From: Laetmonice hystrix
Lineage: Eukaryota
NCBI GenBank assembly: GCA_965235115.1
Contig: OZ249436.1
Coordinates: forward strand, 6,512,001-6,576,000
Direction: 5' to 3'
Length of the DNA stretch: 64,000 bases
Shown: one piece after another, positions 1-64,000 of the stretch
Layout of the letters: every line of letters starts with the position of its first letter
How positions within the stretch are numbered: the stretch's first letter is position 1
Made by a program: the position numbers and the translations under genes
Notes under the pieces: generated by a model
Databases searched by the model: none
What the model was told of the DNA's origin: nothing
Seen by the model: only the letters and a program-made list of their open reading frames with translations

Positions 1-331
1 ATGTCTGTTACGTTGAGAACTGAGAATGTGATTTTATCAAATTGATACCGTGGGGTTTCATGTGAATGTCTGTTACGTTGAGAACTGAGAATGTGATTTT
101 ATCAAATTAATACCGTGGGGTTTCATGTGAATGTCTGTTACGTTGAGAACTGAGAATGTGATTTTATCAAATTGATACTGTGGGGTTTCATGTGAATGTC
201 TGTTACGTTGAGAACTGAGAATGTGATTTTATCAAATTGATACCGTGGGGTTTCATGTGAATGTCTGTTACGTTGAGAACTGAGAATGCGATTTTATCAA
301 ATTGATACCGTGGGGTTTTATGTGAATGTCT
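1..331. repeat. 65-bp minisatellite, ~5 copies, truncated by the window start
   Basis: Unit ATGTCTGTTACGTTGAGAACTGAGAATGTGATTTTATCAAATTGATACCGTGGGGTTTCATGTGA recurs at 1, 66, 131, 196 and 261. Confidence 0.97.
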
Positions 332-1385
332 CTTACCTTGGCCGCCATGGCCCTAACGTGAACAAACTTGAAATAATTGGTTCCCCTTTCTGTCTAGAAA
401 CAATAAAAACACAGTTTGAAGCAGATTTGACGTAAGATAAAAATACTGAGATCTTTGTCATATAACATGGTGCGTGCCTCTGTCGCCGTCCTGAATACTG
501 ATTGAGAAATTTACATACTTTGGTGACACTGTCCTGCCACGGTGACACATGCAACGGAAGATGGAGCGTGTGAACACTACTGGTACGAATAAAGAAAAGT
601 GAGGGGGTTAAATTTCATCTCAATCTTCCTCGCCTTTCGATCCTCTTATGCATTATTCATAAACGTAACTGAATGGTTTTCTGGCCAGTGATCACAAACA
701 TTCCCGCTGACCTGGAGGCCGAATTCGCAGTCAAAGAAATTGGTACTGTAATCTCATAAGTCGCACCTTGAGAGCGGTCCTGTTAATTGTTATAACTTCT
801 AAACGGCTGGAGCTGGAGTCAGGCATAATTCGATTGACCTAGAGTACCGGTATTTGTAAAAAATACAAACTTATTTCATTACCCCAGATTGTAAAGTTGC
901 GAACTAAAGGAACCTAGCGTAAGAATGTAATGTTAAAGATTGGGTATTTGTAAATGTGTCATTTGATCTTTTCTTGCTAATATTTAATAAGGTTTTGGTA
1001 AAGAGGTATTTTTTCAACTTTCTTTATTCATTTACCTTTTATTTTCAAACGTCGCTCCCATTCCCTTGGGTTCGGATGTTACCTTTAGCAATGACGTTAA
1101 CGTTGAAACAGATTTGGATGATTTTGTTAAGATTCAAACAGGATTTTGATGGATATTAATTTTCTAAAAAGAGATTTCTCAGATTTAATTGATTTTTTTA
1201 AGTTGCTTCTTTCGACTTTTCTCTTTCACAAATCCCCATTAATGAGCACTTGTTCGGTAAGCTTAAAGATGCCCAGGGTAATGTTACAGAATTGTATTTT
1301 CTCTGCCAACCTTTTGTTTCATCTACAATTATTTCATTTTGAAGATATTATAAAGCAAATTATGGAATTGACGTCGCTCTGCCTT

Positions 1386-1776
1386 CCATCAACGAATTGA
1401 TGGTACAGGTTCCTGTAAATAACGGAATAACGGCCATCAGCGGATTGATGGTACAGATTCCTGTAAATAACGGAATAACGGCCAAGTATCAACGAATTGA
1501 TGGTACAGGTTGCTGTAAATAACGGAATAACGGCCATCAGCGGATTGATGGTACAGGTTCTTGTAAATAACGGAATAACGGCCATCAGCGGATTGATGGT
1601 ACAGGTTCCTGTAAATAACGGAATAACGGCCATCAGCGGATTGATAGTACAGGTTCTTGTAAATAACGGAATAACGGCCATCAGCGGATTGATGGTACAG
1701 GTTCCTGTAAATAACGGAATAACGGCCATCAGCGGATTGATGGTACAGGTTCCTGTAAATAACGGAATAACGGCCA
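1386..1776. repeat. 48-bp minisatellite, ~8 copies
   Basis: Unit CGGATTGATGGTACAGGTTCCTGTAAATAACGGAATAACGGCCATCAG; gives 16-aa periodicity in the ORF track. Confidence 0.97.
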
Positions 1777-2675
1777 AGTTTGGCGTCTATGGGACCAGGC
1801 CCCGGAGAGAAGCTGTGGAACTGTGAAACAGCACAATCTCGTGTCCATGGTGACAGACGCCACGTTTGACAACATCACAATTGATGAGGGGAAGCACTCA
1901 TGAAGGAAGGTCAAGGAGCTTGTTGACCCTGGAGGGGAAGACGTATTTCTGTAATCACTAGTAGATGTGAAAGGGTTGAGCTCCTGGGGTACCACCAACC
2001 ATCTAATGCGGTTTGTAACCAGTGAACCATAACGGCTTTGTCTTCGTGAGTGAGCAGACAAGCCAACCGTCAAATCCCGTCAGGCAGGCAGTCCGACAAT
2101 CCGGCCACACAAAGTACAGATCGGCACCTTAACACTGATCCACACATTCTCTCCATCCTTTCTTATCTACTCAGCCAAGAGTTTCTGGGTTAATTAAGGA
2201 GGCTTTGACCCGCTAAAGGTTAGCTACAATCAATCGTATGGCTTATCGGCACTGGTATCTTAAGTAAATTGCTCCAATATCCAACGTACACGTCTTCTGC
2301 AGATATTGAATGCAATTTCATGCGCGAAACAATTCCACTTTTTTTATCAAATAAAACAGGGAGAGGAAGCAAAATAATAACTTTGTTTATCTTGAAAATC
2401 AGTGGGTGTGTGCTAAATGAACAAAGATGCACCCAGGTAGAAAATGGTGGATAGTAGGCCTACTAGGAAATCATAAGAAGGTGGGAGTTCTGTTCCTTAA
2501 ATATTAATTTTGTCCACTGAAAGAAACTATTAAAGAACCTTCTTTTTACAAAAAATTAATGTTGGAAGGAAATGTAGTATGGGATGAAATGACTAATTGA
2601 GATCGATTATGCTATGCCGTTTTAAATATTGTGACCAGAGAACTCAAGCAGTGAGTTGTAATAGAGTTGTAAGAA

Positions 2676-2997
2676 AATAACATCCTTTGTATGAGTTTGG
2701 CCGATATGGTACTAGTCTGGACCTCGTAGTGTATGTAACAGAATAACGTCCTGTGAGTGAGTTTGGCCGATATGGTACTAGTCTGGACCTGGTAGTCTAT
2801 GTAACAGAATAACATCCTGTGAGTGAGTTTGGCCGATATGGTACTAGTCTGGACCTGGTAGTGTATGTAACAGAATAACGTCCTGTGAGTGAGTTTGGCC
2901 GATATGGTACTAGTCTGGACCTGGTAGTGTATGTAACAGAATAACATCCTTTGCATGAGTTTGGCCGATATGGTACGAGTCTGGACCTGGTAGTGTA
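2676..2997. repeat. 66-bp minisatellite, ~5 copies
   Basis: GAGTTTGGCCGATATGGTACTAGTCTGGACCTGGTAGTGTATGTAACAGAATAAC... repeats every 66 bp. Confidence 0.95.
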
Positions 2998-3917
2998 TTC
3001 CCCTAATGTGTAAATGGACTGGCATCACAGGATTGTCATAGATTGAATCTGTGACCTAGTTTTATTGCCCGGAGAAATCTGTCTTGTCGACGTGCGAGCA
3101 GTATTCCTTCCTGGTAGAATATGTTCTTGGTTTCCACCAATGGAGACGCTTCATCAGCAGGGCAACAATTATACACTGAGCTGACAGTGAATGGTGTATT
3201 TATCTAGATACGTTGTAGACTATGTGATTACAATGTATGTTGAACAAAACGCTTTTAACCCATTAACAAAAGAAGACATTGGAGGATATACAGGTTCTTA
3301 AACCACATAAATATGACCGTTAACCTGCCGTTAGATGGCGCTCACGACAAGCTATTTGCTTTCATTACTGTGGTCAGGTGTCCCGGGACATGAACTGTAA
3401 ATTTAAATCATTGTTAACAGCGGTCAGAAGGACGTGTATTGTCGGGAATTCTAGTTGATCGGGAGTAATATCATCTAATTGTTTGTGTCACATGTCTGGT
3501 CCGCCAAATGTAAACTAATAGCTGGTCGTACTTTCACAGCGACAGCTTCAAGTAGACCAGCCTCAGCCATATGGCATTTCTCATGTGAAACATCATTTCC
3601 AACATGTAGTGCCAAAAGGCTGGTAAAAAAACCTTTATTGTTTTATCGATTCTGTTGATGAGGAAATAGTTTCGCAGATAATGAGTAAATGTTGGCTATG
3701 TGATGCATCCCATGGTTGTCATGCAAGCCGGTAATAACATTAATGACTAGACACATCTAGTATGACTTGTCCCTATGTAACACGTATGGCGGATTACCGC
3801 TCGACCATATTGTCCCGTTTTTTAAGGTGTGGGGAATTGAATAGTTTTCCCTGTTTCTCAGAGAGACTGCCCAAAGTGTGTTGTCTGTGACGCCTGTATA
3901 TCTGCACTCGGTCGAAA

Positions 3918-4911
3918 AGGATGCGGTCATATGAGGGGCAATCCATCTTTTCCTGTTTGAGGGCCTGAGACAGCTTGTCCTGTCAGTCAATAGACGACCT
4001 GTGACACACTGGGTGTGTCATATGACGGGCAACCCATGTTTTCCTGTTTGAGGGTCTGAGACCAGCTTGCCCTGTCAATCAATAAGACGACCTGTGACAC
4101 ACTGGGTGGTAAAGGATGCAGTCATATGACGGGCAACCCATGTTTTCCTGTTTGAGGGCCTGAGTAAAGCTTGCCCTGTCAGTCAATAGACGACCTGTGA
4201 CACACTGGGTGGTAAAGGATGCGGTCATATGACGGGCAACCCATGTTTTCCTGTTTGAGGGCCTGAGTAAAGCTTGCCCTGTCAGTCAATAGACGACCTG
4301 TGACACACTGGGTGGTAAAGGATGTGGTCATATGACGGGCAACCCATGTTTTCCTGTTTGAGGGCCTGAGTAAAGCTTGCCCTGTCAGTCAATAGACGAC
4401 CTGTGACACACTGGGTGGTACAGGATGTTGTGATATGACGGGCAACCCATGTTTTCCTGTTTGAGGGCCTGAGACAGCTTGCCCTGCCAGTCAATAGACG
4501 ACCTGTGACACACTGGGTGGTAAAGGATGTGGTCATATGACGGGCAATCCATGTTTTCCTGTTTGAGGGCCTGCGACAGCTTGCCCTGTCAGTCAATAGA
4601 CGACCTGTGACACACTGGGTGGTAAAGGATGCGGTCATATGACGGGCAATCCATCTTTTTCTGTTTGAGGGCCTGAGACAGCTTGCCCTGTCAGTCAATA
4701 GACGACCTGTGACACACTGGGTGGTAAAGGATGCGGTCATATGACGGGCAATCCATCTTTTCCTGTTTGAGGGCCTGAGACAGCTTGCCCTGTCAGTCAA
4801 TAGACGACCTGTGACACACTGGGTGGTAAAGGATGCGGTCATATGACGGGCAATCCATCTTTTCCTGTTTGAGGGCCTGAGACAGCTTGCCCCGTCAGTC
4901 AATAAGACGAC
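3918..4911. repeat. 102-103-bp tandem repeat, ~9-10 copies
   Basis: AAGGATGCGGTCATATGACGGGCAAYCCAT...GACGACCTGTGACACACTGGGTGGT repeated; 34-aa periodicity in ORF 4282-4995. Confidence 0.96.
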
Positions 4912-5275
4912 TGAGTGAGACCCTGCGGCAGTTTGTGTGGGAGGGCTAGTAAAGGCCCTTCCTGTGTCTCCACAAGGACCGTTGGCGACGCCCACCTGCT
5001 GAATGTTTTACCATACAGACGCCCTTAACACAAGGTAATTCTGACCAACAGTCCCACCCTGGCGACAGGTAATCAGGAAAGGTGAGGGTTTGTCTCACAC
5101 GTGGTCTGACGGTTGCTGACACTGCTCATTACCCGGTCTAGGTGCCTGTCATGCCAACCGTCAGCCTCGGAGACAATGTCAAGTAATGGCATTCCATATC
5201 TTGGCACCTACCTGACACTGCAAGAGATTCGTGGAACCCTGACATTGTAAGAGACTGGAGAAATGGGAAACTTAA

Positions 5276-5800
5276 AGGGAGTCGTAAAATTCATTTTTTC
5301 GAGTTATGGCAGTCTTAGAAACATATGATTCGCATACCTTGGACTCCCAGTAACATCATGTGAGACTGTTATGGCCCAGCGACCAGTATTTAGTAAGGAA
5401 AATATGCCAAATCTCTCGCAAATACATAGCTCAGAATTAGCGAGGGGCCCACAGGATATTTGAGTTGGCCGCGGTCGTGCGATGATGACGCGTGATCACG
5501 TGACTTCCGGGTGTGGAAGGGAATCTCCCTCTAGTCTAGCATTGACCTAAATACCGCATGTACACCCGGAAGTCACGTGATCACGCGTCATCATCGCCCG
5601 ACCGCGGCCAACTCAAATATCCTGTGGGCCGCTCGCTAATTCTGAGCTACGTATTTGCGAGAGATTTGGCATATTTTCCTTACTAAATACTGGTCGCTGG
5701 GCCATAACAGTCTCACATGATGTTACTGGGAGTCCAAGGTATGCGAATCATATGTTTCTAAGACTGCCATAAATAAAAAAAATGAATTTTACGACTCCCT
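5276..5800. mobile_element. Foldback MITE (non-autonomous DNA transposon), Kolobok-like
   Basis: Near-perfect ~239-bp inverted arms (5276-5514 and 5562-5800) around a 47-bp spacer. TTAA flanks both ends (5272-5275, 5801-5804). Termini are AGGG...CCCT, matching the Kolobok pattern rather than piggyBac CCY...RGG. Confidence 0.9.
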
Positions 5801-7948
5801 TTAATGTGGGAGTTGCACTCAGACGGGTCAATTTATGGGTTGTTGTTGTCGGGCCACAATGTCCTATAAATGATTTCTATGAGGCTACCGTTTCAATTCG
5901 TTCTCTTCTATAGTGTATGGCCCGGTTCCATTCTCCCCCTGGGCCCTGCCTCATACAAACTGATGTGTCCTCTTCGGTGTTAATCTATATACGGCATACT
6001 TCATGTATGATATGTATGACATAAAAAAACACCTAATTTTTGTCCAGAGCACTGCATAATTTGTAGGCACACTAGCGCCCCCTAGTGACACACCAAGCAT
6101 GTCGATGTGCCTCTTCTTCAGTTCAGTAGGATTTGCCGTGGGAAATGACACTCAAATATAATCATTAATGTCACTGTCAGAGCGTGATGGTGAACACTTT
6201 AGAGAGAGCCTCATCACTGGAGTTGGCCAATAAAACCGTCAGCCTCCCAGGAATAACGACCACCTGTACGCCACCAACCATGTACATGTGGAAGGGTTGT
6301 CAAAAACTGCAATTCTATATTAGATTTTATCCATACAACTGCACGAGTTTGAATGAAGTCAGTATTAAAGATTAATATACAACCTTAATGGCATTGCTTG
6401 ACTTTTTTGGTAAAGATTACTAAGCATCCCTGGGGACACCATCAATATCTGTATGTAATTTAGTTCTTGACATATTGTGGTTCACTTCATTAAATAAACA
6501 AGAGATTATTACCTCTGTACAGTGGGAGTGACGCGTGTTCAGTGTAAAAGCGTGTCTGTGGGTTGAGCTCAGGAACATCACTTAATGAGGTATCCATGTA
6601 CACTAATCCACTAACCTAGTCCCCTAGGGTATCCTATTGATGTAAACTACTAAAGTAATATATTAACGTAGCATACTTACATAGGGCAACCATTCATTGG
6701 TTTTATCAGAGCATAGAGATAGAAATATTTGTGTTATTTGAGGGGGTGGGCAAAGTAGGTTTGATATTTATAACAACACAAAATATCGATCTTTATTAAA
6801 ATGTTAGTTTCAGAGTGGGTTGTGGCTATACAAGATCATGTAAATATATGAAGGCAGAAGATGAAGGTCCTGTGTTCTGGGTTCATGTAACGAGTTTAAT
6901 CTTTCGTATCACAGCAAGACTTGGAACAAGACTCCTCTTACATTACAGATATGTCATTATTGTGTGGCTTAGCCGCTTTTTTATATTCGCTTTGGCATTC
7001 CCGGAAAGTGCCAGTCAGTCCAACATGTACATGTTTTTTATTGGATTCTCTTTTTTATTCCCTGGATTTAAAAGAAAATCCAATAATGCGCGAAGACGTA
7101 CACGTAGATTGCTCCATGAGTGTGAAAAGACAGACTGCTGCATGGGTGTGAAATAACGGAGAAGTTTAATTAAAATCGTATCTAGTGACATTACTATTGA
7201 AAACCTATATGACACATAAAAAGTAGGGAGATATTCCATACTCAGTTACGGATGTGTTTTATTTAGTTGCATATCTGAGGACTTTATAACAACGTATCTG
7301 GCAACCAGACAAACAACATGGGCTAGTTATTTTGAAATGTTCGCAGCGTTCATAGACATTCAAGTTCGGTTTTTCCAATTTCCTCCTATGTATCGGGTGG
7401 GCATTAAAAAACTTGTCGAACTCTGACATGACATATTTCAAAGACCCTATGTCGCAAGCTTCTGAAAAAAGTTGTGTCTCAAGAATTGCTGTTGCCGACG
7501 CCGTTGTAATAATGTCCTACCTGGTTTTACTTTGACAACAGGTCAATGGGACACACGTTTAATTTGTGTCTCATGTAAGGACTATTTGAGATATCAACTG
7601 GAAAATGTCAACAGGTGTTAAGAATAGCCCAATGTCTACTCCCGGAAACCTTGTGACATTGGGTTTTTGGAATATGGAACCTCAATTTCAACAAGTTTTT
7701 TTATGCCCACCCTATTTAATGGATGTCTGTTCTTAAAGGCCCCTGTGCCATACGTTTGTACTTGGCGGCTTAGAATTTCAGAGAACATGAGGTGAAACGC
7801 ATCGATCAGTCTTCTCAGACGTGACGACCATGAAGTGTTTGGTTTTTATAACATCAAACATAAAAGAATCTAATTTGGTTTCCATGGAAATGGCGCGTGT
7901 TTGGATGTGTTGTAGCATGTCCTCTAGTTACCCCCTTTTATTGACCGC

Positions 7949-10900
7949 ACTGAGTGTGAACGCTGTGGTAGGAGGGTTCTCTTGACTGAGTGTGAACGCT
8001 GTGGTAGAAGGGTTCTCCTGACTGAGTGTGAACGCTGTGGTATGAGGGTTCTCTTGACTGAGTGTGAACGCTGTGGTAGGAGGGTTCTACTGACTGAGTG
8101 TGAACGCTGTGGTAGGAAGGTTCCCCTGACTGAGTGTGAACGCTGTGGTAGGAGGGTTTTCCTGACTGAGTGTGAACGCTGGGGAAGGAGGGTTCTCCTG
8201 ACTGAGTGTGAACGCTGTGGTAGGAGGGTTCCCCTGACTGAGTGTGAACGCTGTGGTAGGAGGGTTCCCCTGACTGAGTGTGAACGCTGTAGTAGGAGGG
8301 TTCTCCTGACTGAGTGTGAACGCTGGGGAAGGAGGGTTCTCCTGACTGAGTGTGAACGCTGTGGTAGGAGAGTGTGAACGCTGTGGTAGGTTCCCCTGAC
8401 TGAGTGTGAACGCTGTGGTAGGTTCCACTGACTGAGTGTGAACGCTGTGGTAGGAGGGTTCTCCTGACTGAGTGTGAACGCTGTGGTAGGAGGGTTCTCC
8501 TGACTGAGTGTGAACGCTGTGGTAGGAGGGTTCCCCTGACTGAGTGTGAACGCTGTGGTAGGAAGGTTCCCCTGACTGAGTGTGAACGCTGTGGTAGGAG
8601 GGTTCCCCTGACTGAGTGTGAACGCTGTGGTAGGAGGGTTCTCCTGACTGAGTGTGAACGCTGTGGTAGGAAGGTTCTCCTGACTGAGTGTGAACGCTGT
8701 GGTATGAGAGTTCCCCTGACTGAGTGTGAACGCTGTGGTAGGAGGGTTCTCCTGACTGAGTGTGAACGCTGTGGTAGGAAGGTTCTCCTGACTGAGTGTG
8801 AACGCTGTGGTAGGAAGGTTCCCCTGACTGAGTGTGAACGCTGTGGTAGGAGGGTTCTCCTGACTGAGTGTGAACGCTGTGGTAGGAAGGTTCCCCTGAC
8901 TGAGTGTGAACGCTGTAGTAGGAGGGTTCTCCTGACTGAGTGTGAACGCTGTGGTAGAAGGGTTCTCCTGACTGAGTGTGAACGCTGTGGTAGGAGGGTT
9001 CTCCTGACTGAGTGTGAACGCTGTGGTAGGAGGGTTCTCCTGACTGAGTGTGAACGCTGTGGTAGGAGGGTTCCCCTGACTGAGTGTGAACGCTGTGGTA
9101 GGAGGGTTCTCCTGACTGAGTGTGAACGCTGTGGTAGGAGGGTTCTCCTGACTGAGTGTGAACGCTGTGGTAGGAGGGTTCCCCTGACTGAGTGTGAACG
9201 CTGTGGTATGAGAGTTCCCCTGACTGAGTGTGAACGCTGTGGTAGAAGGGTTCTCCTGACTGAGTGTGAACGCTGTGGTAGGAGGGTTCTCCTGACTGAG
9301 TGTGAACGCTGTGGTAGGAGGGTTCTCCTGACTGAGTGTGAACGCTGTGGTAGGAGGGTTCCCCTGACTGAGTGTGAACGCTGTGGTAGGAAGGTTCCCC
9401 TGACTGAGTGTGAACGCTGTGGTAGGAAGGTTCTCCTGACTGAGTGTGAACGCTGTGGTAGGAAGGTTCCCCTGACTGAGTGTGAACGCTGTGGTAGGAA
9501 GGTTCTCCTGACTGAGTGTGAACGCTGTGGTAGGAAGGTTCCCCTGACTGAGTGTGAACGCTGTGGTAGGAAGGTTCTCCTGACTGAGTGTGAACGCTGT
9601 GGTAGGAGGGTTCTCCTGACTGAGTGTGAACGCTGTGGTAGGAAGGTTCCCCTGACTGAGTGTGAACGCTGTAGTAGGAGGGTTCTCCTGACTGAGTGTG
9701 AACGCTGTGGTAGAAGGGTTCTCCTGACTGAGTGTGAACGCTGTGGTAGGAGGGTTCTCCTGACTGAGTGTGAACGCTGTGGTAGGAGGGTTCTCCTGAC
9801 TGAGTGTGAACGCTGTGGTAGGAGGGTTCCCCTGACTGAGTGTGAACGCTGTGGTAGGAGGGTTCTCCTGACTGAGTGTGAACGCTGTGGTAGGAGGGTT
9901 CTCCTGACTGAGTGTGAACGCTGTGGTAGGAGGGTTCTCCTGACTGAGTGTGAACGCTGTGGTAGGAGGGTTCCTCTGACTGAGTGTGAACGCTGTGGTA
10001 GGAGGGTCCTCATGACTGAGTGTGAACGCTGTGGTAGGAGGGTTCCCCTGACTGAGTGTGAACGCTGTGGTATGAGAGTTCCCCTGACTGAGTGTGAACG
10101 CTGTGGTAGGAGGGTTCTCCTGACTGAGTGTGAACGCTGTGGTAGGAGGGTTCCCCTGACTGAGTGTGAACGCTGTGGTAGGAAGGTTCCCCTGACTGAG
10201 TGTGAACGCTGTGGTAGGAGGGTTCCCCTGACTGAGTGTGAACGCTGTGGTAGGAGGGTTCCCCTGACTGAGTGTGAACGCTGTGGTAGGAGGGTTCTCC
10301 TGACTGAGTGTGAACGCTGTGGTAGGAGGGTTCTCCTGACTGAGTGTGAACGCTGTAGGAGGAGGGTTCCCCTGACTGAGTGTGAACGCTGTGGTAGGAG
10401 GGTTCCCCTGACTGAGTGTGAACGCTGTGGTAGGAGGGTTCTTTTGACTGAGTGTGAACGCTGTGGTAGGAGGGTTCCCCTGACTGAGTGTGAACGCTGT
10501 GGTAGGAGGGTTCTCCTGACTGAGTGTGAACGCTGTGGTAGGAAGGTTCCCCTGACTGAGTGTGAACGCTGTAGTAGGAGGGTTCTCCTGACTGAGTGTG
10601 AACGCTGTGGTAGAAGGGTTCTCCTGACTGAGTGTGAACGCTGTGGTAGGAGGGTTCTCCTGACTGAGTGTGAACGCTGTGGTAGGAGGGTTCTCCTGAC
10701 TGAGTGTGAACGCTGTGGTAGGAGGGTTCCCCTGACTGAGTGTGAACGCTGTGGTAGGAGGGTTCTCCTGACTGAGTGTGAACGCTGTGGTAGAAGGGTT
10801 CTCCTGACTGAGTGTGAACGCTGTGGTAGGAGGGTTCTCCTGACTGAGTGTGAACGCTGTGGTAGGAGGGTTCTCCTGACTGAGTGTGAACGCTGTGGTA

Positions 10901-11720
10901 GGAGGGTTCTCCTGACTGAGTGTGAACGCTGTGGTAGGAGGGTTCCCCTGACTGAGTGTGAACGCTGTGGTAGGAAGGTTCCCCTGACTGAGTGTGAACG
11001 CTGTGGTAGGAGGGTTCCCCTGACTGAGTGTGAACGCTGTGGTAGGAGGGTTCCCCTGACTGAGTGTGAACGCTGTGGTAGGAGGGTTCTCCTGACTGAG
11101 TGTGAACGCTGTGGTAGGAGGGTTCTCCTGACTGAGTGTGAACGCTGTAGGAGGAGGGTTCCCCTGACTGAGTGTGAACGCTGTGGTAGGAGGGTTCCCC
11201 TGACTGAGTGTGAACGCTGTGGTAGGAGGGTTCTTTTGACTGAGTGTGAACGCTGTGGTAGGAGGGTTCCCCTGACTGAGTGTGAACGCTGTGGTAGGAG
11301 GGTTCTCCTGACTGAGTGTGAACGCTGTAGGAGGAGGGTTCCCCTGACTGAGTGTGAACGCTGTGGTAGGAAGGTTCTCCTGACTGAGTGTGAACGCTGT
11401 GGTAGGAGGGTTCTCCTGACTGAGTGTGAACGCTGTGGTAGGAGGGTTCTCCTGACTGAGTGTGAACGCTGTAGGAGGAGGGTTCCCCTGACTGAGTGTG
11501 AACGCTGTGGTAGGAGGGTTCCCCTGACTGAGTGTGAACGCTGTGGTAGGAGGGTTCTCTTGACTGAGTGTGAACGCTGTGGTAGGAGGGTTCCCCTGAC
11601 TGAGTGTGAACGCTGTGGTAGGAGGCCTGACTGAGTGTGAACGCTGTAGGAGGAGGGTTCTCCTGACTGAGTGTGAACGCTGTGGTAGGAGGGTTCCCCT
11701 GACTGAGTGTGAACGCTGTA
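7949..11720. repeat. 36-bp minisatellite, ~105 copies
   Basis: Unit CTGACTGAGTGTGAACGCTGTGGTAGGAGGGTTCYC; source of the 1276-aa and 976-aa repeat ORFs. Confidence 0.99.
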
Positions 11721-11735
11721 GAAGGAGAACATCAG

Positions 11736-11807
11736 GGAATCAGGTGTAGTCGGACGAGTGTAAACCATTATTCATGGTAATTAATGACCGTCACTACACC
11801 TGATTCC
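11736..11807. repeat. 15-bp perfect inverted repeat (hairpin) next to the 36-bp array
   Basis: GGAATCAGGTGTAGT (11736-11750) and ACTACACCTGATTCC (11793-11807), separated by 42 bp. Confidence 0.85.
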
Positions 11808-12844
11808 GAAAGGACGGATTTACCTGGCTTGCCGTAGTAGCCCTGGCTTATCTATGTTGATCTCACCTGATGGATCATTCTGTAGGAACTGTGGCGCTGT
11901 CACCTTGTTAATGATGGCCGCCGTCAGTGCAGTAGGAAGGTGGCTGGGCTGTGGCAGGCAAGGTAAACTTGGCGGCGTTGACAAGTGGCGGCAAGCACCA
12001 CGGTGATTACACAGTCCGTGGTGGTGCGGTTCATCTGCTCCGTCCTGGCAAGGTTGACAGCGAGGGCTTGGTGCCAATCTTGTTGTGGCACTAATCCCTT
12101 GGCAAGGATCATCACTGAAAGATTCAGAGCTGACACTAAGCAAGATTTACTTCCATGTTTGCCTGCGGTAATAGCTGAATTGACTATTTCCTGGCTGTGG
12201 CTGACCGTAAGATTGACCCCTTGTAGACTCTAGATAGGCCTGCCCTGACCTTTTAAGGCATTGCGTGAGATGGGGCGCCGTCTTAGAGTCCAGGGAAATA
12301 AATGAAAATATATTAATGGCCATACCCTTATAATCTGGCTGGAAAGAAATTATGGATACGAATTCTGGCTTCTACTATGGCATGACTGTATGTCCTGGAA
12401 GTAAAGGTCATCTCGCCCAAAAATTGTTTATCTGCCTGAAGCGTACGGGTCTGAGTTTCTTACAGCAGCATGGCTGGTGCTGACAAATGGGAGTCCATCT
12501 ATTCCAATACTGTGGTGCCGGTGGTAATGGCGTCTGGCTAAAATGAGTCCCAGTTATAAATTCTCAAACCACGACTTACGCGAACGCCTACGCCAGAATG
12601 AATGAAGGTGGCTGGGCAGCTGCGTCGAAAATTTTCGGAAAGTGAAATGGGTTAAAAACGTGTTTACTTCAAAGAGTCGTTCATTGCGGTAATCCTGAAA
12701 TATTAATGATGGATCATAAAATCCTATGAGAAAAAATAGAGACAATGATAGGCTCGCTGTAGTTTGTAAGGGTCCAGTTGTCGCTGTTTATTACGAGGTT
12801 TTTACTTAATATTTATCGTCCTTTACTTTGTCTTCCTCCTCTTT

Positions 12845-14789
12845 GCCCTCCATCTATCCTACCCGCGTTAATCCTCTCCTAGTTCATCCTCTCCGCCCTC
12901 CATCTATCCTACCCGCGTTAATCCTCTCCTAGTTCATCCTCTCCGCCCTCCATCTATCCTACCCGCGTTAATCCTCTCCTAGTTCATCCTCTCCGCCCTC
13001 CATCTATCCTACCCGCGTTAATCCTCTCCTAGTTCATCCTCTCCGCCCTCCATCTATCCTACCCGCGTTAATCCTCTCCTAGTTCATCCTCTCCGCCCTC
13101 CATCTATCCTACCCGCGTTAATCCTCTCCTAGTTCATCCTCTCCGCCCTCCATCTATCCTACCCGCGTTAATCCTCTCCTAGTTCATCCTCTCCGCCCTC
13201 CATCTATCCTACCCGCGTTAATCCTCTCCTAGTTCATCCTCTCCGCCCTCCATCTATCCTACCCGCGTTAATACTCTCCTAGTTCATCCTCTCCGCCCTC
13301 CATCTATCCTACCCGCGTTAATCCTCTCCTAGTTCATCCTCTCCGCCCTCCATCTGTCCTACCCGCGTTAATCCTCTCCTAGTTCATCCTCTCCGTCCTT
13401 CATCTATCCTACCCGCGTTAATCCTCTCCTAGTTCATCCTCTCCGCCCTCCATCTGTCCTACCCGCGTTAATCCTCTCCTAGTTCATCCTCTCCGCCCTT
13501 CATAGGTCCTACCCGCGTTAATCCTCTCCTAGTTCATCCTCTCCGTCCTTCATCTATCCTACCCGCGTTAATCCTCTCCTAGTCCATCCTCTCCGCCCTC
13601 CATCTATCCTACCCGCGTTAATCCTCTCCTAGTCCATCCTCTCCGCCCTCCATCTATCCTACCCGCGTTAATCCTCTCCTAGTTCATCCTCTCCGCCCTC
13701 CATCTATCCTACCCGCGTTAATCCTCTCCTAGTTCATCCTCTCCGCCCTCCATCTATCCTACCCGCGTTAATCCTCTCCTAGTCCATCCTCTCCGCCCTC
13801 CATCTATCCTACCCGCGTTAATCCTCTCCTAGTTCATCCTCTCCGCCCTCCATCTATCCTACCCGCGTTAATCCTCTCCTAGTTCATCCTCTCCGCCCTC
13901 CATCTATCCTACCCGCGTTAATCCTCTCCTAGTTCATCCTCTCCACCCTCCATCTATCCTACCCGCGTTAATCCTCTCCTAGTTCATCCTCTCCGCCCTC
14001 CATCTATCCTACCCGCGTTAATCCTCTCCTAGTTCATCCTCTCCGCCCTCCATCTATCCTACCCGCGTTAATCCTCTCCTAGTTCATCCTCTCCGCCCTC
14101 CATCTATCCTACCCGCGTTAATCCTCTCCTAGTTCATCCTCTCCGCCCTCCATCTATCCTACCCGCGTTAATCCTCTCCTAGTTCATCCTCTCCGCCCTC
14201 CATCTATCCTACCCGCGTTAATCCTCTCCTAGTTCATCCTCTCCGCCCTCCATCTATCCTACCCGCGGTAATCCTCTCCTAGTTCATCCTCTCCGCCCTC
14301 CATCTATCCTACCCGCGTTAATCCTCTCCTAGTTCATCCTCTCCGCCCTCCATCTATCCTACCCGCGTTAATCCTCTCCTAGTTCATCCTCTCCGCCCTC
14401 CATCTATCCTACCCGCGTTAATCCTCTCCTAGTTCATCCTCTCCGCCCTCCATCTATCCTACCCGCGTTAATCCTCTCCTAGTTCATCCTCTCCGCCCTC
14501 CATCTATCCTACCCGCGTTAATCCTATCCTAGTTCATCCTCTCCGCCCTCCATCTATCCTACCCGCGTTAATCTTCTCCTAGTTCATCCTCTCCGCCCTC
14601 CATCTATCCTACCCGCGTTAATCCTCTCCTAGTTCATCCTCTCCGCCCTCCATCTATCCTACCCGCGTTAATCTTCTCCTAGTTCATCCTCTCCGCCCTC
14701 CATCTATCCTACCCGCGTTAATCCTCTCCTAGTTCATCCTCTCCACCCTCCATCTATCCTACCCGCGTTAATACTCTCCTAGTTCATCC
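12845..14789. repeat. 50-bp pyrimidine-rich minisatellite, ~39 copies
   Basis: Unit CATCTATCCTACCCGCGTTAATCCTCTCCTAGTTCATCCTCTCCGCCCTC. Confidence 0.99.
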
Positions 14790-16390
14790 ACCACTTCGTC
14801 TATGCATGAGAGACAGAGATCAACTCCCAGGGCAATTGCCTTCCAGGCTCCTATGAGAAATCTAAGCACGAAGTTGTTTTTATCCGCCCGGGATAGTATC
14901 CAGTGCTGGTGTAGAGTTCGCTGTGATGTGAGCCACCCCACAGACTTAGCACCAAGGGTGATACCCTCAGGATATGGGTAAAAACACTTGCTACCCTCAA
15001 CACCAGTAGCGGCTGGCCTCATACTGCATAAATTGACAAATGTGCCATTTCCCCTGCCGTATTGAGCAAACCCAGACCGAATCCTATAGTTAGAAAGTTC
15101 TCCCATGGAAACCGATTGTTGTATAGTTTACACAAGGATCCTGAATCTTATTTCCATATAAGGAGAAAACAAGGCGATGGTTGTGCTGAAAAATATTCCA
15201 GGGGGAGTAATGGTTATGTGCAATATGTCAAAGGAATGTAAATCAGTGAAGGGCAAATGGCACTTTCTTTGGTTCAATCACGTTAACAAACCAACTGCCT
15301 ACTTCAAGAATGGAAAATCAATCGGAATTCCACATTTTTCCCCTCAGTAGCTCAGCCATAAAAACACTAAGGCAATCTCTCGGTGCAAGTTTTGGTCATA
15401 AGCCTTGAGGGCGGAGTGGGGAGCAGGGGGTCAGGGTGTCTGTCAGGCCAGTTAATCACCCTGAGAGGAGCATGAAAGCACAGAAGGTTAGTCGGTGACC
15501 GCCGAGCTCGGCATAGCAATTGCTGTGATCTGCAGGTGGCGGGTCTGTCGAGGGTTGAAGCAGGTAATGAGGAATGATCACAGAGACGGTACAGAGACTC
15601 CATCGGCCCTGGCCAGCCTTGCACAGGTGTTCTCATCGAGACCCTATTAAATCCTTCACTCAACCCTCATTCACTAACAATCACAGACCTCTGAGGACAG
15701 GCAGTCTAGTGAAGGTTACGGGAAATCTGCCAGAAGTACATCAACTCAAGTACTTGGTCTGCCGGGGCATCGTCAAGGGTGCTTAATCGTAATGTCACAA
15801 CGGCTCGGCGATCTAGAGGTCATCAAGAATGGGCATTATTCTGCTGGAGTGGTGAAACATTGGATTTAGAGTCCCACATTCTAGAAAACACTGAGGTGTC
15901 GATTACACATGCAAATGACAGATTCTTGCTCTTCGTTTTTATATCAAATAGGAGTTGCAAATGCAAACCACTTTCATTTTTTAAGGGAAATCCTAGATCC
16001 TGCCTGCGCACTAGTTACAGCCCTGCTTATTTATGCTCATAATCCTCCACCGGTATGGTTCACGGATGTCATTTTTAGCGAACGGGAGATCCAACTAAAG
16101 GCTATGCCAGTCACATCTTGTGCATCTTTTCCCACTGAAGTGAGTTTGACAGGTGTAGATATTTTTAGCATGATGGCGCCCTGAGAATACACGCCCGGCA
16201 GCCACAGTGACACGAATCGGAGTAAATCGAGATTAGTTGATATTCCTACTGGCTCATAGATCTTCATTCCTGTCCTCCATAAGGCGGCTGGGTCGAGTGG
16301 ACAGAGGTGTTTAGTAAATACCACTTATTGCATTCTGACGCCATGCTGAGTTATGTCTGCAGTACGGACCAGTATTATACAGCCTGGGTT

Positions 16391-19251
16391 TGACTGAGGC
16401 ACCCACACACTTCACGGTAACTGACTGAAGCACCCACAGACTTCACGGTAGCTGACTGAAGTATGCCCACACACTTCACGGTAACAGACTGAAGTATGCC
16501 CACACACTTCACGGTAACTGACTGAAGCACTCACACACTTCACGGTAACTGACTGAAGTATGACCTCACACTTCACGGTAACAGACTGAAGTATGCCCAC
16601 ACACTTCACGGTAACTGACTGAAGCACCCACACACTTCACGGTAACTGACTGAAGCACCCACACACTTCACGGTAACTGACTGAAGCACCCACACACTTC
16701 ACGGTAACTGACTGAGGCACCCACACACTTCACGGTAACTGACTGAAGTATGCCCACACACTTCACGGTAACTGACTGAAGTATGCCCACACACTTCACG
16801 GTAACTGACTGAAGCACCCACACACTTCACGGTAACTGACTGAAGCACCCACACACTTCACGGTAACTGACTGAAGCACCCACACACTTCACGGTAACTG
16901 ACTGAGGCACCACACACTTCACGGTAACTGACTGAAGTATGACCTCACACTTCACGGTAACTGACTGAAGTATGCCCTCACACTTCACGGTAACTGACTG
17001 AAGCACCCACACACTTCACGGTAACTGACTGAAGTATGCCCTCATACTTCACGGTAACTGACTGGTGCACCCACACACTTCACGGTAACTGACTGAAGTA
17101 TGCCCACACACTTCACGGTAACTGACTGAAGTATGCCCACACACTTCACGGTAACTGACTGAAGCACCCACACACTTCACGGTAACTGACTGGTGCACCC
17201 ACACACTTCACGGTAACTGACTGAAGTATGCCCACACACTTCACGGTAACTGACTGAAGTATGCCCACACACTTCACGGTAACTGACTGAAGTATGCCCA
17301 CACACTTCACGGTAACTGACTGAAGCACCCACACACTTTACGGTAACTGACTGAAGCACCCACACACTTCACGGTAACTGACTGAAGCACCCACACACTT
17401 CACGGTAACTGACTGAAGCACCCACACACTTCACGGTAACTGACTGAAGTATGCCCTCATACTTCACGGTAACTGACTGGTGCACCCACACACTTCACGG
17501 TAACTGACTGAAGTATGCCCACACACTTCACGGTAACTGACTGAAGTATGCCCACACACTTCACGGTAACTGACTGAAGCACCCACACACTTCACGGTAA
17601 CTGACTGAAGCACCCACACACTTCACGGTAACTGACTGAAGTATGCCCTCACACTTCACGGTAACTGACTGAAGTATGCCCACACACTTCACGGTAACTG
17701 ACTGAAGTATGCCCACACACTTCACGGTAACTGACTGAAGCACCCACACACTTTACGGTAACTGACTGAAGTATGACCACACACTTCACGGTAACTGACT
17801 GAAGCACCCACACACTTCACGGTAACTGACTGAAGCACCCACACACTTCACGGTTACTGACTGAAGCACCCTCACACTTCACGGTAACTGACTGAAGTAT
17901 GCCCACACACTTCACGGTAACTGACTGAAGTATGCCCACACACTTCACGGTAACTGACTGAAGTATGACCTCACACTTCACGGTAACTGACTGAAGCACC
18001 CACACACTTCACGGTAACTGACTGAAGTATGACCTCACACTTCACGGTAACTGACTGAAGTATGCCCACACACTTCACGGTAACTGACTGAAGTATGCCC
18101 ACACACTTCACGGTAACTGACTGAAGTATGCCCACACACTTCACGGTAACTGACTGAAGTATGCCCACACACTTCACGGTAACTGACTGAAGTATGACCT
18201 CACACTTCACGGTAACTGACTGAAGCATCCACACACTTCACGGTAACTGACTGAAGTATGACCTCACACTTCACGGTAACTGACTGAAGTATGACCTCAC
18301 ACTTCACGGTAACTGACTGAAGTATGACCTCACACTTCACGGTAACTGACTGAAGTATGCCCACACACTTCACGGTAACTGACTGAAGTATGCCCACACA
18401 CTTCACGGTAACTGACTGAAGCACCCACACACTTCACGGTAACAGACTGAAGTATGACCTCACACTTCACGGTAACTGACTGAAGCACCCACACACTTCA
18501 CGGTAACTGACTGAAGTATGACCACACACTTCACGGTAACTGACTGAAGTATGACCACACACTTCACGGTAACTGACTGAAGTATGCCCTCACACTTCAC
18601 GGTAACTGACTGAATCACCCACACACTTCACGGTAACTGACTGAAGTATGACCTCACACTTCACGGTAACTGACTGAAGCACCCACACACTTCACGGTAA
18701 CTGACTGAAGTATGCCCTCACACTTCACGGTAACTGACTGAAGTATGACCTCACACTTCACGGTATCTGACTGAAGTATGCCCACACACTTCACGGTAAC
18801 TGACTGAAGTATGACCTCACACTTCACGGTAACTGACTGAAGTATGCCCACACACTTCACGGTAACTGACTGAAGCACCCACACACTTCACGGTAACTGA
18901 CTGAAGCACCCTCACACTTCACGGTAACTGACTGAAGCACCCACACACTTCACGGTAACTGACTGAAGTATGCCCACACACGTCACGGTAACTGACTGAA
19001 GTATGCCCTCACACTTCACGGTAACTGACTGAAGCACCCACACACTTCACGGTAACTGACTGAAGTATGCCCACACACTTCACGGTAACTGACTGAAGTA
19101 TGCCCACACACTTCACGGTAACTGACTGAAGTATGACCTCACACGTCACGGTAACTGACTGAAGTATGCCCTCACACTTCACGGTAACTGACTGAAGTAT
19201 GCCCACACACTTCACGGTAACAGACTGAAGTATGACCTCACACTTCACGGT
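16391..19251. repeat. 31/33-bp minisatellite with interspersed variant units, ~88 copies
   Basis: Constant core CACTTCACGGTAACTGACTGAAG followed by CACCCACA, TATGCCCACA, TATGACCTCA or TATGCCCTCA. Confidence 0.99.
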
Positions 19252-20998
19252 ACCTGGACAGAATGCAAGCCACGTTGACCCAAAGATAAACCTATTGTCC
19301 TGTTTATAATATCGAGGACATTCATTCCAACCTGCCCAGGCTATCAAACCCACACACTGAAATACCTTTAAGACTTCAGTAACATGCACAGGAGACAAAG
19401 GACTGAGATGGCATCATCACGACAGCATGATCCCATTCTGGGGGAGGTGAACGACCCACTGAAAGAATTAAATGTAGCGATGGAGGAGTCGGATAATCTC
19501 CCTACCGTCGAAACCCAGCTACATGTCTGTACTACAACTCGCCCATATCTTGGCCTTCTCGGCCCGAGATTGGATGTGCTCACATGGCTGTGTTTGCCCT
19601 CTCTGTGCTCAGCTAATGTCAGACTCAACTATGTAGAAGAATGCAGGTGTGGAGAGTTTAGGGAATGGGTCCAGGCTTCATGTTGCCGAGGAGTACTTAG
19701 TGCAGTTGGGCATGAGAGAAGTGCCTCATTCTGTTGCTGAGAGCCGAGCTCGCCCACTGAACACGTGATAGGTTGGGAGTGCTTGCTGAATGAAACTAAA
19801 GCTTGGTACGCTAGGCACTCCATCACTGACGGAAGCCTGGGGTCCCCACCCTGACTCCCTCTCACACACGTTAAACCCTAACAGTGTGATGTCTATCTCT
19901 TCTACATTAAGGAATCAGGTTCACATGGTCATGGTAAATTAATGGAAATTAGATACATATTTCGTGTTCAATGATGTTCAAATGAAAGCGACTATGTGTA
20001 CCACATGTCGTGTAAAGATTTATGCTAACTATTCGAAGGCTTTCAGTCCGAACCAACCTCGATAGATGTTTTAAAAGTGATTGAATGGGTCTCTCAGATT
20101 GCTACCTGATGGCAGTTACCAATCTTGAAAGTAGGTGGCTCGGCCCAGGTGAATGTAAAAAGGGGGGCACTGAAGAATGTGGTCTATATTTCGAGAGGTA
20201 AACGGGTTCTCCACCAAACCACTTTTGTACAAATTAAACCCCTCGAGCTGTTCGTGGTTAGAGCTGCTTCCTCCAAGTTGTTTTCACGAGCCGTCCATCC
20301 AGTGCCAAATAAAAACGCGACCCTTAACCCCTGGTAATCACAAACTCCTTCTGCGATCGCACAGGATGTAAAACAAATAAACAGGCTACTGCTGGTGCTC
20401 CTCGGAATTTCCTTTATCATTTCTGATTATCCGTTCCAAAGACCGAGAGGTCGGTTATATTGAATTGTGGGGCGGGTTGGCGAGCTATGTGGGTGGTCTG
20501 AGAGGGGACGGATTCCCCTCCTATGACACCCGTGACCGGGGATCGATATCATGCACACTGTTAATATTGGTATTGCAACTATGGTCGTCGGCCTACCGGG
20601 CAGGGCGCTGAATGAAAGGACCCTGTGCTCTGACAGTCGGATGAGACGGACCATCGGAAAACACACCCGGCCCTCCGTGATGTGCCCACAGGGACTGGGC
20701 ATAATTGGTCTGAGAGTATGCCATCGCAAGGTCTGAGAATACTTGTTAGGACGTATATCTTAAAGTTAGTGGTTCTATCATAGAGCTCTTGTCGTATCAC
20801 GTGGACAATCGTTTTGACCTATTTATAAGGGGTTTACTAAAGATTCACCAGAAATGCAAAAAGGGCACAACCCCCTATTAAGGGACTTTGTCGAATTCTT
20901 TCTTCAGGAAAGTTAGAATTTTTAATTATATGGGTGAGTGTTGTTGTGTTGATTGTATTGGAATATCCTATTTAAATATATTTAGAGGAACCTTGCAA

Positions 20999-21283
20999 AA
21001 CTGTACTAGTGACTGGTACCGTCCGTCCCAGTGAAAAACACCATCAGAACTGTTCCAGCGACTGGTACCGTCCGTCCCAGTGAAAAACAACATCAAAACT
21101 GTTCCAGCGACTGGTACCGTCCGCCCCAGTGAAAAACAACATCAAAACTGTTCCAGTGACTGGTACCGTCCGCCCCAGTGAAAAACAACATCAAAACTGT
21201 TCCAGCGACTGGTACCGTCCGCCCCAGTGAAAAACAACATCAAAACTGTTCCAGCGACTGGTACTGTCCCCCCAGTGAAAAAT
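20999..21283. repeat. 49-bp minisatellite, ~6 copies
   Basis: Unit AACTGTTCCAGCGACTGGTACCGTCCGCCCCAGTGAAAAACAACATCAA. Confidence 0.95.
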
Positions 21284-23140
21284 AAAAACAGGGGATTGCC
21301 GTATGACTTGGAAATACAACCATGGATGATAGATGCGTATGAATGACTGTCAAAGTTATGTTTTACAGGGTCAAACAAATGCACTTCTTTTAGCATCTTG
21401 CCTGGCTCCATGAATACTTTATTCTGGGCACGCCTCTTGGTAAATAATGGCTGCCGGACCTTGCACAAGAGGTCCTGGCTTTTGCGCTTAGCTTATTTAG
21501 CGGGAGTTAACAGCAGCGATAGCGGTAGCATTAAAGGAAGCAGTAGGTTGCAGCCACAGGTAGGCCAAGTACTATCCATCACGTGCGAGTCGTTCCGATA
21601 TCGGGCTCCCTGTCAGCGGGACCCGGGGACATGGACGTCCAGTCGACTTAGCCCAGTTGTATCAGCGGCAGGATAAGGGTTTAAAGTCCGTTACCAGTAG
21701 GCGGGGTCAGTTATGGGCTCGTATCTCTGGGGAAGACAGCGGCTGCCTCACCAAGATTACAGTTACTGGTCCCAAGACCATCACCAAAAGTGGGAATCTT
21801 GGAAGGACTTGATGGCTCGGTATGGGCCCCGGTCGGTGATTGAGGTGGGAGGGAGACCCACAACAACCGTGATAATAATTCTGGGTTGTATGCCTTGTTT
21901 TTATAATGAGGCTACATGGGGAGATTAGAAAGAGGGTGTGGCCTGATGTGACTCCTTCTGTATAAGTTCAGTCCCTGGATGGTTTCACAGTGAGGAGTAC
22001 ACACCTACCGGGAGACAGTTAACACATACATCAGCCTCTGTATTAGTTATAATGGTTCCTCATCTCCTGCTGCAGACCTTAGATCTGTCAGAGCCTTTCT
22101 GTATGGAAACGTATGTGACGCCACAGCTGGCTAACTTTACATCACATCCTTAGGAAGGGAAATAGTGGAATTACCACTTTATATTTTTATAAAGAATTTC
22201 TGAACCATAGAGTACATGTAGATGGGATTTTTATGGTCAGATTCATACTACAAGCTGGTGGGCGCTTATTGACAGGAAATTGATCGTCAATGGAGCCGAC
22301 ACTGCCTTCCACTTATTTTGGTTTAGATATTCAAGCGGTAGTGAAGACGGACAGCCATCAATAGATCTTTACTCTGTCCTGCCCTCATGTGACCTTGTAG
22401 ATTGAACCTAATGCATTATACATATTGGTAGACGGCTCCCCAACGGTTAACAACACATGCACACACAAAGGTGGAAAAAGAGATTCATACGTTTGCTCAA
22501 TTACGCCTGAGAAAAACTGCTGTTAACTTGATGCCAAAGAGTGGAGATTTATTTCTCAGCTTGGAAAAAACATGTTTACACAGAGTGTACACAAGATTTC
22601 CATAGCTCGTACTTGATTTTCTTTGATTATGTTCTGATGTTTCAAAGCCGACTATTATTCTGATCGGAATTGAAAGGTATGGAAACAGTTCTGTGAATGA
22701 GAGATTGTAAAAGGATGCCTAGATAAATATACCCTGAATACAGAGCAGCGAAGTCGAACTGTATCAAGTTTGTATAAATTCAAGGTCTCCGGGAGAATAT
22801 ATGAATTGTGTAGGGATCTCTGGAAATGATGAAATATCTCTTTTGGATGGACCATACAAGCTCGGCAATTACCAACTTTTTACTGTTCAGAAACTCATGG
22901 TGCCCGATGTCCCATGGGCCGTTGAGATACAGATAGCTTAGTGTTCCAATCGTTTGGAGTTCCCTATGGAACATAATTCTGCGTGATTTGTGGGATCCTG
23001 CCAGTAAAACAAGCACCTGGAACACCTCCAAAAGTTCTACACGTATTTATTGGCATCCTGTCTTAGGGTCGATAGAGACGCCGTTTTATTCGTGCATTTC
23101 GAGACTGTTTGAAGTACTTAGCTTTGTCTGAAATACCGAT

Positions 23141-23230
23141 ACCATTGGTGTTTGCAAGGGCTGAGGCATTAGTCGCTATACCCCACCATTGGTGTTTGCA
23201 AGGGCTGAGGCATTAGTCGCTATACCCCAC
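23141..23230. repeat. 44-bp tandem duplication (2 copies)
   Basis: ACCATTGGTGTTTGCAAGGGCTGAGGCATTAGTCGCTATACCCC at 23141 and 23185. Confidence 0.92.
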
Positions 23231-25104
23231 ATGGACGGGGATCGCAATCACTGCATAGCAATATTCATAAATAATCTGTGGCATATACAGAATGTCCTTA
23301 AAAGGAAGCATCTATGCAAATGGTAATAGTTGATTACTTTGGTAGGGTTATATCAATATTCATATCAGACCAGGATGATTCCCGGACTATCTGTTTTTAA
23401 ACGCGGTGTATGTTATTTTACAGCTGGGAGATTAACTATTTAAGCTAATGTTTGTGTCTGTACTGATTAGATGCCTTCCTTTCATTGACCGAAAGGGACC
23501 TTAATAATTGTGATCTGCATGCAATACATTATCAGGACTTTTTTAATCATGGAGTTGGGTTAAAAGTTGGTCATTTATAGCGATTCGGCAGTCTGCACTG
23601 ATTGCATAGTGACAGCTCAATGAGATTAACACTCATTGAATAGAAATACCACGCAAAATATAGTGAGAATATTTTCATGACTTCATCGTGAGGCTGCTGA
23701 AAATAATGAACCCAGAGTAGGAAGTGAATAGTTTAACGTGGTGAATAGTTTAACATGGGTGGGATAACGTAGTCGACGAGAAATATGACAGATTGGGTTC
23801 TGCATGATATGCCCCCCCCCCCAGTATAAGCAAATATGCATGTTCGATAATACATTGATACGCACATTTAATTTACTGGGATTCACATAGTGAATGGCAT
23901 TCACAGTGAATGGCATTTCGCAGTTTGGTAATCTCATACAAGAATAGTCAGCCTACACTTTAAAAGTGGTGTTAGAAATCATGTCGCATTTTAACGAGTT
24001 TAGTTAAAAAATTAAATAGCCGGTAAACAGAGAATCCCATTTGTGTTGATTATTTTGCGATTTTTAAACAATTTTTTACTCCTACTACTGCTACCTGCTA
24101 CTCTTTATTTTGGTTGCAGATCCCAACCTCAGTGAGTGCATTTTGAACTGAAGCCTTACATAATGCTGCCTCTACACAGGCTGACTGGTCTACCCGCTAG
24201 TTTAATTTTCGTTTTACATTGATGTATTCATGATGCTCTGTCGGAATACTGCGTGACTTTGCGAGCGTAGATCTTGACAGTCTCATAAGACAGGGGCTGA
24301 GCTGAGGAGTGTCAATAAGGGATTCATAGTTGAGAGCAGTTAATCGCGACTGGAGGTAGGAATGAAGCCATGTTGGCTCTGGTGTCATTCGCTCGAGTCT
24401 ATTTACTGGGAGTAGTTAATCCACTCTGATGAACATGTGCCAAGATGATGCTATCAACTCCCCCTGCCGTCAGTCCACAGCAGTATCACCCGGCCTACCA
24501 TCCTCATACCTTATATGGTAGGCAGCTATCCCACCATGCATGTTAACTGGCTCCCCATTGGGTCCTTTCGTTCTGACGTGATCAATTTCAATCACAATCC
24601 GGTTTAATCCAGATCAAACTGCAGGGAGTCGGGGAACCCATCGGGGCAGAGATCCAGGGATCTGCTGGGAAGTTTTTAATGTGAAAAAATTACCAAGCGT
24701 GAAAAAAATACACCAGGAAATGAAAAAGAAAAAGATCTGTTGGAAGTGCGACACACTGCCATATGCAGGTTTTCTAAAACAAAATTTATGAGGAGTGTTT
24801 CATTATTGATTCGGTCCCTGTGCTGGGAATACAAGGTCATTGTTTGTGACGTGACTTCTGGCCAGGTATCAGGGTGGACAAACCACGAGGGAGTTCTCCT
24901 TGTCTTACACCGCCAAGGTCACCATCTGTGGCACGAGTTTCACTGCCTGTCCTTCTCAGTTTAAACTTTACTTTTCCGTACAGTCATTTAATCCAATTGG
25001 CCACTGTTGTCTACTGCTGATCTCTGTTGGGCAAGGTAGATCCTCGTGGTAGAATCCCCACCATATTTTGGTCGTAAGAACTGAGAATCTGTCACTATTC
25101 CGTA

Positions 25105-25216
25105 CCCCATACTTAATCCTAACCCTTACTCCCGGTCTCCAAAACACTTACCCATATCCCAACCGCACCCGCTAATCCTAACCCTAATCCTAATGTTACA
25201 TTAGGGAACTAACCCA
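25105..25216. repeat. Degenerate (CCCTAA)n-like tract
   Basis: Contains TAATCCTAACCCTTA, CTAATCCTAACCCTAATCCTAA and one TTAGGG; short and imperfect. Confidence 0.5.
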
Positions 25217-25228
25217 GAACAGGGATCT

Positions 25229-26124
25229 TCAGGACTCCGTGGACAAGACGTTCACCGCCAGGGCGGCATTATGTGGTTGTGTGGAGGGATGGTCGCTGCT
25301 CATGGACAGAAATCGTCTCTGGCGGCCTCAGGACTCCGTGACTCCGTGGACAAGATGCCCACCGTCAGGGGCGGCAGTATGTGGTCCACCGTCAGGGGCG
25401 GCAGTATGTGGTCCACCGTCAGGGGCGGCAGTATGTGGTCCACCGTCAGGGCGGCAGTATGTGGTCCACCGTCAGGGCGGCAGTATGTGGTCCACCGTCA
25501 GGGCGGCAGTATGTGGTCCACCGTCAGGGCGACAGTATGTGGTCCACCGTCAGGGGCGGCAGTATGTGGTCCACCGTCAGGGCGGCAGTATGTGGTCCAC
25601 CGTCAGGGGCGGCAGTATGTGGTCCACCGTCAGGGCGGCAGTATGTGGTCCACCGTCAGGGCGGCAGTATGTGGTCCACCGTCAGGGCGGCAGTATGTGG
25701 TCCACCGTCAGGGGCGGCAGTATGTGGTCCACCGTCAGGGCGGCAGTATGTGGTCCACCGTCAGGGCGGCAGTATGTGGTCCACCGTCAGGGCGGCAGTA
25801 TGTGGTCCACCGTCAGGGCGACAGTATGTGGTCCACCGTCAGGGGCGGCAGTATGTGGTCCACCGTCAGGGCGGCAGTATGTGGTCCACCGTCAGGGGCG
25901 GCAGTATGTGGTTGTGTGGAGGGATGGTCGCTGCTCATGGACAGAAATCGTCTTCGGCGGCCTCAGGACTCCGTGACTCCGTGGACAAGACTTTCACCGT
26001 CAGGGGCAGCAGTATGTGGTCCACCGTCAGGGCGGCAGTATGTGGTCCACCGTCAGGGCGGCAGTATGTGGTCCACCGTCAGGGCGGCAGTATGTGGTCC
26101 ACCGTCAGGGCGGCAGTATGTGGT
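25229..26124. repeat. Compound repeat: 28/29-bp array nested inside a duplicated ~100-bp block
   Basis: Unit GGCGGCAGTATGTGGTCCACCGTCAG(G)G. The block GTTGTGTGGAGGGATGG...GACTCCGTGGACAAGA occurs at ~25276 and ~25911. Confidence 0.96.
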
Positions 26125-28483
26125 CGTAAGGCAGGATGGTTGCTGCGCATGGATACCACCAATTGACTCCGTAAAAATGGCAGCCAACCAAGGCAGAAAA
26201 CGGGCTCGCGGGAAACGCAGCGAACCTGTAATTGTCATCGACACCTTTCAGAATACTGCCACAAGCAGGAACTCAATAATGCATCTGCTAAGGAAGTCTT
26301 CATGCTTGGTCAAGTCTAATGGGTCTCAGACACATGGGTGTGGCTAACGGAGAGGGTGAAAGTGGCCATAAATGCATGCCTCACCCAGCTGGTACGAGCG
26401 TGGCGTGACTCTGTCGCACAGGCAGCCGAGCGAATTACAAAACACAATAAAAGTGGTGGTATCGCCTCCCTGCACAGTACCCAGAACTAATGTGCTGAGA
26501 AATGAGAATCGTTTTTCTGCAATAGAAGCCATAATGAGATGTATGACAAATGCGCAGTCGTCAGGTCAGTGACTGATGCGACACGTTGGTGGATGTGATC
26601 ATCGTCTTGGAGAACCTGGCTGGGTGGTTAATGCGTGCCCTGCTATCTTCATAGCACGTCCTCCCTAACCCAGCAGTCATTACATCCGGCCGACCCCGGC
26701 CCCCCAGCCTCAAAGTCCCACCGAGTCCCAGTGCCACTTGATTCTCAATATCTGCTGGCAGCCGAGTGTGGAGATTAGATTGTGTCAGAGAGGCCCTACC
26801 ATAGGGCCGGGGCAGGCAGCTATAGAGCAACTCTCAATGCCTCCGAATGCCGGTCAGACCCAGGCCTCCCTGGACCAGGTCTCCAGGGCTGCATGTCCAA
26901 TTCAGCCCATTGTGGAGCTGATTGGGGGCCCCTTCAGTGGTGCTAGGCTGAGCGTTTTGCATCTATGTGCACTTTAGAGGCCAGTGATTATATCAGGATT
27001 CACAACACTGAAGGTTTCAGAGCTGTCCTTGTGATGTGGAGGGAGTTGGGTTTTTTAAATATTTTTTTGGTAGTAATTTCTCCTTTTTTCCATTTTATTC
27101 ATGGTCTTGAACAGGGGGCGTCTGTTGGCTGGAGAGCCGGTGGAGTAGAAATAGCGGAGAGGGAGGGGGTGTACGTGAAGGACTGAAGTGGCACTGGATG
27201 GTAGGCAAGGTTAGAGGCAGTGCATCCATTATCTGTCACTGAGAGAAGCTCAGTCGATTGACCAATATCTCAGACACAATCCTACAACCGGTAAGCTAGC
27301 CGGTGAGTATCTCCAAACAGCCGGCCGCTCATTCATGGCATGGACATCGATGTCGAGATCCAGGCTGGGCTATCTGATGTCCGCTAGGGACACGGGCTTC
27401 CAGGATATTAAGGTATTTATGTTGCCACCGTGTTGGGATGGGAATCACGCTCTGAGAGACACAAGTGTGAATTGGATTCTGTGGAGTATCCGAACCAATA
27501 TATCAAAGCTTTGAGTTTGGTCACACATCAAATCAGGAATACGGCGGATAGGAAATCAAAGCAGTCGATCGAAATCACACATGACAAAGTCAACGCTCAA
27601 AATACACTACATTTACTTTAAGTATAAGTCTCCGAGGACCCTTCAGAATCCCCCGTCTATCAGTATTTGTGGCTGTATTTTGGTATATACCAGTATAGAC
27701 TATTGTATGTCAGAATGATCCAGTGCCTCTGGAGCATGTGTACATATAAAAAGGTACACCTATCTGTTTGTGGTGAGACTGTGGTAGACTGTGTGAGGCG
27801 GGACCAAGGGATTTCACTCTGTCAGTAGTATGTGGAAATGGCATACGTTGGCGTCCCACGATTTTTTTATCTAGCGTCAGGTACAGACTACATAGGTTAT
27901 TATACTTTGACAGTTTTAATGCAACAACAACATTTCGATAAATATAATGCGTTGATAATATAGTTTTCCCCCAGATATAAGGAAGGGAGAGTGTTTATGG
28001 AAAATTAAAGAAATTCGGAAACAGCATGCTCTTTTATAACTGTCATGTACGGGGGTCTGTTTACGACGGAAAATATCCTAACAAACATCAAATTAAAATT
28101 GTAACCTTTAGTTCGTGACAGTTGTCGAGTTGCAATTAAACGGCAATGTCTATGTTTGGCTTGCTTTCGGCAATATGGAAAAATGGAGCAAAAAGTGTCA
28201 TGTGAAGAGACGCTATAGCAAACAACGTCATAGACGATATCGATAAATACAATCAGATACGCCAGTTGATGTATTGACGTCAAGACAGTGAGTTGGTATT
28301 TATGAAACTGGACTTATCTGCTGGCCAGTGGCTGCTCGACAGTTACAGAGACTGACCTACTTCCGTAGATAAGAATAATTCGCGTTCAATGTCCCTGCCG
28401 TCATAAACTTCAATATGTAAAGTAAAAGGAATAGGAATATGACGATCTGAATATCCACTCTGGCCCGACAGACATGGTCCTCG

Positions 28484-28559
28484 TACACTTTGAGTGACCT
28501 ACACAGTGACCTACACTTTGAGTGACCTACACAGTGACCTACACTTTGAGTGACCTACA
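28484..28559. repeat. 28-bp tandem repeat, ~2.7 copies
   Basis: TACACTTTGAGTGACCTACACAGTGACC repeated. Confidence 0.88.
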
Positions 28560-29506
28560 GAATGCCTCAGTCTCGTCTCACACCTTCTCATCGACCCTAA
28601 CCCGTAAACGTCATTCTTATCTGTCGATCGTGTTGACATATTAGCTCATGGGCATGAATGCTTTCTCTGAGTAAAAGAGTCCAGAATTTCTATGAATATT
28701 GCATGATTGCAAGGTTGCCATATTGTATAAATATCTAACCACTATCGGTTGGAGATGTAGAGTTTTATAATCGTGACTGTTGTATTTAAGAGCAATGTGA
28801 GATATCGGTTCTGGTCCTAATACTGGAGAATGGCATGCACAACTGGAAACCTTGTCAACATGGGCACGATCAAGGTCAACTCTAGTCAGTCCTGCTTTTA
28901 TCTGATGCGTCCACTCTCTTTGCCAGTCTCATCGAATTTGGCAATCAATATGGTCATGTAATTTACACCCTTCAGTAAGCAAATTGTAGATGGCAGCGAT
29001 TGGAAGGGAGTGTGAGACTGTATTAGAGACTGAGAGAGGGCTGCCTAACAGCGCTGGACACTTGGTGGATAGTGGAGTATCGACAAGCACAATGACTTGA
29101 AGACGGCTTCACCTTCAGGGAGACTGAATCGGGGGGGGGGGGGGGCTTGGTGGACAAAAAAATGCGGGGGAAAGTTTTCCTACCAACGAGCCGTAATATA
29201 TTGCTGGATATGTATCTATTTATTTATTCAGTCTCAGAGTTTAAGCAATACTTATAATGAACATTTATATGGGGCTACGATTCAAAAGCCGTTCATAATG
29301 AAGTAAAAAGGTAAAGTACGTGGGCAATTTGAGAAAACTTGTCTACAATCTGAATCAGCCTTAAAATTTATGTCCTACCAACGGTGAATTTACAAGTAAC
29401 GATTGACTGGGATGGAATTTGATAGGAACTGCAGGACTGAGAGGTACTGTGTACAGAAATGATCTTAGCTTGCAGAAATAAGGATGCCAATGAATGACAG
29501 TGTAGT

Positions 29507-29738
29507 GCAGTAAGGACTTTATATGGAGCTACGATTGCAGTAATGGACTTTATATGGAGCTACGATTGCAGTAATGGACTTTATATGGAGCTACGATTGC
29601 AGTAATGGACTTTATATGGAGCTACGATTGCAGTAATGGACTTTATATGGAGCTACGATTGCAGTAATGGTCTTTATATGGAGCTACGATTGCAGTAATG
29701 CTCTTTATATGGAGATAAGATTGCAGTAATGGACTTTA
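29507..29738. repeat. 31-bp minisatellite, ~7 copies
   Basis: Unit GCAGTAATGGACTTTATATGGAGCTACGATT. Confidence 0.96.
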
Positions 29739-32578
29739 ACGAAGAGAAGTCCTAACTCTGGGATACACCAGTCTTTCATCATGCAATCTCTCGTGTCAGA
29801 AACCGCAGTACATTTCACTCGATTCGTTTATTTTTAATTTGAAATCAGATATGCAAAGTTTAAGTTGATATTTGTGAAACAATACTCCTGATGATTGATT
29901 AAAAGATAAAACGATTCATAGTCATTACCTTCATACAAGAATTAAACCATTCCCAATATCTATTATTCTATCATTGTAAGAATACGCGGAGAGAAACGTT
30001 GAACTCTCTGAATACAGTGAAAGAATGTTAAAGCGCTCCGTATGATAAAAGTTAGAATGGCCACCCCTGCTTATAAAGATGCCTCATTCATAAACACATA
30101 TCTCTTCATAAGTATGTGCATGTTTCCTCTCTACAGACTCAGGCACCAGATGTCCCTTCAGTATCGTCCTTTCAGTATTTATAAATCTCCAGCTTGGCAT
30201 GCAATATTTCACAATCTATACTTTAGGTCTACAGGATGTCGATAACAATTAAATATGATATAACAGATGAATGTTTTAGGCCTCATAAGCGCATATGATT
30301 TAAGGTCATTTAATACCAATTTGCATGGCCAGCCTTTAGTGGTGTAAACAAGACATGTATAGCGGTGAATGGGGTATATCCAGGTGAGGTTGTTTTTACG
30401 GGATATTCTGAACGTGAAATGCAAGGGTTAGGGATGGAACTTGTAAAATAGAGTGAGCTCTAAAACCGTATAAAGTTGACGGGAGCTGGCAGTTTGATGA
30501 AAGACTTGAGTCGACTGATGATATATTTATCACACCCGGTTGATGAGCGTTAGTGGGGCTGATAAAGCACGGAGGACGAGGAGGACTGGGCTGGGTGATC
30601 TGACGGGGAGCGTGAGGTGGCGGCCATCAGTTCCACAAGTCATACGTCAGGGGACATGTTGACACAGCACCGCCCACCACCGGAGGCTGGCGGGCGGCCT
30701 GCCCGTCCTCACAGCCATCAGGCTTCAAGTTCATCAAAGCCTGCCAGGCAGACGTACTCCACCACCACCCACAACCCTGACACTCAGCGACTCGTACCAC
30801 CTGCTTCACGGCAGCTCATCAGTCATTACCTTTCACTTTCTGCCCAGGTAGATCCAGTTTGCCATCATGAACTAATTCCAAGATCGGAGATAAAAAAAGG
30901 AACTTTATTAATTGACAAAACGATAACATATCTTCACTCAAAGCAGATGGGAAAGTCGTTGTAATTCAAATTTTTAAGCGTTAAATCTAAATGGAATGTG
31001 TCGCATGCTATGATCTTGGATGAAGTTAATAGGACTTGACATGCTTTGGATGCCAGCATTACAGTAGCAATTACCGCAGCATTTTCGTATTCATCTGAAC
31101 TAATTTGATTCATCAAATATTAACACAATAATGTTATCAATGCTTCAGTTGAGTTCTGCATGGTTAGCTCGGCAACTACAGTCAATATCCGGGCATGCTA
31201 GTCAAATTACTGAATGCGATTGAAACTGATATTGCAAGCAAATGTGTTTACTCGTTTACTACCGATATATGACTAGGTGGAAAATGAAACATGACAGACG
31301 TGAAACAGGAGATATTTTCTTGCGCCTTTTATTCGTTATAAGCATATCCAAGCCTTTCTCCGGGAGGATTAATTTAGATTTGAACACTTTACTGAAAAGT
31401 TTTATTGAAGTCTGAAGTAACAAGGAAAACTTGAGAAGCCACAGCGATGTGTTATTGAACACCTGGTACTATCAAGTTTTTTTCCGAAGTAAGCTTTTCC
31501 CTGATCTCAATCTAGTTTTGTTTGTGTGTTTTTTAAAGAGAAAAGAGAAAATCGACTTAATCAATATAGAGTATGATTAAGTAACAGGCTGGGATCCTAT
31601 GCGAACCGGTTTAAACTGCTTTCCAAATTTCTTCAGCACCCTCAGCACCATCACTGATTCGTCAGGTTTTTACCTAGCTCATTACAAATGACATCTATAG
31701 AGTTACCAGATCGCGTAAAACGGCGAGCTGTTTGCTCAAGTTCGTGTTATCTGTGGCCTGTGTGTGTGTGGCCTGTGTGTGTGGGTGTGTGGGCTGGGGG
31801 GGGGTATAGATGAGTACGCTGAAACTTTGCCGGAGGACGAACAAATGACGAGTGTTGTAACAGAGCCACCTCACTACGAGTCAAACACTCTGCCAATCAT
31901 GTGCCATTCACGTGTTGTGATGCTCTGGGTGATGCCCAGAGACAATATCAGCTTGCCTAATGATAGTCGCAGGCAGGGAAGGCCTATTTGGGCAGTATTC
32001 TCTTACATGGCACCAAGCCAATTTGTCCATTTTGTCGGTAGAAGAAACGATCGAGCATCATCGTTGTCGAACAGTAATGAGATCATGTTCTTAGCATTGC
32101 CGACGGCCTGGCCTAATGTAGTCATAATTTTTGTTGGACTAGTTCTCTTGTAGAACTTGTTAGGCAAAGATTGACATCTTTAGTCCAAGTGTATCCACTC
32201 TTTGCTGTCATTGATACAGAAGCTCCCTGTAGTCAATCATTATAGGAGATTTCCCCGAGGAGAGCATGGCAATTGAGAGAAATGAGGGACAGCAAATCCG
32301 TCCAGACTGTACATCGCTATAACCACAAACTCTGGTATTATAGGGAGCTTTCAGCAATAGCAAATGGAGACTATGATTGCAGGAAATGATTGTCTTTTAG
32401 TGAGGCCAGCTACTTCTTGGAAAACAATGAACTCTGGTCGGAAAATAGAGCGTCATTATAGGGCAACCCTGAAACCAAATCTACGCTCATTGGTTCCCGA
32501 CGCGAGTTCAGCTTGCCCGACTGACGAATTTCATCACTATTGATGAACGCTGACAGGAGCCCACGTAGCAGTGGTTGG

Positions 32579-33297
32579 AACGCTAGCCAGACTGGTACGG
32601 AGAACACGTGACATTATGTAGTGGTCTGAACGCTAGCCAGCCTGGTACGGAGAACACGTGACATTATGTAGTGGTCTGAACGCTAGCCAGCCTGGTACGG
32701 AGAACTAACACGTGACATTATGTAGTGGTCTGAACGCTAGCCAGCCTGGTACAGAGAACTAACACGTGACATTATGTAGTGGTCTGAACGCTAGCCAGCC
32801 TGGTACGGAGAACACGTGACATTATGTAGTGGTCTGAACGCTAGCCAGCCTGGTACGGAGAACTAACACGTGACATTATGTAGTGGTCTGAACGCTAGCC
32901 AGACTGGTACGAAGAACTAACACGTGACATTATGTAGTGGTCTGAACGCTAGCCAGCCTGGTACGGAGAACACGTGACATTATGTAGTGGTCTGAACGCT
33001 AGCCAGCCTGGTACGGAGAACTAACACGTGACATTATGTAGTGGTCTGAACGCTAGCCAGCCTGGTACGGAGAACTAACACGTGACATGTAGTGGTCTGA
33101 ACGCTAGCCAGCCTGGTACGAAGAACTAACACGTGACATGTAGTGGTCTGAACGCTAGCCAGCCTGGTACGAAGAACTAACACGTGACATTATGTAGTGG
33201 TCTGAACGCTAGCCAGCCTGGTACGGAGAACTAACACGTGACATTATGTAGAAGGTCTGAACGCTAGCCAGCCTGGTACGGAGAACACGTGACATTA
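32579..33297. repeat. 50/54-bp minisatellite, ~14 copies
   Basis: Unit AACGCTAGCCAGCCTGGTACGGAGAAC(TAAC)ACGTGACATTATGTAGTGGTCTG. Confidence 0.97.
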
Positions 33298-33662
33298 GGT
33301 AGTACCATGATTACCTTCACCGACGTATGAGCAGACAGGTCAGGGCCCCTTCTGTGGCTTCGTCAGAATGCCTCCTCTCGAACCACTGGCTTCCGCATTC
33401 AGCGAACCCTTCTCGTATATTACGTGGGTCGGTAACCTATAGTAAAGGACTGATCTTGTTTAAATGACAGTTGGTGGCAGTTATTGAGTACGTACTGGCG
33501 TTTTATGTGACAGATCTCAGCAGTATATTTGGTGAAACGTGTACATTGTGGCTCTGGAGTGCTACAGTCACCATGAAGATTACGCCGAAACACTCATCGT
33601 GAGGCGGATCCTCCGACAGGAACTCGACAGGCCTGAAGTGTCAGGAAAGATAAATTGTCTGA

Positions 33663-34787
33663 CAATAGTGTCAGGCAGTTTATGCTGGAAGATGTGTGAG
33701 CTGCTGTCAATAGTGTCAGGCAGTTTATGCTGGGAGATGTGTGAGCTGCTGTCAATAGTGTCAGGCAGTTTATGCTGGGAGATGTGTGAGCTGCTGTCAA
33801 TAGTGTCAGGCAGTTTATGCTGGGAGATGTGTGAGCTGCTGTCAATAGTGTCAGGCAGTTTATGCTGGGAGATGTGTGAGCTGCTGTCAATAGTGTCAGG
33901 CAGTTTATGCTGGGAGATGTGTGAGCTGCTGTCAATAGTGTCAGGCAGTTTAATGCTGGGAGATGTGTGACCTGCTGTCAATAGTGTCAGGCAGTTTATG
34001 CTGGGAGATGTGTGAGCTGCTGTCAATAGTGTCAGGCAGTTTATGCTGGGAGATGTGTGAGCTGCTGTCAATAGTGTCAGGCAGTTTATGCTGGGAGATG
34101 TGTGAGCTGCTGTCAATAGTGTCAGGCAGTTTATGCTGGGAGATGTGTGAGCTGCTGTCAATAGTGTCAGGCAGTTTATGCTGGGAGATGTGTGAGCTGC
34201 TGTCAATAGTGTCAGGCAGTTTATGCTGGGAGATGTGTGAGCTGCTGTCAATAGTGTCAGGCAGTTTAATGCTGGGAGATGTGTGACCTGCTGTCAATAG
34301 TGTCAGGCAGTTTATGCTGGGAGATGTGTGAGCTGCTGTCAATAGTGTCAGGCAGTTTATGCTGGGAGATGTGTGAGCTGCTGTCAATAGTGTCAGGCAG
34401 TTTATGCTGGGAGATGTGTGAGCTGCTGTCAATAGTGTCAGGCAGTTTATGCTGGGAGATGTGTGAGCTGCTGTCAATAGTGTCAGGCAGTTTATGCTGG
34501 GAGATGTGTGAGCTGCTGTCAATAGTGTCAGGCAGTTTATGCTGGGAGATGTGTGAGCTGCTGTCAATAGTGTCAGGCAGTTTATGCTGGGAGATGTGTG
34601 AGCTGCTGTCAATAGTGTCAGGCAGTTTATGCTGGGAGATGTGTGAGCTGCTGTCAATAGTGTCAGGCAGTTTATGCTGGGAGATGTGTGAGCTGCTGTC
34701 AATAGTGTCAGGCAGTTTATGCTGGGAGATGTGTGAGCTGCTGTCAATAGTGTCAGGCAGTTTATGCTAGGAGATGTGTGAGCTGCC
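33663..34787. repeat. 45-bp minisatellite, ~25 copies
   Basis: Unit CAATAGTGTCAGGCAGTTTATGCTGGGAGATGTGTGAGCTGCTGT. Confidence 0.98.
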
Positions 34788-35322
34788 ATGTTTGATCCAT
34801 CCATACTGAGGCCAACTGGAGATCCACTAAAATCCACTATTATTTATGTTATTTTATTAAAACTTCTCAAATCCACCATGTACAATTGTTATCACCATAT
34901 GAGAAATAATACTATTGAATCAAGAAAAGTCTAACGTTTGCTTCATGGAATCTTGTTTTTCTTGGCGAGATTAGACCGAATCACAGACTGTTTACATCTC
35001 GTTCCCATATGTCTTACGGTTCTTATTGTATGCTTTGACAGCTGGCTTTTATTGATATATATTAACATCATTCAGAAATATCACCGTGACACTGGCTTTA
35101 TGAGGTATAGGTTCAATTAAATCAACAATAGCTTAGATACCTTAGCTATGAAATGTCAGCGTATTGTAGGGAAGCGTCTATATCGAATAACGAAGCCAAT
35201 TTACCCAATATGTACTTAGACAGTTGTACCAGTAATCATTTAAATGTTGGCCAGTATCAGGGTTCCTTTTACCATGCTAATTATCACCAGTATATTGACA
35301 GATAGTAAAGGTCTCAATGATT

Positions 35323-36594
35323 AGGTTCCTGCTGCACGGCAGGTGATTGTTGAAATCTCCTAGTTTACGTCAGTATGGTCAGGTTCCTGCTGCGGCAGGT
35401 GCTTGTTGAAATCTCCTAGTTTACGTCAGTATGGTCAGGTTCCTGCTGCGGCAGGTGCTTGTTGACATCTCTTAGTTTACGTCAGTATGGTCAGGTTCCT
35501 GCTGCGGCAGGTGCTTGTTGAAATCTGCTAGTTTACGTCAGTATGGTCAGGTTCCTGCTGCGGCAGGTACTTGTTGAAATCTGCTAGTTTACGTCAGTAT
35601 GGCCAGGTTCCTGCTGCGGCAGGTGATTGTTGAAATATCCTAGTTTACGTCAGTATGGTCAGGTTCCTGCTGCGGCAGGTGCTTGTTGACATCTCTTAGT
35701 TTACGTCAGTATGGTCAGGTTCCTGCTGCGGCAGGTGCTTGTTGAAATCTCCTAGTTTACGTCAGTATGGTCAGGTTCCTGCTGCGGCAGGTACTTGTTG
35801 AAATCTGCTAGTTTACGTCAGTATGGCCAGGTTCCTGCTGCGGCAGGTGATTGTTGAAATATCTTAGTTTACGTCAGTATGGTCAGGTTCCTGCTGCGGC
35901 AGGTGCTTGTTGACATCTCTTAGTTTACGTCAGTATGGTCAGGTTCCTGCTGCGGCAGGTGCTTGTTGAAATCTCCTAGTTTACGTCAGTATGGTCAGGT
36001 TCCTGCTGCGGCAGGTACTTGTTGAAATCTGCTAGTTTACGTCAGTATGGCCAGGTTCCTGCTGCGGCAGGTGATTGTTGAAATATCTTAGTTTACGTCA
36101 GTATGGTCAGGTTCCTGCTGCGGCAGGTGATTGTTGAAATCTCCTAGTTTACGTCAGTATGGTCAGGTTCCTGCTGCGGCAGGTACTTGTTGAAATCTCC
36201 TAGTTTACGTCAGTATGGTCAGGTTCCTGCTGCGGCAGGTACTTGTTGAAATCTCCTAATTCACGTCAGTATGGTCAGGTTCCTGCTGCGGCAGGTGTTT
36301 GTTGAAATCTCCTAGTTTACGTCAGTATGGTCAGGTTCCTGCTGCGGCAGGTACTTGTTGAAATCTCCTAGTTTACGTCAGTATGGTCAGGTTCCTGCTG
36401 CGGCAGGTACTTGTTGAAATCTCCTAGTTTACGTCAGTATGGTCAGGTTCCTGCTGCGGCAGGTACTTGTTGAAATCTCCTAGTTTACGTCAGTATGGTC
36501 AGGTTCCTGCTGCGGCAGGTACTTGTTGAAATCTGCTAGTTTACGTCAGTATGGTCAGGTTCGTGCTGCGGCAGGTGCTTGTTGAAATCTCCTA
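35323..36594. repeat. 56-bp minisatellite, ~22-23 copies
   Basis: Unit AGGTTCCTGCTGCGGCAGGTRCTTGTTGAAATCTCCTAGTTTACGTCAGTATGGTC. Confidence 0.98.
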
Positions 36595-36870
36595 CAAATC
36601 TTGTTCAACAGTGGTTCAGATACATGTAGCCTGACTGGCTATCTTCAGTACGTACCATACTACATGCAGCTATCATCCACTGTCACATTCACAGATATTA
36701 ATAGACGGTTTATGCTCCATTTACCTCTGATAATTGAGAAGGGTGATAAGACAGAGGTCAGGGTGGGGTCAGTGAGGGGGCGGGGCACATTGACCGTTTA
36801 GTGACAGTGAGTGACGAGTGTGAGATAGGTCAAACTCAGAGCTCCTGTTCTAGACATGGGGCGTCACCCG

Positions 36871-37793
36871 AACACTGCAGCCATAGGTCGACCAACAGAC
36901 AGGTGGAATGAACACTGCAGCCAGATGTCGACCACCAGACCAGGTGGAATGAACACTGCATCCAGATGTCGACCACCAGACAGGTGGAATGAACATTGCA
37001 GCCATAGGTCGACCACCAGACAGGTGGAATGGACACTGCAGCTATAGGTCGACCACCAGACAGGTGGAATTGACACTGCAGCCAGATGTCGACCACCAGA
37101 CAGGTGGAATGAACACTGCAGCCATAGGCCGACCACCAGACAGGTGGGGCGGACACTGCAGCCATAGGTCGACCACCAGACAGGTGGGGCGGACACTGCA
37201 GCCATAGGTCGACCACCAGACAGGTGGGGCGGACACTGCAGCCATAGGTCGACCACCAGACCAGGTGGAATGGACACTGCAGCCAGATGTCGACCACCAG
37301 ACAGGTGGAATGAACACTGCAGCCATAGGTCGACCACCAGACAGGTGGGGCGGACACTGCAGCCATAGGTCGACCACCAGACCAGGTGGAATGGACACTG
37401 CAGCCATAGGTCGACCACCAGACCAGGTGGAATGAACACTGCAGCCATAGGTCGACCACCAGACAGGTGGGGCGGACACTGCAGCCATAGGTGGACCACC
37501 AGACAGGTGGGGCGGACACTGCAGCCATAGGTGGACCCCCAGACAGGTGGGGCGGACACTGCAGCCATAGGTCGACCACCAGACAGGTGGGGCGGACACT
37601 GCAGCCATAGGTGGACCACCAGACAGGTGGGGCGGACACTGCAGCCATAGGTGGACCCCCAGACCAGGTGGAATGGACACTGCAGCCATAGGTCGACCAC
37701 CAGACCAGGTGGAATGAACACTGCAGCCATAGGTCGACCACCAGACAGGTGGGGCGGACACTGCAGCCATAGGTCGACCACCAGACAGGTGGG
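36871..37793. repeat. 40/41-bp minisatellite, ~23 copies
   Basis: Unit ACACTGCAGCCATAGGTCGACCACCAGA(C)CAGGTGG followed by AATG or GGCG and a purine. Confidence 0.97.
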
Positions 37794-38570
37794 ATGGATA
37801 TGCCATACTGCTGTTTTCTGGGTGGTCAACGTCGGCTAGAATGGTCATGACAGAAGAGGGGCAGTTGGAGGAACACCGTCTGAGAAAAGAACTATGGCTC
37901 TCCCCGTCCGGAAACTTGAGATAATCAATGTTGAGGTATGAAAGGGCAGTGAATCGATGTAATCTGGTGTAATGGCTCGTGGGTGGTATATGACCTGCAG
38001 GTGCCCGATCACAGCGCCGTCTGTTGGTTGCCGCTGTCTCTGTGCCCCCTGACAGATCCCGCTCTGTGTCAGCGTAAATGACACCATCCCCTCTTAGTCA
38101 TGATTTGTCTCCCCCCCCCACCACCACTACCACCACCGCCACCACCACCCAGATCATAAATACAGTTTTATATTAGACGACAGTAGGCCCTAATAAGGCC
38201 CAGAAGATGTTGTTTACACTCATGATGAACTGTCAGTATGAACTTATTGGTTACTCAGATAACTGTTTTTGAGGTTCGGTTAGAATCTAATAAGATTTTC
38301 TTATAACTGCCCTCAACGCTTCGTTCAATCTTAACAAGGTAATCCTGAAACCTGCCCGGCCAAAGTAACAATCGTCATTCCTGGTACATGTCGCTTAACG
38401 TCATCACGGACTTTCCTGTTAGTTCCTGTTAGTTATTGCCAAGTTATTCTTAGGAATCAAATTTTGTTATTGAACTGACAGGTTTATTGCCCCATACGTA
38501 GTCATGACAAGGTCGATGACATTCAGTATTGCTGACAACGTGTTGTAACGTTAGCCGGCCTGTTGAGAAC

Positions 38571-38765
38571 GGGGGGCCGCGGTGGTTGAACGGTCTAAGG
38601 CTCCGGCTGGTGGGCTCAGGGCTTTTTACTGCGGGTTCGAATCCCCTTCGCATAAATGAGAAGGGTTGTCAGTTACCGACATCAGGTGGCTGGGTTTCCC
38701 CAGATACGGTAAAACTTTCCACCTCGAGATGATCATATTGTGGAAGCGTAAAGGTCCAATCCTAA
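38571..38765 (+). mobile_element. tRNA-derived SINE (degenerate copy)
   Basis: GGGGGGCCGC head, A-box-like GGTGGTTGAACGGTCTAAGG (38581) and perfect B box GGTTCGAATCC (38634-38644). It then runs into a non-tRNA body with no acceptor-stem closure. The 3' boundary is uncertain. Confidence 0.7.
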
Positions 38766-39031
38766 TTTAAAATCTGTGTGGAACCTGTGAAAAGTTCCGC
38801 GGGTCGAATATTGCCCAGGATGAGAAGGTCCGAATGATCGCCCGGTCGTGCCCGAGTAGATAGGACAATCATTTTGGTCATCTATTGATGTTCATTGTCC
38901 ATTAGTTCTTGGCAAGCTCTAGGTAAACACGAGTCCGAGTCTGAAGGTGTAAGATAGCGGGGGAGTAGCGGTAAATCTTCTCTACTTGGATTCAGCTATT
39001 GTGTCCAGTCAAAGAGCGGACAGGCTTGCGG

Positions 39032-39795
39032 TGTGAATGTATAGGTGGATCTGCTTACATTGGGCTGCCCGCCTGTGAATGTATAGGTGGATCTGCTTAC
39101 ATTGGGCTGCCCGCCTGTGAATGTATAGGTGGATCTGCTTACATTGGGCTACCCGCCTGTGAATGTATAGGTGGATCTGCTCACATTGGGCTGCCCGCCT
39201 GTGAATGTATAGGTGGATCTGCTTACATTGGGCTGCCCGCCTGTGAATGTATAGGTGGATCTGCTTACATTGGGCTGCCCGCCTGTGAATGTATAGGTGG
39301 ATCTGCTTACATTGGGCTGCCCGCCTGTGAATGTATATGTGGATCTGCTTACATTGGGCTGCCCGCCTGTGAATGTATAGGTGGATCTGCTTACATTGGG
39401 CTGCCCGCCTGTGAATGTATAGGTGGATCTGCTTACATTGGGCTGCCCGCCTGTGAATGTATAGGTGGATCTGCTTACATTGGCCGCCCGCCTGTGAATG
39501 TATAGGTGGATCTGCTTACATTGGGCTCCCCGCCTGTGAATGTATAGGTGGATCTGCTTACATTGGCCATGGGCTGCCCGCCTGTGAATGTATAGGTGGA
39601 TCTGCTTACATTGGGCTGCCCGCCTGTGAATGTATAGGTGGATCTGCTTACATTGGCCGCCCGCCTGTGAATGTATAGGTGGATCTGCTTACATTGGGCT
39701 GCCCGCCTGTGAATGTATAGGTGGATCTGCTTACATTGGGCTGCCCGCCTGTGAATGTATAGGTGGATATCTGCTTACATTGGGCTGCCCGCCTG
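39032..39795. repeat. 42-bp minisatellite, ~18 copies
   Basis: Unit TGTGAATGTATAGGTGGATCTGCTTACATTGGGCTGCCCGCC. Confidence 0.98.
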
Positions 39796-41250
39796 CATGA
39801 TAACAGGTGGACGTAACACCTGAGCAAACCGGGCCCGTAAGCTTGTCACTCTTTATCCTCCAAACATTGATGGTGCCAAATTGATGACATCAATACCTAG
39901 CCCTGAGGCTAGTTCGGTGTATCTCCGGTAGCCCTTGTCCATGTGCAAAAAGCCCCCCACCGACCCAGCCGTCACCCCCACTGCCAGCCTCCTGCCACGC
40001 CCGCCAGCCTCTTCAGTTGATGTTGTCAGTCACAGAGGTCTGGTCGACAAAGTGGCTAATCTACTTTCCGTGTAGAGTGGTAAAGGTGGTCAGAGGATGG
40101 CCGCCAGCAGTACAGCGGCCGTCGGTGCCAACATGATATTGCTGACATCCTTCGACCATTACTGTCAGTCGAGCAGGCAGGGTGTGGCCGGACGCCCATG
40201 TCCAGCCACTGTCCAGTCCACCAGCCATGTCAAGCGGACCATGTCCCGGTCAGTTGAGAGATGTCCCGCTCGGCCGGCCAACATGTCCCTCGGCTGGCGA
40301 GCTGACATGAGGGGCGTCAGAGGCCCAACTACCCGACAACTCCGGAGTCACACCCCTACCTGACGGTGAACCACGTGAACAGGGGCACGCCACCTCCCAG
40401 CCTGTCCCGTATATATTGATTATGACCGTTTTGTTATTATATTATTATTGGAGTACCTCCAACTCAGTCTATATTAAAGACGTTAACTCATGACTTATCG
40501 TTTGTACATGATGTTATCAAGAAGACCGATGTCTGTGACATTTGTATTTTAAGGTGATACCAATCTCATTATCATTACTGTGAGAGGTCACGTTCCAGAG
40601 ATCATTCATCATCCTCATCTAATTCCCACTGCATCCCAAGTTATGTTACATTAAATATTCCTAAGCAGCCAGGGGCCTTGGTGTTGCTGCATGGTTTCTA
40701 CGTCAGACAATTGGCCATTGTCTCAGCTGCTGCATCTTTAAGATCATAGATCATCTGGAGTATTATTCTTTGGATCCTATCTTAGTGGCGATCGATGACA
40801 AGGGTATTGATCTGGTGTATTGTGAAGTATTACACTGCATTGTCTGACCAGAGATCAGTGGGTGCACCTGCCGTGTCTCTGGTTTTGTTATAATGTAACC
40901 TAGACTGAATTATTGATGGTACGCCTGCAGCAAGCCCTTGGCCTGCTATTGTATTCGAAACATGAGTTAGTACATAAATAACCAGATAAACATCAATATC
41001 TGACAAAGATATGGCACGTCCTAATCTCTAACAAATTCTCCTGCAGAATATCATGACACCAAGAACAGTGAGGCTTTTGAAAACGTGAATTAGATGTGTG
41101 TTCTTTATTCGCGTTTTTTTCTCAGCCCCAGAGGTGAGCCTCGAGTCCCTTGAGACACAGGGAGGAACGTAGCGTGTGTTGATATTGTGAAACGTTACAC
41201 GCCTCGGAACGGGAAGTAAATGTGGTGATATGAGCGGTCACGTGCTTCTG

Positions 41251-42496
41251 GCAGGTCGGACCATTCAAACCAGTCACAATACGACACCTACTAACACGTC
41301 CAGCAGGTCGGACCATTCAAACCAGTCACAATACGACACCTACTAACACGTCCAGCAGGTCGGACCATTCAAACCAGTCACAATACGACACCTACTAACA
41401 CGTCCAGCAGGTCGGACCATTCAAACCAGTCACAATACGACACCTACTAACACGTCCAGCAGGTCGGACCATTCAAACCAGTCACAATACGACACCTTCT
41501 AACACGTCCAGCGGGTCGGACCATTCAAACCAGTCACAATACGACACCTACTAACACGTCCAGCAGGTCGGACCATTCAAACCAGTCACAATACGACACC
41601 TACTAACACGTCCCGCAGGTCGGACCATTCAAACCAGTCACAATACGACACCTACTAACACGTCCAGCAGGTCGGACCATTCAAACCAGTCACAATACGA
41701 CACCTACTAACACGTCCAGCAGGTCGGACCATTCAAACCAGTCACAATACGACACCTACTAACACGTCCCGCAGGTCGGACCATTCAAACCAGTCACAAT
41801 ACGACACCTACTAACACGTCCAGCAGGTCGGACCATTCAAACCAGTCACAATACGACACCTACTAACACATCCAGCAGGTCGGACCATTCAAACCAGTCA
41901 CAATACGACACCTACTAACACGTCCCGCAGGTCGGACCATTCAAACCAGTCACAATACGACACCTACTAACACGTCCCGCAGGTCGGACCATTCAAACCA
42001 GTCACAATACGACACCTACTAACACGTCCAGCAGGTCGGACCATTCAAACCAGTCACAATACGACACCTACTAACACGTCCCGCAGGTCGGACCATTCAA
42101 ACCAGTCACAATACGACACTTACTAACACGTCCAGCAGGTCGGACCATTCAAACCAGTCACAATACGACACCTACTAACACGTCCAGCAGGTCTGACCAT
42201 TCAAACCAGTCACAATACGACACCTACTAACAGGTCCAGCAGGTCGGACCATTCAAACCAGTCACAATACGACACCTACTAACACGTCCAGCAGGTCGGA
42301 CCATTCAAACCAGTCACAATACGACACCTACTAACACATCCAGCAGGTCGGACCATTCAAACCAGTCACAATACGACACCTACTAACACGTCCAGCAGGT
42401 CGGACCATTCAAACCAGTCACAATACGACACCTACTAACACGTCCAGCAGGTCGGACCATTCAAACCAGTCACAATACGACACCTACTAACACGTT
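41251..42496. repeat. 52-bp minisatellite, ~24 copies
   Basis: Unit CAGGTCGGACCATTCAAACCAGTCACAATACGACACCTACTAACACGTCCAG. Confidence 0.98.
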
Positions 42497-43201
42497 CACT
42501 GATCGTTTCCTTTTCCGGTTTCATCCCGTGTAGATATATTAAAATAAAGAAGAGTTGATTTCTAGGAAACTATAGGCCTACTTCTTCCTGAGCAAGATTT
42601 ATGTATCACCAGGTCGCCATACATCGACCATCTGATGTTAACATCTTTGAGACGGAACAAGGAAATCGGTAGTATCTGTTGTATCTGACAGACAAACATA
42701 TGTTGGTGCAACCCACTCACCCTGAAGGGGTATCAACCCTGAGATGTTGAACAACCAGGCTGACTGACGGCTCACAGTCTGAGCTGACTGCTCCATGAAC
42801 TGCTGCCGGCCGTAATATATCTTACAGGTGGCAGGCCGCCATCGTCTTGGCTGATACGGGGGAAAGAAGAAAATGAAGTTGTAGGCTATAGGGGGGACTC
42901 CTGAAAGAGAATTCGTTAGATCTTATCGAGCTTACAACTAGGCATAAATAACGTAAATATTTAGATCAGGCCATAGTATCGGGAAATCAGGCGCGAGATG
43001 TCGCGAGGATTAAATGCCCTGGTACCCTTCTATTATCGCTCATTGCGTGTCACGGTTTGGGCCTAGCGTCATCAAGACACGGCTCTATTTGTACCTGTAG
43101 TTGAACATACCAAGATTTGGTAAGTAGGCCTACCAACCTAAACTGCCTCAGTTCATACCCTGTTACAGGAGAAACGAGGCTTGCGTGACCTATAAACGGG
43201 A

Positions 43202-44476
43202 ATATTGGTGAATAATCTACAGTGTGATTGCTTGATGGGTATATTGGTGAATAATCTACAGTGTGATTGTTTGGTGTTTCAGGTACTGTATATTGGTGAA
43301 TAATCTACAGTGATTGGTGTGTCAGGTATTTTGGTGAATAATCTACAGTGTGATTGGTATTTCAGGTATTTAGGTCAATAATCTACAGTGTGATTGGTGT
43401 TTCAGGTATTTTGGTCAATAATCTACAGTGTGATTGGTGTTTCAGGTATTTTGGTCAATAATCTACAGTGTGATTGGTGTTTCAGGTATTTTGGTAAATA
43501 ATCTACAGTGTGATTGTTTGGTGTTTCAGGTATATTGGTGAATAATCTACAGTGTGATTGGTGTTTCAGGTATATTGGTAAATAATCTACAGTGTGATTG
43601 TTTGGTGTTTCAGGTATTTTGGTAAATAATCTACAGTGTGATTGGTGTTTCAGGTATTTTGGTAAATAATCTACAGTGTGATTGTTTGGTGTTTCAGGTA
43701 TATTGGTAAATAATCTACAGTGTGATTGTTGTTTCAGGTATTTTGGTGAATAATCTACAGTGTGATTGGTGTTTCAGGTATATTGGTGAATAATCTACAG
43801 TGTGATTGTTGTTTCAGGTATTTTGGTGAATAATCTACAGTGTGATTGGTGTTTCAGGTATATTGGTGAATAATCTACAGTGTGATTGTTTGGTGTTTCA
43901 GGTATTTTGGTAAATAATCTACAGTGTGATTGGTGTTTCAGGTATGGTGAATAATCTACAGTGTGATTGGTGTTTCAGGTATATTGGTGAATAATCTACA
44001 GTGTGATTGTTTGGTGTTTCAGGTATATTGGTGAATAATCTACAGTGTGATTGTTGTTTCAGGTATTTTGGTAAATAATCTACAGTGTGATTGGAGTTTC
44101 AGGTATATTGGTGAATAATCTACAGTGTGATTGGTGTTTCAGGTATTTTGGTGAATAATCTACAGTGTGATTGTTTGGTGTTTCAGGTATATTGGTAAAT
44201 AATCTACAGTGTGATTGTTGTTTCAGGTATTTTTGTAAATAATCTACAGTGTGATTGGAGTTTCAGGTATATTGGTGAATAATCTACAGTGTGATTGTTT
44301 GGTGTTTCAGGTATATTGGTGAATAATCTACAGTGTGATTGTTGTTTCAGGTATATTGGTGAATAATCTACAGTGTGATTGGAGTTTCAGGTATATTGGT
44401 GAATAATCTACAGTGTGATTGGTGTTTCAGGTATTTTGGTGAATAATCTACAGTGTGATTGTTTGGTGTGTTTCAG
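43202..44476 (+). repeat. 40/44-bp minisatellite, ~30 copies, ending at the splice acceptor of the next exon
   Basis: Unit GTATWTTGGTRAATAATCTACAGTGTGATTG(TTTG)GTGTTTCAG. The final copy ends ...GTGTGTTTCAG at 44476. Confidence 0.97.
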
Positions 44477-45727
44477 GGTGGCATGTACAAGGGGAGGATG
44501 CGGTGACCCATGGCACGAATGTCACGTGGCTATCATCCTCACGACTTCTGAGTCAGGTCCTCAGAACTTCCGCCACCACCACTGCAACCACCGCCACCGC
44601 CACCACCGGACAGAGTCAGCATTTCCCAACAAATCCACGATTATCGTGGATATCTACCACATCCAACAGGACGGAGGTCTCCAACACCAACTCACACGTA
44701 CCAACTACTTCTACACCCCACTCATATAACGTCACTGTCAGCTCCAACATCCTCAACCAACCTCCTACATCAAACAAACCTCCTGGCACTCCCAAAGATA
44801 ACATTTTATACAAACTCACACATATTGCCATAGGTTATAATGAATCATTCAAGTCCCAAGGGGCACCCGGTGTCCCGTCTGCTCTGGTGATGAACAACAA
44901 CAACACCACTGACCCTTTAATCAGAGACACTGGCCAGAGGCTCAGCAACAAAACTAAAGTTACTCAGCCTCACAGGTCTGCACCCATGGGCCGAGAGGAC
45001 CTTACCGCTAGTCATAGCCAGAGCAAAGGATCCTTACCGGGCCTCGGGTCGACTGTAGGTGCTTTGCTGCTGCCCTCTAGTGTTGATTTGAGGGATTCTG
45101 AGACTAACGAGTCTCAGTCATTATACGAGCCAAAGGAGGGAGTTTCTGAGGGACACAGCGAGGCTGCTGGGTCTCCTCATTATTTGAATTCGACGCCATC
45201 CAGCAAAAGTTCCCGCCAGACTGTAGGGCGGACCGACTCCGGCCAGGAGCAGGGCCTGTCGCAGAGAGAAAACAATGCACTGCAAAATTCCTTAGGAGTT
45301 AAGGAAAATTCTAGAGGGGTGTCAAAGGAGGGCCCCCTAGGTGAGTTTACAGGGGGGTCAGACATGGCTGCCAGCCCAGACTCCTACCTGGATTCCATAT
45401 CAGCATCCTCCGATGGTGACACAGGAGATGATGGGGATGAAGAGTACGAGATCCCCTTGTTCTCCATACTGGACGATGACATGGACGTCAACGTGACCCT
45501 ACCGGAGGACGAGGAGCTGAGGACTAACAACACTTCCCGTAACGCTACCTGGTGGCGGACGGAGGTGGATGATGACCCCCCAGAGGGCACGGCCCCTCCA
45601 GGGGGTAATTCTAGTTGGGGTAATGACCCCAACGCCAGCTCCTTGCACTCCGACCTACAGGGTGACGATAGTGAGGAAGGTGCAGAGGACAGAGATATAA
45701 CTAAGGACGACCAATACTATCTCAGAG
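44477..45727 (+). CDS. Large internal coding exon (417 codons, phase 1-1) of an uncharacterised mucin-like/acidic secreted or cell-surface glycoprotein
   Basis: This is the only long non-repetitive ORF (inside 44455-45843). It is bounded by acceptor TTTCAG| at 44476 and donor AGAG|GTGAGC at 45727/8, after which the sequence turns AT-rich. Translation WHVQGEDAVTH...DDQYYLR is S/T-rich then D/E-rich, has no Cys and has about 15 N-x-S/T sequons by manual count. I could not identify the other exons. Confidence 0.82.
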
Positions 45728-46440
45728 GTGAGCAAACATTAAATTTCATATCGACAGTTGTTTTTATGTCTCAGAGTGTTTTACCACTTTTATTTGTATT
45801 TTATTGCAGCAATTTGTCCTTTTTATTACAGCACAGGCAATAACGCCTGTATCTACAGTCGTCAAAAACTCATAGACTTATAGCAAGGCACGCACGTTTC
45901 TCCATCACATAGAGTGATATAGAGTGTCTTATTATTAATTTCGACGGTCATTTAAAGATAATAGAAGATTGAGTGTAGATGAAGAAAGAAAAACAGATAA
46001 AAAAATAAATTGGTGTCATCATTCTTCACACAAAAGACAGCAGCCTCTGATTTGATCAATAATCCCAATATCACAAGTCGTCGCCCATCAGTCAAAGTAC
46101 TTTATATGTTGATGTTCTTTGTCCGTCCCTACTCACTGCTCGTGCTAAACCTCAATGAGAGCTTGGTATTTTTTGTCTGGGCCGACTGGTATCCGAGATT
46201 CCTATACCCGGGAGAGTTGGCATTGTCTGTGTGTCTGTGGTATTAGTCAGACTCCACACCTCCCCAAGGTAAGTGTCCGGGCTGGGGGTCGCTGCTGGTG
46301 GGTCCATTGTGTGTGGGCACCGCCTGGGGTCTGTTGGCGGGTCACCTTTCACCCCCACATCAATGGCTCAGTCAGGATCAAGAGCCATGGGACAACTGGG
46401 GGCAGAATGTCCGGACGGCAATGTGAGGGAAGCTAGAGAG

Positions 46441-49090
46441 AGTGTTCCACCTCCTCTACACAAGTAGATACTGGTACAGTGTTCTACCTCATCTACACAA
46501 GTAGATACTGGTACAGTGTTCCACCTCCTCTACACAAGTAGATATGGGTACAGTGTTCCACCTCCTCTACACAAGTAGATACTGGTACAGTGTTCCACCT
46601 TACCTACACAAGTAGATACTGGTACAGTGTTCCACCTCCTCTACACAAGTAGATACTGGTACAGTGTTCCACCTCATATACACAAGTAGATACTGGTACA
46701 GTGTTCCATGTCATCTACACAAGTAGATACTGGTACAGTGTTCCACCTCATCTACACAAGTAGATACTGGTACAGTGTTCCACCTCATATACACAAGTAG
46801 ATACTGGTACAGTGTTCCACCTCATCTACACAAGTAGATACTGGTACAGTGTTCCACCTCATCTACACAAGTAGATACTGGTACAGTGTTCCACCTCATA
46901 TACACAAGTAGATACTGGTACAGTGTTCCATGTCATCTACACAAGTAGATACTGGTACAGTGTTCCATGTCATCTACACAAGTAGATACTGGTACAGTGT
47001 TCCACCTCCTCTACACAAGTAGATACTGGTACAGTGTTCCACCTCATATACACAAGTAGATACTGGTACAGTGTTCCACCTCCTCTACACAAGTAGATAC
47101 TGGTACAGTGTTCCACCTCATCTACACAAGTAGATACTGGTACAGTGTTCCACCTCATCTACACAAGTAGATACTGGTACAGTGTTCTACCTCATCTACA
47201 CAAGTAGATACTGGTACAGTGTTCTACCTCATCTACACAAGTAGATACTGGTACAGTGTTCTACCTCATATACACAAGTAGATACTGGTACAGTGTTCCA
47301 CCTCCTCTACACAAGTAGATTCTGGTACAGTGTTCTACCTCATCTACACAAGTAGATACTGGTACAGTGTTCCACCTCATCTACACAAGTAGATACTGGT
47401 ACAGTGTTCCACCTCATCTACACAAGTAGATACTGGTACAGTGTTCTACCTCATCTACACAAGTAGATACTGGTACAGTGTTCTACCTCATATACACAAG
47501 TAGATACTGGTACAGTGTTCCACCTCCTCTACACAAGTAGATTCTGGTACAGTGTTCTACCTCATCTACACAAGTAGATACTGGTACAGTGTTCTACCTC
47601 ATCCACACAAGTAGATACTGGTACAGTGTTCCATGTCATCTACACAAGTAGATACTGGTACAGTGTTCCACCTCCTCTACACAAGTAGATACTGGTACAG
47701 TGTTCCACCTCCTCTACACAAGTAGATACTGGTACAGTGTTCCACCTCCTCTACACAAGTAGATACTGGTACAGTGTTCCACCTTACCTACACAAGTAGA
47801 TACTGGTACAGTGTTCCACCTCATCTACACAAGTAGATACTGGTACAGTGTTCTACCTCATATACACAAGTAGATACTGGTACAGTGTTCCACCTCCTCT
47901 ACACAAGTAGATACTGGTACAGTGTTCCATGTCATCTACACAAGTAGACACTGGTACAGTGTTCCACCTCATCTACACAAGTAGATACTGGTACAGTGTT
48001 CCACCTCTTCTACACAAGTAGATACTGGTACAGTGTTCCACCTCATATACACAAGTAGATACTGGTACAGTGTTCCACCTCATCTACACAAGTAGATACT
48101 GGTACAGTGTTCCACCTCATCTACACAAGTAGATACTGGTACAGTGTTCCACCTCATCCACACAAGTAGATACTGGTACAGTGTTCCATGTCATCTACAC
48201 AAGTAGATACTGGTACAGTGTTCCACCTTATCTACACAAGTAGATACTGGTACAGTGTTCCACCTCATATACACAAGTAGATACTGGTACAGTGTTCCAT
48301 GTCATCTACACAAGTAGATACTGGTATAGTGTTCCACCTCATCTACACAAGTAGATACTGGTACAGTGTTCCACCTCATATACACAAGTAGATACTGGTA
48401 CAGTGTTCCACCTCCTCTACACAAGTAGATACTGGTACAATGTTCTACCTCATCTACACAAGTAGATACTGGTACAGTGTTCTACCTGATCTACACAAGT
48501 AGATACTGGTACAGTGTTCTACCTCATATACACAAGTAGATACTGGTACAGTGTTCCACCTCCTCTACACAAGTAGATACTGGTACAGTGTTCTACCTCA
48601 TCTACACAAGTAGATACTGGTACAGTGTTCCACCTCCTCTACACAAGTAGATACTGGTACAGCGTTCTACCTCATCTACACAAGTAGATACTGGTACAGT
48701 GTTCCACCTCATATACACAAGTAGATACTGGTACAGTGTTCCACCTCCTCTACACAAGTAGATACTGGTACAGTGTTCCACCTCATTTACACAAGTAGAT
48801 ACGGGTACAGTGTTCTACCTCCTCTACACAAGTAGATACTGGTACAGTGTTCCACCTCATATACACAAGTAGATACTGGTACAGTGTTCCACCTCATCTA
48901 CACAAGTAGATACTGGTACAATGTTCTACCTCATATACACAAGTAGATACTGGTACAGTGTTCCATGTCATCTACACACGTAGATACTGGTACAGTGTTC
49001 CACCTCATATACACAAGTAGATACTGGTACAGTGTTCCACCTCATATACACAAGTAGATACTGGTACAGTGTTCCACCTCACCTACACGG
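46441..49090. repeat. 37-bp minisatellite, ~71 copies
   Basis: Unit AGTGTTCCACCTCATCTACACAAGTAGATACTGGTAC. Confidence 0.99.
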
Positions 49091-49356
49091 GTACATATAA
49101 TGGACATCTGGTGACGCTGATTGCCAAGCGTCATTACCTGTGGTAAAACGGAATTCTGTCTCCGTTTGATGGCCCCTGCCAGACCCTTGTTCAAGAGTAT
49201 AATAACTTACGGCATTACAGAAAAGCTTAGGAATGGTTCGTCTCTGTATTTGCAAGGTATAGGCGTGTGTAAATATTGTAGGTTTTGTCGGCAGTGGTAC
49301 CAACCTCTGAGGCATTCACATTCAGCTAGATCATCAACTCTGTTTCCAAAGGTTAA

Positions 49357-49696
49357 AGGTGCTATTCGTCTCGCACAGAATGGCATTTCTCCTATCATAC
49401 ATTGTGCACATAGTACTAGAAAAAATTCCTACCGATACCTTTGGCCTGATAAACCTTCTATTAGTTCATGTGCAGCATTTGAAACCTATCTCGGTGCGCA
49501 CCGAGATAGCGCCATTTCCTATGGAGGGGCGTGTCAGGGTCTCCACAGGCCTTCTGAGAGAGCCCCATTTGTGCCGTTATCCATGAACAATTTTGATTTC
49601 CTTTGTTGTGAATCTATTTCCATGATAGGTGGGATCACATAAACGTCAACAAAATAAAAAATAAAATAATTGAACTTTTTTTCACGAATAGCACCT
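49357..49696. mobile_element. 340-bp non-autonomous DNA transposon, Kolobok-like
   Basis: Perfect 13-bp TIRs AGGTGCTATTCGT (49357-49369) and ACGAATAGCACCT (49684-49696), with TTAA on both sides (49353-49356, 49697-49700). Confidence 0.85.
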
Positions 49697-49973
49697 TTAA
49701 GACTAGATTGGACTTATTATGGTACTGAACAGGGGAGGTTAATTGGAGTGTTTCCGGGCCAATGGGGGTGGGCAGTGATAAACGTGGCCACAACGAAGCT
49801 ACTCAGAACGAAAGAGTTCCTGTGAATGGCATCCTGCCCCTCGTCCAACCAGCACGCAACCATCAGTACTCCATTGACCTTTCTACCTGCGTGCAGCTCC
49901 AAGGTCAGCAAGGTGCTATATTCTTCACCTGGATTGATGAGAGAGTTGTTGAGGTAATTGATATAGGAGGAAA

Positions 49974-50924
49974 CATTACCTCCAGGAAGGTTCAGGTGGT
50001 AGTACGTTACCTCCAGGAAGGTCCAGGTGGTAGTACATTACCTCCAGTAAGGTTCAGGTGGTAGTACGTTACCTCCAGGAAGGTTCAGGTGGTAGTATCA
50101 TAGGGTGGCCTTCCCTAACGTCTGTCGTTACCTCCAGGAAGGTTCAGGTGGTAGTACATTACCTCCAGGAAGGTTCAGGTGGTAGTACATTACCTCCAGG
50201 AAGGTTCAGGTGGTAGTACATTACCTCCAGGAAGGTTCAGGTGGTAGTACATTACCTCCAGGAAGGTTCAGGTGGTAGTACATTACCTCCAGTAAGGTTC
50301 AGGTGGTAGTACATTATCTCCAGTAAGGTTCAGGTGGTAGTACATTACCTCCAGGAAGGTTCAGGTGGTAGTACATTACCTCCAGTAAGGTTCAGGTGGT
50401 AGTACATTACCTCCAGTAAGGTTCAGGTGGTAGTATCATAGGGTGGCCTTCCCTAACGTCTGTCGTTACCTCCAGTAAGGTTCAGGTGGTAGTACAGTAT
50501 CTCCAGGAAGGTTCAGGTGGTAGTACGTTACCTCCAGTAAGGTTCAAGTGGTAGTACGTTACCTCCAGTAAGGTTCAGGTGGTAGTACATTACCTCCAGT
50601 AAGGTTCAGGTGGTAGTACATTACATCCAGTAAGGTTCAGGTGGTAGTATCATAGGGTGGCCTTCCCTAACGTCTGTCGTTACCTCCAGTAAGGTTCAGG
50701 TGGTAGTACAGTATCTCCAGGAAGGTTCAGGTGGTAGTACGTTACCTCCAGTAAGGTTCAAGTGGTAGTACGTTACCTCCAGTAAGGTTCAGGTGGTAGT
50801 ACATTACCTCCAGTAAGGTTCAGGTGGTAGTACGTTACCTCCAGTAAGGTTCAGGTGGTAGTACGTTACCTCCAGTAAGGTTCAGGTGGTAGTACGTTAC
50901 CTCCAGTAAGGTTCAGGTGGTAGT
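49974..50924. repeat. 31-bp minisatellite interrupted three times by a ~30-bp insert
   Basis: Unit TTACCTCCAGKAAGGTTCAGGTGGTAGTACR. Insert TCATAGGGTGGCCTTCCCTAACGTCTGTCG occurs at ~50098, ~50435 and ~50650. Confidence 0.97.
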
Positions 50925-52894
50925 CTCCCCTAACGTCCGTCGTTAATGAGTTCTGAATGCCGACAAAGAACGCTTGAACAGCGCCATGATTGAGCGTGAA
51001 GGACTTTACCACTTTCTTTGCGGCCTCATGTGATGGCATGCAACCATTCAAAATATTTTATTCCTCGCCAGTTTTACACCTGGTTGGCGTGCGTGGCATT
51101 GCAACCTGTGTTGTCCGTAATTATGAATCCGTTTGTGTGATTAGAACGGTGACGATGAAAACTAGCGACAGACCGTGAAGTATGGAAAGTTTCCGTTAAC
51201 AACCCGACGCAATCACCGAGTGCTGGGAAGTATTCGTTCACACCATGAATGAGCTGATCGAGAAATCGTTACCATTAAACATATTTCCACTCAGAAACCC
51301 ATTCTGATCGTTAATCTTCAAGGATTTGTGTTTGAAACTTGGCAAAATCAGGCCGCATTCCTAACTTATCCTCACCACACGCCTCTTTAAGATTGACAGA
51401 AGCGTTATTTTTAGAAGAAGGACATTTTGATGGGCCTGTCAGCTGTGATTGGTGTGTTGTGCAGGAAGTGGCCGATGTGTCCGCAGGGATTGACGGGGGC
51501 TCGTGTCTCAGAACGAGGCTAATAGGGTAATTACAGTGTGTGGTTAACATGATGCCATGCCAGCTGACACCAACATGACTTCAGCTCTGTCATTTGCCTT
51601 CGGCATACATTTTTTTTCAAGAAGAACAGAATTGCAGGAGTTTTTAGAACAAACTTACCAATGAAAAAACCGGTTCCCTGGGAGATTCTGTACGCTATGT
51701 AATTACAAGCAGGCCGTAGCTCACACAGCATTCACCATTCACCGATAACACTGCAATATGTATAAATGTCAAGGGCTTGGGTTTTTTTTAAATTACAGAC
51801 CAATAGCTGGAAGCCCCATTACGATAAAACAAGCGGGAAAACTAGGTACAGGCAGAGTGAAACCAAATGAAAAAATGAGACCAGACTCTGACTTGGTGTC
51901 ACAGATTTAACTTGTTCATAGGGGAAAAATTAAAATCTGGACGGTGCCTTATCGTCATTGACAGTTTCATCATTAATGGTTATCCGCCATTTTATATTGA
52001 CGTGGTTAGACGTCGTATATTAATGTCATTAACACCAGAACATCAGACGCCGTCTGTGGTATCATACTGTGGTAACCACCTTAAAGTCGTCAAATAACAA
52101 AGTTTCTCAAATTATCTATCGAGTTATTCAGTCCTGGTGGCTTGCCTCATTGCCATACAAAAAATGGCATAAATTTTAGTCGTCGAGTTTCCTTGCCGGA
52201 AATTTCATTGTAAGTAGTAATGAAAAATGTCACTTTGTGTCAGGCATTATAGGTGTTTCACTTGAGGGCTGGCACGATAGGAAACATTAGCGGGGCACTA
52301 TCTAGTAGCTATCTATCAGCCCTGGGACATAAGGTGGAATGATAGTAGCAGACCATCTTTATAAAAAATAAACCACACTGGCTCCCTTTGCCGTCAGCAC
52401 TGTCGATCATTAAGTGGAGTATCAGCCTCTGTCTGTGGAAACCATTGCCTTTTATCACTCGGGTCCATTCAGACCACATTAGGGGCCGCAAGGATTGAGA
52501 CGTCTGTCATCTAGAGCCGTAACCCTACATCAGGCTGTGGTGTGGCAGGTCATAGCACCATCCTCACAGGCCATCGCCAATCTATATCACAGGTCCATAT
52601 CGCCAGCCCGGCTCAGGCTTCACTCCCCAGTGGCGCCAAAATTGGAATGGGGATCGTCCCATCCTGAGCCTTTTGATTATCACACCCAGTCTTATCGGTT
52701 AGATAACAGCGCTAGTCGGCGGACACTACGGGCGCCGTCACGTGGTGAGAGAGGCAAGGCCGGCCTTGTTCACCAACACCAAAAACACCGTATAACATTC
52801 GGGATAGGAATGTTGATGGGGACGATGTTATAATCATCTCCACTCATCGAAAGGATGACACGCTATTATGTTCAACAAGGTCAGTATTTTAGTC

Positions 52895-54879
52895 CGAGAC
52901 CGTGCCTGTATGGTCCCTCTCTCTGAGACCGTGCCATATGTTTAATAGTATGGTTCCCCTGTCTGAGACCGCACCGAATGTTTTATGGTATGGTCCCCCT
53001 GTCTGAGACCGCACCGAATGTTTTATGGTATGGTCCCCCTGTCTGAGACCGCACCGAATGTTTTATGGTATGGTCCCCCTGTCTGAGACCGCACCGAATG
53101 TTTTATGGTATGGTCCCCCTGTCTGAGACCGCACCGAATGTTTTATGGTATGGTCCCCCTGTCTGAGACCGCACCGAATGTTTTATGGTATGGTCCCCCT
53201 GTCTTAGATCGTGCCATATGTTTAATAGTATGGTCCCCCTGTCTTAGATCGTGCCATATGTTTAATAGTATGGTCCCCCTGTCTTAGATCGTGCCATATG
53301 TTTAATAGTATGGTCCCCCTGTCTTAGATCGTGCCATATGTTTAATAGTATGGTCCCCCTGTCTTAGATCGTGCCATATGTTTAATAGTATGGTCCCCCT
53401 GTCTGAGACCGTGCCATATGTTTAATGGTATGAACTCCTGTTCGAGGCGGTACCGTTACGTTTAATGGTATGATCCCCTGTCCGAGGCCGTACCGTTTCG
53501 TTCATTGGTATGATCCCCTGTCTGAGGCCGTACGGTTATGTTCAATAGTATGATCCCCTGTCCGAGGCGGTACCGTTACGTTTAATGGTATGATCCCCTG
53601 TCCGAGGCGGTACCGTTACGTTTAATGGTATGATCCCCTGTCCGAGGCCGTGCCGTTACGTTTAATGCTATGATCCCCTGTCCGAGGCCGTACCGTTACG
53701 TTTAACGGTATGATCCCCTGTCCGAGGCCGTACCGTTACGTTTAATGGTATGGTCCCCTCTCCGAGGCCGTACCGTTACGTTTAATGGTGTGATCCCCTG
53801 TCCGAGGCCGTACCGTTACGTTTAATGGTGTGATCCCCTGTCCGAGGCCGTACCGTTACGTTTAATGGTGTGATCCCCTGTCCGAGGCCGTACCGTTACG
53901 TTTAATGGTATGATCCCCTGTCCGAGGCCGTACCGTTACGTTTACCGGTATGATCCTCTGTCCGAGGCCGTACCGGTACGTTTAATGGTATGATCCCCTG
54001 TCCGAGGCCCTACCGTTACGTTTAATGGTATGATCCCCTGTCCGAGGCCGTACCGTTACGTTTAATGGTATGATCCCCTGTCCGAGGCCGTACCGTTACG
54101 TTTAACGGTATGATCCCCTGTCCGAGGCCGTACCGTTTGGTATGATCCCCTGTCCGAGGCCGTACCGTTACGTTTAATGGTATGATCCCCTGTCCGAGGC
54201 CGTACCGTTACGTTTAATGGTATGATCCCCTGTCCGAGGCCGTACCGTTTGGTATGATCCCCTGTCCGAGGCCGTACCGTTACGTTTAATGGTATGATCC
54301 CCTGTCCGAGGCCGTACCGTTACGTTTAATGGTATGATACCCTGTCCGAGGCCGTACCGTTACGTTTAATGGTATGGTCCCCTGTCCGAGGCCGTACGGT
54401 TATGTTCAATAGTATGATCCCCTGTCCGAGGCCGTACCGTTACGTTTAATGGTATGATCCCCTGTCCGAGGCCGTACCGTTACGTTTAACGGTATGATCC
54501 CCTGTCCGAGGCCGTACCGTTACGTTTAATGGTATGATCCCCTGTCCGAGGCCGTACCGTTACGTTTACCGGTATGATCCTCTGTCCGAGGCCGTACCGT
54601 TACGTTTAATGGTATGATCCCCTGTCCGAGGCCGTACCGTTACGTTTAACGGTATGATCCCCTGTCCGAGGCCGTACCGTTTGGTATGATCCCCTGTCCG
54701 AGGCCGTACCGTTACGTTTAATGGTATGATCCCCTGTCCGAGGCCGTACCGTTTGGTATGATCCCCTGTCCGAGGCCGTACCGTTACGTTTAATGGTATG
54801 ATCCCCTGTCCGAGGCCGTACCGTTACGTTTAATGGTATGATCCCCTGTCCGAGGCCGTACCGTTACGTTTAATGGTAT
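52895..54879. repeat. 40-bp minisatellite, ~50 copies, in three consecutive variant blocks
   Basis: TGGTCCCCCTGTCTGAGACCGCACCGAATGTTTTATGGTA, then TGGTCCCCCTGTCTTAGATCGTGCCATATGTTTAATAGTA, then TGATCCCCTGTCCGAGGCCGTACCGTTACGTTTAATGGTA. Confidence 0.97.
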
Positions 54880-55018
54880 CCTCCGTGAGGCCGTGCCGCA
54901 TGGTTTATGGTAAGATTCCCCGGTTTGAGATTAAGACATTTGTTGTAAATCCTTCGATTCAGATCAATGACCACCAAGGGACCACCAATAAATCTACACT
55001 CGACCAATTTACACCCCA

Positions 55019-55535
55019 GTGTGGTGTGTGGGGTGTAGTGGGTGCGATGGGTGGGTTACGGTGTGTAGGATGGGGTGGGGTGGGGTGTGAGGGTGCGGTG
55101 TGTCGAATTAGGTGGGGTGGGCTGTTAGGGTGTGTGGGAAGGGGTAAGGTGGGGTTTGTGGGGTGCGGTGTGGGGTGGGGTGGGTTGGTGTGCGAGTGTG
55201 CGGTGTGTGGGATGGGGTGAGGTGCGGTGTGTGGGAAGGGGTGAGGTGGGGTTTGTGGGGTGTGGTGTGGGGTGGGGTGGGTTGGTGTGCGAGTGTGCGA
55301 TGTGTGGGATGGGGTGAGGTGCGGTGTGTGGGAAGGGGTGAGGTGGGGTTTGTGGGGTGTGGTGTGGGGTGGGGTGGGTTGGTGTGCGGTGTGTGGGATG
55401 TGGTGAGGTGCGGTGTGTGGGATGTGGTGAGGTGCGGTGTGTGGGATGGGGTGAGGTACAATGTGTGGGGTGCGGTCTGTGGGATCTGGTGAGGTGCGGT
55501 GTGTGAGGTGCGGTGTGTAGAGTAGCGGTGGGGGT
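55019..55535 (+). repeat. G/T-rich low-complexity tract with a 97-bp internal repeat; G-quadruplex-prone
   Basis: Many GGG/GGGG runs; TGTGTGGGAAGGGGT recurs at 55131, 55228 and 55325. Confidence 0.9.
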
Positions 55536-56002
55536 TAGCATGACCGTCCAGCACACCCTGCCCGGACGTCAGTCAGGCCGGGAGGAGGGGTATTTATCAT
55601 TAGTTCACGTGTGAGTGTTGACCCTCAGAGCCCCGAGCTGGGAGTTTTATATGACACTCATTGTTATAGGAGTGTGTCACACGGGCGGCGGTGACCATCT
55701 GGGAGATGCCGACTTAACGTGGGCCGCTAGAACCGAATTCCCCTGCTGGTCGGCGGTAGCCTACATGTTGGCTGCATCGCCACTTGGGCTAAACATGCGG
55801 CTAGATCAATAGGCTGTCTTATTAGGCACACAATGCCTGGGGGTAGGAGGTCCTTGCTGGAATACATTGCCCCATTAGACATCCATACCTTGCTGGGCCC
55901 TCACAGCCAAACCAAATCATCCTGTCAGCTTGTCCAGATTCTCGCTGTCACATCAGATCGGTTCCATTCCCGACCAGGGTCCTGGTTTAACCTTGACGTC
56001 GT

Positions 56003-56266
56003 CATTCCACAGCTGTCAACAATTAACGGATATAGGTCGTGATTCCACAGCTTTCAGCTGTTATTGGGTATAGGTCGTGATTCCACAACTGTCAACTGTT
56101 AACGGATATAGGTCGTGATTCCACAGCTGTCAACTGTTAACGGATATAGGTCGTGATTCCACAGCTGTCAACTGTTAACGGATATAGGTCGTGATTCCAC
56201 AGCTGTCAACTGTTAACGGATATAGGTCGTGATTCCACAGCTTTCAACTGTTATCGGATATAGGTC
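56003..56266. repeat. 38-bp minisatellite, ~7 copies
   Basis: Unit GGTCGTGATTCCACAGCTGTCAACTGTTAACGGATATA. Confidence 0.95.
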
Positions 56267-56925
56267 AAAATCCTACTCCGAGTTTTCACAAATAATAGCA
56301 CTCCAAATTCAGGGATTAAGATTAGAAAACATCAATACATAATTTATTGTCTTTTTTTCGATCTGTATAATATGATTCCTACAACCTCATCTGGCGCAAC
56401 CAAGATATTTGCGAATATTGTGACACAAGGATGCGCTCTGCGAATATTGTGACACAAGGATGGCCTCCCTGTCAGATTGCGCTCTTCATCCCCAGTACAT
56501 CAGAGTTTTTTTTAGTGAATTTCTTCCTTCCCATATATTTGGAAAAAAAAACGATGACGTGATGTTATTATCAGCGGTTAATGACCCCAATTAACATACC
56601 CCTGAATGTAGAGTATCCTCAAACGTTTTAAGGTGCATGTCTTATGTAATCTTGACTGTAATAGGTAATACAAATATTTCAAATCTCTTAGATAAAAAAA
56701 CGTAACTGGTTTCAGAGCTTTCGACTCGTGGCATGCAATACAGCATTTAAATCAGTGGTAGATGAAAAGAACAGAAAAAAACGCGATTGGTGCTAATTGG
56801 ACAGCCGTTTGGGGGTAGATGACAGGCTGAGTGGTAGGGACGGCTACGTGTTGAGAGAATTGTTGGCCAAGATAATCCTTGTCCCCAGCCCTACTTCATT
56901 TGTATTAGGTCTTGCCTTGCCCTGA

Positions 56926-58207
56926 TTAAAGATCACAACTTTCAGCCAGTACTCTCACCATCACCATTATCTGTGAGTTACTTTCTTCTTCCACCCACCA
57001 CTGTATTAAAGATCACAACTTTCAGCCAGTACTCTCACCATCACCATTATCTGTGAGTTACTTTCTTCTTCCACCCACCACTGTATTAAAGATCACAACT
57101 TTCAGCCAGTACTCTCACCATCACCATTATCTGTGAGTTACTTTCTTCTTCCACCCACCACTGTATTAAAGATCACAACTTTCAGCCAGGACTCTCACCA
57201 TCACCATTATCTGTGAGTTACTTTCTTCTTCCACCCACCACTGTATTAAAGATCACAACTTTCAGCTAGTACTCTCACCATCACCATTATCTGTGAGTTA
57301 CTTTCTTCTTCCACCCACCACTGTATTAAAGATCACAACTTTCAGCCAGGACTCTCACCATCACCATTATCTGTGAGTTACTTTCTTCTTCCACCCACCA
57401 CTGTATTAAAGATCACAACTTTCAGCTAGTACTCTCACCATCACCATGATCTGTGAGTTACTTTCTTCTTCCACCCACCACTGTATTAAAGATCACAACT
57501 TTCAGCTAGTACTCTCACCATCACCATGATCTGTGAGTTACTTTCTTCTTCCACCCACCACTGTATTAAAGATCACAACTTTCAGCTAGTACTCTCACCA
57601 TCACCATGATCTGTGAGTTACTTTCTTCTTCCACCCACCACTGTATTAAAGATCACAACTTTCAGCCAGGACTCTCACCATCACCATTATCTGTGAGTTA
57701 CTTTCTTCTTCCACCCACCACTGTATTAAAGATCACAACTTTCAGCTAGTACTCTCACCATCACCATGATCTGTGAGTTACTTTCTTCTTCCACCCACCA
57801 CTGTATTAAAGATCACAACTTTCAGCTAGTACTCTCACCATCACCATGATCTGTGAGTTACTTTCTTCTTCCACCCACCACTGTATTAAAGATCACAACT
57901 TTCAGCTAGTACTCTCACCATCACCATGATCTGTGAGTTACTTTCTTCTTCCACCCACCACTGTATTAAAGATCACAACTTTCAGCTAGTACTCTCACCA
58001 TCACCATGATCTGTGAGTTACTTTCTTCTTCCACCCACCACTGTATTAAAGATCACAACTTTCAGCTAGTACTCTCACCATCACCATTATCTGTGAGTTA
58101 CTTTCTTCTTCCACCCACCACTGTATTAAAGATCACAACTTTCAGCTAGTACTCTCACCATCACCATTATCTGTGAGTTACTTTCTTCTTCCACCCACCA
58201 CTGTATT
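56926..58207. repeat. 80-bp minisatellite, 16 copies
   Basis: Unit ATTAAAGATCACAACTTTCAGCYAGKACTCTCACCATCACCATKATCTGTGAGTTACTTTCTTCTTCCACCCACCACTGT, with an exact 80-bp period. Confidence 0.99.
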
Positions 58208-58349
58208 CACGTGATTTCATCTCCAGAAAAAGTCAATGGCACGCAAAGTCCAACCTGACTGCGGTTCCGACTGGAAACCGTTCTCAAGAATAAACTACAT
58301 CTTTCAAAGTAATGAGAATCTTCCGTGAATGATTAAACCTAAACACTGT

Positions 58350-58549
58350 AGACCCTCAGCACACGGGCAGTGGGTGCAGTACTGGATTGTCAGACCCTCA
58401 GCACACGGGCAGTAGGTGCAGTACTGGATTGTCAGACCCTGAGCACACGGGCAGTAGGTGCAGTACTGGATTGTCAGACCCTGAGCACACGGGCAGTAGG
58501 TGCAGTACTGGATTGTCAGACCCTGAGCACACGGGCAGTAGGTGCAGTA
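58350..58549. repeat. 42-bp minisatellite, ~5 copies
   Basis: Unit AGACCCTSAGCACACGGGCAGTAGGTGCAGTACTGGATTGTC. Confidence 0.94.
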
Positions 58550-58766
58550 TTGTCAGGATCTACCATGAAAACCCGGTATTTTCATCTGTTCAGTCAGATT
58601 GCCGTTCGCTGCCACAGATCAAATTTGTCACGATTAGTCTAGATTAAATGATTCTGAAAAATTGCTTTGCAACCAAAGCATACAACCGGCTCATTATAGC
58701 ATACAGTATAACAAGTTTAATTCTGAACGTTTGAATGGCCCGACTGATCTGGTTAAATATATGTCA

Positions 58767-59402
58767 TGGTTGAGATTAGAATCCGGATGGATTCCGAATC
58801 CAACCGGCTGAGTTCGGAATTCCAATCTCAACCGGCTAAGTTCGGAATTCTAATGTGGAAATTAATTATATTCTCAACCTAGGTACCAAATTGAAATCAG
58901 ATGAATCAATTGTTCTAATTTCAATCTTGACATATATGTACGATTTCAGTCTGAGTCTCAGCCGGTTAAGACTGGAATTCCTATCTCAGCCGGTTAAGAC
59001 TGCATGGAATTCCTATCTCAGCCGGTTAAGACTGCATGGAATTCCTATCTTAGCCGGTTAAGACTGGAATTCCGATCTCAACCGGATAAGACTGGAATTC
59101 CGATCTCAACCGGATAAGACTGGAATTCCGATCTCAGCCAGTTAAGACTGGAATTCCGATCTCACCCGGATAAGACTGGAATTCCGATCTCAACCGGATA
59201 AGACTGGAATTCCAATCTCAGCCGGTTAAGACTGGAATTCCGATCTCAACCGGATAAGACTGGAATTCCGATCTCAGCCAGTTAAGACTGGAATTCCGAT
59301 CTCAACCGGATAAGACTGGAATTCCAATCTCAGCTGGTTAAGACTGGAATTCCGATCTCAGCCGGTTGAATTCGGACTCCATCCGGATTCTAATCTCAAC
59401 CA
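58767..59402. mobile_element. MITE-like element with ~58-bp TIRs and an internal 28-bp tandem array
   Basis: Left arm TGGTTGAGATTAGAATCCGGATGGATTCCGAATCCAACCGGCTGAGTTCGGAATTCCA matches the reverse complement of 59345-59402 with 3 mismatches. The internal array GACTGGAATTCCGATCTCARCCGGWTAA spans ~58957-59370. The TSD and superfamily are not resolved. Confidence 0.75.
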
Positions 59403-59652
59403 GGACGATACATTGTAATACACCATTTCTATCGTTCTTACACCACTGCAAATGAGCATCGGTATCTTCATATTAGCAGGACTCAAAATGAGGACTACCC
59501 ATCCATCATACGGATTCATACCTGGAGGTGCTTCATATATCAGTCCTCTGTTTACAACATGCATGCCACTGCCATCATCAATTACTGACAACAAAATTAT
59601 TGTCAGTTCACTACCATCATTTCTCCAGTCATATTGATATGGTGTTATCCAG

Positions 59653-59873
59653 GGGCGGGTTGCACTAACGGTCCTACGGGTTGGGACTGAATTTAGGACC
59701 AGTCCTACTGAGGGTCATGCCCCCCAGGCACTTCATATCTATCTGCGTTTCAATAGCCCTTGAGATATAAAAGTTGACGAATTATATTTAAATTATGGAT
59801 ATTGGCCCCTGCTGAATGTAGGACTGGTCCTAAATTCAGTCCTAACCCGTAGGACCGTTAGTGCAACCCGCCC
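59653..59873. mobile_element. MITE with ~56-bp TIRs, PIF/Harbinger-like
   Basis: GGGCGGGTTGCACTAACGGTCCTACGGGTTGGGACTGAATTTAGGACCAGTCCTAC (59653-59708) matches its reverse complement at 59818-59873 with 1 mismatch. Termini are GGGC...GCCC and the flanks are CAG and CTG (CWG). Confidence 0.85.
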
Positions 59874-59981
59874 CTGGATCCTACTAGAGTCATTGCTATG
59901 ATATCAAATAATCTCGGGTTGGAATCCGGATTCTATACGCAGTGAGAGAATTGTTTGAAGTACAACACTTTGTAGGAGTCT

Positions 59982-61513
59982 ATAGTAACCCGAGTCTATG
60001 GTAAGGTTATAATGGACCACGATTAGTGGGAGAGCTAGGGTCATGTACTGAGACTCTCGAGGTGGTAGTGCAGTCAATAAGAAACCGTTTAGAACATTAT
60101 ATCGATGTTTATAGTAACCCGAGTCTATGGTAAAGTTATAATGGACCACGATTAGTGGGAGAGCTAGGGTCATGTACTGAACCTCTCGAGGTGGTAGTGC
60201 AGTCAATAAGAAACCGTTTAGAACATGTTTGTAGTAACCCGAGTCTGTAGTAAAGTTATAATGGAACATGATTAGTGGGAGAGCTAGGGTCATGTACTGA
60301 GACTTTCGAGGTGATAGTGCAGTCAATAAGAAACCGTTTAGAACATTATATCGATGTTTACAGTAACCCGAGTCTATAGTAAAGTTATAATAGAACACGA
60401 TTAGTGGGAGAGCTAGGGTCATGTACTGAGACTCTCGAGGTGGTAGTGCAGTCAATAAGAAAACGTTTAGAACATTATATCGATGTTTACAGTAACCCGA
60501 GTCTATGGTAAAGTTATAATGGACCACGATTAGTGGGAGAGCTAGGGTCATGTACTGAGACTGTCGAGGTGGTAGTGCAGTCAATAAGAAACCGTTTAGA
60601 ACATTATATCGATGTTTACAGTAACCCGAGTCTATGGTAAAGTTATAATGGAACACGATTAGTGGGAGAGCTAGGGTCATGTACTGAGACTCTCGAGGTG
60701 GGAGTGCAGTCAATAAGAAACCGTTTAGAACATTGTATCGATGTTTACAGTAACCCGAGTCTATGGTAAAGTTATAATGGACCACGATTAGTGGGAGAGC
60801 TAGGGTCATGTACTGAGACTCTCGAGGTGGTAGTGCAGTCAATAAGAAACCGTTTAGAACATTATATCGATGTTTATAGTAACCCGAGTCTATGGTAAAG
60901 TTATAATGGACCACGATTAGTGGGAGAGCTAGGGTCATGTACTGAGACTGTCGAGGTGGTAGTGCAGAGTCAATAAGAAACCGTTTAGAACATTATATCG
61001 ATGTTTATAGTAACCCGAGTCTATGGTAAAGTTATAATGGACCACGATTAGTGGGAGAGCTAGGGTCATGTACTGAGACTCTCGAGGTGGTAGTACAGTC
61101 AATAGGAAACCGTTTAGAACATTGTATCGATGTTTACAGTAACCCGAGTCTATGGTAAAGTTATAATGGAACACGATTAGTGGGAGAGCTAGGGTCATGT
61201 ACTGAGACTCTCGAGGTGGTAGTGCAGTCAAAAAGAAACCGTTTAGAACATGTTTGTAGTAACCCGAGTCTGTAGTAAAGTTATAATGGACCACGATTAG
61301 TGGGAGAGCTAGGGTCATGTACTGAGACTCTCGAGGTGGTAGTGCAGTCAATAAGAAACCGTTTAGAACATTGTATCGATGTTTACAGTAACCCGAGTCT
61401 ATAGTAAAGTTATAATGGACCACGATTAGTGGGAGAGCTAGGGTCATGTACTGAGACTCTCGAGGTGGTAGTGCAGTCAATAAGAAACCGTTTAGAACAT
61501 TATATCGATGTTT
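59982..61513. repeat. 129-bp tandem repeat, ~12 copies
   Basis: AGTAACCCGAGTCTATGGTAAAGTTATAATGGACCACGATTAGTGGGAGAGCTAGGGTCATG... repeated; 43-aa periodicity in the minus-strand ORFs. Confidence 0.98.
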
Positions 61514-61607
61514 TACCCGCGTAATGTGTAATATGTCGGGTGCCCCTTACCGCCTCCCGTCCTGTCACCTACTATCGTGGCACTCTCATACACGATAAAC
61601 CATCACC

Positions 61608-61810
61608 CAGTGGCGGATTTAAGGGGGGGGGGGGGGTTACTGGGGTTGCACCCCCACCACCCTCCCCCCCCGTTAGGAAGTAATTTTTCTTTTTTCCTGC
61701 TTGAAAGGTTCACACAGAACATACACAGCCCCCCCCCCCCCCCACGCACCCACAACCCCCCCCCCCCCTTGGCACCCCACAACCCCCCGTTGGCGCAAAC
61801 CTGGCGCCTG
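61608..61810. mobile_element. 203-bp GC-run-rich MITE with CAG...CTG ends and a 6-bp TSD (hAT-like)
   Basis: Starts CAGTGGCGGATTTAAGGGGGG and ends CCTGGCGCCTG (degenerate right TIR). ATCACC directly flanks both ends (61602-61607, 61811-61816). Confidence 0.65.
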
Positions 61811-62290
61811 ATCACCTCACGAACATTGACAACCTATAGCACTGCACTTGTCACCCTGCCCATTTCATACCATGAACATTACCATCATTATTATAACGAC
61901 CAAGTACACGGCACCCATTAGGCACCAGCACTTTCAGCAATCAGCGACAACGTCTCAATACACAATGTTTATTTTTGTGTACTTAAGTTGCTGGAGGCCT
62001 TTTTCTCAATTCGCCATCAAAGTGTTAGCGAGGCTTTGAAATTAGTGCGTTGAAGAAAGCACAGGTCCGTGAACAGAGTGTCACAATTACCTTCCTCCGG
62101 TACTTGTGTCGTTGCACCAGTCCACCCAGCTACGCCAACACATGTACTCGTCAGACGGGGAAAGCTGTGAAGATCAGAAACCGCAGAAAGAAAAAATTAC
62201 ATTAAATCATTTGGAAAATGAGGTTCTACCTATTATCTGTAAGAATAACAGCATGTTGGGGGAAGAGATGTCATATTGCTGCCTTTCATT

Positions 62291-62472
62291 TTGAAACCCC
62301 CAGACTGTACCTCAGAACTGGGGTCACTGCATTGAAACCCCCAGACTGTACCTCAGAACTGGGGTCACTGCATTGAAACCCCCAGACTGTACCTCAGAAC
62401 TGGGGTCACTGCATTGAATCCCCCAGACTGTACCTCAGTAAGGTAACTGTAACTGGGGTCACTGCATTGAAA
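62291..62472. repeat. 41-bp minisatellite, ~4 copies
   Basis: Unit TGAAACCCCCAGACTGTACCTCAGAACTGGGGTCACTGCAT. Confidence 0.93.
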
Positions 62473-62695
62473 GCTGTTATTGGAGGAAAATTGAAATATG
62501 TGGCAGAGAAACAATGCAGCACTCCTCCAGGTGCAGATGTCATTTGAGCTGACCTCACATGGAGTATTCCATTCGGGGTAAGCACCGCTGTACAATGAGC
62601 AATCTGCCGTAGCTGGGAGGGGGTACAGGGTTGGTGTCACCTGCCTCATTGTTTACTGTTCCATTGTGTGACAGGATACCTCCCCCCGTATGGTC

Positions 62696-62818
62696 GGAGG
62701 AGGAAGAGGAAGGGGGAGAGGAAGGAACCTCCTCCTCCTCCTCCTCCCCTCCTCCTCCCTTTCCTCCTCCATCTCCTCCCCCCATTCCTCCTCCTCCTCC
62801 TCCTCCTCCTCCTCCTCC
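62696..62818. repeat. Polypurine (GGA-like) tract abutting a polypyrimidine (CCT)n tract
   Basis: GGAGGAGGAAGAGGAAGGGGGAGAGGAAGG-AA-CCTCCTCCTCC...(CCT)n. Confidence 0.9.
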
Positions 62819-64000
62819 GGCACAGCTGTAAAGTGTAATTGCTAACGACACCTTCAGTCATCGGTCCGTCAGGAAGGCAGTGTCCCAGATTTGAATCTTC
62901 TCTTGGTCTTATTCAGATAGGTAATGGGTCGCCCTGCCTCTAATCTCCTCCCGTAATTCTTGGAAGTATTACAGGGAGAATAACCCAACGAGAAATTGAG
63001 GTAAAATTGCCTGAAATCTCACAATGCGACGATAACAAGTTGCAACTTAATTGTGAGTATTTTAATCGTCCAGTAATTTATTTAACGTTTAGGAATGATG
63101 TCAGACAAGCAAGCAAGCTCAATCCACACAAACATAGTTGGATACTTGTAAACAGGTTAAACCTTTCCCATGAAAGTTCCATCCAGGCAAGACTAGAAAG
63201 CATAGTACAGAAGATGTACAAGATCCTCAGGCTGTCATTAAAACAACCTTGGTAAGAAGTCGTTTTGATTGCACTAACAATAGTCTCAGACTCAGTGGCC
63301 GTCAGCGTCCGCAGCCAAATTAAAACAGTTCAACCTTCCCCAATAGGTTTGATATTTTGGTTTTCTCCGATGTTTTCCGTCATAAAACTATTTGTTCGTG
63401 TATTATATCTTGATTGAACAGAACTTGTTAATGTATATTGCCCAGTTAACTTGATGTCAGTTCCGCTTAGTTTGTTAACTCTTTGTCCTTGTTGTATATC
63501 TAGTGCTAGAACCGGATTTGGAACAAAAGAATATCATTAATTCTTGAATGAACAAAGCTGTGTGTTATATAGGGCTTACGGTTGGGAGATTGGGTACGTC
63601 AAAACCGTCAGCTTGTTTCAGAGCTCAGGGTGGAAAAAAACAAAGAACGCATTGAGTTGGTATTAAGAATCATGTTGAACGTCAGGCCTTGTCACCTCCG
63701 CAGCTGAAATAGATGGTTTTGTGGGAATTCGTTCCATTATTCAACACAGCTTGTTGGAAGAATGTTGTATTCTGTTATCAAGTAGAACTCGTCCATCGTG
63801 ACAGCTATGACAACCTGCGCTTAAACAAAATTTAACTTGAAAACTAGGGCGTGAAATAATAATGATGACATGTCTATCAATATAATAGGATATTCTCCTG
63901 CTTACGAATTAAAAGTATGCGTTATACAATATATAAAAACGATCATTAAAACATGGATGCGTGACTAGAAGAAATACCCATGCACAAATTTAAGAAAAGT

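Follow-up and report, generated by a model that had tools for sequence, protein, structure and literature searches.

Mirages, head-to-tail arrays of near-identical short units that carry AG/GT signals, have been described in the amphioxus genes for Adh3, the globins BflGb6 and BflGb9, troponin C and PGBD5, and are reported not to disturb splicing (PMC3087553, PMC3902484). The 37-bp VNTR in intron 7 of human F7 likewise places identical donors in tandem; the first alone is used, and splicing stays normal (PMC1557585). Tandem tiny exons with a repeated motif that are included together are described for the P exons of avian fast troponin T (PMC7581897). Many tandem same-phase exon copies are also found in the arthropod Dscam clusters (PMC5740500). 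Composite terminal exons arise through intronic polyadenylation, as in IgM, where a weak donor competes with polyadenylation (PMC10651852).

We analyzed a 64,000-nt stretch of DNA (the window) containing an 80-bp minisatellite whose unit would hold an acceptor and a donor on either side of a putative microexon. The array and its variable positions are as follows.

56925–58207 (+): minisatellite, period 80, 16.0 copies, 98% matches, zero indels (TRF)
56946–56972 (+): 27-nt segment, first copy
58146–58172 (+): 27-nt segment, last copy
Unit position 23: variable, C in 6 copies and T in 10
Unit position 26: variable, T in 13 copies and G in 3
Unit position 44: variable, T in 9 copies and G in 7

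Each of the 16 units has the layout TTTCAG, 27 nt, GTGAGT, and ACTTTCAG is present in 16/16 units, followed by the 27-nt segment and then by GTGAGT. The GT...AG spacer between segments is 53 nt long and invariant (15/15 spacers). TRF and a tally of the units confirmed this arrangement of 16 × 80 bp as the initial annotation had given it. Its statement that three variable sites lie inside the 27 nt was also borne out (3/80 columns per unit), as was its reading of phase 1 as the only usable phase: phase 1 is open in 16/16 copies, TGA interrupts phase 0 in 7/16 and TAG interrupts phase 2 in 10/16. A 27-nt segment, being a multiple of three with an open frame, fits the length range of microexons (3–27 nt).

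The 16 copies fall into four sequence types (7, 3, 3 and 3 copies) that are connected through three point changes, of which one is synonymous and the other two are non-synonymous. The copies encode three peptides that differ by one residue. One peptide is common to copies 1–3, 5, 15 and 16, and the altered peptides are all internal. The near identity of the copies points to a recent origin. A 3-nt microhomology, ATT, stands at both ends of the array (56925–56927 and 58205–58207), as expected for tandem duplication at microhomology. The array is not a single long open reading frame, since stops occur in all six frames, and we rejected the unit as a dispersed repeat, its longest match elsewhere in the window being at most 11 nt. 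Long open frames do occur in another array of the window: a 36-bp array of about 3.8 kb (7949–11727) has stop-free frames of more than 1000 codons on both strands because its unit length is divisible by three.

Like the amphioxus mirages, the array is built of head-to-tail near-identical short units with AG/GT signals, and a plain acceptor mirage is also found in the gene considered here (43202–44476, see below). As described, the amphioxus mirages involve one boundary each, whereas the unit described here would hold an acceptor and a donor, the boundary being putative. Among the matches listed for open-access text, none showed a unit comprising a complete microexon together with its two splice sites.

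Upstream of the array lies the gene to which we infer that it belongs, represented by a large exon and the array at its acceptor.

44477–45727 (+): large coding exon, 1251 nt, 416 codons, one open frame, phase 1 at both ends
43202–44476 (+): 40-bp acceptor array of the large exon, an ordinary mirage in the same gene

The stretch 44477–45727 is real coding sequence. One protein among 6922 candidates is a homologue of near-equal length: P0002 is 56% identical over 426 columns, with the similarity running from residue 1 to residue 415 and matching the predicted ends of the exon. No further relatives were found among longer proteins, among shorter proteins or in a full HMMER scan. In read contigs covering 44470–46430, all four exonic indels have lengths divisible by three (9, 12, 3 and 6), and the two indels in the intron are both single bases. 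The contigs are genomic, without joints, and come from four runs of one sample and study, none of them listed as RNA, so that they do not bear on expression. Since the window may derive from this very sample, the indels count as allelic evidence and not as independent support. The exon product, 25% Ser/Thr and turning acidic further on, carries 15 N-glycosylation sequons and lacks both Cys and a membrane segment, a composition that suggests an extracellular, mucin-like part of an orphan protein. It contains no Pfam family, an Atlas search with it gave no match, and no locus emerged from metagenome contigs. Neither the three protein searches nor the full HMMER scan returned a protein that reveals what follows the large exon after the donor at 45727. 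No convincing candidate emerged when the upstream side was searched for an exon encoding a signal peptide and the downstream side for one encoding a membrane segment.

In the 40-bp array, 28 extra copies of TTTCAG/GTA precede the real acceptor, TTTCAG/GGT. An acceptor that is certain has thus been amplified 28 times, which indicates that the mirage process acts in this gene. The direct abutment of TTTCAG and GTA in these 28 copies resembles a zero-length exon or a recursive splice site. The donor at 45727 closes the large exon in phase 1, so that the phase match with the 80-bp array proposed in the initial annotation holds.

Splice signals were scored with two approximate matrices, one with a vertebrate-like acceptor and one with a short tract. 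The best in-frame AG-exon-GT pair was taken for each of 29 arrays on both strands, leaving out two low-complexity arrays. Among the resulting 58 array-strand readings, the 80-bp unit ranks first with the short-tract matrix and second with the vertebrate-like one; the short-tract runner-up is the same unit on the − strand, where a 12-nt pseudo-exon scores 4.4 bits against 5.3. For the 80-bp unit alone, the score was reached in 1.1% or 0.13% of 1500 shuffles, depending on the matrix. When any of the 13 arrays of sufficient length was allowed to match on the + strand with phase 1 open, the figures rose to 34% or 8%, and with either strand allowed to 58% or 14%. The window-wide + strand level of 8–34% bears out the warning in the initial annotation that chance could produce such motifs. 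At copy 1 the acceptor scores 3.1 bits and the donor 2.2, where the large exon reaches 4.2 and 4.9, respectively. The array donor is poor on its exonic side. That all three variable sites fall within 27 of the 80 columns has P = 0.036, computed post hoc; in an ordinary 42-bp array at 39032, three shared variable columns are likewise clustered, within 6 nt. The exon-like layout of the array is therefore suggestive, and not significant, as a departure from chance.

The 36,075 nt of unique sequence in the window contain ten pseudo-microexons of length 3n that score as well or better (four on the + strand and six on the −, two of them with a common donor). The best small 3n candidate on the + strand is a single-copy 12-nt microexon at 24120–24131 with a GTGAGT donor (7.5 bits), no other AG in the 60 nt upstream and TGC motifs before its acceptor; it may belong to the gene of the large exon. 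Other high-scoring small exon candidates, 41126–41133 (+, 8 nt) and 20908–20933 (+, 26 nt), are not multiples of three. On the − strand, a strong 57-nt exon candidate (337–393) has its donor at the edge of a 65-bp array (1–340) whose unit resembles the donor region of that exon, making the array a possible second mirage.

The flanks of the 80-bp array contain three further features.

56922–56926 (+): CTGAT, resembling a branch site, A at −21 relative to the acceptor of copy 1
58146–58258 (+): copy 16 read-through, candidate terminal exon, phase 1
58289–58294 (+): AATAAA, 30 nt past the TGA

CTGAT precedes copy 1 only, because the repeat boundary cuts through the motif; in later copies the sequence is CTGTAT. 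Two TGC motifs closely precede CTGAT. Since 23 of 159 acceptor-like control sites also have a branch-like motif before them, CTGAT is a weak clue for copy 1. At the other end, phase 1 of copy 16 passes through GTGAGT into unique sequence and continues for 36 codons to a TGA at 58256–58258. The AATAAA that follows is the sole one in unique + strand sequence from 54988 to 64000, and an ATTAAA is found at 58332. Of the 264 acceptor-like sites in the window, 2 lead into an open frame of at least 25 codons with AATAAA no more than 60 nt past its stop, and 8 do so when the distance is widened to 150 nt; these thresholds were picked after the site had been seen. Among stop triplets, 1.6% have an AATAAA no more than 40 nt away. 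The GC3 of the read-through part is 0.39 versus 0.56 for the large exon, and the implied 3′ UTR would be very short. The reading of copy 16 to a stop and AATAAA suggests that the seed of the array may have been a terminal or composite exon. Together with the branch motif, which like the stop and AATAAA is absent from the initial annotation, it favors a real acceptor at this site, as judged from sequence.

The only other site with such a frame and a close AATAAA, a 139-codon frame at 49221, was set aside since by eye it enters an inverted-repeat element. MITE-like inverted-repeat elements were noted by eye at 58768–59410, 59650–59875, 49354–49700 and about 5270–5800, one of which contains an internal 28-bp minisatellite. 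No convincing next exon was found in 58208–64000. Searches of Pfam with eight candidate exon peptides gave no match for seven and one sub-threshold match (E 0.076). Two phase-compatible exon candidates on the − strand, 62559–62825 and 62091–62164, have no Pfam match, and the former is Gly-rich and lies over a CCT microsatellite; if real, they would bound the + strand gene.

We prefer to explain the array as a minisatellite of the mirage type that arose from a genuine acceptor of the large-exon gene and in which one copy works. The array with its boundaries and motifs, and the coding status and phase of the upstream exon, are established; use of the acceptor, the choice of copy and the link to this gene are our inferences. 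The weights given to this and other explanations are our judgement from the counts and not a computed posterior, and we hold this one to be evenly poised between right and wrong. An 80-bp stretch containing a real acceptor would have been duplicated at the 3-nt microhomology and then expanded to 16 copies through ordinary repeat turnover, leaving a single functional copy and the remainder as passengers, for which the F7 repeat, with its identical tandem splice-site copies, provides a model. The F7 case differs in that it concerns a donor only, is mammalian and has been tested experimentally. With a 27-nt microexon as the seed, copy 1 would be the likely working copy because only copy 1 keeps the branch motif, and it would splice to an exon beyond those identified in the window. 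With the beginning of the last exon as the seed, the working copy would instead be copy 16, adding 36 more codons before the stop and AATAAA, and GTGAGT would be coding. A composite exon would unite both: the protein would continue when the weak donor is used and end upon read-through. As in known composite terminal exons, a polyadenylation signal closely follows a weak donor, here some 115 nt downstream of the last one; unlike the exon of IgM, the one at copy 16 is a prediction. We divide our confidence in the mirage roughly evenly between a microexon and a terminal or composite exon.

The score rank of the array, the phase match, the branch motif, the stop and AATAAA, the amplified acceptor of the large exon, the peptide common to the end copies and the silence of the known mirages favor the preferred explanation; the high window-wide chance level, the ten matches in unique sequence, the modest splice scores, the commonness of branch motifs, the post hoc thresholds, very short 3′ UTR and lower GC3 of the read-through, and the failure to find a next exon count against it. 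The proposal in the initial annotation that a microexon was amplified by minisatellite expansion is thus plausible and has a named precedent in the mirages, while its boundary is unproven and subject to the chance level given above.

It is quite possible, if short of probable, that the array is an ordinary intronic or intergenic minisatellite in which splice-like motifs arose by chance and which is never transcribed as an exon. The opportunity for such motifs is large, since 31 array regions with periods up to 129 bp cover 29,353 of the 64,000 nt (46%), and the family-wise P on the + strand is 0.08–0.34. The similar pseudo-exon on the − strand of the same unit, the ten equal or better matches in unique sequence and the clustered variable columns of the array at 39032 all agree with chance, and one synonymous and two non-synonymous changes fit neutral drift. 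What chance would require is the conjunction of several mild coincidences, namely a top-two score, the phase, the branch motif and a stop with AATAAA of the kind seen at 2/264 sites. A working multi-copy cassette of any kind is, by comparison, improbable. One form, distinctly unlikely, is a cassette of variable number, in which splicing removes the 53-nt spacers as short introns and leaves a varying count of 9-residue repeats, with alleles also differing in copy number. Both splice motifs are intact and the frame is preserved in all copies, the three changes are confined to the 27-nt part and spare the 53-nt part (P = 0.036), and the P exons of troponin T offer a precedent, although these number up to seven, with demonstrated regulated inclusion, and the array is known from its sequence. 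The initial annotation had suggested that the spacers may be too short to splice, an unsafe assumption because introns of such a length are normal in some annelids: the median intron measures 57 bp in the annelid Capitella and 66 bp in Dimorphilus (PMC7854359), both near 53 nt; for the same reason splicing of the spacers stays conceivable. The variable number of 9-residue repeats that the annotation also raised did not gain support: the internal copies have no canonical branch motif, and their branch-position A lies only 32 nt from the donor, where less than 50 nt means steric hindrance in human (PMC5740500). Moreover, the near identity of the copies marks a recent origin, sixteen copies of a hydrophobic, β-prone 9-mer would be an unlikely product, and the known mirages yield no such transcripts (PMC3087553, PMC3902484).

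The initial annotation had also raised a nascent Dscam-like cassette in which the spacers cannot be spliced and each transcript takes one of the 16 copies. This is very improbable. The 32 nt from donor to branch position would block adjacent copies under mammalian rules, so the spacer blocks neighbors at most: skipping a single copy leaves a 133-nt intron, and steric hindrance cannot enforce a choice of one in 16. A length of 3n means that double inclusion keeps the frame, so frame provides no pairwise exclusion either. Mutual exclusion in Dscam depends on docking-selector RNA pairing. Searches within the window for docking-type pairing with the unit found 8/8 flanking regions to be no better than shuffles, 2 to 12 of 15 of which equalled the unit, and the start of the array folds on itself no better than shuffles (z +1.03). 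The array resembles the Dscam clusters in its many tandem same-phase exon-like copies. Dscam variants have diverged and form parts of folded domains, whereas the array copies are near-identical stretches of nine codons that comprise four sequence types and three peptides one residue apart.

A further version of the multi-copy idea, also improbable, is that the minisatellite captured a microexon in full, including its two splice sites, and that the spacers are spliced, so that a surface glycoprotein would gain variable 9-residue repeats. The number of repeats would then be set by allele length together with splicing, and read-through of the last copy would produce a truncated, polyadenylated form.

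Rather than a set of interchangeable tiny exons, the array probably reflects repeat instability, whose by-products of this kind are known, or else chance. As a mirage it would add a case to a known phenomenon, its membership depending on a putative boundary. Should it prove a passenger mirage or a chance repeat, it would matter little, being one more case among the many in this genome. The three marker changes among the 16 copies mean that long RNA reads would reveal which copy the spliceosome picks. The mirage literature consulted proposes a minisatellite route for intron gain without demonstrating it. If several copies of the 80-bp unit were found to be included, a minisatellite would have been caught in the act of giving rise to a tandem array of microexons.
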